Source: an uncultured Gammaproteobacteria bacterium (lineage in GTDB: Bacteria > Patescibacteriota > Patescibacteriia > Magasanikbacterales > UBA922). Taken from it: DNA of 64,000 bases. The notes under the pieces are model-generated. The model worked only from the letters and a program-made list of their open reading frames with translations. It was not told where the DNA came from and searched no databases. The DNA is taken from assembly GCA_964344965.1 (NCBI GenBank), contig CAYFPJ010000006.1, positions 568 to 64,567 on the forward strand. Direction: 5' to 3'. The position numbers and the translations under genes were made by a program. Positions within the stretch are counted from its first letter, which is position 1; each line of letters begins with the position of its first letter. This document shows positions 1 to 64,000 of this stretch, in pieces.

Positions 1-551
1 TGATATTTTTCTTCAATCAGAGCATCTGTTGTCCAGTCAATCAATTCTTGCATTTCTTTCGGCGTCAAATAAGCTGGCGTCGTATCAAAAAGCACACCGA
101 CGGATTCTCCAGCTTCATTAATCATGTGGACTTTATTCTCTTGCTTTTTGTATTCACCGCGATGTCCTTTGTCTTTGTCAACGTATTTTAGTAGTTCTTT
201 GTGAAAATGTTTGATTGTGTTTTCGTTGAATTTGATCGTTTTCCATGAATCAAAAACATTGTTCAAAAGTTCATAATAACCTTTGACTTCTTGGATATCT
301 CGATCGGCAAATTTTTGAACAGACAACCCCCGCATCATTTTTTCAATATCTTCGTCAGAGAGTTTTGCGCCCTCAATACGAGTAGATGCACCAGTTGAAG
401 TAATCAAGACAGATTTTTTCAGGCGACCCAAAACCTGAGGGCTTAGTTTTGCTCCGGCAATCCATTGCCCTTTGAGCTCATCAATTTTATTGATTTTGAG
501 CCAAATGTCGCTAGGGATATTTTGGAGGCGTTTGTCTAGCCTTCTTTGCAT
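1..551 (-). CDS. Fic family protein, N-terminal part; gene continues beyond the window start
   Basis: Minus-strand ATG at 549-551 and open to position 1. Translation MQRRLDKRLQNIPSDIWLKINKIDELKGQW...ITSTGASTRIEGAKLSDEDIEK matches the Fic_N-type N-terminal region (conserved TSxxxSxxIEG). The catalytic HPFx(D/E)GNGR motif would lie outside the window. Confidence 0.6.
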   Translation of the reverse strand, partial: MQRRLDKRLQNIPSDIWLKINKIDELKGQWIAGAKLSPQVLGRLKKSVLITSTGASTRIEGAKLSDEDIEKMMRGLSVQKFADRDIQEVKGYYELLNNVFDSWKTIKFNENTIKHFHKELLKYVDKDKGHRGEYKKQENKVHMINEAGESVGVLFDTTPAYLTPKEMQELIDWTTDALIEEKY

Positions 552-582
552 AGTATAATCTTATACTTTAACTATATAAGAT

Positions 583-626
583 TATATAAGATTAGACTTG
601 ACAAAGTCAAGAAACTGTGTTAATAT
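583..626. promoter_or_regulatory. Overlapping divergent sigma-70-like promoters sharing the palindrome CTTGACAAAGTCAAG (597-611)
   Basis: Plus strand: TTGACA (598-603), 17-bp spacer, TAATAT (621-626). Minus strand: TTGACT (rc of 606-611), 17-bp spacer, TATATA (rc of 583-588), reading toward the fic gene. The palindrome supplies both -35 hexamers. Confidence 0.45.
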
Positions 627-784
627 AAGTCATACAATTGAAATAAAAACCGCTAGTTTATACTGCCTAACCCGTAGGTAAACAGGGAAAATATGCGAAA
701 AATAGTCGTATTTTCACTGATTATCTGCGGGTTTTTTTGTTCTTTAACTAAGCGCCATCTTCCTGTCAGCTTGAGTCGGCTAAC

Positions 785-841
785 AAACGGACAAGCGGGG
801 ATAGCACAATTTTTGTGTTGTTTCCGTTTGTCCGTTTTTTT
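785..841 (+). terminator. Intrinsic terminator or attenuator hairpin in the long leader ahead of the cupin/NMT1-like operon
   Basis: AAACGGACAA (785-794) pairs with TTGTCCGTTT (828-837), with an inner hairpin CACAA-TTT-TTGTG, followed by the T-run GTTTTTTT (835-841). It lies about 150 nt downstream of the predicted transcription start and 60 nt upstream of the ATG at 900. Confidence 0.45.
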
Positions 842-899
842 AACATGCGGACTTACTACTTATTCAGCAGTATTTAATACTGCCTAATCAAAATGTACT

Positions 900-1739
900 A
901 TGGAAAAAACAATACCAGAGGTGCTTTATGGAGACCTCTCCAAAACACAAAAGGAGAAAAAATCTTGGGGGTATATTGGTCGGTTGTTTGGCAATTATGG
1001 CCATCGCAACATTAATGCGTTTACTGTTACCTTTAGCAAAGAAACCGTTTACTCGGAGTGGAGTATGACAGAAGCTGAAAATATAAGTGTTGTAGAGGCG
1101 GGTAGCGGTACAATTTTTTGGAATGGAAAGGAATATGATGTCGCTGAGGGATTTGCGATAAAGATTTTTCCAGGCCAGAAACCAATCGTTAAGCCAGCAG
1201 AGCCTTTGACTTTTTATTCGGTACAGATGCCAGCGCCAAAGGGTAAAAAGTTTACAGGAGAAAATTTGGACGAGTTATGTGTTCTCAATGTACGAAGCAA
1301 GCCTGATCAAGTATATGAGTATGAATCATTGGGACAAGAAATTATTACTCCAGCGTACGACGGTGGACTTGGGCTCCTTACTTTTACATTTGCGATAGAT
1401 AAAATTCCTTTGCACATTCATCCAAATTCAGACCGCATTATTCGACCATTCCCTGATTCTGGCGATGGATATACCTATGCGAAACCAAATATATATCAAA
1501 TGAATCCTGATACATATGCCGTGTTTCCAAAAGGGACCATCCACACGAACGGACCTGTGCCTGGGTCGGTTTACAAAGTATATGCCTTTCAGCTCCCATG
1601 GGTTGAGTCAGAAATAACTGAAAAAGAAATTGGTGGTGTGCCTGAATTTGTTACATATGTCGGAGAAACACCGCCAAGGGAGTTATGGAAAACAAAAGAA
1701 GATTTTTATCGTGTTATAGAACGACTGAGTGTAAAATAG
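900..1739 (+). CDS. cupin-fold protein (possibly phosphomannose-isomerase-like), hypothetical
   Basis: 279-aa ORF with a cupin-like metal-site segment FTFAIDKIPLHIHPNSDRIIRPF (GX5HXH-type). No signal peptide. No firm family assignment is possible from sequence alone. Confidence 0.4.
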   Translation: MEKTIPEVLYGDLSKTQKEKKSWGYIGRLFGNYGHRNINAFTVTFSKETVYSEWSMTEAENISVVEAGSGTIFWNGKEYDVAEGFAIKIFPGQKPIVKPAEPLTFYSVQMPAPKGKKFTGENLDELCVLNVRSKPDQVYEYESLGQEIITPAYDGGLGLLTFTFAIDKIPLHIHPNSDRIIRPFPDSGDGYTYAKPNIYQMNPDTYAVFPKGTIHTNGPVPGSVYKVYAFQLPWVESEITEKEIGGVPEFVTYVGETPPRELWKTKEDFYRVIERLSVK

Positions 1740-1794
1740 CAAGGCAAAGAAATGCAAAGTGCCTCTGGATGAGGTACTTTGTTTGTGATAAAAT

Positions 1795-3240
1795 GTGAAT
1801 GTTATGAGAAACAAAATAACAATTGGACACCTACCGATTCTCGATCATCTTATTCTTGGGATAGCGAAAGAGAAAGATACATTCAAGCATTTTTCACTCG
1901 ACGCGGAATTGTTTTCAAATTGGGACGATATAGCAAATGCTCTCACGAATAAAAAAATTGATGGTGCGTTTTTGCTGTTTCCTCTTGCACTTGATGTATT
2001 TCGGAAAACAAAGGACATACAACTTGTTCTCCTTGGACATAGAGAAGGACAGGTGTTGGCTGCCAACAAAGATATTAAAGGTATAAGAAATCTTAGAGGA
2101 AAAAAAGTCTTTGTGCCTCATATATTTTCTACCCATCATATTTTGCTGCACAAATTACTGCAGACAGAAGGACTCACCACACGTGATGTCACGTTGCAGG
2201 TCGGCAACAAAAATATCAAAGACATTGTTGGGGCGCTTGCTGGAAATGATATCCAGGCATTTATTGCTGCTGAGCCTTTTGGAACAGAGTCGCGTCGCTC
2301 CAAGGCAGGTCACATCTTGAGTCTGTCGCATGACGTACAAAGCCATCATATTGATTGTGTTTTGGTACTGAGGAAGGAATTGGTCAACAAACAGCCGGGT
2401 GTGTGCCAAGAATTGGTTGAAAGCTTGGTGAGAGCTGGAATGTTTATCAACGCGTACCCTCGTCAAGCCGCAGAGATGGGAGAAGGGTTTTTGGGGTGGT
2501 CAAAGAAGACGTTGATTGAAGGACTGACGCACGATAAGGGGCATATTTTGTTTTGGGATTTGTTGCCTCGTCTTCAGGATTTTGAAACATTACAAAATAC
2601 TGCAGTTGACGAAATGGGGTTGTGGAAAGACAAGATTGATTTGGAAGCGTTTGTGTATCCTCATTTTGCCCAAACAGCCTATAGAGAATGGATGATTGAT
2701 GTGCGTCGGGAGGTAAAAGATCGAGGCGAAGAACGAACCCTGCCGGGGAGTTTTCAAGAGGCTGTGCAGAGATTTTTAAAGTTTTTTCCTACCACACCGG
2801 CCACATCGATTGCCGGGCTAACATTTACGCGGCCGGGCGAAAAATATCCAAAAGATATCCGAAAGCTGAAAGAAGTTAAGGAGCCGTTTTCTGTGTTTCT
2901 TGAGAAAGTGTTTGATGGACAGGAATTTCTTGTACGAAGCATGTCCAAAGGAAAAAAGTCTTTTTCATTCCTCCGACCTGCTCACAACACGCTTCCTGAT
3001 CGTGTTTTGTGCGAATTGTCAATTGATACTGCACAGCGTTGCCTTCAAGCATTGCAATTTGGAGAAAAAATAAAAGTGTTTGCAGATTTTCATGACGATT
3101 CAGCTGAAGTAGACTTGGTGAGTCCAAAAAAAGAAATCATTATGTTGCAAAAAGGCGATGTGGTATGGTGTTCACTTGGGTATACAACGTTTCGTTTTTT
3201 GGTACTTTTGTTGGTTCAAGGAAATTTTTCTGGTGAATGA
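1795..3240 (+). CDS. NMT1/SsuA/THI5-like (NitT/TauT-type substrate-binding fold) protein without signal peptide, fused to a roughly 170-aa C-terminal domain of unknown function
   Basis: N-terminal roughly 300 aa (ITIGHLPILDHLILGIAKEKDTF...GALAGNDIQAFIAAEPFGTESRRSKAGHIL) resembles periplasmic-binding-protein type 2 NMT1/SsuA domains. No signal peptide is present, so it is predicted cytoplasmic. C-terminal region: FSVFLEKVFDGQEF...IIMLQKGDVVW. Confidence 0.5.
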   Translation: MNVMRNKITIGHLPILDHLILGIAKEKDTFKHFSLDAELFSNWDDIANALTNKKIDGAFLLFPLALDVFRKTKDIQLVLLGHREGQVLAANKDIKGIRNLRGKKVFVPHIFSTHHILLHKLLQTEGLTTRDVTLQVGNKNIKDIVGALAGNDIQAFIAAEPFGTESRRSKAGHILSLSHDVQSHHIDCVLVLRKELVNKQPGVCQELVESLVRAGMFINAYPRQAAEMGEGFLGWSKKTLIEGLTHDKGHILFWDLLPRLQDFETLQNTAVDEMGLWKDKIDLEAFVYPHFAQTAYREWMIDVRREVKDRGEERTLPGSFQEAVQRFLKFFPTTPATSIAGLTFTRPGEKYPKDIRKLKEVKEPFSVFLEKVFDGQEFLVRSMSKGKKSFSFLRPAHNTLPDRVLCELSIDTAQRCLQALQFGEKIKVFADFHDDSAEVDLVSPKKEIIMLQKGDVVWCSLGYTTFRFLVLLLVQGNFSGE

Positions 3241-3297
3241 TAATATCTTTGAGTTTTGCATAGTCGTCTATATGGCGATTTTATAATACGAAAATTT

Positions 3298-3334
3298 GTC
3301 CTGCCGAGAATACGGCAGGACTCCATGTTTTTTC
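3298..3334 (+). terminator. Rho-independent terminator after the NMT1-like gene
   Basis: GTCCTGCCG-AGAATA-CGGCAGGAC perfect 9-bp stem (3298-3321), followed by TCCATGTTTTTTCC. Confidence 0.7.
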
Positions 3335-3337
3335 CCT

Positions 3338-3374
3338 CATAAAATAAATCGTCCCGCAGAGGATACTGCGGGAC
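3338..3374 (-). terminator. Rho-independent terminator for the convergent minus-strand gene 3469..3900
   Basis: GTCCCGCAG-AGGATA-CTGCGGGAC (3351-3374) has nearly the same stem as the neighbouring terminator. On the minus strand it is followed by GATTTATTTT. Confidence 0.6.
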
Positions 3375-3395
3375 ACCACCGTCCACAAGTAGGTA

Positions 3396-3424
3396 TTGAC
3401 AGATATCTCGTGTTATGCGATAAT
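3396..3424 (+). promoter_or_regulatory. Strong sigma-70-like promoter consensus with no downstream plus-strand ORF (orphan, possibly antisense or sRNA)
   Basis: TTGACA (3396-3401), 17-bp spacer, GATAAT (3419-3424). It points into the 3' end of the minus-strand ORF 3469..3900. Confidence 0.3.
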
Positions 3425-3468
3425 ATATTCAGAAAAAGGCTTTCGGCCCGTAGTTCATATACTACAAT

Positions 3469-3900
3469 TTAGCGGAGAGTCCTTTTTTGTTTTTCAAGCG
3501 GGAATATTGAGATAAGAAATTTTTTGCCTGTTGATTTTTCCTCCTTTATCTGGACGTAGAATTTTTTACCATTCGGTGTAATGCCAGCAAACCTATGCAG
3601 GATTTCTGTTTTCTTGTTCGGATTTTCCTTTGAAGTTGGAATAAACGTTGATTTTTGAATCAACTCAAGTCCACAGGCAAAAAATTTCATTCGTCTCATT
3701 TGATCCCAAAAGTTTTTTTGGAATAAATGCTCCCAAAACATCTCGAGAAATACTTTATCTCGCTTAAAAAAGGCCGACTTTACGTACGGCTTTCTTTTTG
3801 ATTTCTTCCTTACTTCTTTGTATAGGCCGAAAGCCTTTTTCTTGATTTCGGTATAGCTCGTACCTGATAGTGGTTTAGTTTTTGTTTTATAGACTTGCAT
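3469..3900 (-). CDS. hypothetical basic (K/R-rich) protein
   Basis: 143-aa ORF with non-repetitive, lysine-rich composition. It has its own downstream hairpin terminator. A 16-bp inverted-repeat pair AAAAAGGCTTTCGGCC (3433-3448, and 3825-3840 in reverse-complement orientation) brackets most of the ORF. Confidence 0.4.
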   Translation of the reverse strand: MQVYKTKTKPLSGTSYTEIKKKAFGLYKEVRKKSKRKPYVKSAFFKRDKVFLEMFWEHLFQKNFWDQMRRMKFFACGLELIQKSTFIPTSKENPNKKTEILHRFAGITPNGKKFYVQIKEEKSTGKKFLISIFPLEKQKRTLR

Positions 3901-4016
3901 AACTAGTATATTCTACCATTTTATCACCCAAAAGAAAAGGTCAAAATTTGGGAGAAGACAACATGACAGTCTATTAAAAAATAAAAAAGTCACGTTGGCT
4001 GAACCTGCTATACGCT

Positions 4017-4049
4017 GTTAGGCGATGTATTTTTATAATCATTTTTCAA
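4017..4049. repeat. Left arm of a 33-bp inverted repeat flanking the 4050-4611 cassette
   Basis: GTTAGGCGATGTATTTTTATAATCATTTTTCAA is the reverse complement of 4612-4645 (TTGAAAAATGATTATAAAAATATTTCGCCTAAC) with 2 mismatches. Confidence 0.7.
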
Positions 4050-4072
4050 TATCAAATAACAAAGAAAACTTT

Positions 4073-4565
4073 TTATTTTTGCCCTTGGATTTGTTGCAGA
4101 CTTTCATAGAACCTCTGCTTGGCCGTACTAATAATCTCCATGCCTTTCATTATTTTTGCCAAACTTTCGGGGTCAGCACTGTACTTAGAGATGACGCGCT
4201 CTAAATCGGGATAGTGTGATCTCGCATCGTGTGCAATGTGGTGGTCAATATAGAGTCGAGCAAATCCTTTTTGGCGGCGTTGTCCACTACCATCGCTCGG
4301 ATTGGTCACGAACTCAGCAGGAAATTTCCTGCGCCTTTTCAATACCAGCCTTGAGTAATTCCTCGAAATGACGAGCCGCCAAATATCGCTGTTTAGCGAA
4401 TTCACGCCATTCATCTTGTGTAAGATTTCCGCTCTCGACAGCCTCTAACACAGGGTTATCAATCATCCTTTCGGTGATTTCTCTAAGGCGTGAATGGATT
4501 TGCTCGAGTCCAGCCTCAGCTTGCTCGATGTGAGCGCCATCTCGCGGTCCATCTGGATTAGTCAT
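4073..4565 (-). pseudogene. hypothetical protein split by an apparent frameshift (ORFs 4314..4565 and 4073..4414 overlap by 100 nt); GC-richer than its surroundings
   Basis: The upstream ORF ends ...EELLKAGIEKAQEISC* and the downstream frame continues KFPAEFVTNPSDGSG...IDHHIAHDARSHYPDLERVISKY.... The frame change falls at about 4320-4335, in GAAATTTCCTGC. The locus is flanked by a 33-bp IR pair. Confidence 0.4.
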
Positions 4566-4611
4566 AAATCTTTGTTTAGTGGTAGCAAAAATAAAAAGTT
4601 TTCCTCGTTAT

Positions 4612-4645
4612 TTGAAAAATGATTATAAAAATATTTCGCCTAACT
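4612..4645. repeat. Right arm of the 33-bp inverted repeat flanking the 4050-4611 cassette
   Basis: Reverse complement of 4017-4049 with 31/33 identity. Confidence 0.7.
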
Positions 4646-4704
4646 AGAAGTTATCTAGAATCTGATTGTATTTTATTCCCAAATCGGATATTATGCGGAA
4701 TATT

Positions 4705-6099
4705 TTAGACAGAACTTACTTCCTGCCCATCATCCCGATCCTTCACAACAAAACCAAGTCCACTAATCTCCTCCCGCAATCTATCACTTTCCTCCCAGTT
4801 TTTCTCATCCCGAGCTAACTGTCGAGCATCAAGCAGTTTTTGCACTTCTTCTGGAATTTCCACATTTTTTCGATTTGGATCATGAAGTTTCAATCCCAAG
4901 ACCTTATCAAACTCAATCACCATCTCGAGATCAAGCTGGTGATTTTTTAGTCCCTTCCAGAGGGTAGCTAGAGCTTCTGGCATATTGAGATCATCATTGA
5001 TAGCTGTGACAAATTGCTCGCGGACATAAGGATCACGAGCAGCATGGTCTGGGATATTGGCAACCAAATTGCGCAAGTTTTTCAAGCCACTAGCCGCAGC
5101 CTCGAGAGCTTCCCAAGAGAAGTTTAGCTGTTTGCGATAGTGGGTTTGCAAGAGGAAATAACGATAGGATAGGGGAGATACCTTTTTTTCTTTGAGCGTA
5201 TTCATGGTAATGAAATTTCCTTTTGATTTTCCCATTCTGGCTTCATCAATAACCAAAAACTCGCCATGCAGCCAAAAATTAACCCAAGGTTTAACACCAC
5301 TTGAGCTTTCAGCTTGAGCAACTTCATTGGTATGATGAACTGGAATATGATCTATCCCGCCACAGTGAATATCGAATTGATCTCCAAGATACTTCATACT
5401 CATGGCCGAACACTCGATGTGCCAACCAGGAAATCCTTTGAATCCGAAGGCTTCCCATTCCATCTGACGAACAGATCCTTCGCTTTGCTCAGGACTCGCA
5501 CCCTTCGGGACGCTTCGCTTCCACAAAGCAAAATCATGAGGATTTTTCTTTTCTCCCATATCCACTCTTTCGCCAGCTTTCAATTCTTGATTTTGGAGAT
5601 TGGCTAGCTTACCGTAGTCATCTAGCTTGGTGGTGTCGAAGTATATCCCGTCTGAAGTCTCATAAGTAAATCCTCTGTCAATCAAGGTTTGCACTTGGGC
5701 GATTTGTTCCTCAATATGATCGGTGGCCTTGCACCAAGTGTGAGGCTCTAGTAGGTTGAGCGCCTGCATATCATCTTTGAATGCTTGGGTGTAGAATTCT
5801 GCAATCTCCCAAGCCGTCTTACCTTCACGCTTTGATCCTTTTTCCATTTTATCCTCACCTTGGTCAGCATCATCAGTCAAGTGTCCAACGTCAGTTATGT
5901 TCATGACATGGTTGACCTCAAAACCATTGTATTTCAAAACACGACGCAGGATATCCTCGAAAACATAAGTACGAAGATTACCGATGTGAGCGTAGTTGTA
6001 GACAGTGGGGCCGCAGGTGTAGAGACCTACTTTTTTGTCTACCAATGGCTTGAATTCTTCCTTTTTTCGAGTGCGAGTGTTGTAGAGTGATAGAGTCAT
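4705..6099 (-). CDS. cysS: cysteine--tRNA ligase
   Basis: 464 aa with class I HIGH motif ([17 protein letters not shown]) and KMSKS-type RMGKSKGN. Full-length similarity to CysRS. Confidence 0.92.
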
Positions 6100-6165
6100 A
6101 ATTTTGGTTTAATATTGATGGTATTGTAGCGTTTTTGAGTTGATTGGGCAAGATCAGTGGTTTTG

Positions 6166-6286
6166 CATAGTCCGAGCAACCCATCCTTGACCCTTCCCTT
6201 AAAAAGGGAAGGGAACTTTCTCAGGACATTTCTCCCCTTTTTAAGGGGAGGTGCCCGTAGGGCGGAGGGGTTGCTCGGACTATGTT
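6166..6286. repeat. GC-rich three-way palindromic element in the cysS / DUF559 divergent intergenic region
   Basis: 17-bp perfect outer stem CATAGTCCGAGCAACCC (6166-6182) pairs with GGGTTGCTCGGACTATG (6270-6286). It encloses two similar hairpins, CCCTTCCC-TTAAAAA-GGGAAGGG and CTCCCCTT-TTTA-AGGGGAG. The structure is symmetric, so it can form on either strand. Confidence 0.6.
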
Positions 6287-6312
6287 TCAAGAAATGATAT
6301 ATTAAAGCATGT

Positions 6313-6681
6313 ATGAACGAAACAATAAAAACAATTCTTGAGCGTAGTAGACGACTTAGAAAACAACCGACTCCAGCAGAAGAAGAACTTTGGAAATATT
6401 TACGTAAACGTCAATTTTATGGATTGCGTTTTCTCCGACAACACCCCATAAAATTTACTTACGACAAAAAAATAAACTATTTCATAGCAGATTTTTATTG
6501 CCATGCCAAAAAATTGATTATTGAGCTTGATGGTGGTGTTCATAAAAAACAAAAAGAGTGTGATCAAATGAGAGATGATACTCTAGAACAAATGGGATTT
6601 GAAATGGTTAGATTTCAAAATAAAGATATTCTTGAAAATATTGAATTTGTTTTACAAACTATTCACGAAAATATTTTATAG
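6313..6681 (+). CDS. DUF559 (Vsr-like PD-(D/E)xK endonuclease) domain protein
   Basis: QPTPAEEELWKYLRKRQFYGLRFLRQHPI...YFIADFYCHAKKLIIELDGGVHK is the canonical DUF559 motif pattern. Confidence 0.85.
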   Translation: MNETIKTILERSRRLRKQPTPAEEELWKYLRKRQFYGLRFLRQHPIKFTYDKKINYFIADFYCHAKKLIIELDGGVHKKQKECDQMRDDTLEQMGFEMVRFQNKDILENIEFVLQTIHENIL

Positions 6682-6741
6682 AAAGTAAGACAACTTTTCT
6701 TTAGTATGCTATAATATTCAATATATATTTATTTATGATAT

Positions 6742-7887
6742 ATGGGCTTGTTTAAGAAAAATGACTCCTATCTTGGTATAGACATTGGTGCTCATGGTAT
6801 CAAGGTAGTGGAACTTAGAAAATTCAAAGGAAGGCCACAACTATGGACTTATGGCGTTGCTGAGCATGAGATAGATATTCACATGCCAGACCAGAAAGAC
6901 AAGACCCCAGAAGAGTTGGTAGAGGAAGGTAAGATAGTTGGAAAGAAAGTAAAGAAAGGAAAAAGTTCTATCAGTTCCGAATCTTTTGGGGCAGAGGATC
7001 CGAGAGTCGAAAAATATGCCAAACTTCTCAAAAATGTTTTGGAAAAAGCAAAAACCACTACCCGACATGTCACTGCCAGTCTTCCTGTGTCGCATATTTT
7101 CCACGCTATTGTCACCTTACCCTTGGTAGATGAAAATAGAATTGACAGCATAATTGAGGCTGAATTGAAAAAAGTATTGGATCGACCTGTGGAGGAGATG
7201 CAAATAGTCCATCAGCAAATTCCAGATGAGGTGGCAAAAGAGAAGAAATATATGAGAGTCCTCGTGACTGCCGCCCCAAAAATTTTGGTAGGATTTTATA
7301 GTGCCATATTTGCCAAAGCAGGTCTTGAACTGAAAGAGCTGGAGACAGAAGCGTTTGCCATTGAGAGATCTCTCGTAGGTCGCGATCCTTCTACCATGAT
7401 GGTCGTCGATGTCGGGGCTGAGCGAACAAATTTTTTTATCATTGATCAGAGCTTGCCGATGACTCACCGGAGTGTGCAGATAGGTGGAAATAACATAAAT
7501 AGTATTTTGTCAGATAATCTTGGTATTGGTGAAGACATCGTGGAACAAATAAAGATAGACGCCTCGAGGTTGGATTGGAGTAAGATAGATAATTCTCTGT
7601 TTGGTCCCATTACCGAGCCAATTGTAAAAGAAATTGAATATAGTTTTGATTTGTTTTTGGGTCAGCTTGGTAATCAAAAGAAGAAACCTGAAAAAATAGT
7701 ATTGACTGGTGGTTCTGCTGCCTTTCCACTGCTAAAACAAGAAATTGAAAAACATTTTGACATGAAAGTTTTTGTGGGAGATCCTTGGGCCAGGGTGGTG
7801 TACCAGCAAGATTTGAAAGTCTTGCTTGATACTATTGGTCCGCGTATGGCTGTCAGTATCGGGCTTGCTCTTAGAAATATAATTTGA
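6742..7887 (+). CDS. pilM: type IV pilus assembly protein PilM (actin-like ATPase)
   Basis: N-terminal LGIDIGAHGIKVVEL is typical of PilM/FtsA actin-fold proteins. It is co-located with the pilin, prepilin peptidase and receiver genes. Confidence 0.65.
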   Translation: MGLFKKNDSYLGIDIGAHGIKVVELRKFKGRPQLWTYGVAEHEIDIHMPDQKDKTPEELVEEGKIVGKKVKKGKSSISSESFGAEDPRVEKYAKLLKNVLEKAKTTTRHVTASLPVSHIFHAIVTLPLVDENRIDSIIEAELKKVLDRPVEEMQIVHQQIPDEVAKEKKYMRVLVTAAPKILVGFYSAIFAKAGLELKELETEAFAIERSLVGRDPSTMMVVDVGAERTNFFIIDQSLPMTHRSVQIGGNNINSILSDNLGIGEDIVEQIKIDASRLDWSKIDNSLFGPITEPIVKEIEYSFDLFLGQLGNQKKKPEKIVLTGGSAAFPLLKQEIEKHFDMKVFVGDPWARVVYQQDLKVLLDTIGPRMAVSIGLALRNII

Positions 7888-8020
7888 AATCTATCCACAA
7901 CTAGATTGCAGTAATAAGCATATATATTTGTTATACTGTTTTATATAATAAATTAACTTCTCTAAAGAAGTATTGCAAAATGTAAAATAAACATTTTGTA
8001 GATTAAGTTTTAGAGAGTTA

Positions 8021-8051
8021 GAGTTCTCGTCCCGACAGGGTCGGGATTAAA
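8021..8051. repeat. Dispersed hairpin repeat, family TCGTCCCG...TCGGGATTAAA (copy A), immediately 5' of the receiver gene ATG
   Basis: GAGTTCTCGTCCCGAC-AGG-GTCGGGATTAAA. It is related to the copies at 37505-37541 and 49237-49270, and shares AGAGTTCTCG with 19727-19802. Confidence 0.55.
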
Positions 8052-8437
8052 TGAAAGATATGGCAAAAGAAATAAATATTTTATTGGTAGAAGATGATAC
8101 TTTTCTTGGCAACATCTATAAGACCAAATTTGAAATCGAAGGCTTCAAAGTGACTCATGTGGAAAATGGGCAAGAAGGTTTTGACACTGCCAAAAAGAAA
8201 AAACCAGATTTGATTTTGCTAGACATCTTACTTCCTAAGATGGATGGATTCGCCGTACTTACAAAATTGAAGGCAGATGCTGCCACCAAGGATATTCCTG
8301 TGATACTTCTCACCAATCTTGGACAAAAAGACGATGTTGAGAAGGGGTTGGAGATGGGGGCTTCAGACTATCTGATCAAGGCTCATTTCAAGCCATCAGA
8401 GACAGTCTCCAAGGTGAAGAAAGTTCTAAAAATGTAA
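8051..8437 (+). CDS. stand-alone response regulator receiver domain (CheY-like)
   Basis: LLVEDD...DLILLDILLPKMDG...LLT...K motifs are present (phospho-acceptor Asp, T, K). There is no output domain. Confidence 0.85.
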   Translation: MKDMAKEINILLVEDDTFLGNIYKTKFEIEGFKVTHVENGQEGFDTAKKKKPDLILLDILLPKMDGFAVLTKLKADAATKDIPVILLTNLGQKDDVEKGLEMGASDYLIKAHFKPSETVSKVKKVLKM

Positions 8438-8479
8438 TTTTTAGTTTACTATGTCCATAAATAGAGAGGGGGTGAGTAC

Positions 8480-8926
8480 ATGAAAAACAATAAACAAGGT
8501 TTTACATTGATCGAGCTCTTGGTAGTAGTAGCCATTATTGGGTTACTCTCTACCTTAGCAGTAGTGGCACTAGGATCAGCTCGTGAAAAAGCTCGTGACT
8601 CCAAGCGTCTATCTGATGTCAAGCAAGTGCAGACAGCTCTTGAGCTTTATTATACAGACAACAACGCTTATCCTGCCGAAGCTTCTGCCGTCACACTTGG
8701 TGACACCAACAATGTTTGTCTAAATGATGCTGATGGGTTCACTACCACTGGTTGTGCAGATGCATACATGGGGCAAGTCCCGGCAGATCCTTTGTCATCA
8801 CAGAGTTATACGTATGAATCTGCTGATGGTTCTACCTATGAGATTGCATTTACTCTAGAAGGTGCGATGGGTGGATTTGCTGCTGGAGCTGCGACAGCGA
8901 CTCCGTCTGGAATTACTGGTCAGTAG
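8480..8926 (+). CDS. type IV pilin (prepilin N-terminal cleavage/methylation domain)
   Basis: KQGFTLIELLVVVAIIGLLSTLAVVAL is a class III signal peptide. A strong RBS GGGGGTGA lies upstream. Confidence 0.9.
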   Translation: MKNNKQGFTLIELLVVVAIIGLLSTLAVVALGSAREKARDSKRLSDVKQVQTALELYYTDNNAYPAEASAVTLGDTNNVCLNDADGFTTTGCADAYMGQVPADPLSSQSYTYESADGSTYEIAFTLEGAMGGFAAGAATATPSGITGQ

Positions 8927-8953
8927 TATTCTAGTAAATTTTAGAAAAAATTT

Positions 8954-8985
8954 AACCCCAGCTTAACATGCTGGGGTTTTTGTTT
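8954..8985 (+). terminator. Rho-independent terminator after the pilin gene
   Basis: AACCCCAGC-TTAACAT-GCTGGGGTT followed by TTTTTG. Confidence 0.75.
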
Positions 8986-9266
8986 AGTAATGTTTATAAA
9001 TTTTATATTGTTATACTTCTTATGCACTTGTTAAACTACTAACATTTTGCATTACTAACTTACTTTTTGTAACCAAAAAGTAACAAAAAGTTTTGGGGGT
9101 GGACAAGCTCTCCGTTACAACTAAACTAATAATATTGTTATCTAGTTTTACAACGATGCCACCCCCAAACCCCCTCGTAGATTCTACAAGAATTAAAAAT
9201 TTTGGAGTAACATTTAATAATTTATTTTAGTTATTATTTGAATTTTATATTATAAAAGGATATGAT

Positions 9267-10022
9267 GTGTCTATGGGTTATATATTTATTTTTATCTTAG
9301 GAATTATCTTTGGGAGTTTTCTCAATGCTTTTTTGTGGCGGACTAGGAAAGAAATTTCTTTTGGCTCTGGGCGATCAATATGTCCAGAATGCGGTAAGCA
9401 GTTAAGATGGTTCCACAATTTTCCAATATTAAGTTTTATTTTTTTGGGTGGTAAGTGTGCCTTTTGCAAAAGAAAAATTTCTTGGCAGTATCCAGCAATA
9501 GAATTCACTCTGGGATTGTTATTTGTTTTTTCAGCTTGGTTTTATAGCTTTGACTATCTTCTGATGAGTAGAGATTTTTTTATATTATTTTTTTTACTTG
9601 CTGTTTTTGTCTACGATCTTCGTTATCAAGAAATTTGGGATCGGATGACTATTTTCCCTGCTGGTATTCTCTTTGTTTTGTCCTTAATTTTTTCATGGCA
9701 AACTTGGCAAAGTATGTTGATTGGTATTTTGATTGGTGGAGGATTTTTTCTTCTCCAGTTTGTGATATCTAAGGGTAGGTGGATTGGGGGAGGGGATATT
9801 AGACTGGGAGTTTTTATGGGAGTTATTTTGGGTTGGCCTTTGACTCTCTTTGCTGTGATGCTGGCCTACATGATCGGAGCAATATTTAGCATACCTTTGC
9901 TAATGATGAAAAAAAAGACCTTAGCGAGCAAGGTTCCTTTTGGTACGTATCTTTGTGTGGCGACTTTTGTTGCTGTATATTGGGGAAGTGGTATAATTGA
10001 GTGGTATACTAATTTGTTATAA
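9267..10022 (+). CDS. pilD: prepilin peptidase (A24 family)
   Basis: N-terminal zinc-binding CPECGKQLRWFHNFP...GGKCAFCKRKI, followed by multi-pass membrane peptidase region with GGGD. Confidence 0.85.
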   Translation: MSMGYIFIFILGIIFGSFLNAFLWRTRKEISFGSGRSICPECGKQLRWFHNFPILSFIFLGGKCAFCKRKISWQYPAIEFTLGLLFVFSAWFYSFDYLLMSRDFFILFFLLAVFVYDLRYQEIWDRMTIFPAGILFVLSLIFSWQTWQSMLIGILIGGGFFLLQFVISKGRWIGGGDIRLGVFMGVILGWPLTLFAVMLAYMIGAIFSIPLLMMKKKTLASKVPFGTYLCVATFVAVYWGSGIIEWYTNLL

Positions 10023-10025
10023 TTT

Positions 10026-10385
10026 ATGAAAGAAATAAATTCTCATAAAGAAGTTGGGATTAATAATGATGATCTAATGAGAGAATATCGTTTTATTTTA
10101 GATTTTTTTGATAAACATAATTTTGTCCCAACTCCTGCAGAAGCAGTGTATTTGCGTAGGATAATAAGTGAATCTATGTTAAATAATTTGAGTGTTAGTG
10201 ATTATTCTCGTACTTCTGATTATATCACAGAGGTTTTGGCCAGATTTTGTAAAGAATTGTATGGCATTGATTATATTACTTACAAAGATGGAATGATAGA
10301 TATAGCTAGACCAGAAAGAGTCGAAAGAAGGACTCAATTATTTGAGTACATAAAAAAAATAAGAGGAGATGCAGAGGTAAATTAG
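10026..10385 (+). CDS. hypothetical protein
   Basis: 119-aa ORF starting 4 nt after the pilD stop. No recognisable motifs. Confidence 0.4.
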   Translation: MKEINSHKEVGINNDDLMREYRFILDFFDKHNFVPTPAEAVYLRRIISESMLNNLSVSDYSRTSDYITEVLARFCKELYGIDYITYKDGMIDIARPERVERRTQLFEYIKKIRGDAEVN

Positions 10386-10412
10386 AGGAAGTATCTTATA
10401 GATTATAAGGAC

Positions 10413-11984
10413 TTAGAGTGTTCTATTAAACACTCTATACAAAACAGGAAGCACATGTTCAAAGACCCCAATCGGTTTCAAAATAATACTAAATGTTAAA
10501 ACTAGGTAAAATATCCCTAGGACGTGATAGAGAGCTGGAGAAGTGAAAGTCATCACCATAAGAGAGATAAGTCCAGCTAGTAAACCAACATAAAAATCAT
10601 GATAGTCTGATAAAGACTGTATTTTTTTATTTAATTCATAAATTATAAAAAATATTACAGTCAAGAACATAGTCAGACCAAAGAACCCTAGCTCGACAAG
10701 CATCTCAAGATAGCCCCATTCAAATTGAGTAGTATTGATTTGCTCATAAGTAATAGGACTAAAAAAATCAATCTCACTACCAAGTCCGCTACCTAGAATA
10801 GGGCGATCTTGGATCATGATAAAAATTGGTTCAAGTAAGGCACTACGTGTGTAGGTGCTAACTTCCATCTGAGGACTGGCAATGCTTAAAAAACGAAAAC
10901 CAAACATCCCAAGTCCTAAAGATTTTCCAAGACTTGAAATAAAGGAGATGCTCATCAGTAATACAAAAAATATAGCAAAAGCATTGACAGTAACTTTGAT
11001 CCAACGTTTCCAAGAATGTTTGTATTTTAGCACTAGAAAACCAATGGCAAGAGCTAGGAAATAGGTCCGCGAAAGATTGAGGACTAAAATTAAAACACCC
11101 AAAAATAGCAGCATTCTCCAAGCTTTGTGATGCCTCTCATCACGCATGAGAAGAGAGGAGATAAATAGAATAGCAGGAATTACCAAGAGATGTTCGGGAG
11201 TGACAATGCGGAAAAATCCCTGTTGCATGTCAGTAATCTTACCCATGGCCACGTCTCTGAACCATTGGTAAAAGCTGTCATGGATTTCTCCTAGGCCACT
11301 AGAATACAGAAGGAAGGTAAAAACAGAAAAGAAAGCTCCTCCAAGTAAGAAAACAATCATCAAACGTACTAAGTATTCTTGAGTTTTTGGCTCTTGAAAA
11401 TGATGATAAAAGGGGAGTAGTAGAAGAAAATATGAAAATGGTAAGAGATCTCCAATAATATTATTAATATTATTTCCGTATACCAGACCGAGAATAGCAG
11501 CAAAGATTACAAAACCGGCAAGAGGAAAAAACATGTAAAATATCTTGTGCTTAATATGAAAGCGATGTTTTAGTTCTTCGAAACTAAGATGCTGTACTAC
11601 CCAAAGAAAGAGAAAGGTAAAGACCAATACTGTACGCATCGATAGCCCAAAAAATTCTAAGAAATGTCCAGCTCCGCCTAAGAACAATTCCGCAAGTAAG
11701 ATAAAAAAAGCATACTCAATTTTTTTGAAATAAAGCATGGCAAAGACCATCATCAAGATGAAAAGTAGAATGGCCTGGATGATATTGTGTCCCGCAAGAG
11801 CAAAGGATAAGATCCTGGCACCGACAAAGCAAACAAAGAGCCAGATAGTTTGCTTGTTTAGGAAGATTGATTTTGTAGTGAGGAAATTATACATGGAGCA
11901 TGGAACAAATTTATTGATGATCAGTACGTCATCCCGAGCGCAGTCGAGGGATCTCATGATAGCGACGAGATCTCTCCACTCCAC
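10413..11984 (-). CDS. O-antigen ligase / Wzy_C-domain polytopic membrane protein (TfpO/PilO-like candidate). The annotated GTG start lies inside a MITE copy; the probable true start is the ATG at 11892-11894.
   Basis: More than 10 predicted TM helices plus a Wzy_C-like core (...LLFLGVLILVLNLSRTYFLALAIGF...). The first 30 codons (MEWRDLVAIMRSLDCARDD...) are encoded by repeat element 11926-12020. Confidence 0.55.
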   Translation of the reverse strand: MEWRDLVAIMRSLDCARDDVLIINKFVPCSMYNFLTTKSIFLNKQTIWLFVCFVGARILSFALAGHNIIQAILLFILMMVFAMLYFKKIEYAFFILLAELFLGGAGHFLEFFGLSMRTVLVFTFLFLWVVQHLSFEELKHRFHIKHKIFYMFFPLAGFVIFAAILGLVYGNNINNIIGDLLPFSYFLLLLPFYHHFQEPKTQEYLVRLMIVFLLGGAFFSVFTFLLYSSGLGEIHDSFYQWFRDVAMGKITDMQQGFFRIVTPEHLLVIPAILFISSLLMRDERHHKAWRMLLFLGVLILVLNLSRTYFLALAIGFLVLKYKHSWKRWIKVTVNAFAIFFVLLMSISFISSLGKSLGLGMFGFRFLSIASPQMEVSTYTRSALLEPIFIMIQDRPILGSGLGSEIDFFSPITYEQINTTQFEWGYLEMLVELGFFGLTMFLTVIFFIIYELNKKIQSLSDYHDFYVGLLAGLISLMVMTFTSPALYHVLGIFYLVLTFSIILKPIGVFEHVLPVLYRVFNRTL

Positions 11985-12020
11985 CTCTTACTTCGTAGAG
12001 GCTCTGGTCGAGATGACGTA
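11926..12020. repeat. MITE-like palindromic element, copy 1 (family ACGTCATCTCGACC...GGAGTGGAGAGATCTCG...GGGATGACGTA)
   Basis: GC-rich 95-bp element. Its termini are inverted (TACGTCATC...GATGACGTA), and it has an internal IR GAGATCTCTCCACTCC. The related copies are at 20190-20290 and 39467-39591. Confidence 0.8.
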
Positions 12021-12029
12021 TTGATAGAT

Positions 12030-12938
12030 TTACAACATTTTACCAAATCCATTCACAAAAGTTTTACTATCCATTGCTTTTTTTCCTTCCAATTGCAATT
12101 CATGAATTTCGATTGAATTGTCACTAGTTCCTACGTATAGTTTATCACTATCTACTACCACTTTGCCAGGTGAAAAACTTTTTTCAGCAGGAGAAATTTT
12201 GAGCAGTTTTAATCTTTTGTCATTCCAGGTTGTCCAGACTCCTGGCCAAGGTGTCATGCCCCGATATTGATTGTATATTTCTTGGGCAGTATTCTGCCAG
12301 TTTACTTCGCCATCTTCTCGAGAAAGTTTGGAACAGAGGGTAACTTGAGATTCATCTTGTGGTATTGGCTTTAGACTACCTTCGATATAGCCAAGGATGG
12401 TCTCCATAAGGGCTTGTAGTCCCACGTCAGCAAGTTTTTTGTCGAGATCGAGGTAAGTGTCATCCGGAGCAATATAAATCTCTTTTTGGAGCAATATTGG
12501 TCCAGAGTCCATACCTTTGTCCATCAGCATGATGCTTACTCCAGTTTTCTCTTCTCCATTGATGAGAGCCGACTGAATAGGTGAGGCACCACGATACTTT
12601 GGCAGAAGTGACGTGTGAACATTTATGGTTCCATATTTTGGAATGTCCAATATGCTTTTGGGTATAAGCAAACCATATTGTGCTACGATGGCTAAGTCAT
12701 AAGTCTTCAATCTTAAGTCTTCAATCTTAAGTCTTTCAGGTTGTTGTACTGGTATATTATGCTGCTCTGCTAAGATTTTTGTAGGTGGAGAAATAAGTTC
12801 TTTTTTTCTTCCTGCTGGACGATCTGGCTGGGTGATGACTAGCTGAATATCAAAAAGGGGGCTGTCTATCAGTCCTTGGAGGATGGTGGCGGCGAAGTCA
12901 TGCGTGCCGAAGAATACTGTTGAAATTTTTTTATCCAT
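12030..12938 (-). CDS. fmt: methionyl-tRNA formyltransferase
   Basis: 302 aa. It has the N-terminal formyltransferase fold (VFFGTHDFAATILQGL...) and a Fmt C-terminal domain. The gene contains a 14-bp tandem duplication (AAGATTGAAGACTT x2) at about 12706-12733. Confidence 0.85.
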   Translation of the reverse strand: MDKKISTVFFGTHDFAATILQGLIDSPLFDIQLVITQPDRPAGRKKELISPPTKILAEQHNIPVQQPERLKIEDLRLKTYDLAIVAQYGLLIPKSILDIPKYGTINVHTSLLPKYRGASPIQSALINGEEKTGVSIMLMDKGMDSGPILLQKEIYIAPDDTYLDLDKKLADVGLQALMETILGYIEGSLKPIPQDESQVTLCSKLSREDGEVNWQNTAQEIYNQYRGMTPWPGVWTTWNDKRLKLLKISPAEKSFSPGKVVVDSDKLYVGTSDNSIEIHELQLEGKKAMDSKTFVNGFGKML

Positions 12939-12942
12939 TTTA

Positions 12943-13084
12943 ATCTTTAAGCGGTTTTATTCCTCGATGCTTGCATCGAAAAAGTGAAAACTAACATTGG
13001 TTGAAATAAGATTTTCTGCCAATACCCCGCAGCTTGCTGCGGGGATGGCCCGATGAAGTCTTACTTAAACCAAATTTACTTTTA
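12943..13084. repeat. 142-bp element, left copy; perfectly identical in inverted orientation to 41728-41869
   Basis: Exact reverse-complement match over 142 bp. It contains the hairpin CCCCGCAGC-TTG-CTGCGGGG and lies between the stop of gene 13082..14083 and the start of fmt. Confidence 0.9.
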
Positions 13085-14083
13085 TTTTTTTGTAATTTTA
13101 TAACGAACTCCATCACGAATACTCTCTAGGAGTAGTTGAGCTTCTTTTTGGGTGATTTGAGATTTCTTTCTACCATTAGCTATGGCTTGAAGTGCTTTAT
13201 TGACACTATTGTAGTCTATGTGTGTTCCTTTGGGTAATTTTTTCAATAACTCTGTCTTTGAAAAGATGTTGTCAAAAAAAATTTGGATTCCATATTTTTC
13301 TTCTAATTTTTCTGCATTTTGCCACATATATACAGCAGTATTTTTGTACAATGATGCTATGTATAATTCTCCACTACTTAGTAACTTTCTTACCAAAGCA
13401 TCAAATATTTGATTGAATTCTGTTTTTTCATCATCTTCATTTATTTGATCGTACATGCTGGCATAATACAGCTCGCCATAAGTATCTAGTATCACATCAA
13501 ATTCCTGAAAATCCCTTAACTCAAGAATACTCTCTCTGATTTTGTCTACTTTTTTTTGCTTTCCTTTTCCCAATAATTTTTTTATAAGAGTTTCTCTATC
13601 TTTGCTGTAGGGTATTTCTTTCTTTTTTATATGATGGTCTGGAAGTGCTGCATGACTCCTGGTTACAGCTTGTCGTGTTTTTTCTACAATTTCTTCTCTG
13701 GTAAATTTAAGATTTGACAAACTTGTTCCAATTATTTTCACATCATCACCTAGCGCTTCTCTCACTTGCTCGTTATACAATCCCAGCCCAGCACCATTAT
13801 TCAATACTTTTAATTTTCTTTTTTCTCCTGCGGCACGCAACTTCTCTACTTTTTTTGGAAATACATCTCCTATGAATTCAACTCCATGAGAAGAGTTTAT
13901 GGTACCATTGTTAATTTCTATCAAATCATTGAATTTTCCTTCAAGTCTGGTTTGCATTAAAGTGGAATCTTCCAAATGTTTTTTTGCTCCTATTTTTTTT
14001 ACTTTGAGCACTCCAAATTCTGGGTCTTCTGGATCCAAAAATTTTTTTCCTCTATCTCTTATTTTCATATTTTTTATAAACAA
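13082..14083 (-). CDS. hypothetical protein with a possible Rossmann/SAM-MTase-like glycine motif
   Basis: 333 aa. KVLNNGAGLGLY...DVKIIGTS resembles methyltransferase motif I/II. The C-terminal half is helical and of unknown function. Confidence 0.35.
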   Translation of the reverse strand: MFIKNMKIRDRGKKFLDPEDPEFGVLKVKKIGAKKHLEDSTLMQTRLEGKFNDLIEINNGTINSSHGVEFIGDVFPKKVEKLRAAGEKRKLKVLNNGAGLGLYNEQVREALGDDVKIIGTSLSNLKFTREEIVEKTRQAVTRSHAALPDHHIKKKEIPYSKDRETLIKKLLGKGKQKKVDKIRESILELRDFQEFDVILDTYGELYYASMYDQINEDDEKTEFNQIFDALVRKLLSSGELYIASLYKNTAVYMWQNAEKLEEKYGIQIFFDNIFSKTELLKKLPKGTHIDYNSVNKALQAIANGRKKSQITQKEAQLLLESIRDGVRYKITKK

Positions 14084-14092
14084 TTTTTATTT

Positions 14093-14836
14093 TTAGCTAA
14101 ACAGTAATTTAATAGCAGAAGCAACTACCACAACTGCCAGCAATATTTTTACAAATCCATTCCCTTTCTTGATCATTGTGTGAGCACCTAGATAACCTCC
14201 GACCAACATGCCAAGAAAAAGCGCTATGCCAAGTTGGAAATTGATTATCCCATAAACTGCAAATATAGCTACACCAATAATATCTGCGACAAGGGCAGGG
14301 AGTCTAATGGTCGAAGATATGTCGATTATCGTCATGCCAAAAAAATACATCATGGCAAACTGCATGAATGTTGCTGCGCCTCCGCCAAAAAATCCACTCC
14401 AGATTCCAATGAAAAATAAAGTAACATATCCAATGGTTATCATCATTTTTGATTTGTCCGTTCTTTCTACTCCTGTTCTTTTGTGAATAAATATAAGAGG
14501 TAAAAGAACCAACAAAATAATACCAACTATAATAGACAGAAGTTTTTCGTCTATGGAGATTAAAATTTGTGTACCTACCAACAGTCCAAGAGTGTCAACA
14601 ATAATAAGCGGTATAACGTATTTCCAGACTATTGTTTTTTCTTTGAGAAATTTTTTGGTGGCTCCGATATGGAGACCTGTCGCTCCAAGCTTATTGGTAG
14701 CAATGGCGACATGAGGTGGTAGTCCGAGGAAAATAAGAAAAGGGATACTGATCAACCCACCGCTACCAACCATAGCACCAATGAAGCTGGCCGCGACGCC
14801 GATGAAGAAAGTTAGTATGAGGGGGATTATTTCCAT
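14093..14836 (-). CDS. TauE/SafE (DUF81) family anion exporter membrane protein
   Basis: 247 aa with 7-8 TM helices and glycine-rich repeat halves (GAMVGSGGLISIPFL...) typical of TauE/SafE. Confidence 0.75.
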   Translation of the reverse strand: MEIIPLILTFFIGVAASFIGAMVGSGGLISIPFLIFLGLPPHVAIATNKLGATGLHIGATKKFLKEKTIVWKYVIPLIIVDTLGLLVGTQILISIDEKLLSIIVGIILLVLLPLIFIHKRTGVERTDKSKMMITIGYVTLFFIGIWSGFFGGGAATFMQFAMMYFFGMTIIDISSTIRLPALVADIIGVAIFAVYGIINFQLGIALFLGMLVGGYLGAHTMIKKGNGFVKILLAVVVVASAIKLLFS

Positions 14837-14838
14837 AG

Positions 14839-15651
14839 TTAAGTAGTATTACTTATTCTTTTGGACAATATATCTCTGTATTCTTCAATTACTTCGTCCT
14901 GTGATCCACTATCCCATTCACCATTCAAAAGATCTCCAGCATCACTGATATATATTCTTCCATCCACTAGTGCTAAGTTACTTTCAGCAGCTTCTTCCTC
15001 TGTCATTCCCAAATCAACTTGAGGAGTGACTCGTGATGACTGCAATCTTGACACAAAATCATCAAGTTCTTCAGGAGCTATTTTTTTTGGATGCTCCATT
15101 TTTTCAATGATGGGCATAAGGAGATAAATCCTTCTACCAATCATGATCATCTTGGATGGAACAAATATTTTGTTTATCTCATTTTTTAATTCTGTTAATT
15201 TTTGTGGTTCATCAGGGGACTTATACAAGGGGCTTCTTTCATCAATAGATAGTATACGAAATTTTACACCATCAATTTCACAGTAAACTAATATGTCTGA
15301 GAAGGTTTTCTTCCCTCTTTTTTTTGGTGGGGTGATTGCAATTCCTACTTCAATATCCAATCTTTCCCCAATATACTTTAGTTCTTCAGAGAAATAACCT
15401 GACGCTCTTCTGGAATCTAGGTAAGTAATACTTTCCTGGTATGGTAATTCTTGAATATCGGCAGCTTGTAGTGCTTCTTGTAGTACTTTTGATTTTTCTG
15501 TCAATAATGTTTGATTTCCTTTGACTTTATTTTCTTCTGTCATTTTAAGAGCAGTTACATCAAATCCATCTCTTGGTATTCTCAATACAAGACTTGCATC
15601 CTTGGTTTGTATCACCTCTCTAACAGCCCTTTCTTTATCTTGCTCAGACAT
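14839..15651 (-). CDS. hypothetical protein
   Basis: 270-aa ORF in an operon-like arrangement between def and the TauE gene. No motif recognised. Confidence 0.4.
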   Translation of the reverse strand: MSEQDKERAVREVIQTKDASLVLRIPRDGFDVTALKMTEENKVKGNQTLLTEKSKVLQEALQAADIQELPYQESITYLDSRRASGYFSEELKYIGERLDIEVGIAITPPKKRGKKTFSDILVYCEIDGVKFRILSIDERSPLYKSPDEPQKLTELKNEINKIFVPSKMIMIGRRIYLLMPIIEKMEHPKKIAPEELDDFVSRLQSSRVTPQVDLGMTEEEAAESNLALVDGRIYISDAGDLLNGEWDSGSQDEVIEEYRDILSKRISNTT

Positions 15652-15666
15652 ATTATAAATAATTAA

Positions 15667-16176
15667 TCATTCTACCTCGTAAATATCCTTCGCCTTATCG
15701 ACAAATAGAATCCCATCAAGATGATCTACTTCATGCTGGATAACACGAGCAAAGAAGTCTGTGGCTTTGAATTTGAGCTCATGACCATCTCGATCCCAAG
15801 CCTCTACATAGATATTTTTGTATCTCTTTACCTTACCAAAAGTCTTAGGGACAGAGAGACAGCCTTCGGTATCCCAGGCAGTCTTACGACTCGTTCTTTC
15901 CCAGACTGGATTTACAAGTACCAAATCTTGGCCAGCCAAGTCATGATCTTTGTTAATTGCTTCTTTTCCTACCACCAAGATTCTGACATTGTTGTCGACT
16001 TGTGGAGCAGCCAGTCCAATCCCGTCGTCATCATACATTGTTGGGATCATTTCATCTATTAATTCTTGGGTATTTACTGATAATAAAAAATCACGATCTA
16101 TTTCTACAGATCGTTCTCGGAGAGATGGGGTTGGGATTTTTATTATTTTGAGCATTAGAAAAGGATTAAAAGGCAC
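15667..16176 (-). CDS. def: peptide deformylase
   Basis: GLAAPQV, EGCLSVP and QHEVDHLDG metal-binding motifs are all present. Confidence 0.92.
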   Translation of the reverse strand: MPFNPFLMLKIIKIPTPSLRERSVEIDRDFLLSVNTQELIDEMIPTMYDDDGIGLAAPQVDNNVRILVVGKEAINKDHDLAGQDLVLVNPVWERTSRKTAWDTEGCLSVPKTFGKVKRYKNIYVEAWDRDGHELKFKATDFFARVIQHEVDHLDGILFVDKAKDIYEVE

Positions 16177-16201
16177 AAAAGGCTGGAAAGGCTGGAAAGG
16201 C

Positions 16202-16504
16202 CTAAAATGCTTTTTTATTTGTGTTATTATTCATGTCATTCGCATGCTTACTTTTCCAGACAAACAATTTTCCTGGATTATCTACATTACTATCTTGGAT
16301 TTCAGAGAATATTTGTCTTGCTCTCGTCACACCAATTCTCTTGATGATCCCAAGATACATGCCAAATTTTTTTCGCTCACCAAAAGCACTAGAGATCACA
16401 TCTGTCCAATAGTGAACCTCAGAATGAATATTTTTATTCTGCGGCTTCTTTGGTTTAGTTTTTTTCAAGATGTCAGATATGTCGTCCATATTGACAGTAG
16501 ACAA
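16202..16504 (-). CDS. hypothetical small protein, possible helix-hairpin-helix
   Basis: 100 aa. YLGIIKRIGVTRARQIF resembles an HhH motif (L..I.GIG...A..I). Confidence 0.35.
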   Translation of the reverse strand: MSTVNMDDISDILKKTKPKKPQNKNIHSEVHYWTDVISSAFGERKKFGMYLGIIKRIGVTRARQIFSEIQDSNVDNPGKLFVWKSKHANDMNNNTNKKAF

Positions 16505-16548
16505 AATTAGAAAGAAATATTCGTGTCAATTCGTGCTATTCGCATATA

Positions 16549-17343
16549 TTAATCAAAACCAAACTCTCCTGTCAAATAACCAACACCAAAAGGGGATTCG
16601 TAGCAAAGGTTTTTAAAGGTATAATTCATGTTTTTTAGTACCCCAAGAGCTATCAAGATAGATCTATAAGCACAATCATCAGCATTGGCCACCATGTCAG
16701 GATCTAGTCCCACAAACCCTGTGGTATTATGTGTCTCCAGTAGTTCGATAATTTTATCATCAAATTTTTGACCATCTTTATGAAATCCTCCTGGAGAGTT
16801 GGTGGTAAGCCTGTGAGAGAGGTCTCCAGAAGCTATGAGGGCTATTCTTTTTTCTGAATTCATGATTACTTCTTTCAATATCTCACCAAAAAGAAGGTGA
16901 GACTTGGCATCTGTTTTGCTGTATCCAAGGGGGAGGACTTGCACATTTGGTAGATGAGAAGTCAGAAAGAACAGTGGGACACTGGCGCCGTGACCCAGCT
17001 CTTCATTGCTTATTAGTCTTGTAGCTATGTTCTCCTCTCTTGTCTTGTGTTGTATTTTGGCAGCAATAGAAGGAGCCCCAGACCACGACTTTTTGGTTTC
17101 CATGTCTCCGAATTCTTGAAAATGAGATTGTAGAGTGGTATGAGCATTTACCACAAAAGTATCATCATATATTCCTTCATGTGGAGTGATGATGATGATT
17201 AGATGAGGCTTGGATAGATATAGGTTTTGCTCTATCTCTTCCAATGCCTTTTTTGTTTTTACTAGCTCCTCAGTCTTATCTTTGCCAATATTTGGTATTA
17301 GTAAAGGTGGGTGGGGAGTAATAGCGGAGTATACAAGAGACAT
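16549..17343 (-). CDS. LigB-superfamily protein (class III extradiol dioxygenase / MEMO1-like)
   Basis: 264 aa. N-terminal AITPHPP and the SGDLSHRL motif are characteristic of the LigB/MEMO family. Confidence 0.5.
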   Translation of the reverse strand: MSLVYSAITPHPPLLIPNIGKDKTEELVKTKKALEEIEQNLYLSKPHLIIIITPHEGIYDDTFVVNAHTTLQSHFQEFGDMETKKSWSGAPSIAAKIQHKTREENIATRLISNEELGHGASVPLFFLTSHLPNVQVLPLGYSKTDAKSHLLFGEILKEVIMNSEKRIALIASGDLSHRLTTNSPGGFHKDGQKFDDKIIELLETHNTTGFVGLDPDMVANADDCAYRSILIALGVLKNMNYTFKNLCYESPFGVGYLTGEFGFD

Positions 17344-17352
17344 ATTGTTATG

Positions 17353-17432
17353 TGCGAAATTACGAAAGGTACGAAATATACGAAAATAAATAATTTAGTT
17401 CGTATATTTCGTACTGTTCGTATCTTCGTACA
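17353..17432. promoter_or_regulatory. Long palindrome built from 9-bp-spaced TACGAA/TTCGTA repeats (candidate operator or bidirectional terminator)
   Basis: Perfect 16-bp IR GTACGAAATATACGAA (17369-17384) pairs with TTCGTATATTTCGTAC (17399-17414) across a 14-nt loop. It is extended by further TACGAAA / TTCGTA repeats, with TACGAA recurring 3 times on the left arm and TTCGTA 4 times on the right. Related ATTCGTG / ATTCGCA repeats occur at 16518-16542. Confidence 0.5.
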
Positions 17433-17436
17433 TGAT

Positions 17437-19695
17437 TTAGAATTGATTTGTTGCCCAAATAGATAGGGCACGAGGCTCTTCAAATCTATATGGATGGTCT
17501 GGATTACCCATAGTTATAATAACAAATTTCTTCTTGTCTGTCTTCCTTTCTATCAGCATGACAAGATTGTCTCCAGCTTCGTAGATATATCCAGTTTTGC
17601 TGGCAATTATGGAAAAAGGTAGTCCTAATTCTTTTACGAGATCATTGCTGTGGTCATCCTGGTGCTTAGGGGAATCATTTTTATCAACTAATTCTTCGTA
17701 TTCATAAGATTTTTTGCCAAGGTAGTTTTTCACATCATTATTTTTGACGGCTTTTTGGAAAATAGTAAGATATTCTCTTGCCGTTGTCTCATTTGGTACA
17801 CCACCTCCATAAACATCTACAAACTTGGTGTTTTCCAATCCCCAATCTTTGGCTTGCTTATTCATGCCAGCTATAAAATCATCTTCATTGGTAGCTCCTT
17901 TGACTAGCATTCTAGATTGGGTGTTTAGTGAAGAGACCAGCATGGCGTCCAGCAAATTACTGTTTAGTATCTTCTCACCTTCTGTAATGTTATAAAAGTG
18001 AAAGTCAGGAGGAGTCTTGTGTTCTGCAGCCACATAGGTGACCGAGGCATTTTTATTCAGCCCTTCCTTGAATAATCTATAAGCAGTCATAACTTTGGCA
18101 AATGAGGCTGTCGGTCTTACTGTATCTATATTTTTACCAGCCAATATTTCTCCTGTAGTATAGTCTGCTACCAAATAAGTATCTACATCTGTATCAAATT
18201 CTGTACCTATGACTTCTTTCTTATCTTCAGGAGTTCTGACCATTAGATCTACAACACTTGGTTCTTCTTTGGGTGAAGTATAATCAGAGGTGGGGGTAGT
18301 GGTATCTGTAGTAGTTTCCTCTTTTTCTGAACGAAGATAGATTGGCTCACCAATCTCTATGGTTGTACCACTAAATTGGTTGATCCAAATAATATTACCC
18401 CAATCAAATCCTAATCCATTGAATACAGCTTCAGAAGCTATGTGTCTTTTTTTACCTTTTTCCATGACATATATTTTACTGCTTCCTTCTGTCCCAAATA
18501 TTGTCCCATCTTTTAGTATTACAGTAGGTCCTGATTCATAATTTTTTAGATCAGAAGCCTGGCCACTTTCTATGGTAAGATGGGAGAAGTTTATCTTTGC
18601 AATTGTTTCATCGTATATTGGTTGGTACTGATTATCATTTAGATAATATATTGTGTTGTTTTCTGCTACCTTGAGCAACCTTCCCAATGGACCATCTCCA
18701 GTATTGGTATTGATAGCATTGCCTGTAGAATAATTTTCTAGGTCATCACTACTCACCTCCAAAATTTCATCTGGATGGTAACCGAGCTTCTGGACAACTT
18801 CGTAGTCAGCAAAAGGTCTTTTGGAATCAAAATCTAATAAGTAGTATTTACTACCATTTTTTACAACTGAGTAATTTGGTAGAGAAATCTTGTTAGCATC
18901 TTTATAGCGAGTTAGCTCAGATTTTGGGACAGTCAATATGAGGTCTGGATCGTAACGTGTAATAAGGGCTGTCATACTTGTAAATGGACGCTTCTTACCA
19001 TCTTGAATCAAGTAGACAGTAGATTCACCGCTAGCTCGAATCAGCGAACCGTCCGGATACACTTGTTCAAACCACATCTGCCAAAGTTTCCAAAAATTTT
19101 CATTACCTTGCAGGTGTGGTGTGTAAGTGTAGAGAAATGCTGTGGCGTTATTAGCTGGAGTAACCTTTGTATTATCAATTGTATATGTATTACCAGCTGT
19201 CTTGATCCATGATTTTTGATTGACATTTTCATAATACCAGCGGATGATACCAGCAGCACTGTCGATTTGCTTACCAATTCCTTTGTGCTTGGCAATACTG
19301 GGATCATCGAGAGGTACGCCATCACTAGCTCCGTACCCTGTAGCCCAGTCTAGTTGCTTTTGGGTTGGGTCTTTTTCGGTCACGAGACTTTGTTCTTTTT
19401 GCAGTTTTACTAACAAATATTTGGGATTAATCTTATGTTCTTTGCTAGCTCGATAGATGATATCTGATATTTTTCTTCTTTTTTCGTGGACATCATTTGC
19501 TCGCATGGATTGCAGATAACCACCTTTTTCTTCCAGGAAAGCTTGAATATCAGAGCGATTCATCGATTGCCAGGCTTGCATCTCTTCATCACTGATTAGA
19601 TAATTGGGATCGAAATTACTAAGATCAGCTGCTATGGAGAGAGTTGGGGAGAGAATCATTGATAGGATGGTAATTGTACTTATTATTTTTTTCAT
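17437..19695 (-). CDS. secreted D-alanyl-D-alanine carboxypeptidase (S11, low-MW PBP) with a large N-terminal domain of unknown function
   Basis: Signal peptide MKKIISTITILSMILSPTLSIAA. The C-terminal roughly 280 aa carry SxxK (SFAK), SxN (SSLN) and KTG (KTGY) motifs. The N-terminal roughly 450 aa have no recognised motif. Confidence 0.75.
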   Translation of the reverse strand: MKKIISTITILSMILSPTLSIAADLSNFDPNYLISDEEMQAWQSMNRSDIQAFLEEKGGYLQSMRANDVHEKRRKISDIIYRASKEHKINPKYLLVKLQKEQSLVTEKDPTQKQLDWATGYGASDGVPLDDPSIAKHKGIGKQIDSAAGIIRWYYENVNQKSWIKTAGNTYTIDNTKVTPANNATAFLYTYTPHLQGNENFWKLWQMWFEQVYPDGSLIRASGESTVYLIQDGKKRPFTSMTALITRYDPDLILTVPKSELTRYKDANKISLPNYSVVKNGSKYYLLDFDSKRPFADYEVVQKLGYHPDEILEVSSDDLENYSTGNAINTNTGDGPLGRLLKVAENNTIYYLNDNQYQPIYDETIAKINFSHLTIESGQASDLKNYESGPTVILKDGTIFGTEGSSKIYVMEKGKKRHIASEAVFNGLGFDWGNIIWINQFSGTTIEIGEPIYLRSEKEETTTDTTTPTSDYTSPKEEPSVVDLMVRTPEDKKEVIGTEFDTDVDTYLVADYTTGEILAGKNIDTVRPTASFAKVMTAYRLFKEGLNKNASVTYVAAEHKTPPDFHFYNITEGEKILNSNLLDAMLVSSLNTQSRMLVKGATNEDDFIAGMNKQAKDWGLENTKFVDVYGGGVPNETTAREYLTIFQKAVKNNDVKNYLGKKSYEYEELVDKNDSPKHQDDHSNDLVKELGLPFSIIASKTGYIYEAGDNLVMLIERKTDKKKFVIITMGNPDHPYRFEEPRALSIWATNQF

Positions 19696-19726
19696 AAATA
19701 TTGGAATCTTTGACAGATATTTTTTT

Positions 19727-19802
19727 AAGGATTAGAGTTCTCGGCGAAAGTCCAATAAGTGCCCACCCAGCTTTCGCCTGGAATCCTTTTTTGTATTATG
19801 AT
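19727..19802. repeat. Dispersed hairpin repeat, family GGATT...CGGCGAAAG...CTTTCGCC..GGAATCC-Tn (copy B)
   Basis: AAGGATTAGAGTTCTCGGCGAAAG...CAGCTTTCGCCTGGAATCCTTTTTT. It is closely related to 23636-23695. Confidence 0.6.
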
Positions 19803-19891
19803 TATCTAGCAAGTATAACATATTTTGCTATATAATAAAAATATGAATTCAACTTGCTTTTTCTCTTATTTTTGGCTAAAATATAAGCGAT

Positions 19892-20638
19892 ATGGAAAAA
19901 GGAATACTTTACATAGTAGCCACACCGATTGGCAATCTTGGTGATATTACAATGCGGGCTCTAGAAATTTTGAAGTCTGTAGATATTATCTTGTGTGAAG
20001 ACACTAGAGTCACTAAGAAATTACTTAGCCATTTCGAGATAAGCACACCAACCATGAGCTATCATCAGCATAGTGATGAGGGGAAAGTCGATAAGATTGA
20101 GGAATTATTGCTAGATGGAAAAAATTTGGCTTTGGTGACAGATGCTGGTACGCCAGGGATTAGTGATCCGGGGAATAGGCTTGTCCAACACGTCATCTCG
20201 ACCGATCCCGGCAGTCAGTCGGGAGAGTGGAGAGATCTCGATAAATCACGAGATTCCTCGACTTCGCTGCGCTCCGCCCGGAATGACGTAAAAATTATTC
20301 CAATCCCTGGACCTTCGGCAGTGGTCGCAGCTTTGAGTGTCTCTGGTTTTCCTACTGACAAGTTTGTCTTCATGGGATTTCCCCCGCACAAGAAGGGGAG
20401 AGAGAAGTTTTTTCAAGAAATGGCAGGTGTGAAGTACACAGTTGCTTTTTATGAGTCGTGTCATCGGATCAAGAAATGTTTGAGGCAATTGGCAGAAGTT
20501 TTGGGTGAAGATAGGCAAGTTTGTATTTGTAGAGAATTAACGAAGAAGTTTGAAACGATTTACAGAGGAACTATTGGCGAAATTATGGAGATGGATATTA
20601 AAGAAAAGGGGGAGTTTGTGGTTCTGGTGTCCAGGTAA
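19892..20638 (+). CDS. rsmI: 16S rRNA (cytidine1402-2'-O)-methyltransferase RsmI, carrying an in-frame insertion of roughly 30 aa encoded by a MITE copy
   Basis: ILYIVATPIGNLGDIT...EDTR...DAGTPGISDPG...IPIPGPSA tetrapyrrole-methylase-fold motifs. The segment VISTDPGSQSGEWRDLDKSRDSSTSLRSARNDV (20190-20290) is absent from typical RsmI and equals the repeat family found at 11926 and 39467. Confidence 0.85.
   Translation: MEKGILYIVATPIGNLGDITMRALEILKSVDIILCEDTRVTKKLLSHFEISTPTMSYHQHSDEGKVDKIEELLLDGKNLALVTDAGTPGISDPGNRLVQHVISTDPGSQSGEWRDLDKSRDSSTSLRSARNDVKIIPIPGPSAVVAALSVSGFPTDKFVFMGFPPHKKGREKFFQEMAGVKYTVAFYESCHRIKKCLRQLAEVLGEDRQVCICRELTKKFETIYRGTIGEIMEMDIKEKGEFVVLVSR
20190..20290. repeat. MITE-like palindromic element, copy 2, inside the rsmI reading frame
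   Basis: ACGTCATCTCGACCG...GGGAGAGTGGAGAGATCTCG...CCCGGAATGACGTA. It is GC-rich relative to the gene. Confidence 0.8.
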
Positions 20639-21094
20639 ATTATATTGTGATAATTCATGGCGAGGTTTTGTTCCTTTATTTTTTAAGACCAATTGAATAA
20701 CTTAATACTATGTCAAAAGAAGTACCGTCTCAAGTTTCAAAGTCTGATATCATTGACAGTTCAGAATTAGAAAACTTGAGGAGAGGTGTGTCTAAAGTGA
20801 TGATAGAAGACTACAAAGCTGGTGTAATAAAAAGAATTGTAAATAAATATATTAAAAAAGAAGAAAGGATGATTTTTTTTATTAATAATAAATAAGGTCG
20901 TGGGTGTTTATTAGGAAAACAAGGTTTAAGAATAAAGGATGGAGTAGAAAATATAGAAATAAAGATTGATTCTAGGTTCTGGTTTTGGTGATAAAAAGTG
21001 ATAAGAAGAAAAAAAATAAATAAAACAATTTTTAGAGAATTTGGAGTAAATATTAGTTTAAAGACCTCCCGCAGAGTGGTTAAAAATAGAGATT

Positions 21095-22114
21095 ATGCCT
21101 GAAAATAGAGTAAAAAAAAATGCAAATAGAATACCAAGTAAAGAAGAAAGCACTGAACATCTAAGACAGCGCTGTATAGAACAGGTTGCAGCTGATTATA
21201 GTTCCGGTTATATTTTCGTTGTGGTAAAAAATAAAACTTCTTTTAAGTTCGTAGATACTGATCATAGTGATATAGAAGATTATGTTCAGCAAGTGGTAGC
21301 TAGACTGTTGGCTGATATTCACAAGAAGGACAATGAAGAAATTTTGGAGAAATTTTTGTCATCAAGAGGGTATAGAGGAAAGGTTTACTCCAATGTTTTT
21401 GTGGATTTTTTGCGAAGTAGTAGATGGGAGAATATTTTAAGAAATAAGACAAGAAGTTTAGACACAACTTTGGATATAGAAGCACCAACATTAATTTCCA
21501 GACAAGAGACAAGGGATCTGATCACTGATTTGGAAAAAATTACTGACAGAATAAGTGATAGGGAAGACGCTGAAAAATTGAAAGATATTTTTTTGTTCAT
21601 TTTTATGGCAGGACATAGTGCCAGCGATTTAGCCAAAGCCTACGAAGTCACCCCCACCTCTATTTGTTCTATGATTAAGAGACTGTTTGCCAAGTACAGA
21701 GACTTGTTTGCAGATCATGGAGTCAATCTTCCTGTCAGTATGACAGACATAGTAAACTTATTGAAAGAATATGAACAAGAAAATAGTGATATTTCTTCTG
21801 AAGAAAATAACAGAAAAAAATTTGAGTACTATATTGAAGTTCTAAATCAATTAAAAGGCAGCGTAGCTGATAGTGGTTTTCAGTATATTTCAAAAGAAGA
21901 AAAAGATAATTTGTTGGCTGTTTTAGAATATTATACAGCCAATAGCAAAGAAGAGAAATATCAGGTAGAGAAGAAACTTACTGATTTGATGGGAGGAAGA
22001 GGGGTGAGAGACAAAAAAATAACCCAATTGCGTATCGTAATTAACGATCTTTTGGGATTTGATCTACCTTGGAAATTTTTTACAGGTTATCGTGATCAAA
22101 TATTTTTTAGATGA
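21095..22114 (+). CDS. ECF-type sigma-factor-like protein with N- and C-terminal extensions
   Basis: Region-2-like VQQVVARLLADIHKK...FVDFLRSSRWENILRNKTRS and region-4-like HTH DAEKLKDIFLFIFMAGHSASDLAKAYEVTPTSICSMIKRLFAKYRD, followed by a roughly 120-aa extension. Confidence 0.45.
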   Translation: MPENRVKKNANRIPSKEESTEHLRQRCIEQVAADYSSGYIFVVVKNKTSFKFVDTDHSDIEDYVQQVVARLLADIHKKDNEEILEKFLSSRGYRGKVYSNVFVDFLRSSRWENILRNKTRSLDTTLDIEAPTLISRQETRDLITDLEKITDRISDREDAEKLKDIFLFIFMAGHSASDLAKAYEVTPTSICSMIKRLFAKYRDLFADHGVNLPVSMTDIVNLLKEYEQENSDISSEENNRKKFEYYIEVLNQLKGSVADSGFQYISKEEKDNLLAVLEYYTANSKEEKYQVEKKLTDLMGGRGVRDKKITQLRIVINDLLGFDLPWKFFTGYRDQIFFR

Positions 22115-22123
22115 TAAGTAAAT

Positions 22124-23635
22124 ATGAAAAAAACATTCTACATAACAACCACACTGCCATATGTAAATGCAGATCCACATATTGGTTTTGCATTAGAAAT
22201 TATCCAGGCTGATGCCATTGCCAGATATCACACCCTTCTCGGTGAAGAGGTTGTGTTCAATACAGGTACAGATGAGCATGGCCTCAAAATTTATCGTAAG
22301 GCAGAAGAGAGGGGGATCACACCACAAGCATATTGTGACGAGTATGCAGCTAAGTTTGATGCTCTCAAGGATGCCCTAAATTTGAGCTATACCAAGTTTG
22401 TCCGCACTACTGATAAGCATCATGTCGTGGCTGCTCAAGAATTTTGGAAACTGTGTGATGCTAGTGGGGATATTTACAAGAAAAATTATAAAATAAAATA
22501 CTGTGTGGGCTGCGAACTTGAAAAAACTGATTCAGAACTGGTAGACGACAAATGTCCAATTCATCCAACATATGAATTGGAGCAAATTGACGAAGAAAAT
22601 TATTTCTTTAGATTTTCTGCTTACCAAGATAAGCTCCTGGAGCTTTACAAAAGAGAGGATTTCATTATTCCAAAAAATCGATCCACAGAGATAGCCAATT
22701 TTGTCAAAAATGGTCTGCAGGATTTCAGTATTTCGAGACTGAAAGAAAAAATGCCTTGGGGTGTGTCAGTACCAGGGGATGATGAGCATGTGATGTACGT
22801 TTGGTTCGATGCTCTTGTGAATTATATATCCACTATTGGCTGGCCAGACAACAAACAAGAATTTGAGAAAAATTGGCCTGGAGTGCAGGTGGCAGGTAAA
22901 GATAATTTGCGTCAACAAAGTGCCATGTGGCAAGCTATGCTGCTTTCTGCTGGGCTTGATCCATCAAGGCAGATTTTCATCCACGGTTTCATCAGCTCTG
23001 AGGGGCAAAAAATGAGCAAAAGTATTGGAAATGTCGTGGCACCCTATGAAGTGGTAGAAAAGTATGGTACTGATGCTGTTAGGTTTTATTTACTGGGAGC
23101 TTTACCTAGTTATGATGACGGAGATTGGTCCAAGAAAAGATTTGAAGAATTTTATACAGCCCATCTTGCCAATGGAGTGGGGAATTTGACAAGTCGGATA
23201 CTGACGATGTTGGAGAAGTATTGTAATGGTGTGGTGTCAGAGATGAACAAGACAGCAGACAACAGGCAACAGACAGCAGATTTTTGGGGGCAGTATACTG
23301 AAGCATTGACAAAGTATAATTTTGAAGAGTCGGTCAGTCTTGTTAATGGATTAGTTGGGCAATTGGATGGAGTTATTTCAGAACAAAAACCATGGGAAAA
23401 GGCAAAAGCTGGTGAAGATATTTCTGGACTACTATATCAGCTTGCCGAAGGGTTGCGTCACCTTGGCTTAGCTTTATTGCCAATAATTCCAGAAACAGCT
23501 GAGAAAATTTTGTATAGCTTGGGAATTGATGTAGATAATTTGGAAGATTTGGAAGTGGAGAAAGAGTGGGGGAGGCTGGAGCCGGGAACAAAGATTAAAA
23601 AAGGTGATATGTTGTTTCCGAGATTAGAGGCATAA
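22124..23635 (+). CDS. metG: methionine--tRNA ligase
   Basis: Core MetRS motifs P-Y-V-N-A-D-P-H-I-G, KMSKS (KMSKSIGN) and the anticodon-binding domain. There is no C-terminal tRNA-binding extension. Confidence 0.92.
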   Translation: MKKTFYITTTLPYVNADPHIGFALEIIQADAIARYHTLLGEEVVFNTGTDEHGLKIYRKAEERGITPQAYCDEYAAKFDALKDALNLSYTKFVRTTDKHHVVAAQEFWKLCDASGDIYKKNYKIKYCVGCELEKTDSELVDDKCPIHPTYELEQIDEENYFFRFSAYQDKLLELYKREDFIIPKNRSTEIANFVKNGLQDFSISRLKEKMPWGVSVPGDDEHVMYVWFDALVNYISTIGWPDNKQEFEKNWPGVQVAGKDNLRQQSAMWQAMLLSAGLDPSRQIFIHGFISSEGQKMSKSIGNVVAPYEVVEKYGTDAVRFYLLGALPSYDDGDWSKKRFEEFYTAHLANGVGNLTSRILTMLEKYCNGVVSEMNKTADNRQQTADFWGQYTEALTKYNFEESVSLVNGLVGQLDGVISEQKPWEKAKAGEDISGLLYQLAEGLRHLGLALLPIIPETAEKILYSLGIDVDNLEDLEVEKEWGRLEPGTKIKKGDMLFPRLEA

Positions 23636-23695
23636 AAGGATTCCCGGCGAAAGCCGGGTTAGTGCTCACCCGGCTTTCGCCGGGAATCCTTTTTC
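23636..23695 (+). terminator. Hairpin repeat family B/C acting as the metG terminator
   Basis: GGATTCCCGGCGAAAGCCGGG...CCCGGCTTTCGCCGGGAATCC is a perfect roughly 20-bp IR, followed by TTTTTC. Confidence 0.8.
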
Positions 23696-23740
23696 TCTCT
23701 TTCATATTTGATAAAAAATTTAATCTTTAATTAAAACAAT

Positions 23741-24181
23741 ATGAACAAAAAACGAGCCCTTCTTTTTGGAATAATGGCTTGGGTTTTCACTTTTGTCATT
23801 ATCTCCATTTTGATCTTCACCCCTTGGGTAAAAGAAAGTGATTTGAGGGTACAGGTGATTTGGTGGATTTTGGAAATCCCTCTGGTATTATTGCTTGCCA
23901 AGTGGTATTTTAGGGAAGATCCACCAACCACCAAGAAAGGTTTTTTCTTGGGTCTTATTGGTCTTCTGACTGGTGTCGTATTGGACCTAATTATCACCAT
24001 ACCATTATTCATCTCCCAACAAAGCGACAAACCTTTTGCCGATTTTTATGGAGATTGGAAGATGTGGGTTGGATTTGGAATCTTTGTGCTGCTGACTACT
24101 TATGCTGGATATGAGTTTGATGCTACTTATACAAAGGCCCCAGAAAGTACTCAAGAAGTAAATAAATCTGAAAAAAGTTAA
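23741..24181 (+). CDS. small polytopic membrane protein
   Basis: 146 aa with 4 predicted TM helices. It is immediately upstream of, and abuts, the SPFH gene. Confidence 0.5.
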   Translation: MNKKRALLFGIMAWVFTFVIISILIFTPWVKESDLRVQVIWWILEIPLVLLLAKWYFREDPPTTKKGFFLGLIGLLTGVVLDLIITIPLFISQQSDKPFADFYGDWKMWVGFGIFVLLTTYAGYEFDATYTKAPESTQEVNKSEKS

Positions 24182-24182
24182 T

Positions 24183-25244
24183 ATGGATTTGGCAGAATTA
24201 TTTAAAAAGTATCCATTTGCATCTTATGGAGTTTTGGCTATCTTGTTTGGACTTGTTGCCAAGTCTCCATTTTTCGTGTTTATTGGGTTATATTTGTTGG
24301 TACTGTTTGCTGATAAAAGAAAAAAACTTGGAAATAGTAGTAATATAAAAAATATTTTTAAAGATTTTAATTTTAATGTTCCAAATAAAAAGACTATGGA
24401 AACAATCAATCCGAAGAAATTTCGTAAAGGAGGATGGTGGGCTGGAGTGACAATCTTGATCTTAATTTTTGCCCTATTCGGAAGTAGCTTCTGGGTGGTA
24501 GTAGGAGCTGGTGAGACTGGCGTGCAGTCACTCTTCGGTAAGGTTCGTGATCAGGAGCTTCATTCTGGTTTTCATCTCAAAAATCCTTTTGTGAAGATCA
24601 CCAAGATGAGTATCCGGACCCAAGATTATACAATGAGTATTACCCAAGGGGAGGGTAAGAAGTATGGTTCAGATGTCATCACAGCTCTTACCAAAGAAGG
24701 TTTGAGTGTGGATCTTGATATCACGGTTCTTTATCACCTGCTAGAGGACAAGGCCTCTGACGTTTATCGAGATGTTGGCCTTGGTTATGATGAAGTGGTT
24801 ATTCGTCCTCAGATCAGAAGCGTGATCAGAGAGGTGATTGCTCAGTATGAAGCAAAAGACATCTACTCCGAAAAAAGACAGGAGGCAGCGGCTCAAATTT
24901 TTGAGATTCTGAAACAAAAACTTGACCCCCGTGGAATAGAGATAGAGGACGTGCTACTTCGCCATGTCGAGTTGCCGCCAAATTTGGCCAACAGTATTCA
25001 GGAAAAATTACAAGCAGAGCAGGATGCAGAGAGGTATGACTTTTTGCTCCAAAAAGAAAGTAAAGAAGCGGAGAGAAAAAGACTTGAAGCAGAAGGGCAA
25101 CGCGATGCTCAGAAGATCATCAATGAAAGCTTAACTCCACGTTATCTAGAATATCTGTATATTCAAAGTCTTGAGAATCGTGAAGGGACCATCTATGTCC
25201 CAACCAGCCCAAGCAATGGTACTCCATTGTTCCGAGGGATCTAA
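24183..25244 (+). CDS. SPFH / band-7 (prohibitin/HflK-C-like) membrane protein
   Basis: Two N-terminal TM segments, then an SPFH core (GETGVQSLFGKV...LTKEGLSVDLDITVLY...) and a coiled-coil tail (EKLQAEQDAERYDFLLQKESKEAERKRLEAEG). Confidence 0.8.
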   Translation: MDLAELFKKYPFASYGVLAILFGLVAKSPFFVFIGLYLLVLFADKRKKLGNSSNIKNIFKDFNFNVPNKKTMETINPKKFRKGGWWAGVTILILIFALFGSSFWVVVGAGETGVQSLFGKVRDQELHSGFHLKNPFVKITKMSIRTQDYTMSITQGEGKKYGSDVITALTKEGLSVDLDITVLYHLLEDKASDVYRDVGLGYDEVVIRPQIRSVIREVIAQYEAKDIYSEKRQEAAAQIFEILKQKLDPRGIEIEDVLLRHVELPPNLANSIQEKLQAEQDAERYDFLLQKESKEAERKRLEAEGQRDAQKIINESLTPRYLEYLYIQSLENREGTIYVPTSPSNGTPLFRGI

Positions 25245-25259
25245 TCTTAATCAACTTAT

Positions 25260-25794
25260 ATGTCAAGTAGAAAGCCAGGTGGTCCACCATCAGGTGACCC
25301 AACAGAACCAAACCGTGCGTTAGCGACAGAATTCACTACTGATGAAATTCATGCAGCTGGTAAAAATGCTGGTTATGAGCCAAAGACTGCAACTCCGATT
25401 CCTGAAGAGCCACCATCTCTCCCTGGTGCAGAAAGAACCGGAATACCAACTTACTCCAGAGCAAATTGAAGATTTGAGAAATGCACCTCCACCACCGACA
25501 CAGCCTAGTAGGGAGAGTTATAAGAAAATGGTGGCTGATGCTCGCAGTAGGGTAAAAGCTGTGCCAGAAAAGCCAGGTTCAAAAGTTGTGCAGCCCACAG
25601 AAGCATATCTTCCAGGGTCAGGATCCCCTGCCTACCATGATGCTGATGCTGGGGAATTAGGAAGACAAGTGAGAGAAGCTTTGGGTACGCTTAAAGATGC
25701 CCAAGAGGCTCCAACAGAGGAAATATCTGCAGTACAACCTGAAGAAAAAAAGAGCTGGTGGAATAGAGCTTGGAAAAAATTGTCTGGCAAGTAG
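25260..25794 (+). CDS. hypothetical proline-rich, probably disordered protein with an apparent frameshift (frames 25260..25469 and 25342..25794)
   Basis: The first frame ends ...PSLPGAERTGIPTYSRAN*. The +1 frame continues PEYQLTPEQIEDLRNAPPPPTQPS.... The segment before the junction in the second frame (MKFMQLVKMLVMSQRLQL...) looks like out-of-frame read-through. Confidence 0.3.
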
Positions 25795-25934
25795 GTTTTT
25801 GAAGCTAAAATATTGACAAAAATATCCCAAAATGCTATACTTTTGGCGCAATTATTATCAATTGTTTACCTTGCTTTATTCTTAAGTTTCGCAAGATAAA
25901 TTAAAGGTCGGTTAAGTTATACAGCTAATGCTAT

Positions 25935-26243
25935 GTGAGCATCAATGTTGTAAAAAGTAGAAAAATTATGAATTATCAATCAGATCGCCAGATGTTTGAT
26001 GTAGACGTAGATTGTGGAGAATGTGGTACTAAGATCACCCAACTTCCTTTCCAACCATCTGGAGACCGACCTGTATTTTGTTCAAACTGTCTTCGCGCTC
26101 GTAGAAGTGAGAGAAGAGAAAGACGTATGTTTGACGTAGATGTAGATTGTGCTGAATGTGGTATCAAGATCACTCAGCTTCCTTTCGAACCATCAGGTGA
26201 CCGTCCAATTTATTGTTTTGATTGCAATAAGAATCGCAGATAA
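25935..26243 (+). CDS. tandem double zinc-ribbon protein (internal 41-aa duplication, CxxC-x17-CxxC twice)
   Basis: MFDVDVDCGECGTKITQLPFQPSGDRPVFCSNC is followed by MFDVDVDCAECGIKITQLPFEPSGDRPIYCFDC. The probable start is MNYQSD at 25968. Confidence 0.5.
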   Translation: MSINVVKSRKIMNYQSDRQMFDVDVDCGECGTKITQLPFQPSGDRPVFCSNCLRARRSERRERRMFDVDVDCAECGIKITQLPFEPSGDRPIYCFDCNKNRR

Positions 26244-26259
26244 ATTTATCTGAAATTTC

Positions 26260-26286
26260 AAAACCCCGACTAGTTCGGGGTTTTTT
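26260..26286 (+). terminator. Rho-independent terminator
   Basis: CCCCGA-CTAG-TTCGGGG followed by TTTTTTG. Confidence 0.75.
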
Positions 26287-26296
26287 GTGTGTAAAA

Positions 26297-26390
26297 TTAG
26301 GAAATAGAACGCGGATTTAACGGATTGGACGGATCAAAACAGATCCATTCAAATCTATTTAATCCGTGTCATCTGTGTTCTATTTCCTAA
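26297..26390. repeat. MITE-like element, family 2, copy 1 (TIR TTAGGAAATAGAAC / GTTCTATTTCCTAA)
   Basis: 14-bp perfect terminal inverted repeats around an interior carrying ATCCATT...AATCCGTGT. A second copy is at 47832-47936. Confidence 0.7.
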
Positions 26391-26396
26391 AATAAT

Positions 26397-27278
26397 TTAT
26401 TCTCCAGTTATTAGGCAAGTTACTGCCCCTTCTATTTTATAGTCAGAGCTTATAGCCTTCTTTAGACCAGCAATAGAAAGAGCACTATTTGGTGAAATGG
26501 TAATATTTGTATTTCTTTTTACTATATCTATGGCTGCCGTAATTTGATCATTATTTACAATCCATCCCGAGCCACTAGTGGATTTGATAGCCTCTATTAC
26601 CTCTGCTTTTCTGTGAGAAACATTATCCACTATTGCTCCAGCCAACGAACTCTCTTCCTTAGATATCTGGTCAAACTCTTCAGCTATAGGATGACAAGTG
26701 GTAGTCTGGACAATATGGATTTGAATAGGATTTTCCAACTTGAGAAATTGCTCTCCCAAGGCCTGAGCTGTAGTACCACTAGAAGTAGGGATGAATACAG
26801 CTCGTAGATCTGGTATTTTTTCCAGATCTTTTGCCAGCTCCATATAGCCTTCCAGAGCTAGAGGGTCAGTGGACTGGCGAAGATGTTTTGCTTCAGCATT
26901 TTTATCCATTTGAAAGGCTATCTGTTTTGGCCTCTCGACTTGTTCAATTGATATATCTTTATCTTTTATTTCTCTATTTAATTTACTTAATTTTTTATTA
27001 CTAATTTTTTTACCAACCAAAACTCGCAATCTGATTTTATTTTCAGGATTATTTTTATTATGTTTATTGGTTGCTAGAATAGCAGCAAGCGCTGCATTTC
27101 CAGAAGAAGAAATCACAAAATCGCGAAAACCATCACGCTTGAAATATGTCTTGATCATGTAGGGAATGGACCTACCCTTGTGAGAACCATACTTGTGCAA
27201 GTCCTCGCGTTTCAGATATAGATTGTCTATCCCGAGAGCTTGAGCTAGATCGGGATAGGATTGTTGGGGGGTTTTCAT
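26397..27278 (-). CDS. PLP-dependent enzyme, fold type II (tryptophan synthase beta / threonine synthase-like superfamily)
   Basis: KREDLHKYGSHKGRS matches the PALP lysine motif K-x-E-x-x-N-P-x-x-S-F-K-D-R. Glycine-rich SSGNAAL and SSGTTAQAL loops are present. Confidence 0.55.
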   Translation of the reverse strand: MKTPQQSYPDLAQALGIDNLYLKREDLHKYGSHKGRSIPYMIKTYFKRDGFRDFVISSSGNAALAAILATNKHNKNNPENKIRLRVLVGKKISNKKLSKLNREIKDKDISIEQVERPKQIAFQMDKNAEAKHLRQSTDPLALEGYMELAKDLEKIPDLRAVFIPTSSGTTAQALGEQFLKLENPIQIHIVQTTTCHPIAEEFDQISKEESSLAGAIVDNVSHRKAEVIEAIKSTSGSGWIVNNDQITAAIDIVKRNTNITISPNSALSIAGLKKAISSDYKIEGAVTCLITGE

Positions 27279-27412
27279 GTTTATAGTTCATAGTGAATAG
27301 TTCATAGCCAATAGGAATTCAATACTATTGACTATGAACTATTGGCTTTTAGAATTTGTAATTTTTACAAAATTTTGTTATTCTTAGAAAAGTTATTTGT
27401 AAGCTTAACACT

Positions 27413-27580
27413 ATGAAACTAACTTGTCCAGAATGTAAAAATGATGTAGATCTTACTCCATATCCTGATTTGAAAAAAGATCAAGTCATCGAATGTGGGA
27501 TGTGTGGGATTACTCTTCTTGTTACCGAAATATCTGACAGCGGAGATGTTCTAACTGAAATTGTAGATGAGGGGAAATAG
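27413..27580 (+). CDS. LysW-like small zinc-ribbon protein (55 aa; below the ORF-track size cutoff)
   Basis: MKLTCPECKNDVDLTPYPDLKKDQVIECGMCGITLLVTEISDSGDVLTEIVDEGK. The CPEC...x17...CGMCG spacing and acidic C-terminus match LysW/ArgW-type carrier proteins. Confidence 0.4.
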   Translation: MKLTCPECKNDVDLTPYPDLKKDQVIECGMCGITLLVTEISDSGDVLTEIVDEGK

Positions 27581-27581
27581 A

Positions 27582-27615
27582 CAGCTAGTAAGCAATAAGC
27601 AGAATAAGCTGTAGG
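27582..27615. repeat. Left 34-bp inverted repeat flanking the four-helix-bundle gene
   Basis: CAGCTAGTAAGCAATAAGCAGAATAAGCTGTAGG is the reverse complement of 27996-28029 with 33/34 identity. Confidence 0.8.
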
Positions 27616-27617
27616 CA

Positions 27618-27986
27618 TTAAGTAAATTTTTTTTGGCTTTGTATCCATCTTGTTAATAATTTGCCTACTTCTTCAGTACTCGAAAGAGTACTTTTGTATT
27701 GTTCTCGTGTAATATAATTTAGGTCTCGCATGAGCAAAATATGATATTTTAATTCTTCTAAGGATGCATCTGCTTGATTATAAAAACGAATACTATCCTT
27801 TATACTTTGTCTCCTAAAACCTTCCACAATATTTGCCGGTATTGAAGCGGCAGCTCTACGTGCCTGACTAGTTAGACCAAACAGTTCATGTTTAGGATTT
27901 TGTTCAGTCAGTTTGTATATTAGTAAAACATTTCTATGAGCCTTTTGCCACACAAGTAAATCTTTAAAAGTTTGAATTCCTCCCAT
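27618..27986 (-). CDS. four-helix-bundle protein (family typically found inside 23S rRNA intervening sequences)
   Basis: FKDLLVWQKAHRNVLLIYKLTEQNPKHELFGLTSQARRAAASIPANIVEG is the hallmark of this family (described under TIGR02436). Confidence 0.85.
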   Translation of the reverse strand: MGGIQTFKDLLVWQKAHRNVLLIYKLTEQNPKHELFGLTSQARRAAASIPANIVEGFRRQSIKDSIRFYNQADASLEELKYHILLMRDLNYITREQYKSTLSSTEEVGKLLTRWIQSQKKFT

Positions 27987-27995
27987 ATAAAATTG

Positions 27996-28029
27996 CTTAC
28001 AGCTTATTCTGCTTATTGCTTACTAGCTG
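27996..28029. repeat. Right 34-bp inverted repeat flanking the four-helix-bundle gene; it overlaps the last codons of the mpl/murC-like gene
   Basis: CTTACAGCTTATTCTGCTTATTGCTTACTAGCTG. The ligase C-terminus (VQLVSNKQNKL*) is encoded by the repeat. Confidence 0.8.
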
Positions 28030-29415
28030 GACGAACTGTTTTATCATTCCTCTGAATCCATGACTTCCCAAGAAGGCGACAACATCGCCTTTTTCTGTTT
28101 TTTTTTGTAAAAATTCTACCAATTCTTCATCATCTGGAATGAACTTTACATCTTTGTGAGTCTTTTTGATCACTTCAGCTAATTCCTGCCCATTGAGAGG
28201 GGTGGGAGTGTCTGGAGCACGTTTTATTCTTGAGAGTCTTGGTATTACCACTGTATCAGCATTGACAAATTTGTCGTCATATCCTGGGATAGCCTCTGGT
28301 AAGCGATTGCCAGAGTTTGGCTCATATATTGCAATGATTTTATTTTTATAAACTTCACGCAGAGTTCGCAAAACCCCTTCGGCTTTTTTGGGAGAGTGGG
28401 CGATGTCGTCAAACACTGTAATCTCACCATCCGATCTTTTTTCTAGACGACGTTTGATATTTTTGAAAGTTTTTATTGATTTGATAATATCCTCTGGCTT
28501 CATACCAATCTGGTGACACATAGCAAAGCATCCGACCATCTTGTCAACTAAGTAATCTCCAAGTGAATCTGTACTTGCTGACCAAGATTGATCTCCATGG
28601 ACAATGTCAAAGGTCATGCCATCAGTAGAGGCTTGATAGTTAGTAAAGTAGTAGTCATTATCTTCGCTGTGTCCATAAGTGATTACTTTACACTTTGCCA
28701 AATTTTTCATTTCAGGATGCTGAGTTGTCACTTTGGCAGATAAGACTAGCAGACCATCCTCTGAGACTTCTTGAACTAATTTTTCAAAAGCCTCTTTGTA
28801 AGATTCTGGAGTAGGGTAGACATCAGCATGGTCCCAGACCACTGCTGTCAGGAGAAGGTGAGTAGGGGAGTAGTGGGCAAATTTAGGCCTGTTATCCCAG
28901 CGAGCTGTCTTGTATTCGTCACCCTCGACAATACTCCAATCACTTTCAGAAAGTACTGCAGCAGGAATATCATTTAAGCCAACCCCACCAAACATATAAT
29001 TTGGATCCCAACCATTTTCCAACATGATCCAGGAGAGGAGGGAAGCACTAGTCGATTTGCCGTATGTTCCAGCGCAAACTATGGAATTCTTTTGGATCAA
29101 ATGTTCAGCTAGAGCTTCTGGATATGATTTATAAGGAATATTATTTTCTTGTATATAGAGCCATTCTGGATTTTTTGATCCAGCGACATTGCCAACAATG
29201 ACTAAATCCGGGTTTCCATCTTTGGTCATTAACTCTGGGTGCCAGCCTGGGTAGTAGGAAACACCTGTTTCCTTGAGGTAAGTAGAAACTGGAGGATAAA
29301 ATCCTTTGTCTGATCCTGTTACTTTATAACCTTTTTTGTGAAATGCCAAAGCAAGGGCTGACATGGCGACGCCGCAGATGCCGATGAAGTGGATAGACTT
29401 TTTTTTATTGAGCAT
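27997..29415 (-). CDS. Mur ligase family: UDP-N-acetylmuramate:L-alanyl-gamma-D-glutamyl-meso-DAP ligase (Mpl)-like / MurC-like
   Basis: N-terminal IHFIGICGVAMSALALAFHKKGYKVTGSDKGFYPPVSTYL matches MurC/Mpl. The P-loop GTYGKSTSASLL is present. Confidence 0.8.
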   Translation of the reverse strand: MLNKKKSIHFIGICGVAMSALALAFHKKGYKVTGSDKGFYPPVSTYLKETGVSYYPGWHPELMTKDGNPDLVIVGNVAGSKNPEWLYIQENNIPYKSYPEALAEHLIQKNSIVCAGTYGKSTSASLLSWIMLENGWDPNYMFGGVGLNDIPAAVLSESDWSIVEGDEYKTARWDNRPKFAHYSPTHLLLTAVVWDHADVYPTPESYKEAFEKLVQEVSEDGLLVLSAKVTTQHPEMKNLAKCKVITYGHSEDNDYYFTNYQASTDGMTFDIVHGDQSWSASTDSLGDYLVDKMVGCFAMCHQIGMKPEDIIKSIKTFKNIKRRLEKRSDGEITVFDDIAHSPKKAEGVLRTLREVYKNKIIAIYEPNSGNRLPEAIPGYDDKFVNADTVVIPRLSRIKRAPDTPTPLNGQELAEVIKKTHKDVKFIPDDEELVEFLQKKTEKGDVVAFLGSHGFRGMIKQFVQLVSNKQNKL

Positions 29416-29436
29416 AGAGCACTGGCAGTGGAAGAA

Positions 29437-29748
29437 TCATTTTTTTATTATGTAAAAAATTTTGGTATCAATGATTATCAATAATAACAGATAGACCAAC
29501 TGCTTGAAGCTAAATTCTATAAATATCAATCCATAAATTTTTGCAATAATCAAAACAGCGATAAGAACAAAAATTATTTGCAGTATGATTTTATTTATTT
29601 TTTTCATATTGGTTTCATAATTTTGGTTTTCTATCCTGCATATAAATAGGTCAGGATTAAATTTCCATATAACGTTCAAGTATATGAGAAGTTTTGGAAA
29701 CTGCTTAGAAATCAAATGATTTCCAAAATTTGGGAGAGTGCGCAGCAA
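29437..29748 (-). CDS. possible small membrane protein (the likely start is the internal MKKINKII)
   Basis: Highly hydrophobic I/L-rich C-terminal half in an AT-rich stretch. Confidence is low. Confidence 0.25.
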   Translation of the reverse strand: MLRTLPNFGNHLISKQFPKLLIYLNVIWKFNPDLFICRIENQNYETNMKKINKIILQIIFVLIAVLIIAKIYGLIFIEFSFKQLVYLLLLIIIDTKIFYIIKK

Positions 29749-29763
29749 CGAGCCTCATATACT

Positions 29764-29788
29764 TTGTTAGGTTATGTAACTGAATACT
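29764..29788. repeat. Left 25-bp inverted repeat flanking the GNAT gene (overlaps its last 5 codons)
   Basis: TTTGTTAGGTTATGTAACTGAATAC is the reverse complement of 30236-30260 (GTATTCAGTTATTTAACCTAACAA) with 23/25 identity. Confidence 0.65.
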
Positions 29789-30227
29789 CCAATACGATTA
29801 TGGGTATTTTTACACCTTTTCTTTCTACAAATTTATCCATTATTTTTTCGAAGCCATATTTTTCATAAAAGCTTTGGGCATTGAGAGTAGATTCAACCTT
29901 AACTTTCTTCACCTCTTTGCTTGCAATTCTTAAGGCTTGGTCAAATAATTCCTTCCCAATTCCTCTTTCTTGAAATTCTGGATCTACAAAAATTCGGACT
30001 ATTTCTCCCTTCTTGGCCTGACCAAACCCCATGATATTATCATTCTCTTCAAAAACAAATATTTCTTCTTTTTTCATCCCTTCTTCATAAGTATCTGATG
30101 AGAGATCATCAACCCAAACCTTCATTTGTTCATCTGTATAAAAATTTTTGGAGCCAACTAACAAAGCTTTTCTATGAATTGCCCAAAGCTTTGATGAATC
30201 CTTGGCTGATGCAATTCTAATACCCAT
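29772..30227 (-). CDS. GNAT family N-acetyltransferase
   Basis: Acetyl-CoA binding motif IFVDPEFQERGIGKEL (Q/RxxGxG/A). Confidence 0.85.
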   Translation of the reverse strand: MGIRIASAKDSSKLWAIHRKALLVGSKNFYTDEQMKVWVDDLSSDTYEEGMKKEEIFVFEENDNIMGFGQAKKGEIVRIFVDPEFQERGIGKELFDQALRIASKEVKKVKVESTLNAQSFYEKYGFEKIMDKFVERKGVKIPIIVLEYSVT

Positions 30228-30235
30228 AATTGTAT

Positions 30236-30260
30236 GTATTCAGTTATTTAACCTAACAAT
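30236..30260. repeat. Right inverted repeat flanking the GNAT gene
   Basis: See 29764-29788. Confidence 0.65.
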
Positions 30261-30296
30261 GCCTAGTAGAGCATTGATCTGTCGTCATATTTTAGA

Positions 30297-30962
30297 TCAT
30301 TTAAAAATATTTTTTAACTCTCCTAGATCTTCACTCCACCTCTCACCATCAAACCACTCCAATCCCTTAAACTGAAGCTTGTAAATATCGCCAGGACGCT
30401 GAAATGAGCCGAGGTAGATATATTTCTTTTTTTCCTCTTGCGCCCATTGGATTGCCATGGTCATCATCCCTAAGCCTAAATTTGGGATATGGAATTTAGA
30501 ATTTAGAATGTAGAATGGATAAGAGTAGTGGAGGATGTTGTTTGTTTCAACACAAATTGCATGGCCAACTGTTTGCTGTTTTTTGTTAGTTGTTAGTTGA
30601 TAATTTAGCACCCGATTAAAATCATCTCTATCACCAGTCAAAAGTTCCTTGATTTTATTAGCACTAAAAGTTCCCTCACCAAACTTAGTATCATAAAAAT
30701 CTTTTCCCATTTTTCCTATTTTCCAGGTATAGCTAGTGCAAGGAAGAGGGTAGATTTTCATTTTGATATCTTCAGTCTTTCTCAAGATTCGTCGATTTTC
30801 ACTAGATAGTTCAAATTTATTTAAATCAATTCGCAAACTTCTAGTCTGTTGCATAAAACCATTTTCTGGACGTCCAAAAACAAAACCACGATCATACATC
30901 GCGTTTATATTTTTATCAGAAAAATCAGTTATTATTTTTTCTTGCCAAGATAGATAAGACAT
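30297..30962 (-). CDS. arginyl-/leucyl-tRNA--protein transferase-like (ATE_C/Bpt family) protein
   Basis: IYLGSFQRPGDIYKLQFKGLEWFDGERW resembles the conserved YLGY...YK.QF.P.E segment of ATE1/Bpt. It contains an in-frame heptamer tandem (AGAATTT x2 followed by the degenerate units AGAATGT and AGAATGG) at 30496-30523. Confidence 0.45.
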   Translation of the reverse strand: MSYLSWQEKIITDFSDKNINAMYDRGFVFGRPENGFMQQTRSLRIDLNKFELSSENRRILRKTEDIKMKIYPLPCTSYTWKIGKMGKDFYDTKFGEGTFSANKIKELLTGDRDDFNRVLNYQLTTNKKQQTVGHAICVETNNILHYSYPFYILNSKFHIPNLGLGMMTMAIQWAQEEKKKYIYLGSFQRPGDIYKLQFKGLEWFDGERWSEDLGELKNIFK

Positions 30963-30968
30963 AATTCT

Positions 30969-31175
30969 CTAACAAGGTGGTCTGTCATAATCAGTTCCGC
31001 CACATGTATTCTGAAACCACCATTTGCATTTTATATGCTCTAGAAAAATTTTGTTTGCACATGGTTCTTTTGAGTCGTAATTTTTTTGTATTCGTGGCAA
31101 TGTGTGTGAAAGAACAAGTATACCTACGAATATAGTTGCAATTAATGTGTACAGAAAAATATTCAAATTTTTCAT
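30969..31175 (-). CDS. small secreted cysteine-rich protein
   Basis: Signal peptide MKNLNIFLYTLIATIFVGILVLSHT, followed by 6 Cys in 45 residues. Confidence 0.35.
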   Translation of the reverse strand: MKNLNIFLYTLIATIFVGILVLSHTLPRIQKNYDSKEPCANKIFLEHIKCKWWFQNTCGGTDYDRPPC

Positions 31176-31181
31176 ATTTTT

Positions 31182-32342
31182 TTAGAATAAAGCCACCCAA
31201 ATCCCCAACAACACCACCGCCGCATGCATAATCCAAAATCTCATCACAGTTTTTTCCTCACTCCAACCACGCAACTCAAAGTGATGATGAATGGGAGCCA
31301 TTTTGAAAATACGTCTACCAAGGATATGACGACCAAAAACTTGAATAATAACCGAAGCAATCTCTACATAAAAAATAAAAGCTAAGAATGGCAATAGCAA
31401 CATCTTATTGATCACTATGGCATTAATTGCTAAAAGCGCACCTAACCCTAGCGATCCCACATCACCCATCTGAAAGCGAGCCGGCTTGATATTGAAATAA
31501 GTGTAAGTAATAAGAGCTCCGACAGTAGTAGCGTTCAAAATAGTAATCTCAGAATATCCACCAAGCCAACTGAGAAGAGTAAGAGCAGAAAAAGTAATAA
31601 TGAGTGAACCGCCCGCAAGACCATCCATCCCGTCTGCAAAATTAACAGCATTCGCTGTCAACATCACGAAGAAGATGATGAGAGGGATAATCCAGAAGCC
31701 AATATTGACAAACCCATCAAACGGAATATAAATCTCTCGCCAGTGCTCCCCAAGCTTAAAATAAATCCACCAAGCGGTAAGAGCTCCTGCAATGAATTGT
31801 AGAATCAATTTCTCATGGACATGGACCCCTTTACCAGGATGACTACCAAGCCAAAGAGATGATCTCTTGAAAATAGCCCAAGGCAAAGTCAAGGTCAGCC
31901 AGACGCGTTGTTTCCAATCTTTGTGTACTTTTATCAATCTCAGAATTTGTTTAATTTTTCTATTCCTCCTCTTGTGTCCATAGATATGAAGAATATCATC
32001 TATTCCTCCTAGAAGGGCAGCTAGGAGCATCACAGCAATCGGCATCCAAGTGAAGCTTCTCTCCCAGTTGAAGAGCATCGTGACCACAGCCACGACAATG
32101 ATAACCAGGAGGCCACCCATGATTGGTACTCCGGCCTTACTTTCTCGTTTACCAATGGATAAGCTAGCGTCAAATTCTGCTCGTCTGGTAATTTTGTATT
32201 TATATAATATTTTGGTCAAAAGTGGGGCCAAAAAGAAAGCCAAGACAGAAGAAAGAAGACCAAATCCAATGGCTGTTTTCAACAATTCTAGCTGTTCTGG
32301 AGAGATAGACATAACGGGAATATAATAGCAGAAAATGATCAT
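31182..32342 (-). CDS. mraY: phospho-N-acetylmuramoyl-pentapeptide transferase
   Basis: NAVNFADGMDGLAGG, MGDVGSLGLGA and APIHHHFELRGW motifs are present. It carries a roughly 60-aa basic insertion (HKRRNRKIKQILRLIKVHKDWKQRVW). Confidence 0.9.
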   Translation of the reverse strand: MIIFCYYIPVMSISPEQLELLKTAIGFGLLSSVLAFFLAPLLTKILYKYKITRRAEFDASLSIGKRESKAGVPIMGGLLVIIVVAVVTMLFNWERSFTWMPIAVMLLAALLGGIDDILHIYGHKRRNRKIKQILRLIKVHKDWKQRVWLTLTLPWAIFKRSSLWLGSHPGKGVHVHEKLILQFIAGALTAWWIYFKLGEHWREIYIPFDGFVNIGFWIIPLIIFFVMLTANAVNFADGMDGLAGGSLIITFSALTLLSWLGGYSEITILNATTVGALITYTYFNIKPARFQMGDVGSLGLGALLAINAIVINKMLLLPFLAFIFYVEIASVIIQVFGRHILGRRIFKMAPIHHHFELRGWSEEKTVMRFWIMHAAVVLLGIWVALF

Positions 32343-32584
32343 AAAATCAACAAAGTAGTAGATAAGTCTCTTTTCTTGATTTTTGACTGTAGATAAGCTA
32401 TCTTATCTATGAACTCATATTAACTTTTCTATCCAACACCTCGAATATCCTTATTTTTTAGCCATCAAAACTCGCTTCCACTCACACAATTGCTGGCTAA
32501 AAAATAAGGATATTTCTCGGTCTATTTTAGATAAAAAATAAGTTTGACTTAATACAGTTCTTTATTATAAAGACTAAAAAAATT

Positions 32585-34387
32585 ATGTCTGATACTAGAG
32601 AAATCAAAGACAAAATTGATGTAGTGGATTTGATAAATGAATACGTTCAACTGAAGCCAGCTGGAATCAATCACAAAGGTCTTTGTCCGTTTCATCAAGA
32701 AAAATCTCCTTCATTTATGGTCAATCGTGAGCGACAGAGCTGGCATTGTTTTGGTTGCAGCAAGGGTGGAGACATTTTTACTTTTATCGAAGAGATAGAA
32801 GGGATGGAGTTCAAAGAAGCATTGAAATATTTGGCAGACAGAGCTGGGGTTCAGTTGACACGTAATTTTTCTACTGATACCAGTGGTAGTGAGAAAAGTA
32901 AGATCAAGGAAATTAATAGCGAGGCTGCTAGATTTTTTCACAATTTTCTTCTAAAAATGCCAGCATCAAAGCCAGCACTTGATTATCTAAAAAATAGAGG
33001 GCTTGGTTTGGAAACAATTGAAAATTGGCAAATAGGATTTGTCCCGGAGCAGTGGGATCTCTTGACAAAATACTTACTTAAAAAAGGATTTTCAATTGAT
33101 CACCTAATTGCTTCTGGACTCACCATCAAACGTGATGGGACTGATGTCAAAAGCGGAAGAGGATTTTATGATCGTTTTCGAGGTAGAATCATGTTCCCAA
33201 TTTGGGATGTGCATGGCAATGTTATTGGATTCACCGGAAGGATACTCGTCGAAACCGAACGTAGTGGGGGAAAGTACGTCAATACTCCTCAAACCATTGT
33301 CTATGACAAATCAAGAGTAGTCTACGGATTGAATAAATCCAAAAAAGAAATTCGCAATCAAGATCTAATCGTGATGGTCGAAGGACAGACAGATGTGATC
33401 ACTTCTCACCAGGCTGGGATGAAAAATGTTGTTGCCAGTAGTGGTACAGCTCTTACAGAGCACCAGATCAAACTTTTGAAACGCTACAGCAATAATATCA
33501 ATATGGCCTTCGATGCTGATGAGGCTGGAGTGAAAGCAGCCAAACGTGGTATTGATCTGGCTCTTCAAGCTGGTATGAACGTGCGAGTGATTCAGATTCC
33601 CGAAGGAGCTGGTAAAGACCCAGATGAGGTTTTGAAGAATAATAAGCAAGTTTGGTTTGATGCTGTCAAAAATGCCAAAGCAGTGATGGACTGGTATTTC
33701 AATCGAGCTTTTGCCAACAAAGATTTGGGAGACCCGAGGCAAAAACAAGAAATATCTTCTACTCTATTGTCCGAAATAAAAAATATTCCTTATGCGGTGG
33801 AGAGAGATCATTGGCTCCAACTTTTGGCTCAGAAATTATCAGTAGACGTCGCTGTCCTGCGTGAGGATTTGAAGAATGCAGAGATAAGAAAAGAAGACTT
33901 AAGATATAAGAAGGAAGACATAAGAGTAGTTGACCAAAACATTAATAATAAAAAAACAAGATTAGAGCTACTTCTCGAACGTTTGGTGATTCTACTACTT
34001 CGCTATCCTCAGTCAAAAATTGAAAATTCTAAATTGAAAAGTGAAACTTTAACAAGTTTATCCACATCCAAGTTGGTAGATCTTTACAAATCTATTAAAA
34101 AAGGCTACAATAAGGGAAATATAGATGTCGATGCTTTGCGTCAAGAATTCAATATTGATGGAAAAGAAAACATAGTTGATATCCTGCTCATGAAGGGTGA
34201 GTTGGATTTTTCTGCTATCTCAGACCAGGAGGTCAAAAAAGAAATTGAAAAGATTGATAAAATGACGGCAGATGAGATAAATAAAAGTATTCGTAAGGAT
34301 CTGGAAGTTCAGATCAATCAAGCAGAGAATAGTGGAGACACCGATGCTCTCCAATCACTTTTAGAAAAATTCAAATCTATTTCATAA
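32585..34387 (+). CDS. dnaG: DNA primase
   Basis: Zinc-binding CPFHQEKSPSFMV...WHCFGCSKGGD, followed by a TOPRIM core (EGQTDVITSHQAG...DADEAG). Confidence 0.92.
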   Translation: MSDTREIKDKIDVVDLINEYVQLKPAGINHKGLCPFHQEKSPSFMVNRERQSWHCFGCSKGGDIFTFIEEIEGMEFKEALKYLADRAGVQLTRNFSTDTSGSEKSKIKEINSEAARFFHNFLLKMPASKPALDYLKNRGLGLETIENWQIGFVPEQWDLLTKYLLKKGFSIDHLIASGLTIKRDGTDVKSGRGFYDRFRGRIMFPIWDVHGNVIGFTGRILVETERSGGKYVNTPQTIVYDKSRVVYGLNKSKKEIRNQDLIVMVEGQTDVITSHQAGMKNVVASSGTALTEHQIKLLKRYSNNINMAFDADEAGVKAAKRGIDLALQAGMNVRVIQIPEGAGKDPDEVLKNNKQVWFDAVKNAKAVMDWYFNRAFANKDLGDPRQKQEISSTLLSEIKNIPYAVERDHWLQLLAQKLSVDVAVLREDLKNAEIRKEDLRYKKEDIRVVDQNINNKKTRLELLLERLVILLLRYPQSKIENSKLKSETLTSLSTSKLVDLYKSIKKGYNKGNIDVDALRQEFNIDGKENIVDILLMKGELDFSAISDQEVKKEIEKIDKMTADEINKSIRKDLEVQINQAENSGDTDALQSLLEKFKSIS

Positions 34388-34400
34388 CTAATTTTCCTTC

Positions 34401-35882
34401 ATGCCTAGGAAAAAGAAAATCACAACCAAAAAAGGTGTGAGAAAAAAATCTCCACCAAAAAAGAAAAAAGCAGTGAAAAAATCTGTTTCTCCTAAAAAAA
34501 AGGCAGCTCCAAAAAAGAAGCGAAAAGTCTCACCAAAAAAGACTCGCTCAAAAAAAGTAGGAGCAAAAAAAGTAACTCCGAAAAAGAAGGTCGTAAAAAA
34601 GAAAAAGGTGGTAAATAAAAAAATCACCAAAAAGAAGAAGGCGACCAAAAAGAAAAAACCTGCTAGAAAATCTCTACTAGCAAAAAAAACTAAGAAGAAA
34701 AAAGCCAAGGTCTCAAGCCTTGTGTTTCGTGGTTCAAAAAAGAACAAAGTGAAGCTAAAAAAACCAGACGAAAAAGTGGAAGAGCCATCTTCTGTAGCCA
34801 TGTGGTCGCTAATTGAAAAAGGGAGAGGGAGGGGATTTATCACTCACATCGAGATAAACTCTATCTTCCCTAGAGTGGAGCACTACATTACGATTTACGA
34901 AGCTTTTTTGGATGTGCTTGATAAGCATAGTGTCTCTCTTGTGGAGAATACAGGTGGAAGTTTACTTGGTAACCGATCAAAACAAAGTGACCTTTTGAGT
35001 CAGTTACAAGGTCATCAACCGGACCAAAAAGCAGGAGTGTTTGATTTAGCGAAGATATCTGAAGACTCTATCCAGATGTACCTACGAGAGATTGGAAAAA
35101 TTCCACTTCTCACAGCTGATCAAGAAGTCTCTTTGGCAAAGCTGAAAGAGAGGGGGGGCAATGCTGCAGAAAGAAAGATGATCGAAGCTAATTTACGTCT
35201 AGTTGTATCGATTGCTAAGAAATTTGTAGGCAAGACACTTTCCCTACTTGACCTGATTCAAGAAGGAAACATCGGACTATTTCGAGCAGTAAAGAAATTT
35301 GACTATCGTCGTGGATACAAATTTTCTACCTACGCCACATGGTGGATCCGCCAAGCAATTACTCGTGCTCTTGCAGACCAATCTAGAACCATTCGTATTC
35401 CAGTCCACATGGTGGAGACGATCAATCGTCTCAAACAACACCAGCGTCGATTACTGCAAGACTTGGGCCGTGATGCCACTCCAGAAGAATTGGCTGCCGA
35501 GATGCAGCAAGATATCGAAAAGGTCAAACATATTATCAAGATTTCTCAAGACACAGTGTCTCTAGAAACTTCAGTAGGGGATGATGACGATGATGATTCT
35601 TCACTCGCTGATTTTATTAAGGATGTCAAAAATGTCAGCCCATCACACTCAGCCGGAGTACAACTTTTGAAAGACTATATTCAAGAGGCCATCAAAGATC
35701 TATCTCCGCGTGAACAGAAGATTTTGGAGATGAGGTTTGGACTCAGTGATGGAGTGACTCATACGCTTGAAGAAGTTGGTCGGGAGTTCGATGTCACTCG
35801 TGAGCGTATTCGTCAGATTGAGGCCAAGTCTCTAGAAAAAATTCAAGGATTCGATATAATTAGTAAGTTGAGAGACTACTAG
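34401..35882 (+). CDS. rpoD: RNA polymerase sigma-70 factor with a roughly 130-aa lysine-rich histone-H1-like N-terminal tail
   Basis: Regions 1.2-4 are present: [68 protein letters not shown]. The N-terminus is made of KKxxPKKK repeats ([27 protein letters not shown]...). Confidence 0.92.
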
Positions 35883-35914
35883 TATCATGTAACATGAATC
35901 ATATAACATAAAAC

Positions 35915-35951
35915 AAAAAAACCACTTCATAATTATCGAAGTGGTTTTTTA
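35915..35951. terminator. Bidirectional intrinsic terminator between rpoD (+) and the ABC-F gene (-)
   Basis: AAAAAA-ACCACTTC-ATAATTATC-GAAGTGGT-TTTTTAT, with an A-run before and a T-run after. Confidence 0.8.
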
Positions 35952-35968
35952 TATTTTAAAAAATAAAA

Positions 35969-37483
35969 TTAAATTTTACCCAGATCAAGTTCTCTGTCGA
36001 TTTTTATTTCATCCACAAACTCAGGAGCATGGGAAACTAATATCATAGTACCTTCATACTCATTGATAGCCTTTGCTATTACTGGCAGATGGCGGAAGTT
36101 GATATGGTTGGTGGGTTCGTCTAGGATGAGTAGTCCAGGCTCCTGGAGCACAAATCTAGCATAGACTAGTAGTCCTTTTTGCCCTTCAGAGAGTGAACCT
36201 ACTTTGCTTTGCAAATCTTTTGATTTCAAGAGAAATCTAGCTGCTGTCTTATAGATCATCTCATTGTCTGGTACGCCCATCATACTCTCCAGTGACTTGT
36301 AAGCAGTCTGACCAAAGTCTAGGCCAGAGAAGTCTTGCTTGTAATAAGCCACTCGCACGTCTTTACCAATTGTAATTCCTTCTGTTTCTTCTTCGGCAAT
36401 ACGTTTCAGAAGAGTACTCTTACCAATTCCGTTTGGTCCTTTGATGAATAATCTATTACCTCTGCGCAGTCTGATATCTACTTCTTTTTCTACAACGTTA
36501 TGATCTTTGAGAATAGATATCTTTGACAATCCGAGAATTTCGTCTTTGTATTCTTGGGCTGGAATCTTGAATGGGGCTATGGTCTTGTCTTCACGCATCA
36601 CTTCGACCATATTTTCTTCGTCTTCTGCGACTTCTTCACGCATTTTGGAGGCAAGTTTTCTCATCTTTCCACCTTTGTGAGAGAAGAAATTTATTTTATC
36701 TTTGCGATCTTGGATATTCTTTTTTAGTTGGGCATTCTTTCTTTCTTCACGCTTAATCTGAGCATTGATATCTTCTAGTACATCTAGATAGTTTCCCTGA
36801 TATTGCTTGATATCATGGGTATGTTCATTCAAGTGCAAGACACCATCAGTAAATGAATTTAAAAAATATGTATCATGAGAAATGACAATGACAGTCTTCT
36901 CATACATGATCAAAAATGTAGTAAGGTGACCAATACCATCATCATCCAAATTGTTGGTAGGCTCATCAAGAAGAAGGATGTCTGGCTTTTGTATCAGTGC
37001 ATAGGCCAGAAGAAGGCGAGCTTGCTGGCCTCCAGAAGTGTCCTTGATTAATCTGTCGAGTAGAATTTCATAATTAACAATTTCCAGAGCCTCTTTGATT
37101 AGTCTATCCAAGTTGTGCTTTTTTTCATCAAAAGCTGTGGCAAAGTATTCACGGACAGTCATTTCTTTGTATTCATCGGCCATCACTTGTCTGGCAATGG
37201 CAATACTGGCATTTTCTGAAACAATAGCCCTACCTTCTACTGGCTCAAGTTCGCCAGTGATAAGCTTAAACATGGTAGATTTGCCAGCTCCATTTGGGCC
37301 CATGATAGTGACTTTAGAATCTTTGCGTAGTGAAAAATTAGCCTCTTTCAATACTGGCTTGTACTCATCGTAATAAAATGTCAGGTTGTCAAAACGAAGG
37401 ATGACGTTTTCTTTGGTCATAATGAAGTTAAAATCAGAGGTATGAACCACAAGGTGAGTGCTTGATTCTTTTTTTAGAAACAA
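35969..37483 (-). CDS. ABC-F family ATPase (tandem ABC domains, no TM domain; EttA/Uup-like translation factor)
   Basis: Two Walker A motifs (GPNGAGKST, GPNGIGKST), two signature motifs (SGGQQARL, SEGQKGLL) and a linker between the domains. Confidence 0.85.
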   Translation of the reverse strand: MFLKKESSTHLVVHTSDFNFIMTKENVILRFDNLTFYYDEYKPVLKEANFSLRKDSKVTIMGPNGAGKSTMFKLITGELEPVEGRAIVSENASIAIARQVMADEYKEMTVREYFATAFDEKKHNLDRLIKEALEIVNYEILLDRLIKDTSGGQQARLLLAYALIQKPDILLLDEPTNNLDDDGIGHLTTFLIMYEKTVIVISHDTYFLNSFTDGVLHLNEHTHDIKQYQGNYLDVLEDINAQIKREERKNAQLKKNIQDRKDKINFFSHKGGKMRKLASKMREEVAEDEENMVEVMREDKTIAPFKIPAQEYKDEILGLSKISILKDHNVVEKEVDIRLRRGNRLFIKGPNGIGKSTLLKRIAEEETEGITIGKDVRVAYYKQDFSGLDFGQTAYKSLESMMGVPDNEMIYKTAARFLLKSKDLQSKVGSLSEGQKGLLVYARFVLQEPGLLILDEPTNHINFRHLPVIAKAINEYEGTMILVSHAPEFVDEIKIDRELDLGKI

Positions 37484-37504
37484 GTCTCCGAAATTACATC
37501 AATA

Positions 37505-37541
37505 CCTCGTCCCGTACCGAGGTACGAGGTCGGGATTAAAA
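37505..37541. repeat. Dispersed hairpin repeat, family TCGTCCCG...TCGGGATTAAA (copy D)
   Basis: CCTCGTCCCGTACCGAGGTACGAGGTCGGGATTAAAA. Its reverse-complement relative is at 49237-49270. Confidence 0.6.
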
Positions 37542-37566
37542 ACGGCTGTGAGTATAGCCGTTTTTA
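37538..37566 (-). terminator. Intrinsic terminator for the sodA-containing minus-strand unit
   Basis: AAAAACGGCT-GTGAGTAT-AGCCGTTTTT, symmetric A/T runs. Confidence 0.7.
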
Positions 37567-37584
37567 GATAGTTTGTCAATCAAA

Positions 37585-37782
37585 CTAAGTATTGTTATAT
37601 TTTTTTGCTTCCTCTATTGCGACATCAGCATCATCCACGGTAGGTACTGGACCTCCATCTGCTCCTTGATTGTCGGCAATAGACCTTTCTAAAGCCTCAT
37701 TATCTCCAGCTACTTCAGCATTCTCTGCTTTAGAGGCTTCGATAGCAGCAGCTTCTTCTGGACTCATTGATTCATTTCCCAT
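37585..37782 (-). CDS. small acidic hypothetical protein
   Basis: 65 aa, E/D/A-rich. It sits between sodA and a terminator on the same strand. Confidence 0.3.
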   Translation of the reverse strand: MGNESMSPEEAAAIEASKAENAEVAGDNEALERSIADNQGADGGPVPTVDDADVAIEEAKKYNNT

Positions 37783-37810
37783 ATATTTTTTATGTTATTA
37801 ATTAATAAAA

Positions 37811-38401
37811 CTAATTTTTTAGTAAACTTCCAGCATGTTCCCAATTCACTACATTCCAATATTCATCTACATACTTAGCACGAGCATTTTGGAAGTCTAG
37901 ATAGTAAGCATGTTCCCAGACATCGAGAGTAAGGAGGGGAGTCTTGCCTTCTGTCAGGGGAGTGCCAGCATTTGGCATTGGTAAGATTTCTAGTTTTCCT
38001 TCACTATCCTGAACTAGGAAGACCCAGCCAGATCCAAACAGAGATGTAGAAGACTTGGTGAATTCTTCACGAAAACTGTCTACTGAGCCAAAGTCTCTCT
38101 CTAATAGCTCTCGCAAGTTTCCACTAGGGTCACTTCCACCATCTGGTGAAAGACTATTCCAAAAAAAACTATGATTGAAATGTTGAGCAGAATTATTGAA
38201 GAGCCCAGCGTTTCCAGTCTGGTGAGCAGTAGAAATGACTTCTTCGAGAGTTTTGTCTGCAAGCTCTGTTCCCTCAATAGCAGTATTAAGCTTCTTCACA
38301 TAGCCAGCATGATGCTTGCCATGATGAAAGTCAAAGGTGTTGGCCGAACAAAAGTTTGGGAGTGAGTTGTTTGGGAATGGAAGATCGGGGAGGGTGAACA
38401 T
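37811..38401 (-). CDS. sodA: Fe/Mn superoxide dismutase
   Basis: FHHGKHH, DVWEHAYY and the C-terminal metal ligands are present. Confidence 0.92.
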   Translation of the reverse strand: MFTLPDLPFPNNSLPNFCSANTFDFHHGKHHAGYVKKLNTAIEGTELADKTLEEVISTAHQTGNAGLFNNSAQHFNHSFFWNSLSPDGGSDPSGNLRELLERDFGSVDSFREEFTKSSTSLFGSGWVFLVQDSEGKLEILPMPNAGTPLTEGKTPLLTLDVWEHAYYLDFQNARAKYVDEYWNVVNWEHAGSLLKN

Positions 38402-38470
38402 ATGGTTTCAAATATTAAGGTGTGCTTGAATAGACAGCTAGACACAAGATAAAAATGTCGACTACCTAAC

Positions 38471-38818
38471 TTAGTCAATAGAATTATTTGGTGTTTCTAA
38501 ATCATTAATAATAGCTTTTATATTAGCGATTGCTTCTGTAAATGTAGAATACTGGAATTGTCTGAAATCAATTTTAAAATCATTATTACTGTCTTCCCCC
38601 ATTTTACGAATTGTATTTAATAGGTCCGACCCTCCACGATTATGCGGAGCTCTTATTATTTGAATGTCGGAAGTATCTGGATTTTTTTCAATAAATACCT
38701 CCAGCTCACTTAACAATACTTTGAGAGGCCTTATTATCCTCTCTTCGTTATTTTCTCTTCTTCTCTGTTCATTTTCTACATTCTCTGCGACTTGTGCTCT
38801 ATCTGCTGCTGTTTCCAT
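38471..38818 (-). CDS. hypothetical protein
   Basis: 115-aa ORF, charged and helical. No motif recognised. Confidence 0.35.
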   Translation of the reverse strand: METAADRAQVAENVENEQRRRENNEERIIRPLKVLLSELEVFIEKNPDTSDIQIIRAPHNRGGSDLLNTIRKMGEDSNNDFKIDFRQFQYSTFTEAIANIKAIINDLETPNNSID

Positions 38819-38854
38819 ATTTTTTTATTTAAAAATTAAGTTTTTTATATGATT

Positions 38855-39445
38855 TTAAATTTTACCAACCAAGTCTACACCTGGAGTAAGAGTATCATTC
38901 CCAGGTTTCCATTTGGCTGGACATACTTCTCCACCATGTTCACGAACATACTGGGCAGCTTGAAGTTTTCGGAGAAGCTCTTCAGCACTACGACCTATAC
39001 TATTGTCATGAATTTCCAGAGCTTTGATCACTCCATCTGGATCTATGATAAAGCTGCCGCGAAGAGACAATCCTTCGTCTGGAATATAAGTGCCAAGAGC
39101 TTTACACACTTTGCCAGTGGGATCAGCGCCCATTGGGAAGTTCACTTTGCCAATAGCAGGACTATTGTCATGCCAAGCTTTGTGAGAGAATGCTGTGTCA
39201 GTGCTCATACTGATCACCTCAGCATCCATTTCTTGGAATTTTGGATAAAGTTCGGCCATTTCTTCTAGCTCTGTTGGACAAACAAATGTGAAGTCTGCTG
39301 GATAGAAGAAGAGGATTAGCCACTTCCCCTTATAATCAGAGAACTTTGTCTTTGCCAGTTTATTTTGATGATAGATCTCTATTTCAAAATCTGCAATGTT
39401 TTCTCCAACTAGCGGGAGGCTATTGTTTGGACTTGTGTTTTCCAT
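38855..39445 (-). CDS. typical 2-Cys peroxiredoxin (AhpC/Prx1 family)
   Basis: Peroxidatic Cys motif FFYPADFTFVCPTE and resolving Cys GEVCPAKW. Confidence 0.92.
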   Translation of the reverse strand: MENTSPNNSLPLVGENIADFEIEIYHQNKLAKTKFSDYKGKWLILFFYPADFTFVCPTELEEMAELYPKFQEMDAEVISMSTDTAFSHKAWHDNSPAIGKVNFPMGADPTGKVCKALGTYIPDEGLSLRGSFIIDPDGVIKALEIHDNSIGRSAEELLRKLQAAQYVREHGGEVCPAKWKPGNDTLTPGVDLVGKI

Positions 39446-39466
39446 AGTATTTTTTGTTATTAATAA

Positions 39467-39591
39467 ACGTCATCTCGACCGAAAGTCTGATGAAATACAG
39501 ACTGGAGTGGAGAGATCTAGTTGTTTTAAATAAAAACCATGAGATCTCTCCACTTCGTCCCTCCTTCGTCAGGACTGCGGTCGAGATGACA
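39467..39591. repeat. MITE-like palindromic element, copy 3 (intergenic, 125 bp, near-perfect palindrome)
   Basis: ACGTCATCTCGACCG...GGAGTGGAGAGATCT...AGATCTCTCCACT...CGGTCGAGATGAC. It has 13-bp TIRs plus an internal 15-bp IR. Confidence 0.85.
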
Positions 39592-39684
39592 TTTGCTTAA
39601 TTATTATCCACACTTGTGTTAAGTAAACTTTGTTCCTATACTTAATTCATACGTGAATAATTTATTAAATCATACCATTTTTGT

Positions 39685-40830
39685 ATGAATAAACAAATGG
39701 GGATAATTGTGGGAGTTTTTGTGGCGATAGCACTTCTTCTGGTGGCAATTTTTTTCTTTTTTTCAACCAGAACACAAGATAATGATAGTTTACCAGAAGA
39801 TCTAAGTCAAGAGTTCATTCATGACAAACTAGCTCCCAATGATCCTACTATAGAAGAGATTGAAAAGGAGTTGGAAAAATTAAAAGAATTAACTCCAGAA
39901 GAGCTCGGAACAACCTCTGGAGTTTTTGAAGAAGAAATAATTTTATTAGAACAGCCTCAAGATATTATGATTACTGATGGTACTAAACACAGTGTACCAT
40001 TAGAAGAAATTTTGGCAGGGGGTCCAGTCAAAGATGGTATACCTCCGATTGACAATCCCAAATTTATTTCTGTAGAAGATGCTGAAAATTTTTTGAATGA
40101 TGATGAGCCTGGGATAGCAATTTCATTTGATGGAGTAGATAGATTTTATCCTTTTCAGATTCTAGTCTGGCATGAAATAGTCAATGATACTTTACCGGAT
40201 GGTCGACGAATTTTGGTGACATATTGTCCACTCTGTTTTTCAGGAATTGTCTTTGACCCAGTTGTACAGAATGAGAGAGTAGAGTTTGGCACTTCTGGCA
40301 AACTGTGGAACTCCAATCTGGTGATGTATGATCGTAAGACTGATTCGTATTGGTCTCAAGTACTTGGAGAGGCGATAGTGGGTGAAGAAACTGGCGTGAA
40401 ATTGGAAGTACTTTCTTCTGACCAGGTCAAATTTGGCAATTGGAAAAAACAATTTCCCAGCGGAGAAGTACTCTCTAAAAAAACTGGCAAGCTTAGAGCC
40501 TATGGCGTAGATCCATATGGGGATTATTACATCTCTCCGGGAGTTTATTTTCCACTTACCAACAAAGATAATCGTCTTGGTGAAAAAGATTTGATCCTTG
40601 GTCTTGTCGAGGGAGGAGAATCCCTGGCTGTTCATGTGGAGGCTGTAAAAAAAGCAGGTTCTATGGAGACCACTTTTGCTGACAAAAAAATCTTAGCAAA
40701 ATTTGATCCCAATCTAGAAGTTGTAAAGATATATGAAAAATTGGATGATAAGTTAATTGAAGTAAACCCTTTCACAAGTTTTTGGTTTGCTTGGGTGGCA
40801 GTTCATCCTGATACTGAGTTGATGCGATGA
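39685..40830 (+). CDS. DUF3179 family secreted/membrane-anchored protein
   Basis: N-terminal TM anchor, KDGIPPIDNPKF and VTYCPLCFSG signatures. Confidence 0.65.
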   Translation: MNKQMGIIVGVFVAIALLLVAIFFFFSTRTQDNDSLPEDLSQEFIHDKLAPNDPTIEEIEKELEKLKELTPEELGTTSGVFEEEIILLEQPQDIMITDGTKHSVPLEEILAGGPVKDGIPPIDNPKFISVEDAENFLNDDEPGIAISFDGVDRFYPFQILVWHEIVNDTLPDGRRILVTYCPLCFSGIVFDPVVQNERVEFGTSGKLWNSNLVMYDRKTDSYWSQVLGEAIVGEETGVKLEVLSSDQVKFGNWKKQFPSGEVLSKKTGKLRAYGVDPYGDYYISPGVYFPLTNKDNRLGEKDLILGLVEGGESLAVHVEAVKKAGSMETTFADKKILAKFDPNLEVVKIYEKLDDKLIEVNPFTSFWFAWVAVHPDTELMR

Positions 40831-40847
40831 TTGTGGACAAGCCTTTC

Positions 40848-40875
40848 TTGCAAATTCATACGATTCTGCTATACT
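40848..40875 (+). promoter_or_regulatory. sigma-70-like promoter for greA
   Basis: TTGCAA (40848-40853), 16-bp spacer, TATACT (40870-40875). Confidence 0.45.
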
Positions 40876-40948
40876 CAAATAAATAACCCGTCTTCTTGAG
40901 GCGGCGTTGTTTATTACATGGACAAAAAATTAGATAAATAAGTATAAT

Positions 40949-41413
40949 ATGTCAGACACACAATATCTAAGTAAAGAAAAACATAAAGAGCTAGAGCAAG
41001 AGCTGGTTTCCATTAAACATGAAAAAATACCAGAAATTGCCAAGCGTATTGATGAAGCCAAGCAGATGGGAGATCTTTCTGAAAATGCTGAATATCATGA
41101 TGCTAGAGATCAAATGGCTTGGGCTCAAAGTAGAGTAAAAGAGATAGAACACATCTTGCAACATGCTCAAATCATCTCTGATGATGACCTCAAGGCAGGA
41201 ATAGTCGGTATCGGCTCCACTATAGTTGTAGAGGTAAAGGGGAGAGAAAAAGAATTCACCATTGTGGGAGCTCAAGAGGCAGACCCACTATCAGGCAAAA
41301 TCTCCAACGAATCTCCACTGGGTGAGGCTTTTTTGGGGAAAAAGAAGGGTGATGAAGTGGATGTTGAGGTGCCGGCTGGTGTTCAGAAATACACTCTGTT
41401 GACAATAAAATAG
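40949..41413 (+). CDS. greA: transcription elongation factor GreA
   Basis: N-terminal coiled coil with the DLSENAEYHDARDQ acidic tip motif, and a C-terminal FKBP-like domain. Confidence 0.9.
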   Translation: MSDTQYLSKEKHKELEQELVSIKHEKIPEIAKRIDEAKQMGDLSENAEYHDARDQMAWAQSRVKEIEHILQHAQIISDDDLKAGIVGIGSTIVVEVKGREKEFTIVGAQEADPLSGKISNESPLGEAFLGKKKGDEVDVEVPAGVQKYTLLTIK

Positions 41414-41482
41414 AGCCTCTCTCTCAATATCTTTGAATGTCTATTAAGTTAGATATCCACTTGACAAAAATATGTCAATATG

Positions 41483-41514
41483 ATTTGATATCAAATTAAA
41501 TTTTGATATCAAAT
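41483..41514. promoter_or_regulatory. Tandem palindromic operator-like repeats, TTTGATATCAAA twice, 10-40 bp upstream of the Pmp-like gene ATG (41521)
   Basis: ATTTGATATCAAAT (41483-41496) and TTTTGATATCAAAT (41501-41514). Each is a perfect 12-bp palindrome, with a centre-to-centre spacing of 18 bp. Confidence 0.45.
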
Positions 41515-41730
41515 TTTTTTATGTCTAAAATAAATTTTGCCTCTATAAAGATAAATTTTTTGGTAGTTGGTTTGGCTATTGTAGCCGTCTGCATGCCATC
41601 TGCCGCCCAGGCAGCTGATATTGTGGTTGGTGGTGATTGTACTCTGGTGGATGCCGTTTATGCGGCCAACCAGGATCAGGCAGTGGGTGAATGTAGTGCT
41701 GGAGAAGTTGGAGAGGACACTATTCAATAA
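41503..41730 (+). pseudogene. N-terminal fragment (signal peptide plus CSLREA-like domain) of a Pmp-type beta-helix surface-protein gene, terminated by the inserted 142-bp element
   Basis: MSKINFASIKINFLVVGLAIVAVCMPSAAQA signal peptide, then ADIVVGGDCTLVDAVYAANQDQAVGECSAGEVGEDTIQ. The stop TAA is the first triplet of the repeat. Confidence 0.6.
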
Positions 41731-41869
41731 AAGTAAATTTGGTTTAAGTAAGACTTCATCGGGCCATCCCCGCAGCAAGCTGCGGGGTATTGGCAGAAAA
41801 TCTTATTTCAACCAATGTTAGTTTTCACTTTTTCGATGCAAGCATCGAGGAATAAAACCGCTTAAAGAT
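41728..41869. repeat. 142-bp element, right copy (exact inverted duplicate of 12943-13084), inserted in the Pmp-like gene
   Basis: Perfect identity to the reverse complement of 12943-13084. Deleting exactly these 142 bp joins ...DTIQ to LTEDVVLTEVANF... in frame. Confidence 0.9.
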
Positions 41870-41881
41870 TTAACTGAAGAT

Positions 41882-43381
41882 GTGGTTTTAACTGAAGTGG
41901 CTAATTTTCTTTATGGCAATGGTGTGCCGATGATTGTTTCTCCGCTGGTGATTGATGGACATGGATTTGCTGTAGAGCGGGCTCAAGAAGCTGAACCTTT
42001 TGGTATTTTTTCTGTTCATGATACTGAAGCGGTTTTCAAAAATTTAGCAATTAAGAAAGGTGACTATGATCCTAGTTTGGGTAATAAAGTTGGAAATGCA
42101 TTGTTTATTGAGAATAGTTTAGTCATAGTGAAAAATGTGGATTTCATGAATAATTACTCATACTATGGCGGAGCAATATTTGTAGATGATTCTCGGGTAT
42201 CAATTCAGGATAGCTCCTTTGTCAAAAATAGTGCTACCACAGATGGTGGAGCCATTGCTCTACTCTTTAATTCTAGAATCACTGTTAGTAATACAGATTT
42301 TGTAGATAATAGTTCAGTTAGTAATGGTGGGGCTATATATAGTTTGACAGACAGCACTTCACTCCTGGTGGTTGATAGTACTTTTTCCGGTAATAAGAGT
42401 ATTGATGGTAGTGGTGGAGCGATTGATAGTGGATTTAATAACCATACCAAAATTATTAATAGTCACTTCACTAACAATAGTGCCAATAACGTCGGTGGAG
42501 CTATCTTAAGCAACTCTGAAAAAATGATTGTAAAAAATAGTAGCTTTGTTGCTAATAGCGCAGAAAATAGTGGTGGAGCGATTCAAAATAATAATGGTTT
42601 GATTATTAGCGAAAGTATTTTTCGCAACAACAACTCCTCTGATGGGGGAGCAATCGATAATTGGGGACATGTCAGTATAGTTAACTCTGGATTTTTGGCA
42701 AATAAGAGTGAGTTTGGCGGAGCTATTTGGAATCGCCACTCCTGGAATGGTAAAAAAGGTGAAATTCTGGTTGATAGTAGTTATTTTTATCTAAATTCTG
42801 CCCAGAAGTCAGGTGGTGCTATTTTTAATCTTTCTGATATCTCACTATTAAATACCAGTTTGGCTCATAATAGTGCTGGGAATTCAGGTGGCGGAATTCT
42901 AAGCGATGATAATGCTAATGTCGAAATTTCTTATGTTACTATAGCAAACAATGAAGCAAAAGATGGTAATGGTATTTTTGTGGACTCCAATATTTTTGTT
43001 AATCCTAATGAAGCTTCACCCGTAGGACCTGCTGTCCATATATCTAACAGTATTATTTTTGATGATTGTAGTGTTACTAATGATTTTTCATACTATAATA
43101 GCGTTAATAATCTGGGTACAGGTTTTTGTGCAGAAGTGGAATTGACCGGTCTTGATTCCGTCTTTCAGGATAATGGAGGAGATACTTTGACTTATGCACT
43201 ATTGGCTGACAGTAATGCCATAGATGCGGCAGATGAAAGTATAAGTGCTTGTCCTGCGTTTGACCAGCGTGGTGAGGCTAGAGATGATGGACAGTGTGAT
43301 ATAGGAGCGTATGAGTACAAGGCTAAGGGAAAAAGTAATTCAGACTACAGCTTGGGGAATATGTCTATCCAATGGCAGTAA
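41882..43381 (+). CDS. parallel beta-helix repeat protein (chlamydial Pmp-like GGAI/FxxN repeats); the body of the gene split at 41728-41869
   Basis: At least 9 GGAI(F/A/D/L/Q/W) repeats alternating with F(V)xN(S/N) motifs: GGAIFVDD, GGAIALLF, NGGAIYS, GGAIDSG, VGGAILS, SGGAIQN, DGGAIDN, FGGAIWN, SGGAIFN. The frame is open upstream of the GTG start through to 41870. Confidence 0.7.
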   Translation: MVLTEVANFLYGNGVPMIVSPLVIDGHGFAVERAQEAEPFGIFSVHDTEAVFKNLAIKKGDYDPSLGNKVGNALFIENSLVIVKNVDFMNNYSYYGGAIFVDDSRVSIQDSSFVKNSATTDGGAIALLFNSRITVSNTDFVDNSSVSNGGAIYSLTDSTSLLVVDSTFSGNKSIDGSGGAIDSGFNNHTKIINSHFTNNSANNVGGAILSNSEKMIVKNSSFVANSAENSGGAIQNNNGLIISESIFRNNNSSDGGAIDNWGHVSIVNSGFLANKSEFGGAIWNRHSWNGKKGEILVDSSYFYLNSAQKSGGAIFNLSDISLLNTSLAHNSAGNSGGGILSDDNANVEISYVTIANNEAKDGNGIFVDSNIFVNPNEASPVGPAVHISNSIIFDDCSVTNDFSYYNSVNNLGTGFCAEVELTGLDSVFQDNGGDTLTYALLADSNAIDAADESISACPAFDQRGEARDDGQCDIGAYEYKAKGKSNSDYSLGNMSIQWQ

Positions 43382-43455
43382 TAATAAATATATTTGACTT
43401 TTTTTACTGCTGACAACCATATACTGCTTCATAGACATACAATAATAAAACCTAA

Positions 43456-43482
43456 AAACTTCCCTTCTGGGGAAGTTTTTTT
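43456..43482 (+). terminator. Intrinsic terminator after the Pmp-like gene
   Basis: AAAAA-CTTCCC-TTCT-GGGGAAG-TTTTTTT. Confidence 0.65.
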
Positions 43483-43584
43483 GAGGTTTGTGTATTTGTT
43501 CTATTTCTTTTTCTATGGTTAGGCAACATAATACTTCAGATAATTTATTCTTATTTGACCTTGTCTTGTCTTTTGTAGACTATT

Positions 43585-44439
43585 TTGGTAAAATTATTGT
43601 GTTATTTTAGTAATATTTATCTTCATAATATGTCTGATAAATCTGTCTTTACTGAGATTTTACTACCCAGAGATGCTAGTCCGGAAGAAGAGACTGCATT
43701 TTTGGTAGAGTTTAAAAAGGAAATAGGTTTTTTGAATCAACTGGTTCGGGAAAGTATAAAATTTGTTGCGGTGCATTTACCTAAACAGCACTTTGGAGAT
43801 AAAGTGGAATTCGTAGTACCTGAAGGAAAACCAGAAGATAAAGGTTATTTGAAATTTACAGACTTGACAGAAGAAGAGCGGAAAGAGAGAGAAGATATGG
43901 CAATTCCAATGGCAGAAGCCATAGCTTTTTTATACAAAAGATCTAAAGTTTATCAAAAAAAAGAAAGCTTAACAAGACAAGATGTCGATAATTTTATCCA
44001 TGATATCTGTCATGTCTATCTAGAAAAATTGAGTGCATTAAATAAAGACAATTTAGACCTTTTTAAGGGATTTATAGAGTATCTTTTAGGAACAGCAAGA
44101 GAGCGTGTTTTAAAAAAAATGGAAGGAGAGAGTTTAACAAGAGAAGAATTGGACAGAATGTATGCTGAAATAAAGTCAGATTTAAGATTGTTTGAACCTG
44201 GTGAGGGGCAAGAAGAGGAGGTAAGTAGTGAACCTTCTGAACCAGCTAAAGTGGCGGATGCTGGAGAAGGGGAAACAACCATAGTAGAACTTGAAGAGAT
44301 TTTTAGAAAAATAAGGCCAGAATTAACAAACTTGGTGGACCCCAAAGGTGAAGAAGGGGATTCATTGACTAAACCTAGAGAAATGGAGGGTTCTGAAAAT
44401 CCTGAAGTAATCTGCTTACCTGATAATAGTAGGAAATAA
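43585..44439 (+). CDS. hypothetical acidic protein (the likely start is MSDKSVF at 43630)
   Basis: 284-aa ORF with E/K-rich, non-repetitive composition. The antisense ORF 44016..44558 looks spurious because it is S/L-rich. Confidence 0.4.
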   Translation: MVKLLCYFSNIYLHNMSDKSVFTEILLPRDASPEEETAFLVEFKKEIGFLNQLVRESIKFVAVHLPKQHFGDKVEFVVPEGKPEDKGYLKFTDLTEEERKEREDMAIPMAEAIAFLYKRSKVYQKKESLTRQDVDNFIHDICHVYLEKLSALNKDNLDLFKGFIEYLLGTARERVLKKMEGESLTREELDRMYAEIKSDLRLFEPGEGQEEEVSSEPSEPAKVADAGEGETTIVELEEIFRKIRPELTNLVDPKGEEGDSLTKPREMEGSENPEVICLPDNSRK

Positions 44440-44451
44440 TTGATAGTTTTT

Positions 44452-45909
44452 ATGACCAAACAAGAACTAAACATCAACGATGAGCGTGAAATTCGTCTTA
44501 AAAAAATAAAAGATATTGAAGAGACCGGCATTGAAGTCTTTCCAGCTAGATCTGTCAAAAATCACAGCATTACTCAAGCCCTAGATGCAGGAGAGGGGGA
44601 GAGCGTGGAGATTGCTGGTCGGATCATGATGAAACGTGAGATGGGTAAGCTCACTTTTTGTCATCTCCAAGATCAGTCTGGTCGGATGCAGATTGCTTTC
44701 AAGCAGGATGAGTTAGGGAAAGATACTTACAAACTTTTTGTCAAAAAAATCGACATTGGAGATATCATTTCAGTAGAAGGAGAAAGATTTGTGACTCACA
44801 AGGGTGAGCAATCTGTGATGGTCAAAAAATGGACTATTCTTACCAAAGCAGTATTGCCTTTGCCAGATAAGTTTCATGGGTTGAAAGATGAGGACCTGCG
44901 TTTTCGCAAAAGATACCTAGATATGCTGACCAATCCTGAACTAAGAGAGTTGTTTGTAAAAAAAGCTAAATTTTGGGATGTTACCAGAATGTTCATGAAA
45001 GAAAAAGGTTTTTTTGAAGTAGAAACTCCACACCTCGAAACAACCACCGGAGGAGCAGAGGCTACTCCATTCAGCACTCACCACAATGATTTTGATTTGG
45101 ATGTCTATCTCCGTATTTCTGTCGGAGAACTGTGGCAGAAGAGATTAATGGCAGCCGGATTTGAAAAGACTTTTGAAATTGGTCGAATATTTCGCAACGA
45201 AGGATCGAGCGCAGATCATCTCCAAGAGTTTACTAACATGGAATTTTATTGGGCTTATGCAAATTATAATGATGGCATGAAGCTCACCCAAGAATTGTAT
45301 CAACGCATTGCTACAGAAGTTTTTGGAACCACAAAATTTTCAACACGTGGCTATGACTATGACTTGGCTGGTGATTGGGAAAGGATTGATTATGTGGAGG
45401 AAGTAAAAAAACAAACAGGAATTGATGTCCTGAAAGCCACAGAAAAAGAGATGAAGGATAAGCTAGAAGAATTGAAAGTAAAATATGATGGAGAAAACAA
45501 AGAGAGGTTGACTGACACTCTTTGGAAATATTGCCGCCGCAATATTGCTGGTCCTGCTTTTTTGGTAAATCATCCTAAACTTGTTTCACCTCTTGCCAAA
45601 GCTCACTCAGAAAATCCATCCCTTACCGAACGTTTCCAAATTATTATTGCTGGAAGTGAGGTTGGGAATGGTTATTCAGAGCTCAATGATCCAATAGAGC
45701 AGAGAAAGAGATTTGAGCAACAGCAAGCTCTTATTGACAGTGGCGACAGCGAGGCAATGATGCCTGACATGGAGTTTGTAGAGATGCTTGAACATGGCAT
45801 GCCACCGACATGCGGATTTGGATTTGGTGAGCGCCTATTTGCTTTCATGGTAGATAAGCCGATCCGGGAGTGCACACTATTTCCGCTTATGAAGCCAGAG
45901 ATTGAATAG
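44452..45909 (+). CDS. lysS: lysine--tRNA ligase (class II)
   Basis: OB-fold anticodon-binding N-domain (GRIMMKREMGKLTFCHLQD) and class II motifs 1-3 (FEVETPHL, FEIGRIFRNEG, GFGFGERL). The ORF-track start at 44440 is a TTG; the first ATG is at 44452. Confidence 0.92.
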   Translation: MTKQELNINDEREIRLKKIKDIEETGIEVFPARSVKNHSITQALDAGEGESVEIAGRIMMKREMGKLTFCHLQDQSGRMQIAFKQDELGKDTYKLFVKKIDIGDIISVEGERFVTHKGEQSVMVKKWTILTKAVLPLPDKFHGLKDEDLRFRKRYLDMLTNPELRELFVKKAKFWDVTRMFMKEKGFFEVETPHLETTTGGAEATPFSTHHNDFDLDVYLRISVGELWQKRLMAAGFEKTFEIGRIFRNEGSSADHLQEFTNMEFYWAYANYNDGMKLTQELYQRIATEVFGTTKFSTRGYDYDLAGDWERIDYVEEVKKQTGIDVLKATEKEMKDKLEELKVKYDGENKERLTDTLWKYCRRNIAGPAFLVNHPKLVSPLAKAHSENPSLTERFQIIIAGSEVGNGYSELNDPIEQRKRFEQQQALIDSGDSEAMMPDMEFVEMLEHGMPPTCGFGFGERLFAFMVDKPIRECTLFPLMKPEIE

Positions 45910-45915
45910 ACTTTT

Positions 45916-46335
45916 ATGAAAACAGTCCTCATTACTGGCACCTTCGATATTCTCCATCTTGGTCATATATACTTTTTCAAACAAGCTAGAGAATATGGTG
46001 ATAATCTTCACGTCATAATAGCAAGAGATAGTAATGTTGAGAAAATAAAAGGTCACAAACCCGTAAACACAGAGGATGAAAGATTAGATCTATTATCTTA
46101 TGTCAAATTAGTTGATAAAGTTATCCTCGGTGATGAAGACAATCCTTACAAATATATTGAAGAATTACAGCCAGACGTGATAGCACTCGGCTATGATCAA
46201 AATGTCTTTGTAGATAAGTTAGAAAATTTTTTAAAAGAGAAAAATATTGATGCTGAGATTGTCAGATTGAAACCACATCGAGAAGATAGGTTAAAGAGCG
46301 GGAGGATTAAGGATTATATTGAAAGTAATATCTAA
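45916..46335 (+). CDS. cytidylyltransferase-like nucleotidyltransferase (HxGH family; RibL/TagD-like)
   Basis: VLITGTFDILHLGHIYFF contains the (T/H)xGH nucleotide-binding motif. Its 139-aa size fits single-domain cytidylyl/adenylyl-transferases. Confidence 0.75.
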   Translation: MKTVLITGTFDILHLGHIYFFKQAREYGDNLHVIIARDSNVEKIKGHKPVNTEDERLDLLSYVKLVDKVILGDEDNPYKYIEELQPDVIALGYDQNVFVDKLENFLKEKNIDAEIVRLKPHREDRLKSGRIKDYIESNI

Positions 46336-46368
46336 CACAGATTACAGGGATTTTATTGGATTACACAG
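46335..46368. repeat. Left inverted repeat of the GxxExxY cassette, copy 1
   Basis: ACACAGATTACAGGGATTTTATTGGATTACACAG is the reverse complement of 46771-46799 with 28/29 identity. Confidence 0.75.
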
Positions 46369-46380
46369 AAAAAAAACAAT

Positions 46381-46773
46381 ATGCTAAAGGAGGTAGATTT
46401 AACAAGAGAAATAATTGGGATAGCAATGAAAGTACACGGAGAACTTGGTCCTGGATTTAAAGAAGTGATCTATCATCAAGCCATGTTGTCCGATTTGATT
46501 GAGAATGATTTTGATGTAGAAACAGAAGTGGAATTTGATGTAATTTACAAAAATAAAATAATTGGTATATTTAGAATTGATCTATTGGTAAATAAAAAAG
46601 TATTAATAGAGCTAAAGGCAATAAGCGGTGAGATACCTAAAATATTTAAATCACAAGTTGTCTCTTATTTGAAAGCAAGTAATTTGGAAGTTGGTCTACT
46701 GCTTAATTTTGGAAACCCAAGTCTTGAAATAAAACGATTTGGAAACTACAAAGACTATAAAAGATCAGTGTAA
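46381..46773 (+). CDS. GxxExxY family protein, copy 1
   Basis: 130 aa with GIAMKVHGELGPGFKEVIYHQA (G-x-x-E-x-x-Y) and ...IDLLVNKKVLIELKA. It is 126/130 identical to the copy at 59671..60063. Confidence 0.8.
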   Translation: MLKEVDLTREIIGIAMKVHGELGPGFKEVIYHQAMLSDLIENDFDVETEVEFDVIYKNKIIGIFRIDLLVNKKVLIELKAISGEIPKIFKSQVVSYLKASNLEVGLLLNFGNPSLEIKRFGNYKDYKRSV

Positions 46774-46799
46774 TCCAATAAAATCCTTGTAATCTGTGT
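46771..46799. repeat. Right inverted repeat of the GxxExxY cassette, copy 1; it abuts the ATG of the next gene
   Basis: TAATCCAATAAAATCCTTGTAATCTGTGT. Confidence 0.75.
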
Positions 46800-47819
46800 A
46801 TGAATAGACTCCTCATTGCCACAACCAACCAAGGAAAGCTAAAAGAGATCAAACATTTTTTAGCAGATTTACCATTTGAAATTATTGGACTGTCTGATCT
46901 TGATAAAGAATATGACGAACCAGAAGAAACAGAAGAGACCTTGATGGGAAATTCTGTGCTGAAAGCAAAGTACTATGGAGAAAAGACAGGCCTAATTTCA
47001 CTAGCTGATGATACTGGATTATTTTGTCACGGTCTTGATAACTGGCCTGGAGTTCGTGCCGCAAGGGTAGCGAAGACAGATGACGAACGCTGCCTAGCTC
47101 TCTTAGAAAAAATGAATGGAATAAAAGACAGATCAGCATCATTCAGGTCTGGAATTTCGATTTATGACCCAAACACCAAATCAACATTTTTTACATTGGG
47201 AGAATTGCATGGTGAAATTCTGACTGAAATGCCTGGTGAGAGAAAAAATGGATTTTGTTATGATCCACTTTTTTTCCTAAAAGAATTTGGCAAAACAACA
47301 GACGAGTTGGAAACTGTCGAAAAAAATGCAATTAGCCATCGCGGCAAAGCATTGGTAAAAACAAAATACTTTCTCCAAAATCAGTACAGTGCTAAGCACA
47401 TTGTCGTTCCAATTGCTCTCATTATCCAAGATGGAAAAATTCTGATGCACAAACGCAACGATCCTCATCGACCAGACTACCACGGCAAGTGGGAATTTCC
47501 CGGTGGGACGATGGAATTTGGAGAATCATTTGAAGAAAATATAATTCGTGAAACCAGAGAAGAAGCTGGATATGATGTGGAAGTAATAAAAAAGTTAGAT
47601 CACACAGCTGTCGAAAATCAAGAATTGCCAACTTTTCAATATCAAGTCTATCTAGTACCATTTCTTTGTAAGATTATTGGTGGAGAAGGGGAGTATAGTG
47701 ACGCTGAAGTGATGGAGCAGAGATGGTTTGAGCTTGATGATGTGGTCAATCATGATTTGATTGGGGAGAATCGGAGGATGTTTGAGAAACTCTTATCAGA
47801 GCTAAAGGAGAGTATTTAA
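46800..47819 (+). CDS. fusion protein: non-canonical purine NTP pyrophosphatase (RdgB/Ham1) N-domain plus Nudix hydrolase C-domain
   Basis: RdgB-like LLIATTNQGKLKEIKHFL...DTGLFCHGLDNWPGVRAARVA. C-terminal Nudix box GKWEFPGGTMEFGESFEENIIRETREEAGYDV. Confidence 0.8.
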   Translation: MNRLLIATTNQGKLKEIKHFLADLPFEIIGLSDLDKEYDEPEETEETLMGNSVLKAKYYGEKTGLISLADDTGLFCHGLDNWPGVRAARVAKTDDERCLALLEKMNGIKDRSASFRSGISIYDPNTKSTFFTLGELHGEILTEMPGERKNGFCYDPLFFLKEFGKTTDELETVEKNAISHRGKALVKTKYFLQNQYSAKHIVVPIALIIQDGKILMHKRNDPHRPDYHGKWEFPGGTMEFGESFEENIIRETREEAGYDVEVIKKLDHTAVENQELPTFQYQVYLVPFLCKIIGGEGEYSDAEVMEQRWFELDDVVNHDLIGENRRMFEKLLSELKESI

Positions 47820-47831
47820 AAAACACACAAA

Positions 47832-47936
47832 TTAGGAAATGGCACACAGATGACACAGATCTAATGGATTTACACGGATAAAATCTATCAAAATCCATTT
47901 AATCCGTGTGCCGAAGGCCTGTGTTCTATTTCCTAA
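47832..47936. repeat. MITE-like element, family 2, copy 2
   Basis: TTAGGAAAT...ATCCATTTAATCCGTGTG...GTTCTATTTCCTAA. It shares its TIRs and internal blocks with 26297-26390. Confidence 0.65.
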
Positions 47937-47959
47937 TTTAGAAATCTAATAATTTTATT

Positions 47960-49204
47960 ATGCTAGACATAAATCTAATCCGCAACAACACAGAAGAAAT
48001 AAAGCAAAACCTCCTCAAACGCATGGATCCTCAAGATCTAAATCTTGATGCTATCTTGAAGCTCGATGAAAAACGAAGAGAAATTTTGAAACAGGTGGAA
48101 GAATTGAAAGCTGAGCGCAATAAACATTCTAAAACAAAACCAACTCCAGAGCTAATTACGGAAATGAAAAAGATAGGAGAAAATATTAAAAAATTAGAAG
48201 TTAAATTGACAAAGATTGGCGGAGAATTAAATGAAAAAATGGCCGACTTACCAAATATTGTCGCTGATGATGTCGTGGCCGGCGGTAAAGAAAATAATAA
48301 AGTCTTGAAAACTTTTGGTGAGCAGCCAAAGTTTGATTTCGAGCTGAAAGACCATGTCGAGTTGGCCACATCACTTGGCCTGATTGATTATGAAAGGGGG
48401 GTGAAGATGTCTGGCTCTGGTTATTGGGCCTATACTGGAGATGGGGCACTACTCGAGTGGGCTCTCCTTAATTACTTCATAGAATTCCATCGCAAAAATA
48501 ATTACAAATTTGTCATCCCACCATACCTATTGACTGAACAATCTGCCTACACTTCCGGACATCTACCAAAATTTCGAGACGATCTCTTCTGGACCCAAGA
48601 CAATACTTGCCTCAATGCCACATCAGAAATGATGATGGGAAACTACCATCGAGATGAGATACTTGAGACAGAAAAATTACCAATGAAATATTTTTCTTAC
48701 TCAGCATGTTTCAGGCGTGAAGCTGGTAGCTACCGCAAAGAAGAAAGAGGAATGATCCGCGGGCATCAGTTCAACAAAGTAGAAATGTTTCAATTTACCA
48801 GACCAGAAGACTCTTGGACTGCTTTTGATGAGCTTCTCAAAAATGCAGAAGCACTGGTGGAAGGCTTAGGACTTCACTACCAGACAAGTCAGCTCGCAGC
48901 AGGGGACAGCTCAGCCGCTATGGCTAAAACTTGTGATATCGAAGTTTGGATCCCCAGCATGGAAGTCTACAAAGAAGTCAGCAGCGCTTCTAATGCGCTT
49001 GATTACCAAGCCAGGCGAGGCAATGTCCGCTTCAAAAATCCAGAAACAAATAAAAATGAATTTGTCCACACTCTCAATGCCTCAGGATTAGCCACTAGCA
49101 GACTTATTCCAGCTATCTTAGAGCAGTTTCAGCAGGAAGATGGTGGTGTTAGAGTACCGGAGGTTTTGCAGGAATTTGTTGGAAAGGAAGTTCTTAGTCC
49201 ATAG
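47960..49204 (+). CDS. serS: serine--tRNA ligase
   Basis: N-terminal coiled-coil tRNA-binding arm and a class II catalytic core (motif 2 FRREAGS.., motif 3 GLATSRLIPAILE). Confidence 0.92.
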   Translation: MLDINLIRNNTEEIKQNLLKRMDPQDLNLDAILKLDEKRREILKQVEELKAERNKHSKTKPTPELITEMKKIGENIKKLEVKLTKIGGELNEKMADLPNIVADDVVAGGKENNKVLKTFGEQPKFDFELKDHVELATSLGLIDYERGVKMSGSGYWAYTGDGALLEWALLNYFIEFHRKNNYKFVIPPYLLTEQSAYTSGHLPKFRDDLFWTQDNTCLNATSEMMMGNYHRDEILETEKLPMKYFSYSACFRREAGSYRKEERGMIRGHQFNKVEMFQFTRPEDSWTAFDELLKNAEALVEGLGLHYQTSQLAAGDSSAAMAKTCDIEVWIPSMEVYKEVSSASNALDYQARRGNVRFKNPETNKNEFVHTLNASGLATSRLIPAILEQFQQEDGGVRVPEVLQEFVGKEVLSP

Positions 49205-49236
49205 TTCAAGGTTCATAAATTTTTAAAAAAATAGTT

Positions 49237-49336
49237 TAATCCCTACCTCGTTCCTCGGTACGGGACGAGGGGTTGGTTTAATTCCCCGAGGCTCGCCTCG
49301 AAAAAAAGGTTCCAGGGCTTGCCCTGGGGTTCATAA
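49237..49336. repeat. Hairpin repeat copy E (reverse-complement orientation of family TCGTCCCG...TCGGGATTAAA) plus two further GC hairpins, acting as the serS terminator region
   Basis: TAATCCCTACCTCGTTCCTCGGTACGGGACGAGG is the reverse complement of the 37505-37541 type. It is followed by GAGGCTCGCCTC-GAAAAAAA and CCAGGGCTTGCCCTGG. Confidence 0.6.
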
Positions 49337-49346
49337 CTTTGATTAC

Positions 49347-49595
49347 ATGGTAGATATACTTGGGTACTTGGCTGGGATATTAGTAGTAATATCTCTTTTG
49401 CCACAGACAATAAAGAGTTGGAAAACAAAATCTACAAGCGACCTCTCACTTTGGAGATATATAATATATTGTATAGGATTAATATTGTGGATTATGTACG
49501 CAGTTATAATTAAAAATGGTCCAGTGGCTTTAATGAATTCAGCAGGACTGTTTCTAGCATTTTCTATTTTATACCTAAAGATAAAGTATAAATAA
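49347..49595 (+). CDS. SemiSWEET (PQ-loop) family sugar transporter
   Basis: 82 aa with 3 TM helices. LLPQTIKSWKTKSTSDLSLW carries the PQ motif of bacterial SemiSWEETs. Confidence 0.65.
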   Translation: MVDILGYLAGILVVISLLPQTIKSWKTKSTSDLSLWRYIIYCIGLILWIMYAVIIKNGPVALMNSAGLFLAFSILYLKIKYK

Positions 49596-49603
49596 AAAAT
49601 CCC

Positions 49604-50326
49604 ATGGACCAAGAACCAAGAACCAAGAACCTAATAATCATACCCGGCTGGAACGGCACCAAACAAACCTGGCAAAAATTTGTAGAACTGGCAAGTGATA
49701 ATTTTGATGTCCAAGTCATCGAACTTCCTTGTTTTGGTAATGAACCTTGCCCTGATGCAGTCTGGGGAGTAGAAGAATATGCTGACTTCGTCAAATCTAA
49801 AATCATAAATCATAAATCTAAAATCATCTTATTGGGTCATAGTTTTGGTGGGGCAGTCGCTACCCACCTAGTAGCCAATAACCCAAGTATCTGTAACAAA
49901 TTAATCCTCAGTGGAGCTCCGATATTTAGAAGAAAAAAAACTATCAAAAAAGTAATATTTGGAATTATTGCCAAAGTCGGGAAATTCATCTTCTCTCTAC
50001 CAGGATTGAAAAAATTTGACAGAATAATGAAAAAAATATTATACAAAACAGCGCATTCGGACTATAATGGTACTAGTGGCATAAAACGAGAAATTTTCAA
50101 AAAAATAACAAGGCAAGATCAAAGTCATTTGCTATCGAAAATAAAAACCAAAACTTTGGTTATCCATGGGACAAAGGACACATATGTACCTCTGATCGAC
50201 GGCAAAAAAGTTGCAAGCATTATAGAAAACGCAGAGATGGAAATTGTAGAAAATGGCAAACACGGTCTCCATCTACAACAACCAAGCAACCTACTGAGTA
50301 TCATAAATAATTTTGTACAAAATTAA
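49604..50326 (+). CDS. alpha/beta hydrolase fold protein
   Basis: Nucleophile elbow GHSFGG and a C-terminal His (GKHGLH). The start of the gene contains the heptamer tandem CCAAGAA x3. Confidence 0.75.
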   Translation: MDQEPRTKNLIIIPGWNGTKQTWQKFVELASDNFDVQVIELPCFGNEPCPDAVWGVEEYADFVKSKIINHKSKIILLGHSFGGAVATHLVANNPSICNKLILSGAPIFRRKKTIKKVIFGIIAKVGKFIFSLPGLKKFDRIMKKILYKTAHSDYNGTSGIKREIFKKITRQDQSHLLSKIKTKTLVIHGTKDTYVPLIDGKKVASIIENAEMEIVENGKHGLHLQQPSNLLSIINNFVQN

Positions 50327-50336
50327 GCAATAGCAT

Positions 50337-51938
50337 ATGCTTGATTTCTCCTCAATCCAAATTACAATAGCAATTCTCTGGCTTTTTGTCAGCTTGATTG
50401 ACTATTTTGATTATGCATATCTGTGGCAATTGAAATGGTACAGATTCGATCGCATCAAAGAGTTGTACCAAGCCCAAGGATTGAAGGCATTCTCTCGATA
50501 TAATATCCTTTGGAGAGGTATTGGGTTTTTACTTCTAATATTCTGGCCAGTAAATCAGTATTACATAGTAGAATATATTATTTTTTTGATACTTGTCCTC
50601 GACATTGTCTATGCCATTTATAAATATTTCGAAAAAATATTACGAAGACCAATTTTTTCCATAAAGGCCACACTCCTAATCCTAACTTCTACAATATTTG
50701 AAGCTGGTGCACTTCTATACATGAGAGATTATCTCTTACTTTTATTTTTGATGCTATTTAGATTTTTTATTATCTCCATTTTTGTCCTACTTGCCAATTT
50801 ACTTACAGACAAGATTAGAAATCTGAAAATGCACAAAGCAGAGAAAAAATTAAAGAGTTATAAAAATTTGAAAATAATAGGAATTACAGGTAGCTACGGA
50901 AAAACCTCTGTTAAGGAATTTCTATACCACATTCTCTCAAAAAAATTTAAAGTAATAAAAACTCCAAAAAATATTAATACAGAAATAGGTATTGCAAATT
51001 TTATCCTAAAAAATAATTTTGATGACTATGAAGTATTCGTGGTAGAGATGGGAGCCTACAGGATAGGGGAGATAGAAAAAATGTGTGAAATGGTTCATCC
51101 TCAGATAGGCGTACTGACAGCAATTGCCAACCAGCATGTCTCTTTGTTTGGGTCAATACGGAATACTCAAAAAGCCAAGTATGAACTGATTCGCTCTATT
51201 CCAAAAGACGGTCTAGTGGTAACCAATGCAGACAATGACTACTGCACAGAATTTCTAAATGAACTAGACTGTCAAAATATTCAAACGTATGGAGTAGAAT
51301 CAGAAAAAAATCCAGACTGCTATGCAACCGAAATAAAATCAAAGCTAGATGGATTCTTTTGTAAGGGATACCTACATGGAGAATATGGAGAAGTACATGC
51401 TCCTATAATTGGGGCGCACCATGCCTACAACATAGGGGCAGCCACTCTTGTAGCAAACTATTTGGGAATGTCTGGTGAAGAAATTGCAAAACACTGTCTC
51501 ACCATACCGACAGATATTCACGGCTCTATCAAGCTATATAAGTATGGAAAAGCCAGTATAATCGATGATAGTTACAACTCAAATCCTAGAGGATTTTGTG
51601 CAGCTCTGGATGTCCTGAATCTCTACCCTCAAGAAAAACGTAGGATTGTGATCACCAGAGGAATGCTAGAGCTAGGCGAAAGAAGTGACGCAGAGCACGA
51701 AAAAATAGCAGGCGAAATATCATTTATAGCTGACGAGCTAGTGGTGATAACAAAAGACTTCATAGAACCACTAAAAAATGGAGTGGTGGAGAAGTACAAT
51801 CTGGATATTTTGGTAAAAGACCAACCAAACACACTACTAACTTATCTAAAATCCCTAAAGGATGAAAATGTGGTAATTTTATTAGAAAATAGAATGCCCA
51901 GTCTGATAACAGAAGAGCTCCAAAAAAATAAAAAATAA
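50337..51938 (+). CDS. murF: UDP-N-acetylmuramoyl-tripeptide--D-alanyl-D-alanine ligase fused to a roughly 170-aa N-terminal polytopic membrane domain
   Basis: Mur ligase P-loop GITGSYGKTSVKE, central and C-terminal Mur domains (DDSYNSNP). The N-terminus has 4-5 predicted TM helices. Confidence 0.8.
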   Translation: MLDFSSIQITIAILWLFVSLIDYFDYAYLWQLKWYRFDRIKELYQAQGLKAFSRYNILWRGIGFLLLIFWPVNQYYIVEYIIFLILVLDIVYAIYKYFEKILRRPIFSIKATLLILTSTIFEAGALLYMRDYLLLLFLMLFRFFIISIFVLLANLLTDKIRNLKMHKAEKKLKSYKNLKIIGITGSYGKTSVKEFLYHILSKKFKVIKTPKNINTEIGIANFILKNNFDDYEVFVVEMGAYRIGEIEKMCEMVHPQIGVLTAIANQHVSLFGSIRNTQKAKYELIRSIPKDGLVVTNADNDYCTEFLNELDCQNIQTYGVESEKNPDCYATEIKSKLDGFFCKGYLHGEYGEVHAPIIGAHHAYNIGAATLVANYLGMSGEEIAKHCLTIPTDIHGSIKLYKYGKASIIDDSYNSNPRGFCAALDVLNLYPQEKRRIVITRGMLELGERSDAEHEKIAGEISFIADELVVITKDFIEPLKNGVVEKYNLDILVKDQPNTLLTYLKSLKDENVVILLENRMPSLITEELQKNKK

Positions 51939-53182
51939 TGAAGTTATTTAAATCTACAATATTTACTGGATTTGCCCCCAACTTACGAATACAAGATTTT
52001 TTGCTGGCTTGTAGTTTTTTGTTTTTTCCTTGGCGTTGGCCATTTTTACGAGTCGGTAAATATACAAAAGAGGTAGAAGAGTGGCTACAAGAATTCCTCT
52101 CTGCAGACCATGCCTTTTCGGTTGATAGTGGACGCAGCGCTCTACTTCTCTCCCTCAAATCTATCGGTGTCAAGGAGGGGGATGAAGTAATTTTACCAGG
52201 GTACACTTGTGTAGTAGTGACCAATGCGATTCGTTATCTTGGAGCTGTGCCTGTATATGTGGATGTAGGAGATGATCTCAATGTTATTGTCAGTGAAATA
52301 GAACAAAAAATTACTACAAAAACAAAAGCTTTGGTTGTTCAACACACATTTGGCGTGGCTGCTGATCTGGATGCTATTGTCGAGATAGCTGGAGAAAAAA
52401 ATATCAAAATAATAGAAGATTGTGCTCACTCACTCGGTGGTGAGTATCATGAAAGAAAATTAGGAACTTTTGGTGATATTGGATTTTTTAGTTTTGGGAG
52501 CAACAAAATAATATCCTCTGTCCGCGGTGGAGCAGTAGTCACAAATAGTGACAAAATCGCCAAAAATTTGGAAGAGCAAATAGCAAAATTAAAAAAACAA
52601 AAACTCTCAGAACTGCTGAGACATCTATTGCATTTCCCACTATTTTTTATAAGTAAACCAATGTATAATTTTGGTGGAAAAATAATCCTCGGCTGTGCCA
52701 AAAAAATAAAATTACTTCCAAATATTATTTCTAAAAAAGAAAAGAGGGGAGTGATAGATAATTTCTATCCATCACTTTTTTCAAACTCTTTGGCAAGAAT
52801 CACACTTAGTCAACTACAAAATCTAGCAAAAAATATCAAACACAGAGAGAGAATTGCCAAGCATTATAGAGAAGAATTAAAATCAAAAATTGAATACCAG
52901 GAAGGTGAAGAGGGGAGAGTCTGGCTTTATTACACCATTTTTACAAAAGACCATGATGCTCTGGCGAGCGCTCTAAAAAAACAAGGAGTGATTGCTGGTA
53001 CAGACTGGAGTGGATCTGTGATCGTACCAAAAGATATTGATCTTACAAAAACTAATTACCAACCAGGCACTTGTCCTAATGCCGAAAAAATTTCTTTTCA
53101 AGTACTAAATTTACCTACAAATTTGAACATTGACATAAGGAAGGCTGATAAAATTGTAAAGATTGTAAATGAAAATTTTTGA
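51938..53182 (+). CDS. DegT/DnrJ/EryC1/StrS family PLP-dependent sugar aminotransferase
   Basis: ILPGYTCVVVTNAI...AHSLGG...FSFGSNKIISSVRGGAVV carries the catalytic Lys in SFGSNK. The start overlaps the murF stop (ATGA). Confidence 0.8.
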   Translation: MKLFKSTIFTGFAPNLRIQDFLLACSFLFFPWRWPFLRVGKYTKEVEEWLQEFLSADHAFSVDSGRSALLLSLKSIGVKEGDEVILPGYTCVVVTNAIRYLGAVPVYVDVGDDLNVIVSEIEQKITTKTKALVVQHTFGVAADLDAIVEIAGEKNIKIIEDCAHSLGGEYHERKLGTFGDIGFFSFGSNKIISSVRGGAVVTNSDKIAKNLEEQIAKLKKQKLSELLRHLLHFPLFFISKPMYNFGGKIILGCAKKIKLLPNIISKKEKRGVIDNFYPSLFSNSLARITLSQLQNLAKNIKHRERIAKHYREELKSKIEYQEGEEGRVWLYYTIFTKDHDALASALKKQGVIAGTDWSGSVIVPKDIDLTKTNYQPGTCPNAEKISFQVLNLPTNLNIDIRKADKIVKIVNENF

Positions 53183-54224
53183 ACATATGAACAAAATAGA
53201 AATAATCACAGATGAAAAAAAATGGAAAAATTTTGTCCTAAATCAAGACCACAATCTTTTCATTCAATCACCAGAGTATGGAGAATTCAACAAAAGCATG
53301 GGTGATGACTATTTCATACTGGGAATGTACAAAAATGAAAAACTAATCGGAGGCTCTTTGGTGATTTGTGTCCATGCTAGAAGGGGGAATTTTCTCTATC
53401 TTCCATACGGCCCTATATTCAACAACGATGTGGAAAAATCTGAAAAGAAAGAGCTTTTTAAGATGTTTACAAATTATTTGCGTGAATATGCCAAGAAGAA
53501 TAAATTTTTATTTTTGAGAGTTAGTCCTTTCATAAAAAAAAGCGAGGAAACAAAAGAAATTTTCAAACATTCTGGCTTTAGAGATGCTCCGATGCATATT
53601 TTGGCAGAACATACCTGGATATTGAATCTTGAAAAATCAGAGGAAGAAATCATGAGAGAAATGAAAAAAAATCACCGCAACCTGATAAGAAGATGCATAA
53701 AAGAAGGTGTAAGAGTGGAAATTGACACAAAGCCCGAGTCTCTAAAAAAATTCAATAACATGCACGATGAGACTGCAAAACGTCATAAATTTACTCGTTT
53801 TTCTAAAGAATATATTGAAAAAGAATTTAAAGCTCTTAACAAGAGCAAAGAAGTTTTGATCTTAACCTCATACTTATCAAACGGAGATTTAGACGCCAGT
53901 GCTATTATTGTCTATTTTGGTAATACAGCGGTATACAGACATGGAGCATCTTACGGAAAAAATAAGAAGATACCAACCTCTTATCTATTGCAATGGGAAG
54001 CAATCAAGGAGGCCAAGAGAAGGGGAGTGAGGTGGTATAATTTTTGGGGCATAGCTCCAGATGGCGCTCCAAAAAGTCATCCGTTTAAAGGCATAACTCA
54101 TTTTAAAAAAGGTTTTGGAGGATTTGGAACTCACATGATGCACTGTCAAGATTTGCCCTTATCATGGAAGTACTGGTTCAACTGGATGATAGAGACTTTC
54201 AGGAAAAAAAGGAGAGGGTTCTAA
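53169..54224 (+). CDS. FemAB family peptidyltransferase (peptidoglycan interpeptide bridge formation, FemX/MurM-like)
   Basis: 351 aa with a two-GNAT-like-lobe pattern (...YLPYGP..., ...VYRHGASYGKNKKIPTSYLLQWEAIKEAKRRGVRWYNFWGI). It overlaps the degT-like gene by 14 nt. Confidence 0.7.
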   Translation: MKIFEHMNKIEIITDEKKWKNFVLNQDHNLFIQSPEYGEFNKSMGDDYFILGMYKNEKLIGGSLVICVHARRGNFLYLPYGPIFNNDVEKSEKKELFKMFTNYLREYAKKNKFLFLRVSPFIKKSEETKEIFKHSGFRDAPMHILAEHTWILNLEKSEEEIMREMKKNHRNLIRRCIKEGVRVEIDTKPESLKKFNNMHDETAKRHKFTRFSKEYIEKEFKALNKSKEVLILTSYLSNGDLDASAIIVYFGNTAVYRHGASYGKNKKIPTSYLLQWEAIKEAKRRGVRWYNFWGIAPDGAPKSHPFKGITHFKKGFGGFGTHMMHCQDLPLSWKYWFNWMIETFRKKRRGF

Positions 54225-54248
54225 TATTCATTTGCAAGTAAGATCAAA

Positions 54249-55256
54249 ATGAGAAAAAAAATAATGAATCGTCACAAAATAAAGAGGAGAATGAAGAGGA
54301 GAATGAAAAAAACTTCTCCATATTTATTATTTCGAAACAACAATGAAACATTGGCAAAAAACAGATTCAAAAATCCATACAAAAAAAAGCAAGAATATCT
54401 CCGTAAAAGCACAAAAATAAAATTATATATAATTGCATTTTGTCTATTTTCAATAGCAGGTATTTTTTTGTACAATCCATTCTTTTCAATTTCAAACATA
54501 GATATACACGGAAACCAGCGCATATCTTCTGATGAAATTACTCAAGCAGTTCTCGCAGTAGGATCTGGAAAAAAATTTTTAGTATTACCTGGAAATAGCT
54601 ATCTAATGTTTGACGAAAAAGAAGTTCAGGCAGTACTGGAATCTCGTTTTCCTTTTCACTCAGTCATTGTAAGTAAAATATTTCCAAATAAAATGTCAGT
54701 GATTGTGGAAGAAAAAATATCTACACTTATCTATGACAACGGAAAAATGTACAGCTACCTTGGGGTAGACGGAAAAATTGTAGAAAACATCAGGCAAGTA
54801 GGGGAGGACGAGTGGATTATCAAAACAAAAATTGTCACTTCGACCAATGAGCTAGGAGAAATAATTTCAGAAGAAAAAGAAATAGATAGGATTCACACAC
54901 CCTCTGTAAAAAATATTATCCTTGAGATGGGTGATTATCCAATTGTATATGACCTCAGAGAAAAGCAGGGGAGTGTAAACGATGTGGTTCTTGGGGCTGG
55001 AATTGCTGAGGGTATAATAAAATGGTTCAATATTTTGGACAAAAGGACAGACATACCATTTGGGTATATCACAGTTGAAAATGAGCTTGGTGACGGACTG
55101 ATAAAAACCAGAGAAGGTTGGATTTTGAAAGTAAAATTGGATATGAATATCGAAGCTCAATTTGAAGAATTACAGCTGGCTTTGAAACAAAAAATAAATA
55201 GAGGTTCTTTAAACTATATAGATCTCAGATTTATGGGTAAAGTATATTGGCAGTAG
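54249..55256 (+). CDS. ftsQ: cell division protein FtsQ/DivIB (POTRA domain)
   Basis: Basic N-terminus, a single TM helix (LYIIAFCLFSIAGIFLY) and a POTRA-like ISNIDIHGNQRISSDEITQAV. Confidence 0.6.
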   Translation: MRKKIMNRHKIKRRMKRRMKKTSPYLLFRNNNETLAKNRFKNPYKKKQEYLRKSTKIKLYIIAFCLFSIAGIFLYNPFFSISNIDIHGNQRISSDEITQAVLAVGSGKKFLVLPGNSYLMFDEKEVQAVLESRFPFHSVIVSKIFPNKMSVIVEEKISTLIYDNGKMYSYLGVDGKIVENIRQVGEDEWIIKTKIVTSTNELGEIISEEKEIDRIHTPSVKNIILEMGDYPIVYDLREKQGSVNDVVLGAGIAEGIIKWFNILDKRTDIPFGYITVENELGDGLIKTREGWILKVKLDMNIEAQFEELQLALKQKINRGSLNYIDLRFMGKVYWQ

Positions 55257-55585
55257 AGTGGAGGAAGGAGATAACAAAAGAACCTTACTTAATATAGTAT
55301 AAAGCGTCGCACAATGTATCTTATACGACATATTATACTTAGTGTGTTTATCTTAAGCACTTTCCACCTTTCAAATACTTTTTATTATTAAGCCTATTCC
55401 TACAGTTAGAAAGTTTTTTAATTCTTTCACTCGTTTAGTGTGTGTTTAGTCACATTAACTGGTACCTGCTGCTGAAGACCACATCTTCTTTATACTTAGC
55501 TTCGCCCCCCTATTCTTTCATTTTACGACACTACAGAATAACGTTTCAAAATTAGGAGGTATAGAGTATCGTCTTTTTGACTCTC

Positions 55586-55680
55586 TCATCCTGAGCGCAG
55601 CGAAGGATCTTTAGTAAGGAAAATATTCTCCAAAGGAAAATATTCTCCATAAGAAATATCCTTCGCTGCGCTCAGGATGA
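55586..55680. other. Large perfect stem-loop (22-23 bp stem, 49-nt loop with internal direct repeats) inside a 570-bp ORF-free region
   Basis: CATCCTGAGCGCAGCGAAGGAT (55587-55608) pairs with ATCCTTCGCTGCGCTCAGGATG (55658-55679). The loop carries GGAAAATATTCTCCA twice. Confidence 0.7.
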
Positions 55681-55828
55681 CATTATTAAAATATAAATAA
55701 AAAATCCAGAATTTTAAAAAATCACTGGACAATTTTTTGTCTAACCTATTTATCTATATCAAATTGAAAGACTTCTCCCCTTCCCCATTCACTCTCCCCT
55801 GCTAAATATATTGTGCGACACATCACAA

Positions 55829-56470
55829 CTAAATTCCTTCAGCACGAAAAATAGTTTTGACTGTTCTCCAAATTATTAAAGTATCTCTTTTGATGATTTG
55901 CCAAGAAGAGCTATTTTTCAAAAAATTTATATATTCTTCATCAATTTCTCTTTGACCTTTGCTTATGCCTTTCATGCTCTGAAAAGGTCCTGTAAGACCA
56001 CATTTCATAACTTCCCTTGTCATGTCCCCCTCCTCTCTGGCTTTTTTAGAATTTTCAATGTTTGTTGGTCTTGGACCTATCAATGTCATGTCTCCACGCA
56101 ACACATTCCACAGCTGTGGAAATTCATCCATATATATCTGTCTCAAGACCCTCCCATAAAAAGTCAAATTGTTTTTATCCCCTTCCAAAACTTTCGTATG
56201 GACTACCTTTCCCTTTCTGGAAGCTTTTTCAATAGATGTTAATTTAAATATCCTAAATTTATATAATTCAAATATTTTTCCCTGCGAAATTCTTTTTTCA
56301 TGGTAAAAGATGGGTCCTCGAGAACTTGGAAAAAATAAAAACTCTGTAAACATGCACAGCGCCAATACTCCGAGTGGAATTATTGCTAAGACCAACAATA
56401 AAAAAGTTACCAGTACATCTGCAATTCTCTTTATCTTTGGAAGTTTAACTATTTTTTTATTTGTAGACAT
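55829..56470 (-). CDS. small phosphoglycosyl (sugar) transferase, PglC/WbaP C-terminal-domain type
   Basis: N-terminal re-entrant hydrophobic helix and the DEFPQLWNVLRGDMTLIGPRP signature. Confidence 0.85.
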   Translation of the reverse strand: MSTNKKIVKLPKIKRIADVLVTFLLLVLAIIPLGVLALCMFTEFLFFPSSRGPIFYHEKRISQGKIFELYKFRIFKLTSIEKASRKGKVVHTKVLEGDKNNLTFYGRVLRQIYMDEFPQLWNVLRGDMTLIGPRPTNIENSKKAREEGDMTREVMKCGLTGPFQSMKGISKGQREIDEEYINFLKNSSSWQIIKRDTLIIWRTVKTIFRAEGI

Positions 56471-56505
56471 TTATTTCCTTTTCATAGTATTCTATCTCCA
56501 GCTCC

Positions 56506-57747
56506 TCAGTAATCCTTCACTAGATAGCTCAGTGGATCGACAGGAATACCATTCTTACGTACTTCGAAGTGCAGGTGTGGCCCTGTAACAAATGGGCCTG
56601 CACCGACAGTACCTGGAGTACCACCAGAATATCCTATCACATCTCCCCTAGTGACAAATTGATCCGTAGCCACATTGATCTTACTCATATGCCCATAGAC
56701 TGTTGATAATCCTCCAGAGTGAACCAGCATGATATAAGAATAGCACGTCCATACCGCACAATGCTTTGCTCTAGCGACATAGCCAGAAGCTGCCGCCTTG
56801 ATGGGTGTCCCCTGCCCTGCTCGAATGTCAATGGCATTGTGTTCAAAAATGTGGCGATACGGATAATCTGGATCATGGAAATAGGCTGTCACATAGCGAC
56901 TTTGAGTGGGCCAAGATAGCTTCCCGTCAAAATTTACCTCACCACCATTTAGTTTATCCTGGACTTCTAATTTTTTACGAACTTCTTGCTCTATGCTGGT
57001 AATTTCTCCTTCAATTTGCTGGTATTGTTTTTTCAACCCACTAAGAAGGGTCTGGAACTGTAGTTCTGACGATTGAGTTTGGGCAAGTAGAGTACCTTTG
57101 ACATTCAGCTGATCATCAAAATCTTTTTTCTTTTCATCTAGCTCTTCCTTTAACTCTGTATAAGCTATCTTTCTCTCTTCTTTCTGTGTTTTTTTTGTAT
57201 CCAATTCTTCTTTTGCAAGTCTAAGTGATCTAGTACTTTTTCCAAGGTCTTTTTCAATTGTTTCTATGTACTGCAGTTGGTTATAAAAATCAGAAAAATT
57301 TTCATGAGTTGCTAGTATTTCTAAGAATTTTTTACTTCCTTCTTGATGAATCAAGCGAATAAAATCAGAAATAATTTCTTTTCTTTTACTAATCACAGTT
57401 TCTTTGGTGTCAATAGATAATACTAAAGCTTCGAGTTCTAGTTCTAGTGTTTCTATTTTCTCTTCTGTATATTCTATATCCAATTCTACTTGAGCAATGC
57501 GATTGTCAATGATGCCTATTTGATTTGATAAGGATACTCCTTCTAGTCTTTTTTGTTGAATTTTTTTCTTGTAGGCGTCAATGCTTTTTTCCAAATTTTG
57601 TACTTTTTTCTTCTTTTCAGCTATTTTTTGATTCAACGTTTCTATTTCAGTTTTATTCCCTCCGGCATTTTCTGATAAGACAAAATTGGGCTGAATTACT
57701 AGTCCAAAAATAAGTAAAATTGTCCCCAAAAACAAAAACTTCTTCAT
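56506..57747 (-). CDS. M23 family metallopeptidase with an N-terminal coiled-coil (EnvC-like architecture but with an intact active site)
   Basis: Signal peptide and roughly 250 aa of coiled coil. C-terminal M23 with HxxxD (IFEHNAIDI) and HLHFEV motifs. Confidence 0.85.
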   Translation of the reverse strand: MKKFLFLGTILLIFGLVIQPNFVLSENAGGNKTEIETLNQKIAEKKKKVQNLEKSIDAYKKKIQQKRLEGVSLSNQIGIIDNRIAQVELDIEYTEEKIETLELELEALVLSIDTKETVISKRKEIISDFIRLIHQEGSKKFLEILATHENFSDFYNQLQYIETIEKDLGKSTRSLRLAKEELDTKKTQKEERKIAYTELKEELDEKKKDFDDQLNVKGTLLAQTQSSELQFQTLLSGLKKQYQQIEGEITSIEQEVRKKLEVQDKLNGGEVNFDGKLSWPTQSRYVTAYFHDPDYPYRHIFEHNAIDIRAGQGTPIKAAASGYVARAKHCAVWTCYSYIMLVHSGGLSTVYGHMSKINVATDQFVTRGDVIGYSGGTPGTVGAGPFVTGPHLHFEVRKNGIPVDPLSYLVKDY

Positions 57748-57844
57748 AGGAAGTATTATATCACAAGGTTTGACCGGATTTCAATCTTGGTGCCTGTTAC
57801 TTATTCTTATTTTACCTCTCAAGTAAAGATCTTAAAAATAAACC

Positions 57845-58117
57845 CTATTCTATATTATCCCCAAGGTCATTTACCAATCTATTCCAAGTTGTCAAAACCA
57901 CATCGACATCTTTCCAGTCATGTTGACCAGAGAAAGAGATGCTAAGTAACACTTCAAATATTTTTTCTCTCCTGCCAGCTTCTACCTCATTTACGATAGC
58001 AGAAAGACATTCTCTCAATATCTCTATTTGCTCTTCTGTAAAACCTGCCAGCACTTATTGAGAAGCGGCCATGGTTGCTGCTTCTAGAAGCCTACGTTGT
58101 CTTTCATTTTCGCTCAT
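57845..58117 (-). CDS. small hypothetical protein interrupted by an in-frame TAA (20-aa N-terminal ORF MSENERQRRLLEAATMAASQ, stop, then the 69-aa ORF)
   Basis: ATG at 58115-58117. The TAA at 58058-58060 is followed in the same frame by VLAGFTEEQIEILRECLSAIVNEV.... This is either a disrupted gene or a sequencing error. Confidence 0.3.
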
Positions 58118-58150
58118 ATTTTTTATAGTTATGTAAGGTAAATTCCTCAA

Positions 58151-59641
58151 TCATATTAACTTGAATGCATTATTCAATCTATGTAGAGTTTTCTCCTTCC
58201 CCAAAACCCACATAATCTCAAAAGGTCCCGGGCTATTCTTCAGACCGGACAAAGCAACACGAGTTGGCCACAAGACATCACCATTCCCCCAGCCATTTTC
58301 TTTAATCCAAGCCAGAGTTTTTTCCTCCAGATTTTCCTTATTCCACTCCCCTTCTCCAATATTATTTAAAAATTCTGAAATAGCTTGCAACTTCTCTTTA
58401 GTATCCTCACAAGTAGATTTTCTCCAGACCAGGAGCTCTACATCATACTGCAAATTCTCAGCAAAAATAAAACTCACATTATCTACCAGTTCGAGCAAAG
58501 TGCTAGCTCTTCCCTGCTCCAACGCAACAATCTGTTCCATGTCCCATGCCTGCCCGCCGGATTGGAGGGTTCCATGTTCGATATCAATCCCTTGATTTAC
58601 AAAAAAAGATTCACAACGTTTAGCTAGTTCCTCAGAGTCTAAATTAGCGATATACTGCTTGTTGTACCAATCCAGTTTTTCTCTATTGAAAAATGCTGCC
58701 GCCTTCCCCACTTTGCCAAAATCAAATTCTTCTTCCAATTCTGCTAGGCTAAAAATTTCTCGATCATCTCCAGGATTCCAACCCAAAAATGCAATGAAGT
58801 TGATCATCGCTTCTGGCAAATAACCTTTTTCTTTGAAATCTTCTACTGAGACATCTCCGTGACGCTTGCTCAGCTTTTGTTTTTTCTCATTGACCATCAA
58901 CGGTAGATGAGCAAACTGAGGCAGCTCCCAACCAAACATATTGTAGAGTTGGATATGTTTGGGGGTAGACGGTAACCACTCCTCTCCTCTGATAACATGA
59001 GTCAATTCCATTAGATGATCGTCAACTACGACAGCGAGATGATAAGTTGGAAAGCCATCAGCCTTTCGGATGACTTGATCATCGACCAATTTATTTTGAA
59101 ATTCCACCTTGCCGCGCACTAAATCATCTACTACTGTAGTCCCTTCTTTTGGCATTTTCATTCGAACTACATATTCTTCACCAGCCTCTATTCTTTTCTT
59201 AGATTCTGAATTATTCAATTCTCTACAATGTCCATCGTATCCTGTAGGGAGTTTATTTTTTTCTTGATATTCGCGTAATTCTACGAGCCTATCTTTGGTA
59301 CAAAAGCAGTAATACGCGTGATTTTTTTCAATAAGTTCGTTGACATGTGAGTGATAAATTTCTAATCGTTCAGATTGGACGTAGGGACCTTTGCCACCTT
59401 TTTGGAGTACTTTTCCGTCTTGTATATCAACACCTTCATCAATTTTTATACCTCCCCAGTTAAGAGCAGAGATGATATTTTCAATTCCTCCCTCTACAAG
59501 TCTATTCTGGTCTGTGTCTTCGATACGTAGCACAAAATTACCACCTTCTTTTTTTGCCAACAAATAGGCATAGAGGGCAGTACGTAATCCTCCAACATGG
59601 AGGAATCCTGTTGGTGATGGTGCGAAGCGGGTTTTAATCAT
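58151..59641 (-). CDS. gltX: glutamate--tRNA ligase
   Basis: FAPSPTGFLHVGGLRTALYAY contains the HIGH-type HVGG motif. KLSKR (KMSKS) motif and an anticodon-binding C-domain are present. Confidence 0.92.
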   Translation of the reverse strand: MIKTRFAPSPTGFLHVGGLRTALYAYLLAKKEGGNFVLRIEDTDQNRLVEGGIENIISALNWGGIKIDEGVDIQDGKVLQKGGKGPYVQSERLEIYHSHVNELIEKNHAYYCFCTKDRLVELREYQEKNKLPTGYDGHCRELNNSESKKRIEAGEEYVVRMKMPKEGTTVVDDLVRGKVEFQNKLVDDQVIRKADGFPTYHLAVVVDDHLMELTHVIRGEEWLPSTPKHIQLYNMFGWELPQFAHLPLMVNEKKQKLSKRHGDVSVEDFKEKGYLPEAMINFIAFLGWNPGDDREIFSLAELEEEFDFGKVGKAAAFFNREKLDWYNKQYIANLDSEELAKRCESFFVNQGIDIEHGTLQSGGQAWDMEQIVALEQGRASTLLELVDNVSFIFAENLQYDVELLVWRKSTCEDTKEKLQAISEFLNNIGEGEWNKENLEEKTLAWIKENGWGNGDVLWPTRVALSGLKNSPGPFEIMWVLGKEKTLHRLNNAFKLI

Positions 59642-59644
59642 AAA

Positions 59645-59676
59645 ACACAGATTACAAGGATTTTATTGGATTACAC
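59645..59676. repeat. Downstream inverted repeat of the GxxExxY cassette, copy 2
   Basis: ACACAGATTACAAGGATTTTATTGGATTACAC is identical to the reverse complement of the copy-1 right flank 46771-46799. Confidence 0.75.
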
Positions 59677-60063
59677 TGATCTTTTATAGTCTTTATAATT
59701 TCCAAATCGTTTTATTTCAAGACTTGGGTTTCCAAAATTTAACAGTAGTCCGACTTCCAGATTGCTTGCTTTTAAGTAAGAGACTACTTGTGATTTAAAT
59801 ATTTTAGGCATTTCACCACTTATTGCTTTCAACTCTATTAATACTTTCTTATTTACCAATAAATCAATTCTAAATAAACCTATTATTTTGTTTTTGTAAA
59901 TTACATCAAATTCTACCTCTGTTTCTACATCTAAATCATCCTCAATCAAATCGGACAACATGGCTTGATGATAGATCACTTCTTTAAATCCAGGACCAAG
60001 TTCTCCGTGTATTTTCATTGCTATCCCAATTATTTCTCTTGTTAAATCTACCTCCTTTAGCAC
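59671..60063 (-). CDS. GxxExxY family protein, copy 2 (GTG start)
   Basis: 126/130 aa identical to 46381..46773. It sits in the opposite orientation with related flanks. Confidence 0.8.
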   Translation of the reverse strand: MLKEVDLTREIIGIAMKIHGELGPGFKEVIYHQAMLSDLIEDDLDVETEVEFDVIYKNKIIGLFRIDLLVNKKVLIELKAISGEMPKIFKSQVVSYLKASNLEVGLLLNFGNPSLEIKRFGNYKDYKRSV

Positions 60064-60120
60064 ACAAAATTTATTTTCTGTGTAATCTTTTAAAAATCCT
60101 TTAATCTGTGTAAGACTACA
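60064..60120. repeat. Upstream flank of GxxExxY cassette copy 2 (degenerate relative of the copy-1 left IR)
   Basis: The reverse complement contains ACACAGATTAAAGGATTTTTAAAAGATTACACAGAAAATAA, against ACACAGATTACAGGGATTTTATTGGATTACACAGAAAAAAA in copy 1. Confidence 0.55.
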
Positions 60121-60896
60121 CCCACCGAAACAGCCAAATTGAGCGACTCAGCACTTCCTTTTCCTGGTATAGTGTAGCTTTTTTCAACTAATTTTTCAAG
60201 ATTATCTGGAACCCCGTGAGATTCACTGCCAAATAGATAGATAGATTTGTTATCAGTAGGAATTTCAGATATGTTTTCTCCACCCAAATCAAGTGAGTAC
60301 AATTTGTACTCATGTTTTTCTATCAAAAACTTTAGATCGCTCAATAGATTTGGTGAGCGAAAAATACTGGTATGAAAAATTGAGCCCATAGTGCTGCGTA
60401 CCACCTTAGGATTATAGACATCTACACAGTCTTCAGAAAGCAAAATATTTTTTATCCCAAACCAATCTGCTGTTCTGATGATCGTCCCCAGGTTTCCTGG
60501 GTCTTTGATGCCAGCCAAACAGATCACCTTCTCCCCGACCACATCACTCAATTCTAATTCATTTTGAGAAACTACGGCCAGCACACCTGGAAAAGTATCA
60601 GTAGTCTTGATATCACCGACATCCTTGTGACCACAATACTCTACTGGAATATCCAGTTCTTCTGCTTTTTTTATTATTTCCTTCATTTCTGTCTTGTCCC
60701 GTATTTTCCCTTCTACAACAACAAGAGCGATATCAAAATCAGAGTCGAGTGCCTCTTTTACCCCTTTTACACCTTCAACAATAAATTCTTTGAATCCCTT
60801 ACGAAATTTTTTTTGTTGGAGTTTGTTAATGTGTTTTTTGACTTTTTGTCTTATCATAATATTTTGTTTTTTTAAATTGATTCCATAAATATTCAA
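60090..60896 (-). CDS. TrmH/SpoU family RNA 2'-O-methyltransferase (RlmB-like); the probable start is the internal MIRQK at 60857
   Basis: SPOUT motifs VICLAGIKDPGNLGTIIRTADWFG, LFGSESHGV and a C-terminal AESLNLAVSVGVVL. An N-terminal EGVKGVKEAL substrate-binding subdomain is also present. Confidence 0.8.
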   Translation of the reverse strand: MNIYGINLKKQNIMIRQKVKKHINKLQQKKFRKGFKEFIVEGVKGVKEALDSDFDIALVVVEGKIRDKTEMKEIIKKAEELDIPVEYCGHKDVGDIKTTDTFPGVLAVVSQNELELSDVVGEKVICLAGIKDPGNLGTIIRTADWFGIKNILLSEDCVDVYNPKVVRSTMGSIFHTSIFRSPNLLSDLKFLIEKHEYKLYSLDLGGENISEIPTDNKSIYLFGSESHGVPDNLEKLVEKSYTIPGKGSAESLNLAVSVGVVLHRLKDF

Positions 60897-61470
60897 TATT
60901 TTCCCAACTCTTTGGGTGTATGAACTTCTGATGTGCGTCTATAAAGTATTTTTTTAAGTTGGGGTACAATTTTTGAAAGTCGAGGCAATACCATTCAAAA
61001 AAAATCTCTTCGTTAATTTTATCAAATTTTAATAGCATTCCAATTTTTTCTAAGAGAGTTAAAATTGGAAATAGATGCATATTAATTTTATTTATATCTT
61101 CGTCAGTAAACAGAACATTGTCTCGATTTTCTCGTATTCTTGCCTCTACTAGAGTTTTAAATTCTGTTGAAATAAAGATAAAAGATTTAGAAAACTCGAT
61201 AGTACTCAATTTTTCTATAGACTCGAGAGACTTTTCTGTCTTTAATTTATCTTTTGTAAACCAAAAACTTTCTTTTGCCCAATATGCAGTTATAACTATT
61301 GCCATTGCTGAAACAAAAGTAGAAAAGGCTGTAATGTTGTTTGAATTGATATCTATTACAAATTTAGTAAAAAATATACCACCAATAAAGGCAATGAATA
61401 GTAAAGAGCCTAAGCCTAAGCCTAGTAAAAAAATATTATTTCTTTCTAATTGCATAATATATAAATACAA
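60826..61470 (-). CDS. hypothetical membrane protein
   Basis: 214 aa with 2-3 N-terminal TM helices and a charged C-terminal domain. It overlaps the annotated start of the SpoU gene. Confidence 0.35.
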   Translation of the reverse strand: MYLYIMQLERNNIFLLGLGLGSLLFIAFIGGIFFTKFVIDINSNNITAFSTFVSAMAIVITAYWAKESFWFTKDKLKTEKSLESIEKLSTIEFSKSFIFISTEFKTLVEARIRENRDNVLFTDEDINKINMHLFPILTLLEKIGMLLKFDKINEEIFFEWYCLDFQKLYPNLKKYFIDAHQKFIHPKSWENIEYLWNQFKKTKYYDKTKSQKTH

Positions 61471-62194
61471 AAGTCGCCTTCCAAATCCTCTTAAATCTTC
61501 TTGGTTCCCTAATCAAACGATACAGCCATTCTAGACCAATTTTCCTCATCAGTCTAGGTGCTCGTTTGACCTTACCAGCAATAAAGTCAAATGCTCCTCC
61601 TACACCCATCGCCACTTTCACACCAGGTAATTCTGGCAAATATTTATCAATCCACTTTTCTTGTTTGCCATGTCCGAAGGCGACGAAGAGTATATCCGGA
61701 CTGCTCATAGTGATGTCTGCAATCAACTGATCATTCTCCTCTCTATCTAATTGTAACTTATAACTTATAACTTGTAACTTGTTTCCTGGGTGACTGCCTG
61801 CAATCTTTAAGTCTGGAAATTTCTGCCTAATCTCTGTCACCAATTTTTGCAAAGTCTCTTCACTTCCACTGCCAAGAAAGTAGACACCTCTCCCCTGCTC
61901 TTCTGCTAGCTTACAAATGTCTAGCATGAAGTCTGTGCCGGGAATGCGTTTTAATCTAAACCAAGACACCAATTGTAACCCAAAGCCATCACAAATATTC
62001 AAATCACCTTTATTCAGCACTTTTCTAAAATTTTCATCAAGGTTGGCATCAACAAGCATCTCTGGATTTGGGGTATAAATTTTGTGTTGTTCATTATCTT
62101 GCAAAAAATTAGCTACTTTATCTAGAGCTTCTTTTTTACTTAGATTGCTAATCTTTATACCCAAAATTTCAATGAAATTCATAGCATGTACCAC
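61436..62194 (-). CDS. WecB/TagA/CpsF family glycosyltransferase (UDP-ManNAc / ManNAcA transferase type)
   Basis: VYFLGSGSEETLQKL...VAMGVGGAFDFIAGKVKRAP...EWLYRLIREPRR conserved blocks. Confidence 0.85.
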   Translation of the reverse strand: MVHAMNFIEILGIKISNLSKKEALDKVANFLQDNEQHKIYTPNPEMLVDANLDENFRKVLNKGDLNICDGFGLQLVSWFRLKRIPGTDFMLDICKLAEEQGRGVYFLGSGSEETLQKLVTEIRQKFPDLKIAGSHPGNKLQVISYKLQLDREENDQLIADITMSSPDILFVAFGHGKQEKWIDKYLPELPGVKVAMGVGGAFDFIAGKVKRAPRLMRKIGLEWLYRLIREPRRFKRIWKATFVFIYYAIRKK

Positions 62195-62254
62195 AAAATG
62201 TTACATGCTCTATGTTCCATGATTCATGACAATTTGCTATAATCTTAGCAGATA

Positions 62255-62314
62255 TTGACTAATTTTACTAGTGTGATATAGTATTATCACTCTAGTATTG
62301 AGAGTGATAATACT
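62255..62314 (+). promoter_or_regulatory. sigma-70-like promoter overlapping a CIRCE-like inverted repeat (TTATCACTC-N9-GAGTGATAA) upstream of clpB
   Basis: TTGACT (62255-62260), 16-bp spacer, TATAGT (62277-62282). Perfect 13-bp arms AGTATTATCACTC / GAGTGATAATACT (62280-62314). The 9+9+9 core at 62284-62310 differs from the CIRCE consensus TTAGCACTC-N9-GAGTGCTAA at one symmetric position. Confidence 0.55.
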
Positions 62315-62366
62315 CCTTAATTTCAAACTGTAACCTAAATACCTAGAACCTAAACGACCTACACCT

Positions 62367-64000
62367 ATGATCCCCCAAAATTTCACCCAAAAATCTCAAG
62401 AAGCTCTCCAGCAGGCTGCCCAGATTGCTCATAAAAATGGCCAGCCCCAGGTGGAGCCACCTCATTTATTCCTCTCCCTGCTCGAACAAGTAGATGGAGT
62501 AGTTTTGTCTGTTTTGAAAAAATTAAATACCAACATTGAAGAATTGAAGGAAGACACGCAAAAAATGATTGAAAAACTTCCTAAACAAGGCGGAGCTTTT
62601 GTGAGCGGAGGAATGGGTCAAATCATGATGGGTCAGGCCATGATGTACATTCTTCAAAATGCCCAAAATGAATCTAAAAAAATGGGTGATGAATATATCA
62701 GTGTAGAGCATTTGCTTCTGGCATTTCTAACTAATAAAAATCCTGTCAGCGATGCTCTCTCTCGTCAAGATGCCCAGTACAAAGAAGTCTTGAAAGTACT
62801 AGCAGATGTTCGCGGCACTCAGCGCGTTGACTCCCCTACTCCAGAAAGCAAATACCAAGCTCTAGAAAAATATGGTAAAAACTTTACTGAATTAGCCAGG
62901 AAAGAAAAACTTGATCCAGTGATTGGTCGTGATGATGAGATTCGTCGCGTGATGCAAGTCTTGACCAGAAGGACAAAAAATAATCCAGTACTCATCGGTG
63001 AGCCTGGAGTTGGTAAGACTGCCATTGCCGAAGGCTTGGCTCAGAGAATAGTGAATGGTGACGTGCCAGAAAGTTTGAAAGAAAAAGAACTAATTGGTCT
63101 TGACATCGGTGCCCTCATTGCTGGCACCAAATTTCGAGGAGAATTTGAACAGCGCTTCAAGGCAGTTCTGAAAGAAGTGACTGAGTCGAATGGGGAAATA
63201 ATTCTTTTCATTGATGAACTGCATACTATCGTTGGTGCTGGTAGCTCAGACGGAGCAGTAGATGCTTCTAATATGCTCAAACCTGCTCTCGCCCGGGGAG
63301 AACTGCGTACCATCGGGGCCACAACTTTGAAAGAATACCAAAAATATATTGAAAAAGATGCTGCTTTCGAGAGACGTTTTCAGCCTGTCATGGTATTTGA
63401 GCCAGATGAGGAAGATGCTATCGCAGTTCTTCGTGGGATTAAAGAAAAATATGAAGTGCACCATGGTGTCCGTATTACCGACCCAGCAATTGTCTCTGCT
63501 GTAAAGCTCTCTAGTCGCTATATCACAGACAGATTTTTACCAGACAAGGCTATCGATCTTATTGACGAAGCAGCTTCTGCTCTCCGCCTTGAGATAGAGT
63601 CTATGCCTGACGATCTAGATAAAATGAAACGTAAAATGATGAAGCTCGAAATTGAATTGAGAGCATTGAAAAAAGAAAAAGATGCCAAATCAAAAGAAAG
63701 AAGTGGTAAATTAAAAAAAGAAATGGCCAATCTGAAAGAACAAATTGCTGAACTAGAGATGCACTGGAAAAATGAAAAGGAGGTTATTACCAAAATTCGT
63801 GATTATAAAAAAGAAATTGACAAGGCCAAACAAGAGGCAGAAATAGAAGAACGTAAAGGTGACTTACAAAAAGTTGCTGAAATTCGCTATGGAAAAATTC
63901 CTAATATTGAAGAAGCTATCAAGAAATTGGAGAGTAAGCTAGACAGTATCCAAGAAGGACGTGCTATTCTAAAAGAAGAAGTAACAGATCAAGACATAGC
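62367..64000 (+). CDS. clpB: ATP-dependent chaperone ClpB (N-terminal and NBD1 region; continues beyond the window end)
   Basis: Clp_N repeats, Walker [16 protein letters not shown], Walker B ILFIDELH, and the start of the long coiled-coil M-domain (...[13 protein letters not shown]...). The frame is open to position 64000. Confidence 0.9.

Follow-up and report, generated by a model that had tools for sequence, protein, structure and literature searches.

The beta-helix gene and its two halves

Within the window, the whole 64-kb stretch of DNA that was analysed, a gene for a beta-helix protein lies in two pieces on the plus strand. A 142-nt non-coding element separates them, and a second copy of this element lies elsewhere in the window. 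The gene and its upstream region comprise the following features.

41484-41495 and 41502-41513, no strand: two perfect 12-bp palindromes TTTGATATCAAA, 18 bp apart, just 5' of the ATG
41521-41725, plus strand: 5' fragment of the split gene (signal peptide, N-terminal cap and first base of codon 69)
41728-41730, plus strand: TAA stop, element-derived, terminating the 5' fragment after residue 69
41868-43381, plus strand: 3' fragment, whose reading frame is offset by +1 from that of the 5' fragment, running from the last two bases of codon 69 through the beta-helix repeats to a choice-of-anchor Q domain

The 5' ORF starts at TTG 41503 or ATG 41521, ends with the TAA at 41728-41730 and translates as MSKINFASIKINFLVVGLAIVAVCMPSAAQA|ADIVVGGDCTLVDAVYAANQDQAVGECSAGEVGEDTIQ. 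It encodes a Sec-type signal peptide (residues 1-31, ending AQA|AD) and an N-terminal cap with the cysteine pair C40...C58, followed by GEDTI. The 3' ORF (41882-43381, stop codon at 43379-43381) encodes 499 aa with nine GGAI, one GGGI and eleven FxxN motifs, in agreement with the minimum of nine GGAI/FxxN repeats given in an earlier note on this DNA. GTG 41882 is the sole possible start of this ORF, and a product initiated there would have no signal peptide. The exact 499-aa product (P0001) is found on four public contigs.

The two ORFs are offset by +1. They are fused by a 142-nt deletion but not by deletions of 141, 143 or 144 nt, which bears out the earlier claim that a 142-bp element splits the gene and that its removal joins the ORFs in frame. 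The regions 41521-41730 and 41882-43381 are two halves of one gene, and neither half carries a further disabling mutation. A promoter and terminator scan gave no convincing promoter for the gene and no such signal in the element. The palindrome pair upstream of the ATG, also described earlier, accounts for the only two TTTGATATCAAA matches in the window, where composition predicts ~0.02 perfect copies; it may be an operator.

The reconstructed protein

Excision of exactly 142 nt yields ...GEDTI(Q/H)LTEDVVL..., a junction whose alignment with 15 homologues has no gap across the motif DTIxLxxD[IV]xL. D66, I68, L70 and L76 are invariant in this alignment, and the spacing of the motif is identical to that of the fused protein in 86 of 87 motifs from 119 homologues. 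An HMM built on the homologues' N-terminal caps scores the 142-nt excision at 74.8 bits, compared with 67.5, 68.9 and 62.1 bits for other in-frame excisions. The AlphaFold2 model places the junction within a beta-strand (residues 66-70, pLDDT ~90), and the cap is modelled with a pLDDT of ~90 as well. Collinearity across the junction, proposed earlier as a check on the single-gene reading, is what the gap-free alignment shows. The fused protein aligns with its homologues from end to end.

At ~572 aa, the reconstructed protein is close to the single secreted protein of roughly 570 aa predicted earlier. Behind the signal peptide and a disulfide-type cap at the N-terminus come ~10 PMP-type GGAI/FxxN rungs, and a choice-of-anchor Q domain forms the C-terminus. 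The repeats match Chlam_PMP (PF02415, E 2.6e-19) and POMP_repeat (TIGR01376, E 2.5e-16), and residues 501-553 match choice-of-anchor Q (NF041518) with 66.7 bits, above the cut-off of 25. Pfam and NCBIfam scans found no C-terminal autotransporter beta-barrel, and NF041518 is the sole C-terminal family match. The protein thus has in common with PMP-repeat proteins (chlamydial Pmps and choice-of-anchor Q proteins) the GGA[ILV]/FxxN repeats, the signal peptide and a modelled right-handed parallel beta-helix, but it differs from chlamydial Pmps in having no autotransporter family match. Together with the choice-of-anchor Q C-terminus, this makes it look unlike a chlamydial-type Pmp; the earlier assignment to that type stands for the repeats.

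The CSLREA label proposed earlier for the N-terminal part finds no support in the family models. Neither the N-terminal 104 aa nor the 69-aa fragment has a match even at E<=10 in NCBIfam, a collection that includes the curated TIGRFAM/NCBIfam model of the CSLREA domain. The likeness goes no further than the motif C-[ST]-L-x-D-A-[IV]-x-x-A-N, which the fused protein and its homologues have in common. The best homologues are 32-40% identical and metagenomic, some of them labelled Chloroflexi. Sequence and fold searches of the PDB return generic beta-helix matches only, with Foldseek matches ranging from the PfbA adhesin to tailspikes and lyases. The protein may be an adhesin or a carbohydrate-active enzyme, and an adhesin role would be a guess from the modelled fold.

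A repeated 142-nt element

The interrupting sequence and its second copy have the following features.

41726-41867, minus strand: 142-nt non-coding, presumably mobile element, a probable palindrome-associated transposable element (PATE); the transposon 'top' (tnpA-sense) strand is the window's minus strand
41729-41825, no strand: long imperfect hairpin of ~97 nt, whose tip (41768-41787) is an 8-bp stem with a CAAG loop, CCCCGCAG-CAAG-CTGCGGGG
41833-41848, no strand: second hairpin, TCGATG-CAAG-CATCGA, lying towards the transposon's left end (LE)
41868-41873, minus strand: transposon-adjacent motif (TAM) TTAAAT (plus strand ATTTAA), host sequence directly 5' of the left end
12945-13086, plus strand: second copy, whose top strand is the plus strand of the window, in the spacer separating the stop codon of a 333-aa ORF from the fmt ATG (12938-12936), with the TAM TTTAAT at 12939-12944

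The block common to both window copies spans 145 nt (41726-41870). Three candidate boundaries (41726-41867, 41728-41869 and 41729-41870) each delimit 142 nt and give equal protein length, with His or Gln as residue 69. The empty-site sequences reconstructed for the beta-helix gene under these boundaries are GAGGACACTATTCATTTAACTGAAGATG and GAGGACACTATTCAATTAACTGAAGATG, and the intact junction predicted from excision is ...ACTATTCA(T/A)TTAACTG.... A start at 41726 (AATAAAAG...), rather than at the TAA, is most likely. The earlier description of the TAA as the first triplet of the element is therefore right as to the origin of the stop codon and probably wrong as to where the element begins. The left end reads CTTTAAGCGG... 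and the right end (RE) ...ACTTTTATT. DNA conservation alone would allow the ATT at 41868-41870 to lie inside a 145-nt element, and it is the protein evidence only that favours 142 nt. Elements of 145 and 148 nt were considered and rejected: both keep the frame, but they delete residues of conserved spacing and score 7-13 bits lower in the HMM. For the second copy, the rebuilt empty site reads ...ITKN-TAA-A-ATG(fmt).

At least four copies exist and are 100% identical, two in the window and others on contigs L001 and L203. On the sister contigs L201-L203 (ENA), one copy truncates an EamA transporter gene, an insertion seen in three samples, and the end of another copy lies 17 nt upstream of this gene's start. 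Identical copies at unrelated sites, at least four in number, together with the family resemblance described below, suggest from sequence that the element is mobile. Other assemblies break within it, and independent assemblies share the right junction. The element has stop codons in all six frames and is too small to hold a transposase gene. Neither the window nor the element gave a relevant match in Rfam, and viral contigs, scanned twice with 24- and 25-mers specific to the element, contained none of them. GC-skew and gene-orientation profiles, examined for the replication orientation of the two opposite-strand copies, carry no interpretable origin signal.

A length of 142 nt, AT-rich ends and several copies are also typical of conventional MITEs, such as those of the DDE family IS630/Tc1 with its TA duplication. 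The element has no terminal inverted repeats, as its termini match at 4-10 of 20 positions in inverted register under any boundary, and whichever 142-nt boundary is chosen, its flanks share no direct repeat of at least 2 nt, so that a target duplication is absent. A TA or AA duplication would moreover need the removal of 143 or 144 nt, which breaks the frame. A DDE-type MITE, or an unrelated repeat, is accordingly very improbable.

Hairpins and flanking motif

The element folds strongly, with z-scores of -4.0 as DNA and -4.8 as RNA, and its hairpin core has a chance expectation of 0 in 100 shuffles. The exact 20-mer of the hairpin tip is found in more than 118 other genomes. This hairpin, an 8-bp GC stem with a CAAG/CTTG loop, is constant letter for letter over many bacterial and archaeal phyla. 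The second hairpin varies among relatives, with compensatory stem substitutions and a conserved CAAG loop: at least five of the six pairs form in 21 of 32 unique variants, and the mean number of pairs is 4.41, compared with 3.37 for shuffled partners. Next to it comes GGAATAAAACC-GCTTAAAG, which corresponds to the GGGGAATTAGACCC-GAAGAG of related elements. Both hairpins are in direct orientation with the same loop orientation, and the ends of the element are asymmetric. The left-end region matches that of 97-nt relatives from soil position by position. The distance from the conserved hairpin to the right end is 42 nt here and 8-10 nt in the soil relatives. With this right-end spacing, the element may no longer be a good TnpA substrate.

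The strong structure as RNA and the stop codon right at the junction would also suit an RNA-level intron or a translational bypass that leaves the gene functional; phage T4 gene 60 likewise has a stop codon at its bypass junction. The element matches no Rfam family and, at 142 nt, is too short to be a group I or II intron; the matching take-off and landing codons of a bypass are absent from the sequence. Identical copies also sit in intergenic spacers. An assembly artefact is contradicted by the same right junction in independent assemblies, and the collinearity of the fused protein excludes two unrelated genes. The chance that the gene is not inactivated for any of these reasons appears negligible.

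All three known right junctions of the element read ATT(T/A)AA, while the left flanks are variable. The 40 soil insertions of the 97-nt relative show the same arrangement, ATT-N-AA, with A at the last two positions in 40/40 and 37/40, and the one-sided pattern is repeated in ten diverse genomes. Read on the transposon top strand, the motif TTNAAT thus adjoins both the 142-nt element and the 40 insertions of its relative. It resembles the IS605 target TTTAA(C). Models with a target duplication of NAA, AA or TA were tried on the 40 related insertions and the beta-helix gene and were rejected: the variable base differs between flanks, and 143- and 144-nt excisions break the frame.

Relationship to IS200-like transposons

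Elements of the IS200/IS605 class move as single-stranded DNA. Their Y1 (HUH) transposase TnpA recognises a hairpin close to each end and inserts the element immediately 3' of a short motif, with no gain or loss of host bases. In 12 loci the exact 20-mer hairpin is found at a distance of 14-87 nt from an IS200-type Y1 tnpA, and in L163 and L170 it is present on both sides of the gene. The L036 ORF matches PF01797 (E 1.6e-34). The related proteins have the IS200 layout, with ~140-150 aa, YHIVF...KYR, HxH and a C-terminal Y. A tblastn search found no tnpA within the 64-kb window.

The likeness to the IS200/IS605 family (IS608, IS605, ISDra2, IS200) extends to the relatives' Y1 HUH transposase gene between near-identical subterminal hairpins and to seamless insertion on the 3' side of a short, strand-specific, AT-rich motif. 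The copy described here differs in having no transposase gene, and its flanking motif has six bases with one position free. PATEs, first described in Haloquadratum walsbyi, are defined as non-coding elements with near-terminal palindromes that have neither inverted terminal repeats nor a target duplication (PMC3119063). The element corresponds to this definition: it is non-coding or too short to code, has no inverted repeats, carries near-terminal palindromes and causes no duplication. It also combines Y1-linked hairpins with a one-sided motif. With known PATEs it has in common a size in the range of ~50-200 nt, a homogeneous multi-copy family, IS200/IS605-related palindromes and a presumed mobilisation in trans (PMC3119063, PMC10055086). 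It differs from them in its probable origin, an IS200-like relative with tnpA only and not an element with tnpB (IS1341), in the lengthening of one hairpin to a ~97-nt stem located 42 nt from the terminus, and in its low-GC, uncultivated host.

REP and REPIN sequences are short GC-rich hairpins that occur genome-wide and are tied to a Y1-type gene that is itself hairpin-flanked. Many REP sequences are GC-rich hairpins with a GCAAGC centre, as are the hairpins of the element, and the tnpA genes found here are small and directly hairpin-flanked, like RAYT genes. These features could also be those of an element that a domesticated RAYT (TnpA-REP) maintains and that is no true derivative of IS200/IS605. 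REPINs, however, are extragenic inverted doublets, whereas this element has hairpins in direct orientation, asymmetric ends and a motif on one side; two of its four copies interrupt ORFs, and the related proteins have the IS200 layout. We give the REP/REPIN reading only a slim chance. It is instead highly probable, as one joint reading, that the element is a PATE whose source within the IS200/IS605 superfamily was an IS200-like member with tnpA only, and that the gene it splits would, if intact, encode a secreted right-handed beta-helix protein of ~572 aa.

Proposed insertion and its consequence

The flanks are consistent with a TnpA that would have placed the element directly 3' of TTAAAT (minus strand, 41873-41868), with no host base duplicated or deleted. 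Once inserted, the element would supply a TAA directly after codon 69 and shift the remaining 503 codons to the +1 frame. A restart at GTG 41882, the sole option, would produce a protein with neither signal peptide nor cap. The early stop, the frameshift and a restart without signal peptide would together turn the gene off. We infer that the element was mobilised within this genome by a TnpA and that the gene has lost its product. Insertional inactivation, the interpretation given in the earlier note, is supported as the right reading by the repeated nature of the element, the collinear junction, the HMM scores and the AlphaFold2 model.

Scarless excision, and the mobilisation in trans of PATE-like elements, is known from Geobacillus stearothermophilus, and excision that restores an interrupted lacZ without a scar has been shown experimentally for this class of transposon (PMC10055086). 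It follows from scarless excision in the class that TnpA acting in trans could restore the beta-helix gene exactly. Restoration of the frame on removal is implied by any seamless insertion and is no sign of design.

The earlier note also raised an ON/OFF switch. Scarless TnpA excision and re-insertion could toggle the surface protein and the EamA transporter in the manner of phase variation. In favour of such a reversible switch are the otherwise undamaged gene halves with a fused protein alignable end to end, the 100% identity of the copies, which points to recent activity, and the scarless restoration of lacZ documented for the class (PMC10055086). A very recent insertion explains the undamaged halves equally well. 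The tnpA gene is absent from the 64-kb window, the right-end geometry is atypical, the truncated 499-aa product is what all four contigs with the 3' half encode, and three samples carry the EamA insertion. In 5.8 billion protein clusters, the search for an uninterrupted beta-helix allele returned only the truncated 499-aa product, the next match being 32-36% identical, and a search for an intact EamA allele returned the truncated product only. We regard the switch as unlikely. Slightly less likely still is the wider scenario in which a burst of one PATE, in this poorly sampled bacterium, hit at least two envelope genes (beta-helix and EamA), both otherwise intact, and in which these insertions could serve as transposase-dependent reversible switches. 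If true, this would be phase variation of a kind that has not so far been reported for natural IS200/IS605-type mini-elements.

Implications

Disruption of a gene by a mobile element is ordinary, and this case is clean and well documented. It provides a natural example of the seamless insertion of an IS200/IS605-type mini-element in which the homologous proteins determine the exact length of the insert, 142 nt. Protein homology and at least 40 related insertions together resolve the boundaries of the element and the TTNAAT motif. For annotation, 41521-43381 is one disrupted gene and not a 499-aa protein gene next to a separate small ORF. Metagenome assemblies of the host organism break at the element, and its letter-conserved hairpin offers a search key for this lineage of transposons. 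Should revertant reads occur at low frequency, the locus would be a natural test case for scarless excision as a gene switch.

A beta-helix protein gene in two halves

The earlier note described a beta-helix surface-protein gene split in frame by a 142-bp element. Re-reading of the sequence bears out its account of the ORFs, the palindromes and the repeated insert, and the reading as an insertional interruption is essentially correct: the finding is real, and one gene is split by a repeated mobile element. The parts of the gene are as follows.

41484-41495 and 41502-41513: pair of perfect TTTGATATCAAA palindromes with GATATC in each, spaced 18 bp, immediately before the start of the interrupted gene
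41503 (TTG; ATG 41521 is more plausible) to TAA 41728-41730, plus strand: 5' ORF, signal peptide, then ...GGDCTLVDAVYAANQDQAVGECSAGEVGEDTIQ
41882 (GTG) to 43381, plus strand: 3' ORF, 499 aa

The 5' ORF product opens with a Sec-type signal peptide (MSKINFASIKINFLVVGLAIVAVCMPSAAQA/AD). The palindromes are real and unique in the window, where about 0.02 perfect copies are expected, and the pair could be an operator. The 3' ORF contains 9 GGAI, one GGGI and 11 FxxN motifs and matches Chlam_PMP (PF02415, E 2.6e-19) and POMP_repeat (TIGR01376, E 2.5e-16); its C-terminus scores 66.7 bits against choice-of-anchor Q (NF041518, cut-off 25). The protein is a PMP-repeat beta-helix protein that ends in a choice-of-anchor Q domain. 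It shares PMP repeats with chlamydial-type Pmp proteins but does not look like a chlamydial-type autotransporter, because no autotransporter family matched it in either family scan. The proposed 'CSLREA' label is not supported, as the N-terminal part matched no NCBIfam model even at E<=10, and the adhesin role is a guess.

The 3' ORF lies in frame +1 relative to the 5' ORF. Deleting 142 nt fuses the two, as had been claimed, and deleting 141, 143 or 144 nt does not. A search of 5.8 billion protein clusters with the conceptual fusion protein found the exact 499-aa fragment on four contigs. No other match exceeds about 40% identity, and an intact allele was not found among these clusters. Over its whole length, signal peptide through C-terminus, the fusion aligns with 15 homologues of comparable length, and the collinearity across the junction on which the earlier note had staked its reading holds without a gap: the consensus is GADTIxLTxDITL, the fusion reads GEDTIQ/LTEDVVL, and D66, I68, L70 and L76 are invariant columns. 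Across 119 homologues, exactly one residue separates D-x-I from the next hydrophobic position of the cap motif in 86 of 87 occurrences, and zero residues in none. An HMM built from the 15 homologous N-terminal caps scored the 142-nt excision at 74.8 bits and the other in-frame excisions lower (139 nt, 68.9; two 145-nt options, 67.5 and 65.0; 148 nt, 62.1). AlphaFold2, run on the homologue alignment, returned a mean pLDDT of 76.8 and a pTM of 0.77, with residues 31-80 at pLDDT 84-92, the junction within beta-strand 66-70 and the junction-bearing cap packed on a long beta-helix. Foldseek matches were confined to generic proteins with a right-handed beta-helix, among them the PfbA adhesin, phage tailspikes and PL6 lyases. 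From the gap-free alignment, the motif spacing, the HMM scores and the predicted placement of the junction, we conclude that the two ORFs are halves of one gene.

Structure, boundaries and copies of the element

The element has stop codons in all six frames, matches no known RNA family, contains no promoter-like or terminator-like sites and lacks terminal inverted repeats as well as a flanking direct repeat of 2 nt or more. As DNA it folds with a z-score of -4.0, and it carries two hairpins.

41729-41825: long imperfect hairpin, tip CCCCGCAG-CAAG-CTGCGGGG
41833-41848: short hairpin, TCGATG-CAAG-CATCGA

A stretch of 145 nt recurs with 100% identity on the opposite strand at about 12.9-13.1 kb. 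The protein collection was also queried with a peptide translated from the element, and this turned up an EamA-family ORF truncated by a third copy, on three ENA contigs (L201-L203) of PRJEB17505, the same project as the window's gene. The further copies are:

12945-13086: copy A, flanked by the stop codon of a 333-aa ORF and the fmt start codon ATG
L201-L203, e.g. L203:483-607: third copy, truncates an EamA-family transporter gene after ...GTIFQKKY
L201-L203, contig start inside it, e.g. L203:1-120: fourth copy, with its end 17 nt before the EamA start codon

DNA conservation alone is compatible with a 145-nt element (41726-41870), and the protein evidence requires 142 nt. Only one decomposition satisfies both: the element spans 41726-41867 (AATAAAAGT...GCTTAAAG), and minus-strand positions 41873-41868 form the transposon-adjacent motif (TAM) TTAAAT. 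On this division the gene before insertion would have been ...GAC ACT ATT CAT TTA ACT... (DTIHL), and several homologues have His at this variable position. The start is more likely 41726 (DTIHL) than 41728, that of the boundaries first proposed (41728-41869, DTIQL); the length of 142 nt and the seamless insertion stand under either choice. By the same boundary rule, the empty site of copy A is ...ITKN-TAA-A-ATG(fmt), as is normal for two closely packed genes.

Wherever the copies can be compared, they are 100% identical. The EamA contigs are 607-609 nt long, the 607-nt contig has the repeat at both ends, and public assemblies break within the element. The element is probably a recently active repeat and not a gene-specific signal. 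The TTNAAT-bearing strand is antisense to the neighbouring host genes in all four known copies, a number too small for significance; this might reflect the known replication-strand bias of IS200/IS605-type transposons, or selection.

Relatives of the element and a transposase link

The 20-nt hairpin was scanned against one genome per species and found at at least 118 loci in many bacterial and archaeal phyla, with hosts (L002-L119) ranging from Nitrospira, Desulfobacterota and Lachnospiraceae to Methanosarcinales and Woesearchaeota. Among the matches listed, the match lengthens to 24-28 nt in most loci. Family members have a pair of hairpins in direct orientation, whose stems covary and whose CAAG loop is conserved. 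More than 118 genomes contain the exact hairpin CCCCGCAGCAAGCTGCGGGG, mostly in the context AATGAAnnT-hairpin-TATC; for a transposon end, such strict conservation is unusual. The second hairpin keeps at least five of six pairs through compensatory changes in 21 of 32 unique variants (mean 4.41 pairs, versus 3.37 with shuffled partners; maximum 3.94 in 500 shuffles). The family right end is GGGGAAT-N-ACCC-GNAGAGATT, which the element's CGAGGAATAAAACCGCTTAAAGATT matches position by position.

In 12 of the loci listed, an IS200-type transposase gene is found 14-87 nt away from the exact hairpin. The hairpin occurs on both sides of that gene in loci L163 and L170, and the protein of locus L036 matches Y1_Tnp (PF01797) at E 1.6e-34. 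A metagenome scan with the hairpin plus flank returned 81 loci. Among them, a 97-nt mini-element with two hairpins has inserted independently 40 times, and several of its full-length parents carry the Y1 transposase gene tnpA 20 nt from the same hairpin. One flank of the 40 insertions is random and the other is ATT-N-AA, with N free and the last two positions A in 40/40 and 37/40. The variable bases of the two sides differ, so these insertions show no target duplication. On the tnpA-sense strand, the TAM 5'-TTNAAT precedes the left end and the right end finishes ...TTTTATT, which is the canonical IS200/IS605 layout. The 142-nt element conforms to it: its three known right junctions are ATTTAA, ATTAAA and ATTTAA, and its three known left flanks differ (...TATTC, ...AAAAA, ...AATAT) directly before AATAAAAG. 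The same flank pattern occurs in ten diverse genomes.

Other repeats in the window

49236-49336, minus strand: a second mini-element, distinct but from the same hairpin superfamily, ..TATGAACC-CCAGGGCAAGCCCTGG-...-CGAGGCGAGCCTCGGGGAATTAAACC...GGGATT/AAAC
46331-46376 / 60070-60115 and 26343-26390 / 47832-47879: further paired repeats, noted together with a 437-nt duplication

The second mini-element has a flank of the same kind (TTTAAT on the other strand) and lies between a seryl-tRNA-synthetase-like ORF and ORF 49604-50326; a 49-nt piece recurs at 37492-37540. A 437-nt inverted duplication (46363-46799 and 59645-60081, 92% identical) is possibly a further mobile cassette. Both arms contain a 130-aa ORF with a PDDEXK_3 domain, and ACACAGAT-rich short repeats border each of them. 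Two 54-nt hairpin elements (19738-19791 and 23641-23694, 83% identical), located downstream of genes, read GGATTCCCGGCGAAAGCCGGG...CCCGGCTTTCGCCGGGAATCC followed by a T-run and look like terminators. An intergenic, near-perfect palindrome of about 117 nt (55575-55691) has 57-nt arms, 81% complementary, and a 3-nt spacer.

Classification and effect on the gene

Palindrome-associated transposable elements (PATEs) are defined by no inverted terminal repeats, near-terminal palindromes related to the IS605 type, no target duplication and no coding capacity (PMC3119063). The 142-nt element has every one of these features and is a PATE of the IS200/IS605 superfamily. A REPIN was ruled out by the intragenic position of two of the four copies, the direct orientation of the hairpins and the asymmetry of the ends; a DDE-type MITE was ruled out by the lack of inverted repeats and duplication.

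In IS200/IS605, the Y1 HUH transposase TnpA works on single-stranded DNA, recognises subterminal hairpins and excises a circle; the donor is re-sealed without a scar, and integration occurs 3' of the TAM without duplication (PMC10055086). We infer that a TnpA mobilised the element in this genome. Its present-day mobility is uncertain, because the 64-kb window contains no tnpA and 42 nt separate the conserved hairpin from the right end, versus 8-10 nt in the 97-nt relatives. The insertion site would be the TTAAAT on the antisense strand of the region that encodes the cap. Translation would stop at the element's TAA after residue 69, with the codons beyond frame-shifted, and a protein made from the first usable start, GTG 41882, would lack the signal peptide and the cap strands. 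The beta-helix protein has probably been lost.

Maintenance of the insertion as a reversible switch of the gene is improbable. Scarless excision has restored an interrupted lacZ in the IS200/IS605 class (PMC10055086), and here neither gene half shows other damage and the copies are identical, but a very recent insertion explains the latter equally well. On all public contigs with the 3' half the called product is the truncated one of 499 aa, as the interrupted form predicts; three samples contain the EamA insertion, and the transposase was not found in the window.

Disruption of a gene by a mini-transposon is ordinary, and here the element can be named as a PATE and its mechanism stated. Modest added interest lies in the base-exact reconstruction, the flanking motif drawn from more than 40 insertions and a hairpin conserved letter-perfect across both prokaryotic domains.

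Follow-up and report, generated by a model that had tools for sequence, protein, structure and literature searches.

Structure and genomic context of the cassettes

The window, i.e. the whole 64,000-nucleotide stretch of DNA analysed, contains two GxxExxY genes, each enclosed between two inverted repeat (IR) arms (Table 1). The IR-ORF-IR architecture with a 130-aa GxxExxY ORF, originally predicted for positions 46335-46799, was confirmed by the arms, the ORF and the matches to PF13366 and TIGR04256. For cassette 2, the predicted start and the location on the opposite strand were correct, while the outer end lies at 60111 and not at 60120; the GTG start of its ORF was borne out. The arms measure 35 nt each instead of the 29-34 bp assumed initially. 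The two cassettes share 427 of 467 positions over their whole length and 365 of 393 positions of the ORF.

Table 1. Coordinates of the GxxExxY cassettes and related elements in the window
Feature	Position	Strand	Description
Cassette 1 (whole, IR to IR)	46335-46799	+	465 bases
5' IR arm, cassette 1	46335..46369	+	35 nt, four ~9-nt units: ACACAGATT ACAGGGATT TTATTGGATT ACACAGA
GxxExxY gene, copy 1	46381..46773	+	130 aa
3' IR arm, cassette 1	46765..46799	+	35 nt
Cassette 2 (whole, IR to IR)	59645-60111	-	
5' IR arm, cassette 2	60077..60111	-	29/35 identical to 5' arm of cassette 1
GxxExxY gene, copy 2	59671..60063	-	130 aa, GTG start
3' IR arm, cassette 2	59645..59679	-	35/35 identical to 3' arm of cassette 1
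ORF-less hairpin	47832..47938	.	ACACRGAT 9-nt units; outer ends TTAGGAAAT.../...ATTTCCTAA
Second ORF-less hairpin	26297..26390	.	ACACRGAT-type units; outer ends same as in hairpin 47832..47938
Other-cargo cassette	27582..28029	-	36-nt IRs, 97% complementary, AAGC-type short units

Both cassettes fit tightly between housekeeping genes. The TAA stop codon of the CTP-transferase-like gene upstream of cassette 1 ends at 46335, the first base of the 5' arm. The 3' arm includes the final two codons and the stop codon of the ORF (TCA GTG TAA) and, as was predicted, ends exactly at the start of the RdgB-Nudix gene (arm end at 46799, ATG at 46800; a gap of 0 nt). These arms are complementary at 33 of 35 positions (94%), the mismatches being one G.T and one A.A. 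The ORF of a SpoU methylase runs into the 5' arm of cassette 2 and terminates within it (…LHRLKDF*), and the ATG of GltX is located 3 nt past the end of the 3' arm. The G+C content of the cassettes is 29-30%, as compared to 37.5% for the window. The 32-nt IR core occurs three times in the window (0.00 occurrences expected from 100 shuffles). Consensus scans for a promoter or terminator of the cassettes' own returned sites no commoner than in shuffled sequence. A relaxed tblastn search revealed no further degenerate GxxExxY copies in the window, and scans for tRNAs and Rfam families gave no hit there, no Rfam family reaching its threshold.

Three further elements in the window resemble these cassettes. 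The ORF-less hairpin in the RdgB-Nudix/SerRS spacer (47832..47938) is missing in the closest relative (L110) and probably represents a miniature form related to the GxxExxY cassettes; a second hairpin with units of the same type is also present. The other-cargo cassette carries a 122-aa gene (27618-27986) for a four-helix-bundle protein of the 23S rRNA intervening-sequence type (PF05635; E 3.5e-37), and the Mur-ligase-like ORF upstream of it ends within the arm.

The GxxExxY protein

The two copies score 125.8 and 124.5 bits against TIGR04256 (cut-off 35) and 120.6 and 120.0 bits against PF13366 (PDDEXK_3; cut-off 22), with profile positions 2-117 of 117 covered and an E value of 5.7e-35 for copy 1. 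The motifs G25xxE28xxY31, E49, D67, E77-x-K79, and Q92xxxY96 are present in copy 1, and the residues G25, E28, Y31, E49, D67, E77, K79, Q92, and Y96 are invariant among 41 homologues. Judged from these signatures, both copies are RecB-like PD-(D/E)XK nucleases of the GxxExxY family. The AlphaFold model, which is of moderate quality (pLDDT 66), displays a helix-helix-strand-strand-strand-helix-strand PD-(D/E)XK core. Searches of solved structures by sequence gave no meaningful matches. The best Foldseek matches in the PDB were all weak (best E 0.014) and generic for the PD-(D/E)XK fold: R2 endonuclease, Cas4, I-Bth0305I, and AddAB. The catalytic domain of I-Bth0305I was among the better of these structural matches (probability 0.96, E 0.04).

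The family is very large, comprising 10,736 clusters at 50% identity (E<=0.001), and its function is listed as 'Unknown' (PMC3424549). About one-fifth of the best 150 family representatives are proteins of ~260-280 aa with two GxxExxY domains; this domain arrangement suggests that the working unit may be a dimer. Exact-protein look-ups retrieved nothing beyond these two loci, which recurred in several samples from a single project.

The proteins encoded by the two copies are identical at 125 of 130 positions, one fewer than originally counted, and differ in V18I, N42D, F44L, I63L, and I85M. Comparison of synonymous and non-synonymous divergence between the copies, as proposed with the original prediction, gave a dS of 0.32, a dN of 0.02, and an omega (dN/dS) of 0.06. 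The ORF is thus kept by strong purifying selection. The synonymous difference is distributed unevenly along the gene: it is 0 over codons 1-41, rises to 0.45 over codons 42-108, and falls to 0.15 over codons 109-130 (Fisher p 3.6e-5). As read from this pattern, gene conversion has taken place between the copies of one genome. This explanation is preferred because synonymous divergence in other pairs of homologues is even along the gene. The same even divergence led to the rejection of constraint at the nucleotide level as the reason why the ORF ends of the two copies are identical.

Insertion sites and their occupancy in related genomes

The 100 nt outside each cassette end match at 57 and 52 positions, respectively, as compared to 53.6 +/- 4.0 matches for random 100-mers of the window. 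The cassette from IR to IR is, therefore, the duplicated unit. The presence of only two copies in 64 kb, 12.8 kb apart and inverted to each other, would agree with segmental duplication of a chromosomal region showing no cassette behaviour. Long identical flanks past the IRs, named in the original prediction as the mark of such an event, are absent; similarity ends at the IR ends, and since the flanks are at chance level, segmental duplication is excluded. The neighbours are also unrelated (CTP-transferase and RdgB versus SpoU and GltX), and the junctions are empty or otherwise occupied in relatives. The probability of this explanation is negligible. The same two observations, dissimilar flanks and the state of the junctions in syntenic relatives, support the idea of a mobile cassette put forward originally.

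The insertion-site comparison proposed at that time revealed cassettes at differing stop/start junctions among related Magasanikbacteria. The SpoU/GltX junction, occupied by cassette 2 in the window, is empty in one relative (L108/L109), with the stop and start codons overlapping as ATGA. In another relative (L107), it holds a different IR-bounded cassette carrying a GIY-YIG gene. In the closest relative (L105), whose GltX is 78% identical, an ORF-less remnant is found, consisting of TCTTACATAGA, ATATCTGTGTAATCCAAAATAATCAGTTTAATCTGTGT, and AATATG. Since L105 shares the insertion of cassette 2 in the form of this remnant, the insertion is old and predates the split at 78% GltX identity. One junction upstream of the site of copy 1, between aaRS and CTP-transferase genes, L092 and L095 possess a homologous GxxExxY cassette; in the window, this junction is empty and has a 6-nt spacer. 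The site of copy 1 itself, CTP-transferase/RdgB, is taken in L095 by a mini-cassette with the ORF deleted; in the closest relative, the contig breaks off within RdgB-Nudix. Other separate cassette sites in the clade are Cupin/GT2, PGI/GT2, and MiaB/MiaA. At all seven sites, the cassette points in the same direction as the genes on either side.

As judged from these orthologous junctions, the two loci are insertions, and both gain and loss have occurred among related Magasanikbacteria. At least seven different junctions are occupied within one clade, which indicates that there is no single conserved target site. No direct repeat that could represent a target-site duplication flanks any of the approximately 10 independent junctions inspected. 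Near-identical copies at different sites were not encountered among the loci compared. Given this, the mid-gene dS of 0.68 between cassettes 1 and 2, and the old insertion of cassette 2, present-day activity is only putative.

Distribution of the architecture in the GxxExxY family

Among 80 non-redundant GxxExxY genes drawn from many phyla, 50% had an IR score of at least 32; the corresponding share of 83 control ORFs was 1.2% (Mann-Whitney p 1.7e-15). Clear IRs are thus confined to about half of the sampled family members. The lag-9 autocorrelation of the arms was 0.47 (0.29 in controls), and nine was the best lag in 50 of 74 arms. The flavour of the unit is the same in both arms of one element and differs between elements, as exemplified by ACACAGATT, ACACTGATT, ACACGGA, and ACATTGATT. 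The 3' arm ended within -5 to +3 nt of the downstream ATG in 13 of 33 cases, an enrichment that is somewhat inflated by scoring the nearest in-frame start codon. The upstream stop codon was located within -6 to +24 nt of the 5' arm start in 20 of 29 cases. Throughout the clade, the last codons and the stop codon of the ORF belong to the innermost arm unit (…SV* = TCN GTN TAA).

The scan of a collection of genome contigs, which consists of representatives and does not include the source genome, yielded six loci, all of them distant. Phage carriage was limited to two matches in the viral contig collection. Searches of the literature on GxxExxY, PDDEXK_3, TIGR04256, the terminal motif, and elements resembling intervening sequences (IVSs) returned no description of such cassettes. 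Apparently, this is a widespread type of selfish gene cassette that has not been described previously.

Do the arms act as RNA or as DNA? One explanation treats the cassettes as essentially immobile relics, in which the arms serve as a transcript stem cut by RNase III, and ancient insertions were inherited vertically and differentially lost. A 32-bp stem closing the whole cassette is indeed predicted, with a minimum free energy (MFE) of -114.9 kcal/mol and a z-score of -4.7 for cassette 1 and a weaker z-score of -2.2 for cassette 2. The terminal stem of the Coxiella IVS is 28 bp long and is cleaved by RNase III, and this IVS also has terminal heptameric repeats (PMC4990558). The age of the cassette 2 insertion, with its remnant in L105, and the status of cassettes 1 and 2 as old paralogues also suit this explanation. 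However, the mismatches in the arms of 45 IRs comprise 75 G.T and 83 A.C pairs, i.e. there is no excess of wobble pairs, and the constraint on the arms looks DNA-level rather than RNA-level from this comparison. Furthermore, copy 2 encodes an intact protein despite its degenerate 5' arm (29/35), and element-specific 9-nt arrays are not needed by a plain stem. Finally, the occupation of at least seven junctions in one clade, some of them next to each other within one operon in sister lineages, requires repeated insertion. We consider the explanation by immobile relics quite improbable.

A model for cassette mobility

We favour, with moderate confidence, the reading of the two loci as paralogous insertions of a selfish DNA element of minimal size (~465 bp), a mobile nuclease cassette with a single PD-(D/E)XK gene. 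Its expression would probably occur via operon read-through, as no promoter or terminator of the cassette's own is evident, and the tight stop/start fit would keep the flanking genes translationally coupled. The nuclease, probably a dimer, may recognize the flavour-specific 9-nt arrays and make DNA breaks, which host recombination or repair would then convert to insertion, conversion, or loss. Once transcribed, the two arms could pair into a stem of ~32 bp that RNase III might cut as in rRNA IVSs; this would be a secondary property limiting harm.

Several points speak against this reading. No transposition or homing event was directly observed, the mode of movement being inferred. The missing target-site duplications and near-identical copies, the restriction of clear IRs to about half of the sampled family, and the moderate structural model with its weak fold matches also count against it. 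A nuclease of 130 aa is, moreover, not known to be enough for transposition. Finally, unrelated cargo (four-helix bundle, GIY-YIG) occurs in the same architecture, and the arms could depend on a factor of the host or of a third party and not on the cargo.

The latter considerations touch on the possibility that the GxxExxY gene is passive cargo. The arms would then be hairpins of the MITE/REPIN kind moved in trans, for example, by an IS200-type Y1 transposase or a RAYT, and the gene would persist through addiction or through a benefit to the host, for instance, as a defence or repair nuclease. The strong purifying selection suits a host-useful gene. The ORF-less hairpins of the same 9-nt units in the window (47832-47938 and 26297-26390) are in line with this possibility, as are the unrelated PF05635 and GIY-YIG genes in the same IR-bounded layout and a Y1_Tnp gene ~5 kb past cassette 2 on the source contig (L003 4345-4803). 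Yet the mini-cassettes of L095 and L105 are deletion derivatives, which retain ORF start codons or one arm only, and not naive hairpins that gained a gene afterwards. Within one genome (the window, L013, and L033), arm flavour varies by cargo family, which ties the arms to their cargo rather than to a single enzyme serving the whole genome. The clade-wide location of the last codons and stop of the ORF inside the innermost arm unit, and the association of family and arms across phyla with no recurrent transposase neighbour at the loci examined, also argue against mobilization in trans. Passive carriage is, in our opinion, unlikely.

The mobile nuclease cassette reading may be extended further, albeit tentatively. 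GxxExxY cassettes could possibly form an unrecognized class of minimal autonomous mobile elements in many phyla, in which a dimeric ~130-aa nuclease reads its own 9-nt flavour at both ends and drives insertion of ~0.45 kb precisely into operon stop/start junctions, the same mechanism being behind ORF-bearing rRNA IVSs. If this were true, one mechanism would account for rRNA IVSs, whose origin and spread have been puzzling since the early 1990s. The architecture that joins three small 'orphan' families (GxxExxY, the four-helix-bundle/IVS protein, and the small GIY-YIG) is that of rRNA IVSs; therefore, a tractable cassette system could be used to address the spread of the latter. As a selfish nuclease cassette, a very large family with no assigned function gains concrete, testable biology. 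Cassettes located within operons, such as those for cas, restriction-modification, or tRNA modification, can pass for functional partners in guilt-by-association analyses; GxxExxY genes have been reported beside cas and RT genes (PMC3936711, PMC8934634).

Comparison with known systems

The cassettes combine features of several known elements. Integron cassettes are likewise promoterless, carry a single gene expressed by read-through, and contain an imperfect palindrome. An integron cassette, however, has a single 3' attC and needs an integrase and attI, whereas the GxxExxY gene is bracketed by two arms and its cassettes are isolated and scattered in housekeeping operons. No integrase was found among the Pfam-annotated genes around the cassettes on the source contig or in the loci examined.

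Homing endonuclease genes, including those of the PD-(D/E)XK enzymes I-Ssp6803I and I-Bth0305I, are similar in being small selfish nuclease genes with cycles of gain, decay, and loss and in showing presence/absence polymorphism at orthologous sites, here SpoU/GltX and aaRS/CTP-transferase. They differ in two respects: the sites of the cassettes are unrelated gene junctions instead of one conserved target, and the GxxExxY gene moves with its own IR arms, which homing endonuclease genes do not have.

Miniature inverted-repeat elements (MITEs) and other hairpin repeats may be co-transcribed with genes, as is the case for Correia/NEMIS of Neisseria and for REPINs with their RAYT transposases. Common features are terminal inverted repeats, intergenic location within transcription units, mRNA hairpins, and ORF-less miniature copies; the arms are shared by cassettes 1 and 2 (35/35 and 29/35) at unrelated sites. 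Unlike MITEs, the full-length cassettes carry a conserved nuclease gene, their sole ORF being a 130-aa PD-(D/E)XK protein and not a DDE, Y1/HUH, or serine transposase. Also, the cassettes display no visible TA or other target-site duplication, and their arms are arrays of 9-nt units.

The closest comparison is offered by rRNA IVSs, namely, those in the 23S rRNA of Leptospira and Coxiella with an S23p (PF05635) ORF (for Coxiella, PMC4990558) and the non-intron insertions in the rRNA of CPR bacteria, whose ORFs are of the 23S_rRNA_IVP or GIY-YIG type (PMC11270868). These occupy rRNA helices (23S helix 25/45 and 16S sites), while GxxExxY cassettes lie between protein-coding genes. Conserved 16S or 23S rRNA motifs were absent from each of the ~100 loci examined, and no rRNA was found in the window; a link to rRNA IVSs by location was discarded on this basis. 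The ORFs of both cassettes belong to PF13366 and not to S23p/23S_rRNA_IVP (PF05635), and the GxxExxY domain is missing from the table of protein domains in CPR rRNA insertions (PMC11270868). The mismatch pattern of the GxxExxY arms also gives no sign of RNA-stem selection. The similarities are, nevertheless, numerous. Both types of element have a size of ~430-480 nt, one small ORF, and complementary termini with a stem of ~28-35 bp; the 35-nt arms of cassette 1, which are 94% complementary, are predicted to form a 32-bp closing stem in the MFE fold as well as in the centroid fold. Short tandem repeats occur in the termini, being heptameric in the Coxiella IVS (PMC4990558), and the distribution is sporadic in both cases, IVSs also being viewed as selfish (PMC4990558, PMC11270868). 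Finally, the PF05635 cassette of the window has the same build as the GxxExxY cassettes, and the junction of copy 2 is occupied in a relative by a GIY-YIG cassette.

Structure of the two cassettes

The two GxxExxY genes of the window each lie between inverted-repeat (IR) arms (see table), and the resulting unit is probably a selfish nuclease cassette with a cycle of insertion at operon junctions, decay into hairpins, and loss. The two-copy arrangement of the original prediction was confirmed with minor corrections: the IRs are present but their arms are 35 nt long rather than 29-34 bp; copy 2 begins at 59645 on the opposite strand, as described, and ends at 60111 instead of 60120; and the proteins share 125, not 126, of 130 residues. 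The GTG start of copy 2 was borne out, as was the exact meeting of the right IR of copy 1 (ending at 46799) with the ATG of the RdgB-Nudix gene (46800). In copy 2, 3 nt separate the right arm from the ATG of GltX. The other neighbours are a CTP-transferase-like gene (copy 1) and a SpoU methylase (copy 2). Three occurrences of the IR core were counted in the window and none in 100 shuffles, and the GC content of the cassettes is 29-30% versus 37.5% for the window. Promoter and terminator scans of the cassette revealed nothing above shuffled expectation, which fits expression via operon read-through.

Coordinates of cassettes, hairpins and repeats in the window
Feature	Position	Strand	Characteristics
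Copy 1, IR arms	46335-46369 and 46765-46799		35 nt each, 94% complementary, 395 nt between
Copy 1, GxxExxY ORF	46381-46773	+	130 aa, between arms
Copy 2, IR arms	59645-59679 and 60077-60111	-	
Copy 2, GxxExxY ORF	59671-60063	-	GTG start
PF05635 cassette	27582-28029		36-nt arms, 97% complementary, short AAGC-type units
ORF-less hairpins	47832-47938 and 26297-26390		~100 nt; fold z -7.6 and -9.8
Hairpin with CATCCTGAGCGCAGCGAAGGATC	55575-55691		57-nt arms
630-bp element	4017-4644		~65 nt non-periodic IR, GTTAGGCGATG…/…CGCCTAAC; between 143-aa ORF and CysRS
151-nt intergenic repeat	12936-13086 and 41726-41876		Inverted, 99% identical, 28.6 kb apart
Further intergenic hairpin/repeat families	17350-17433; 19738-19793 + 23631-23693; 37492-37540 + 49235-49283		

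Divergence of the copies

The whole cassettes are identical at 427 of 467 positions (3' arm, 35/35; 5' arm, 29/35; ORF, 365/393, with 28 nucleotide and five residue differences). Similarity is gone at the outer arm ends: 57/100 and 52/100 positions match in the 100 nt beyond each cassette end, as compared with 53.6 ± 4.0 for random 100-mers of the window, and the adjoining genes are unrelated. Long identical flanks past the IRs, regarded in the original prediction as the mark of segmental duplication, are not found; with chance-level flanks, unrelated neighbours and similarity confined to the IR-to-IR segment, segmental duplication was excluded.

The comparison of synonymous and non-synonymous divergence that had been proposed gave dS 0.32, dN 0.02 and omega 0.06 (Nei-Gojobori), which indicates that both copies encode a strongly constrained protein. 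The synonymous difference is distributed unevenly along the gene (Fisher p 3.6e-5): it is 0 over codons 1-41, reaches 0.45 (dS 0.68) over codons 42-108 and drops to 0.15 over codons 109-130. Nucleotide-level constraint was rejected as the cause of the identical stretches, since synonymous divergence is even along the gene in nine other homologue pairs. The best explanation of the pattern is that two old paralogues within a single genome underwent gene conversion.

Gain and loss at orthologous junctions

Metagenome contigs from a single project encode the exact copy 1 and copy 2 proteins, the nearest named homologues of which belong to Candidatus Magasanikbacteria (Patescibacteria/CPR). Syntenic contigs of relatives served as natural filled and empty sites. 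The SpoU/GltX junction, occupied by copy 2 in the window, is empty in L108/L109 (GltX 71% identical), where the stop codon of SpoU and the start codon of GltX overlap (…TTTATGATC…). In the closest relative, L105/L106 (GltX 78% identical), it holds ~50 nt without an ORF, consisting of the beginning of the 5' arm and a recognisable 3' arm (ATATCTGTGTAATCCAAAATAATCAGTTTAATCTGTGT). The copy 2 insertion therefore predates the split from L105/L106, a lineage that subsequently lost the gene by deletion. Contig L107 (GltX 73% identical) carries another cassette there, a 105-aa GIY-YIG ORF within its own IR, the right arm of which ends at the GltX ATG.

The copy 1 operon has the order aaRS, CTP-transferase, RdgB-Nudix. 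In L092 and L095-L097, a GxxExxY cassette (protein identity 70-71%) is located one junction upstream, between aaRS and CTP-transferase, which are separated by a 6-nt spacer in the window. At the CTP-transferase/RdgB junction, L095 contains an 86-nt mini-cassette made up of a 5' arm, the first five ORF codons and a 3' arm; its units are of the same sequence type as those of that genome's full cassette, and it ends at the RdgB ATG. Other close homologues occur at Cupin/GT2, PGI/GT2 and MiaB/MiaA junctions. The cassette and both flanking genes point in the same direction at 7/7 sites. These comparisons reveal recurrent insertion as well as internal deletion and loss. The proposal that the cassette is self-mobilising or mobilised is thus supported by unrelated flanks and by junctions filled or empty in relatives.

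Architecture of the arms

The family-wide survey drew on metagenome, genome and viral contigs, in which 80 non-redundant GxxExxY genes had sufficiently long flanks. An IR score, calculated by locally aligning the upstream DNA with the reverse-complemented downstream DNA, was at least 32 for 50% of these genes versus 1.2% of 83 control ORFs on those contigs (Mann-Whitney p 1.7e-15 for the scores). The arms are arrays of 9-nt units, with a mean lag-9 autocorrelation of 0.47 versus 0.29 in control sequence; nine was the best lag in 50 of 74 arms. Many non-CPR members have the cassette ends TGTCTGAAC…GTTCAGACA. In the Magasanikbacteria clade, the unit type varies between elements (ACACAGATT, ACACTGATT, ACACGGA, ACATTGATT), while one element keeps a single type throughout its units and both arms. 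The innermost arm unit includes the final two codons and stop of the ORF (TCN GTN TAA, '…SV*'). Among IR-positive cassettes, the upstream ORF stop lies -6 to +24 nt from the 5' arm start in 20 of 29, and a start codon lies -5 to +3 nt from the arm end in 13 of the 33 with a co-directional downstream ORF, a somewhat generous measure based on whichever in-frame start codon is closest. At none of the junctions inspected was a target-site duplication visible.

Only two viral contigs contain a relative. On one of them, the predicted viral contig L115 (IMGVR_UViG_3300005058_000014), a cassette at ~2960-3400 has the arms TGTCTTGAAC…GGTTCAGACA; its 3' arm adjoins the ATG of an ORF with an N-terminus presumably resembling that of a type I restriction-modification specificity subunit.

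The arms could act in DNA or in RNA. The copy 1 transcript has a predicted 32-bp closing stem (MFE -114.9 kcal/mol, z -4.7); the predicted fold of copy 2 is weaker (z -2.2) owing to a degenerate 5' arm. A stem of this kind would serve as a substrate for RNase III, as does the one of 28 bp in the Coxiella 23S rRNA intervening sequence (IVS), the terminus of which has short tandem repeats (PMC4990558). Arm mismatches in 45 IRs display no excess of G.T over A.C (75 vs 83, p 0.58), and a plain stem needs neither 9-nt periodicity nor element-specific unit types. We therefore regard the arms primarily as putative DNA sites at which a sequence-specific factor acts, the obvious candidate being the nuclease that the cassette encodes; RNA processing of the stem may be a secondary role. 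That the cassette is an essentially immobile RNA-level relic is considered unlikely.

The GxxExxY protein

Both proteins match PF13366 (PDDEXK_3) and TIGR04256 (GxxExxY) far over the curated cut-offs. G25xxE28xxY31, E49, D67, E77-x-K79 and Q92xxxY96 are invariant among 41 homologues; D…ExK is the PD-(D/E)XK catalytic signature, and QxxxY is typical of the RecB/Cas4 branch. A sequence search of solved structures gave no match. The AlphaFold model (pLDDT 66, good for residues 1-80) contains the expected PD-(D/E)XK core, and its best Foldseek matches, although weak, are all PD-(D/E)XK nucleases: R2 element endonuclease, Cas4 SSO0001, the I-Bth0305I homing endonuclease domain and AddAB/AdnAB. The family comprises 10,736 clusters (50% identity, E≤0.001), and its function is listed as unknown (PMC3424549). 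Among the 150 best representatives of the family, about a fifth are ~260-280 aa long and contain two tandem GxxExxY domains, an arrangement that recalls single-chain derivatives of dimeric homing endonucleases and suggests that a dimer may be the working unit.

This nuclease would be the mobilising enzyme. An IS200-type Y1 transposase gene (PF01797, 152 aa) is located on the source contig (L003, 4345-4803), ~5 kb past the right end of the window. The gene is thus close to cassette 2, and its product is a candidate for acting in trans on hairpin repeats. Mobilisation of the cassette in trans by another enzyme is considered unlikely.

Other cassettes and hairpins

The PF05635 cassette encodes a 122-aa four-helix-bundle/23S-rRNA-IVS-protein (with a weak bAvd match too), and the upstream Mur-ligase-like ORF terminates within its arm. 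Four-helix-bundle genes on L013 and L033 are also located between short-unit arrays, in direct orientation on L033. The two ORF-less hairpins consist of ACACRGAT 9-nt units, as in GxxExxY cassette arms, and have common outer ends, TTAGGAAAT(A/G)G…/…CTATTTCCTAA; the one at 47832 occupies the RdgB-Nudix/SerRS spacer and is absent in the closest relative (L110, 20368-20442). A motif similar to CATCCTGAGCGCAGCGAAGGATC forms the IR around the GIY-YIG gene of L107 (3553-4000), so the hairpin with this motif may be a miniature of that cassette family. The 630-bp element has a GC-richer interior with an apparently frameshifted minus-strand gene (faint TenA/THI-4 match, E 0.047). The 151-nt repeat, with a strong fold (z -4.75) around a GC-rich hairpin and no Rfam match, may represent a further mobile hairpin or a gene for a small RNA. 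Of the further intergenic families, one is built of short TACGAAA-type units, a second contains TTCCCGGCGAAAGCCGGG and a third CCTCGTCCCGTACCGAGGTACGAGG. Hairpin repeats of several families seem to be abundant in the genome.

Comparison with known systems

A full-text literature search found no description of GxxExxY cassettes. GxxExxY genes inside cas or RT loci were reported as neighbours of those systems (PMC3936711; PMC8934634); selfish operon insertion offers a simpler reading. The cassettes differ from TIR transposons in having neither target-site duplication nor transposase, from homing endonuclease genes in lacking a single conserved target, and from integron cassettes in lacking attC and an integrase platform. 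The nearest described elements are the ORF-bearing IVS of rRNA genes. Non-intron insertions in CPR rRNA genes encode 23S_rRNA_IVP or GIY-YIG proteins, and PDDEXK_3 is absent from their listed domains (PMC11270868). Both cargo types recur here, in the PF05635 cassette, which has the same build as the GxxExxY cassettes, and in the GIY-YIG cassette of L107 at the junction of copy 2. The GxxExxY cassettes studied are located outside rRNA and are therefore not IVS in the defined sense. What is new is an IVS-like and MITE-like element with a PD-(D/E)XK cargo and arms built of 9-nt arrays, located in operons of protein-coding genes.

Follow-up and report, generated by a model that had tools for sequence, protein, structure and literature searches.

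The window, by which we mean the whole 64-kb stretch of DNA that was analysed, ends within a clpB gene, and the promoter of this gene is directly followed by a perfect palindrome, TTATCACTC-N9-GAGTGATAA, that resembles the CIRCE element bound by the heat-shock repressor HrcA. The question raised by this locus is whether HrcA-type control extends here to the disaggregase ClpB and, if so, whether the deviation from CIRCE points to an HrcA of divergent specificity; a sequence-only reading of the same DNA had put forward both ideas. The comparisons presented here make it very probable that the palindrome is a functional HrcA (CIRCE) operator controlling clpB in a bacterium of the Magasanikbacteria type (Patescibacteria).

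The elements of the locus are listed in Table 1. Two descriptive statements of the sequence-only reading, namely that the palindrome differs from CIRCE by one symmetric change and that it lies immediately after a TTGACT-16-TATAGT promoter of clpB, were confirmed by the coordinates and by a promoter scan, in which the promoter scores 10/12 with an extended -10 (its hexamers being separated by 16 nt). Of the 18 arm positions 16 are identical to canonical CIRCE; the arms are 9 nt apart, exactly as in CIRCE, and their symmetry is perfect. The operator starts 1 nt past the -10 hexamer and ends 56 nt ahead of the clpB ATG (62367). Extended to 13 nt, the left arm has four outer nucleotides (AGTA) that share the last three of the -10 hexamer, and the four outer nucleotides on the right (TACT) are unconserved among relatives, as the consensus of 52 orthologous promoters shows nothing conserved 3' of TAA. 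The predicted transcription start (about 62288-62291, 6-9 nt past the -10) falls within the left arm of the operator.

Table 1. Features of the clpB promoter region and its flanking genes (positions in the window).
Feature	Position	Strand	Remarks
Divergent WecG/TagA-family glycosyltransferase gene	61436-62182	-	248 aa from ATG 62182; PF03808, E 3e-55
-35 hexamer TTGACT of the clpB promoter	62255-62260	+	From sequence and promoter scan; TTGACA is the consensus across 52 orthologous promoters
Extended -10 TGaTATAGT	62274-62282	+	Hexamer TATAGT at 62277-62282, TG at 62274-62275; consensus of the relatives TGnTATAnT; abuts the operator
Extended palindrome, 13-nt arms AGTATTATCACTC / GAGTGATAATACT	62280-62314	strandless	
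Putative CIRCE-type HrcA operator TTATCACTC-N9-GAGTGATAA	62284-62310	strandless	Unique in the window; shared with chaperone promoters of other genomes
Left arm TTATCACTC	62284-62292		
9-nt spacer TAGTATTGA	62293-62301		
Right arm GAGTGATAA	62302-62310		
clpB, 5' part	62367-64000	+	Full gene of 880 aa extends past the window and is complete on contig L001; Clp_N, AAA, AAA_lid_9

Searching the 64-kb window with up to three mismatches, we found the operator to be the sole match to the variant pattern (0.03 expected by chance) and also the sole match to the canonical CIRCE pattern (at 2 mismatches, with 0.00 expected); a second CIRCE-like site is absent from the window at this threshold. The window has a GC content of 37.5% and a Patescibacteria-like gene content, and its ORF translations include no hrcA, groESL, dnaK or grpE. 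The encoded ClpB is accepted by the TIGR03346 equivalog model, scoring 1275 bits where 1232.1 are required; the alignment spans positions 1-852 of the 853 in the model. Among the genomes retrieved, its closest relatives are found in Candidatus Magasanikbacteria MAGs (72-76% identical); a JGI metagenome contig (L131) encodes a ClpB of 92% identity. A Shine-Dalgarno-like sequence is not seen ahead of the clpB ATG (62340-62366, ending in aaacgacctacacctATG), and several relatives are apparently alike in this respect.

In order of position, the neighbour of clpB is a divergently oriented wecG, separated from it by an intergenic region of 184 nt (62183-62366). This divergent pair is kept in at least 40 relatives, and in some of these, where the gap has grown to 600-1400 nt, the operator remains beside clpB. 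The promoter scan also reports a weak promoter-like site on the minus strand (GTTACA-16-TATTAT, 9/12) that overlaps the right arm of the operator, which may also act on wecG.

The conservation of the site was assessed on promoters chosen without reference to it: 80 clpB loci were taken from JGI metagenomes by protein similarity alone, blind to the motif. The set compared consists of 60 loci with usable upstream sequence (59 retrieved plus that of the window, with ClpB 59-92% identical), representing 52 distinct promoters. All 60 carry a CIRCE-type repeat with at most two mismatches to TTANCACTC-N9-GAGTGNTAA, always immediately 3' of a TTGACA-17-TATAnT promoter; among the distinct promoters 36 match it fully, 14 deviate at one position and two at two. 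The repeat is absent from the 15 control loci, clpB genes of high-GC organisms with usable upstream sequence (ClpB 42-45% identical), where the best candidates show 6-8 mismatches. From the 52 promoters we derive the lineage consensus TTAKCACTCT-N7-AGAGTGMTAA, that is, arms of 10 nt. In the column profile of the same promoters the -35, the extended -10 and both arms stand out as strongly conserved, with the inner spacer and the flanks free to vary. The closest relative illustrates this: L131 has the same promoter and arms as the window and carries TAACATAGA as spacer, against TAGTATTGA in the window.

The exact variant TTATCACTC-N9-GAGTGATAA was scanned in one genome per GTDB species (185,579 species, 596 Gb), yielding at least 119 sites, against some 10-25 matches that we estimate for chance by our own arithmetic (18 specified bases in 596 Gb). 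The flanking ORFs were classed by local BLASTP against reference sequences, with representatives spot-checked by Pfam. Among the 119 matches listed, 106 lie directly upstream of groES/groEL, clpB, hrcA, dnaK or hsp20: 49 precede groES(-groEL), 26 clpB, 23 hrcA, four dnaK and four hsp20. Four further cases also concern hsp20, two sites precede clpP and one pspC, two are found at a contig edge in lineages where groES is the target of other sites, and four are unexplained. Most of the matches listed are from Patescibacteria (Magasanikbacteria, Peribacteria, Saccharibacteria, Nomurabacteria, Minisyncoccia and others).

The same variant is thus found ahead of groES, hrcA and dnaK in many Patescibacteria, including genomes that also have the clpB site, which is the recurrence that had been proposed as a check. 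In single genomes the clpB site is paired with an hrcA site (L011/L031, L092/L058 and L103/L109) or with a groESL site (L025/L010 and L094/L102). Such pairing is typical of a regulon whose repressor controls its own gene. Together with the motif-blind clpB loci, the scan supports the earlier suggestion that HrcA-type control would extend to clpB.

Outside the classical targets, the variant occurs ahead of clpP in Doudnabacteria and Saccharibacteria MAGs and ahead of a PspC-domain gene in a Paceibacterota MAG (loci L054, site 2-28; L069, 2593-2619; and L026, 25-51), which suggests that in some Patescibacteria the HrcA regulon may reach past the classical chaperones. Outside the Patescibacteria, the exact T/T variant (T at position 4 in both arms) is kept upstream of groES in Rhodobacteraceae (L006, L059, L061, L090, L105, L108, L111, L115, L117), in Salinibacter/Salinivenus (L015, L027, L053, L116, L118, L120) and in Helcococcus/Peptoniphilaceae (L072 and L083, Helcococcus). 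Given its retention ahead of groES in several such clades, T at position 4 has been fixed repeatedly outside the Patescibacteria.

It might be argued that the palindrome arose by chance, or is a non-functional repeat such as a mobile-element remnant, since short AT-rich palindromes are common in DNA of this GC content. This is hardly conceivable in view of the above: at most 0.03 matches are expected per window, the arms are kept at the same promoter position in all 52 distinct orthologous promoters while spacer and flanks drift, and elsewhere the motif recurs specifically at chaperone genes.

The single letter by which each arm departs from textbook CIRCE (position 4) deserves separate attention. 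Over the 52 promoters, the left/right combination at this position is T/A in 17, G/C in 15, T/C in 10 and G/A in 10, giving 32 complementary and 20 non-complementary sites. T and G are therefore about equally frequent and the two arms are nearly independent (Fisher p = 0.16). Hybrid sites are common and are found at hrcA itself as well (L123), and close relatives differ in their position-4 state. Because of these observations position 4 is best regarded as degenerate (K) in this lineage, which argues for relaxed recognition, with one repressor that would accept either base, and against a switched specificity. The earlier proposal of a divergent HrcA specificity was consequently overstated; judged from the promoters compared, the one-letter deviation from textbook CIRCE is the normal condition for this Patescibacteria lineage.

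The position-4 data also bear on a reading in which the inverted repeat acts in RNA, as a 5'-leader hairpin (attenuator, intrinsic terminator or mRNA-stability element). CIRCE of Bacillus subtilis has been suggested to affect mRNA stability, and a consensus scan lists 62280-62314 among terminator-like elements (14 pairs, a loop of 7 nt). Nonetheless, the independent variation of the arms fits protein half-sites, and the 20 promoters with non-complementary bases argue against a selected hairpin. Moreover, the -10 ends at 62282 and the predicted start falls within the left arm, leaving a transcript without a complete left arm; a leader starting at 62289 folds no better than shuffled sequences (z = -0.18). 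The stem has only four G-C pairs out of 14 and its tail (CCTTAATTTC) lacks a U-tract, unlike a Rho-independent terminator, and Rfam returned no family at threshold, the hairpin giving rise only to microRNA-like noise below it. An RNA-level function is, on balance, very unlikely.

A protein that reads the site should then be looked for in the lineage. The ORFs that follow the hrcA-type sites have a length of about 226 aa (222-233), against about 340 aa in characterised HrcA, and in a database search the best 120 of 4,148 proteins with E <= 1e-20 (P0001-P0120) are all of about 226 aa. This short HrcA occurs in Magasanikbacteria and in other Patescibacteria (for example L031, L039, L058, L109, L114 and L127). 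It passes Pfam PF01628 with 36.9-60.2 bits (cutoff 22.2), covering only profile positions of about 95-215, and its N-terminal wHTH aligns to residues 15-121 of Thermotoga maritima HrcA (1STZ). For an AlphaFold model of the short HrcA (pLDDT 90) 1STZ is by far the best PDB match (E 9e-11), with a TM-score of 0.75 when normalised by the query and 0.54 when normalised by the target. The equivalog cutoff of TIGR00331 (197.2 bits) is missed, with 158.7 bits for P0104 and 150.2 for P0001, because a segment of about 100 residues is missing.

In an alignment to B. subtilis HrcA, the missing 90-100 residues fall between the wHTH and the C-terminal half, and the inserted dimerisation domain seen in T. 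maritima HrcA is probably part of the absent segment. Given the Pfam assignment, the fold match to 1STZ and the missed TIGR00331 cutoff, these are HrcA-family proteins and not standard equivalogs; with about 100 residues of characterised HrcA absent, DNA binding by the short form is assumed. Most of them are annotated as 'hypothetical protein'. The short HrcA is thus systematically missed by standard annotation, and a lookup by product name would have led to a wrong rejection of the HrcA reading.

The atypical length of this HrcA and its score below the TIGR00331 cutoff could be taken to favour another candidate, namely a different repressor whose operator merely resembles CIRCE, or else CtsR or HspR (HAIR element); clpB is under CtsR in several Firmicutes and under HspR in Actinobacteria. 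We give this little credence. Neither the CtsR box (RGTCAAA-NAN-RGTCAAA) nor HAIR (CTTGAGT-N7-ACTCAAG) has a match with up to three mismatches in the intergenic region 62183-62366, and window-wide their counts are at or below chance. The motif itself agrees with CIRCE at the positions and spacing described above, and it precedes an hrcA homologue in at least 23 genomes, which is the classical autoregulatory layout, in addition to groES and dnaK. By every sequence-level criterion applied, the element is CIRCE.

At the level of the lineage, the question whether an hrcA is available to act on clpB can be answered positively, as the short form is present with the motif ahead of its gene; for the source genome the evidence is an operon from the same metagenome project. 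Proteins of the window are also found on contigs of ENA project PRJEB17505 (runs ERR2281800, ERR2281801 and ERR2281803), and contigs of this project, from the overlapping set of runs ERR2281801, ERR2281802, ERR2281803 and ERR2281805, encode the short HrcA P0104 (L127/L128). Its operon has the order hrcA, NUDIX-grpE, hsp20, dnaK, and an exact TTATCACTC-N9-GAGTGATAA is placed between promoter and ATG, abutting the ATG. The source patterns of P0104 and the window proteins match (NCBI, Logan and ENA; four contigs each). The P0104 contig has a GC content of 42%, against 37.5% for the window. The two correlate in tetranucleotide composition at 0.92, and single chunks of the window at 0.93-0.98 with the remainder of it. 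Inspection of both gene lists revealed no single-copy gene duplicated between the window and the P0104 contig. It is plausible that the operon comes from the same genome as the window, and we infer that the source genome has an hrcA gene. An argument for the origin of P0104 based on nearest relatives was discarded since HrcA diverges too fast, and P0010 was rejected as the HrcA of the source organism: it belongs to other samples and its site is a T/C hybrid.

Some further observations concern the hrcA operons. GrpE of the P0104 operon is fused to an N-terminal NUDIX domain (299 aa, PF00293 + PF01025; L127 4683-5582, L128 1401-2300). In many Magasanikbacteria a DnaA-box-like nonamer, TGTGGATAA (on the other strand TTATCCACA), lies next to or within the -35 region of the hrcA promoter (L013, L039, L040, L058, L067, L091, L100, and L127 at about 3935-3950), and yidC is found a few genes upstream of hrcA in L123 and L127. 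The hrcA gene could adjoin the replication origin, or DnaA could influence hrcA; such a nonamer is absent from the clpB promoter of the window.

Taking HrcA as the protein that acts on the site, a mechanism can be proposed in which binding by HrcA, induction by heat and a titration loop involving GroEL are inferred. The two half-sites, which start 1 nt past the -10 hexamer and span the predicted start, would be occupied at normal temperature by a dimer of the short HrcA (about 226 aa), and bound HrcA would block RNA polymerase. With the predicted start inside the left arm, the dimer would occlude -10/+1, the classical geometry of repression. Upon protein-folding stress HrcA would lose its activity; in the classical model GroEL keeps HrcA active, and unfolded proteins titrate GroEL away. 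The disaggregase ClpB would then be induced alongside groESL and the hrcA-grpE-hsp20-dnaK operon.

The proposed system shares its main features with CIRCE of the B. subtilis type, found in many bacteria (TTAGCACTC-N9-GAGTGCTAA at the hrcA-grpE-dnaK and groESL promoters in B. subtilis): 9-nt arms with a 9-nt spacer, a position at or just after a sigma-70-type promoter, hrcA, groESL and dnaK among the targets, and a wHTH repressor of the HrcA family. It differs in three respects: the lineage has either G or T (K) at position 4, with T in both arms of the site described here; the target is clpB, which is absent from the B. subtilis regulon; and the repressor, at about 226 aa, is without some 100 residues between the wHTH and the C-terminal half.

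Among the Epsilonproteobacteria (Helicobacter, Campylobacter), HrcA is also shorter than the 340-aa standard and represses chaperone operons (NF003033 / PRK03911, 264 positions), and the short HrcA of the lineage matches this model weakly (56-66 bits against a cutoff of 248). The HrcA boxes of Epsilonproteobacteria depart from CIRCE much further than the sites of the lineage do. Their HrcA acts together with HspR (PMC7464140).

Control of clpB by HrcA/CIRCE is in itself already known from Mollicutes (Mycoplasma, Spiroplasma), where the regulons include clpB and lon (PMC5138195). The same source calls CIRCE 'extremely conserved in Bacteria' and states that functional sites in Mollicutes tolerate up to two mutations (PMC5138195). 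The likeness is considerable: in both cases a genome-reduced bacterium has CIRCE on its clpB promoter, HrcA is apparently the main or only heat-shock regulator, and the regulon is wider than dnaK and groESL. Mollicutes belong to an unrelated phylum, however, and have the canonical G at position 4, where the lineage described here has T as freely as G.

A CIRCE on a chaperone promoter is textbook biology, and in this sense the site is real but largely ordinary; the twists worth note are found at the level of the lineage, namely the degenerate position 4 in an otherwise highly conserved element and the short-form HrcA. Our literature search for HrcA/CIRCE in Patescibacteria, CPR or Saccharibacteria, including binding and expression data, returned no relevant reports, and a search for the literal variant sequence gave only unrelated papers among the matches listed. 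Neither did we find in the literature a described transcription-factor regulon in Patescibacteria (candidate phyla radiation). The operator provides a sequence-level handle on gene regulation in this group, and an HrcA regulon that includes the disaggregase ClpB becomes predictable from sequence alone in thousands of uncultured genomes.

Tentatively, and with slightly more doubt than conviction, we propose that a minimal HrcA of about 226 aa (the wHTH joined to the C-terminal half of the HrcA domain) may govern the heat-shock response throughout the Patescibacteria, acting on the relaxed CIRCE of the lineage consensus and serving an enlarged regulon as the single stress regulator of reduced genomes. 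If true, the regulon would comprise groESL, hrcA-grpE-hsp20-dnaK and clpB, with clpP and pspC added in some lineages, and it would have been overlooked because the short HrcA stays below the NCBI equivalog cutoff and is mostly annotated as 'hypothetical'.

Finally, a few observations were made on the surroundings of the locus and on the genomes compared. A number of MAGs titled 'uncultured Gammaproteobacteria', 'Candidatus Udaeobacter' or 'Kapabacteria' (L004, L008, L011, L022, L033, L093, L094 and others; P0014) encode a ClpB that is 64-70% identical to that of the window. As they show promoters of the Magasanikbacteria type and the short HrcA, their organism names look wrong. About 220 nt past the clpB stop, beyond the window, contig L001 carries an IS200/IS605-type Y1 transposase gene (PF01797, 3955-4413). 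Within the window a 130-aa ORF of the PDDEXK_3 family (PF13366) is present in two copies on opposite strands, 13 kb apart (46381-46773 on the plus strand and 59671-60063 on the minus strand). With a protein identity of about 95%, this pair represents either a recent duplication or a small mobile gene.
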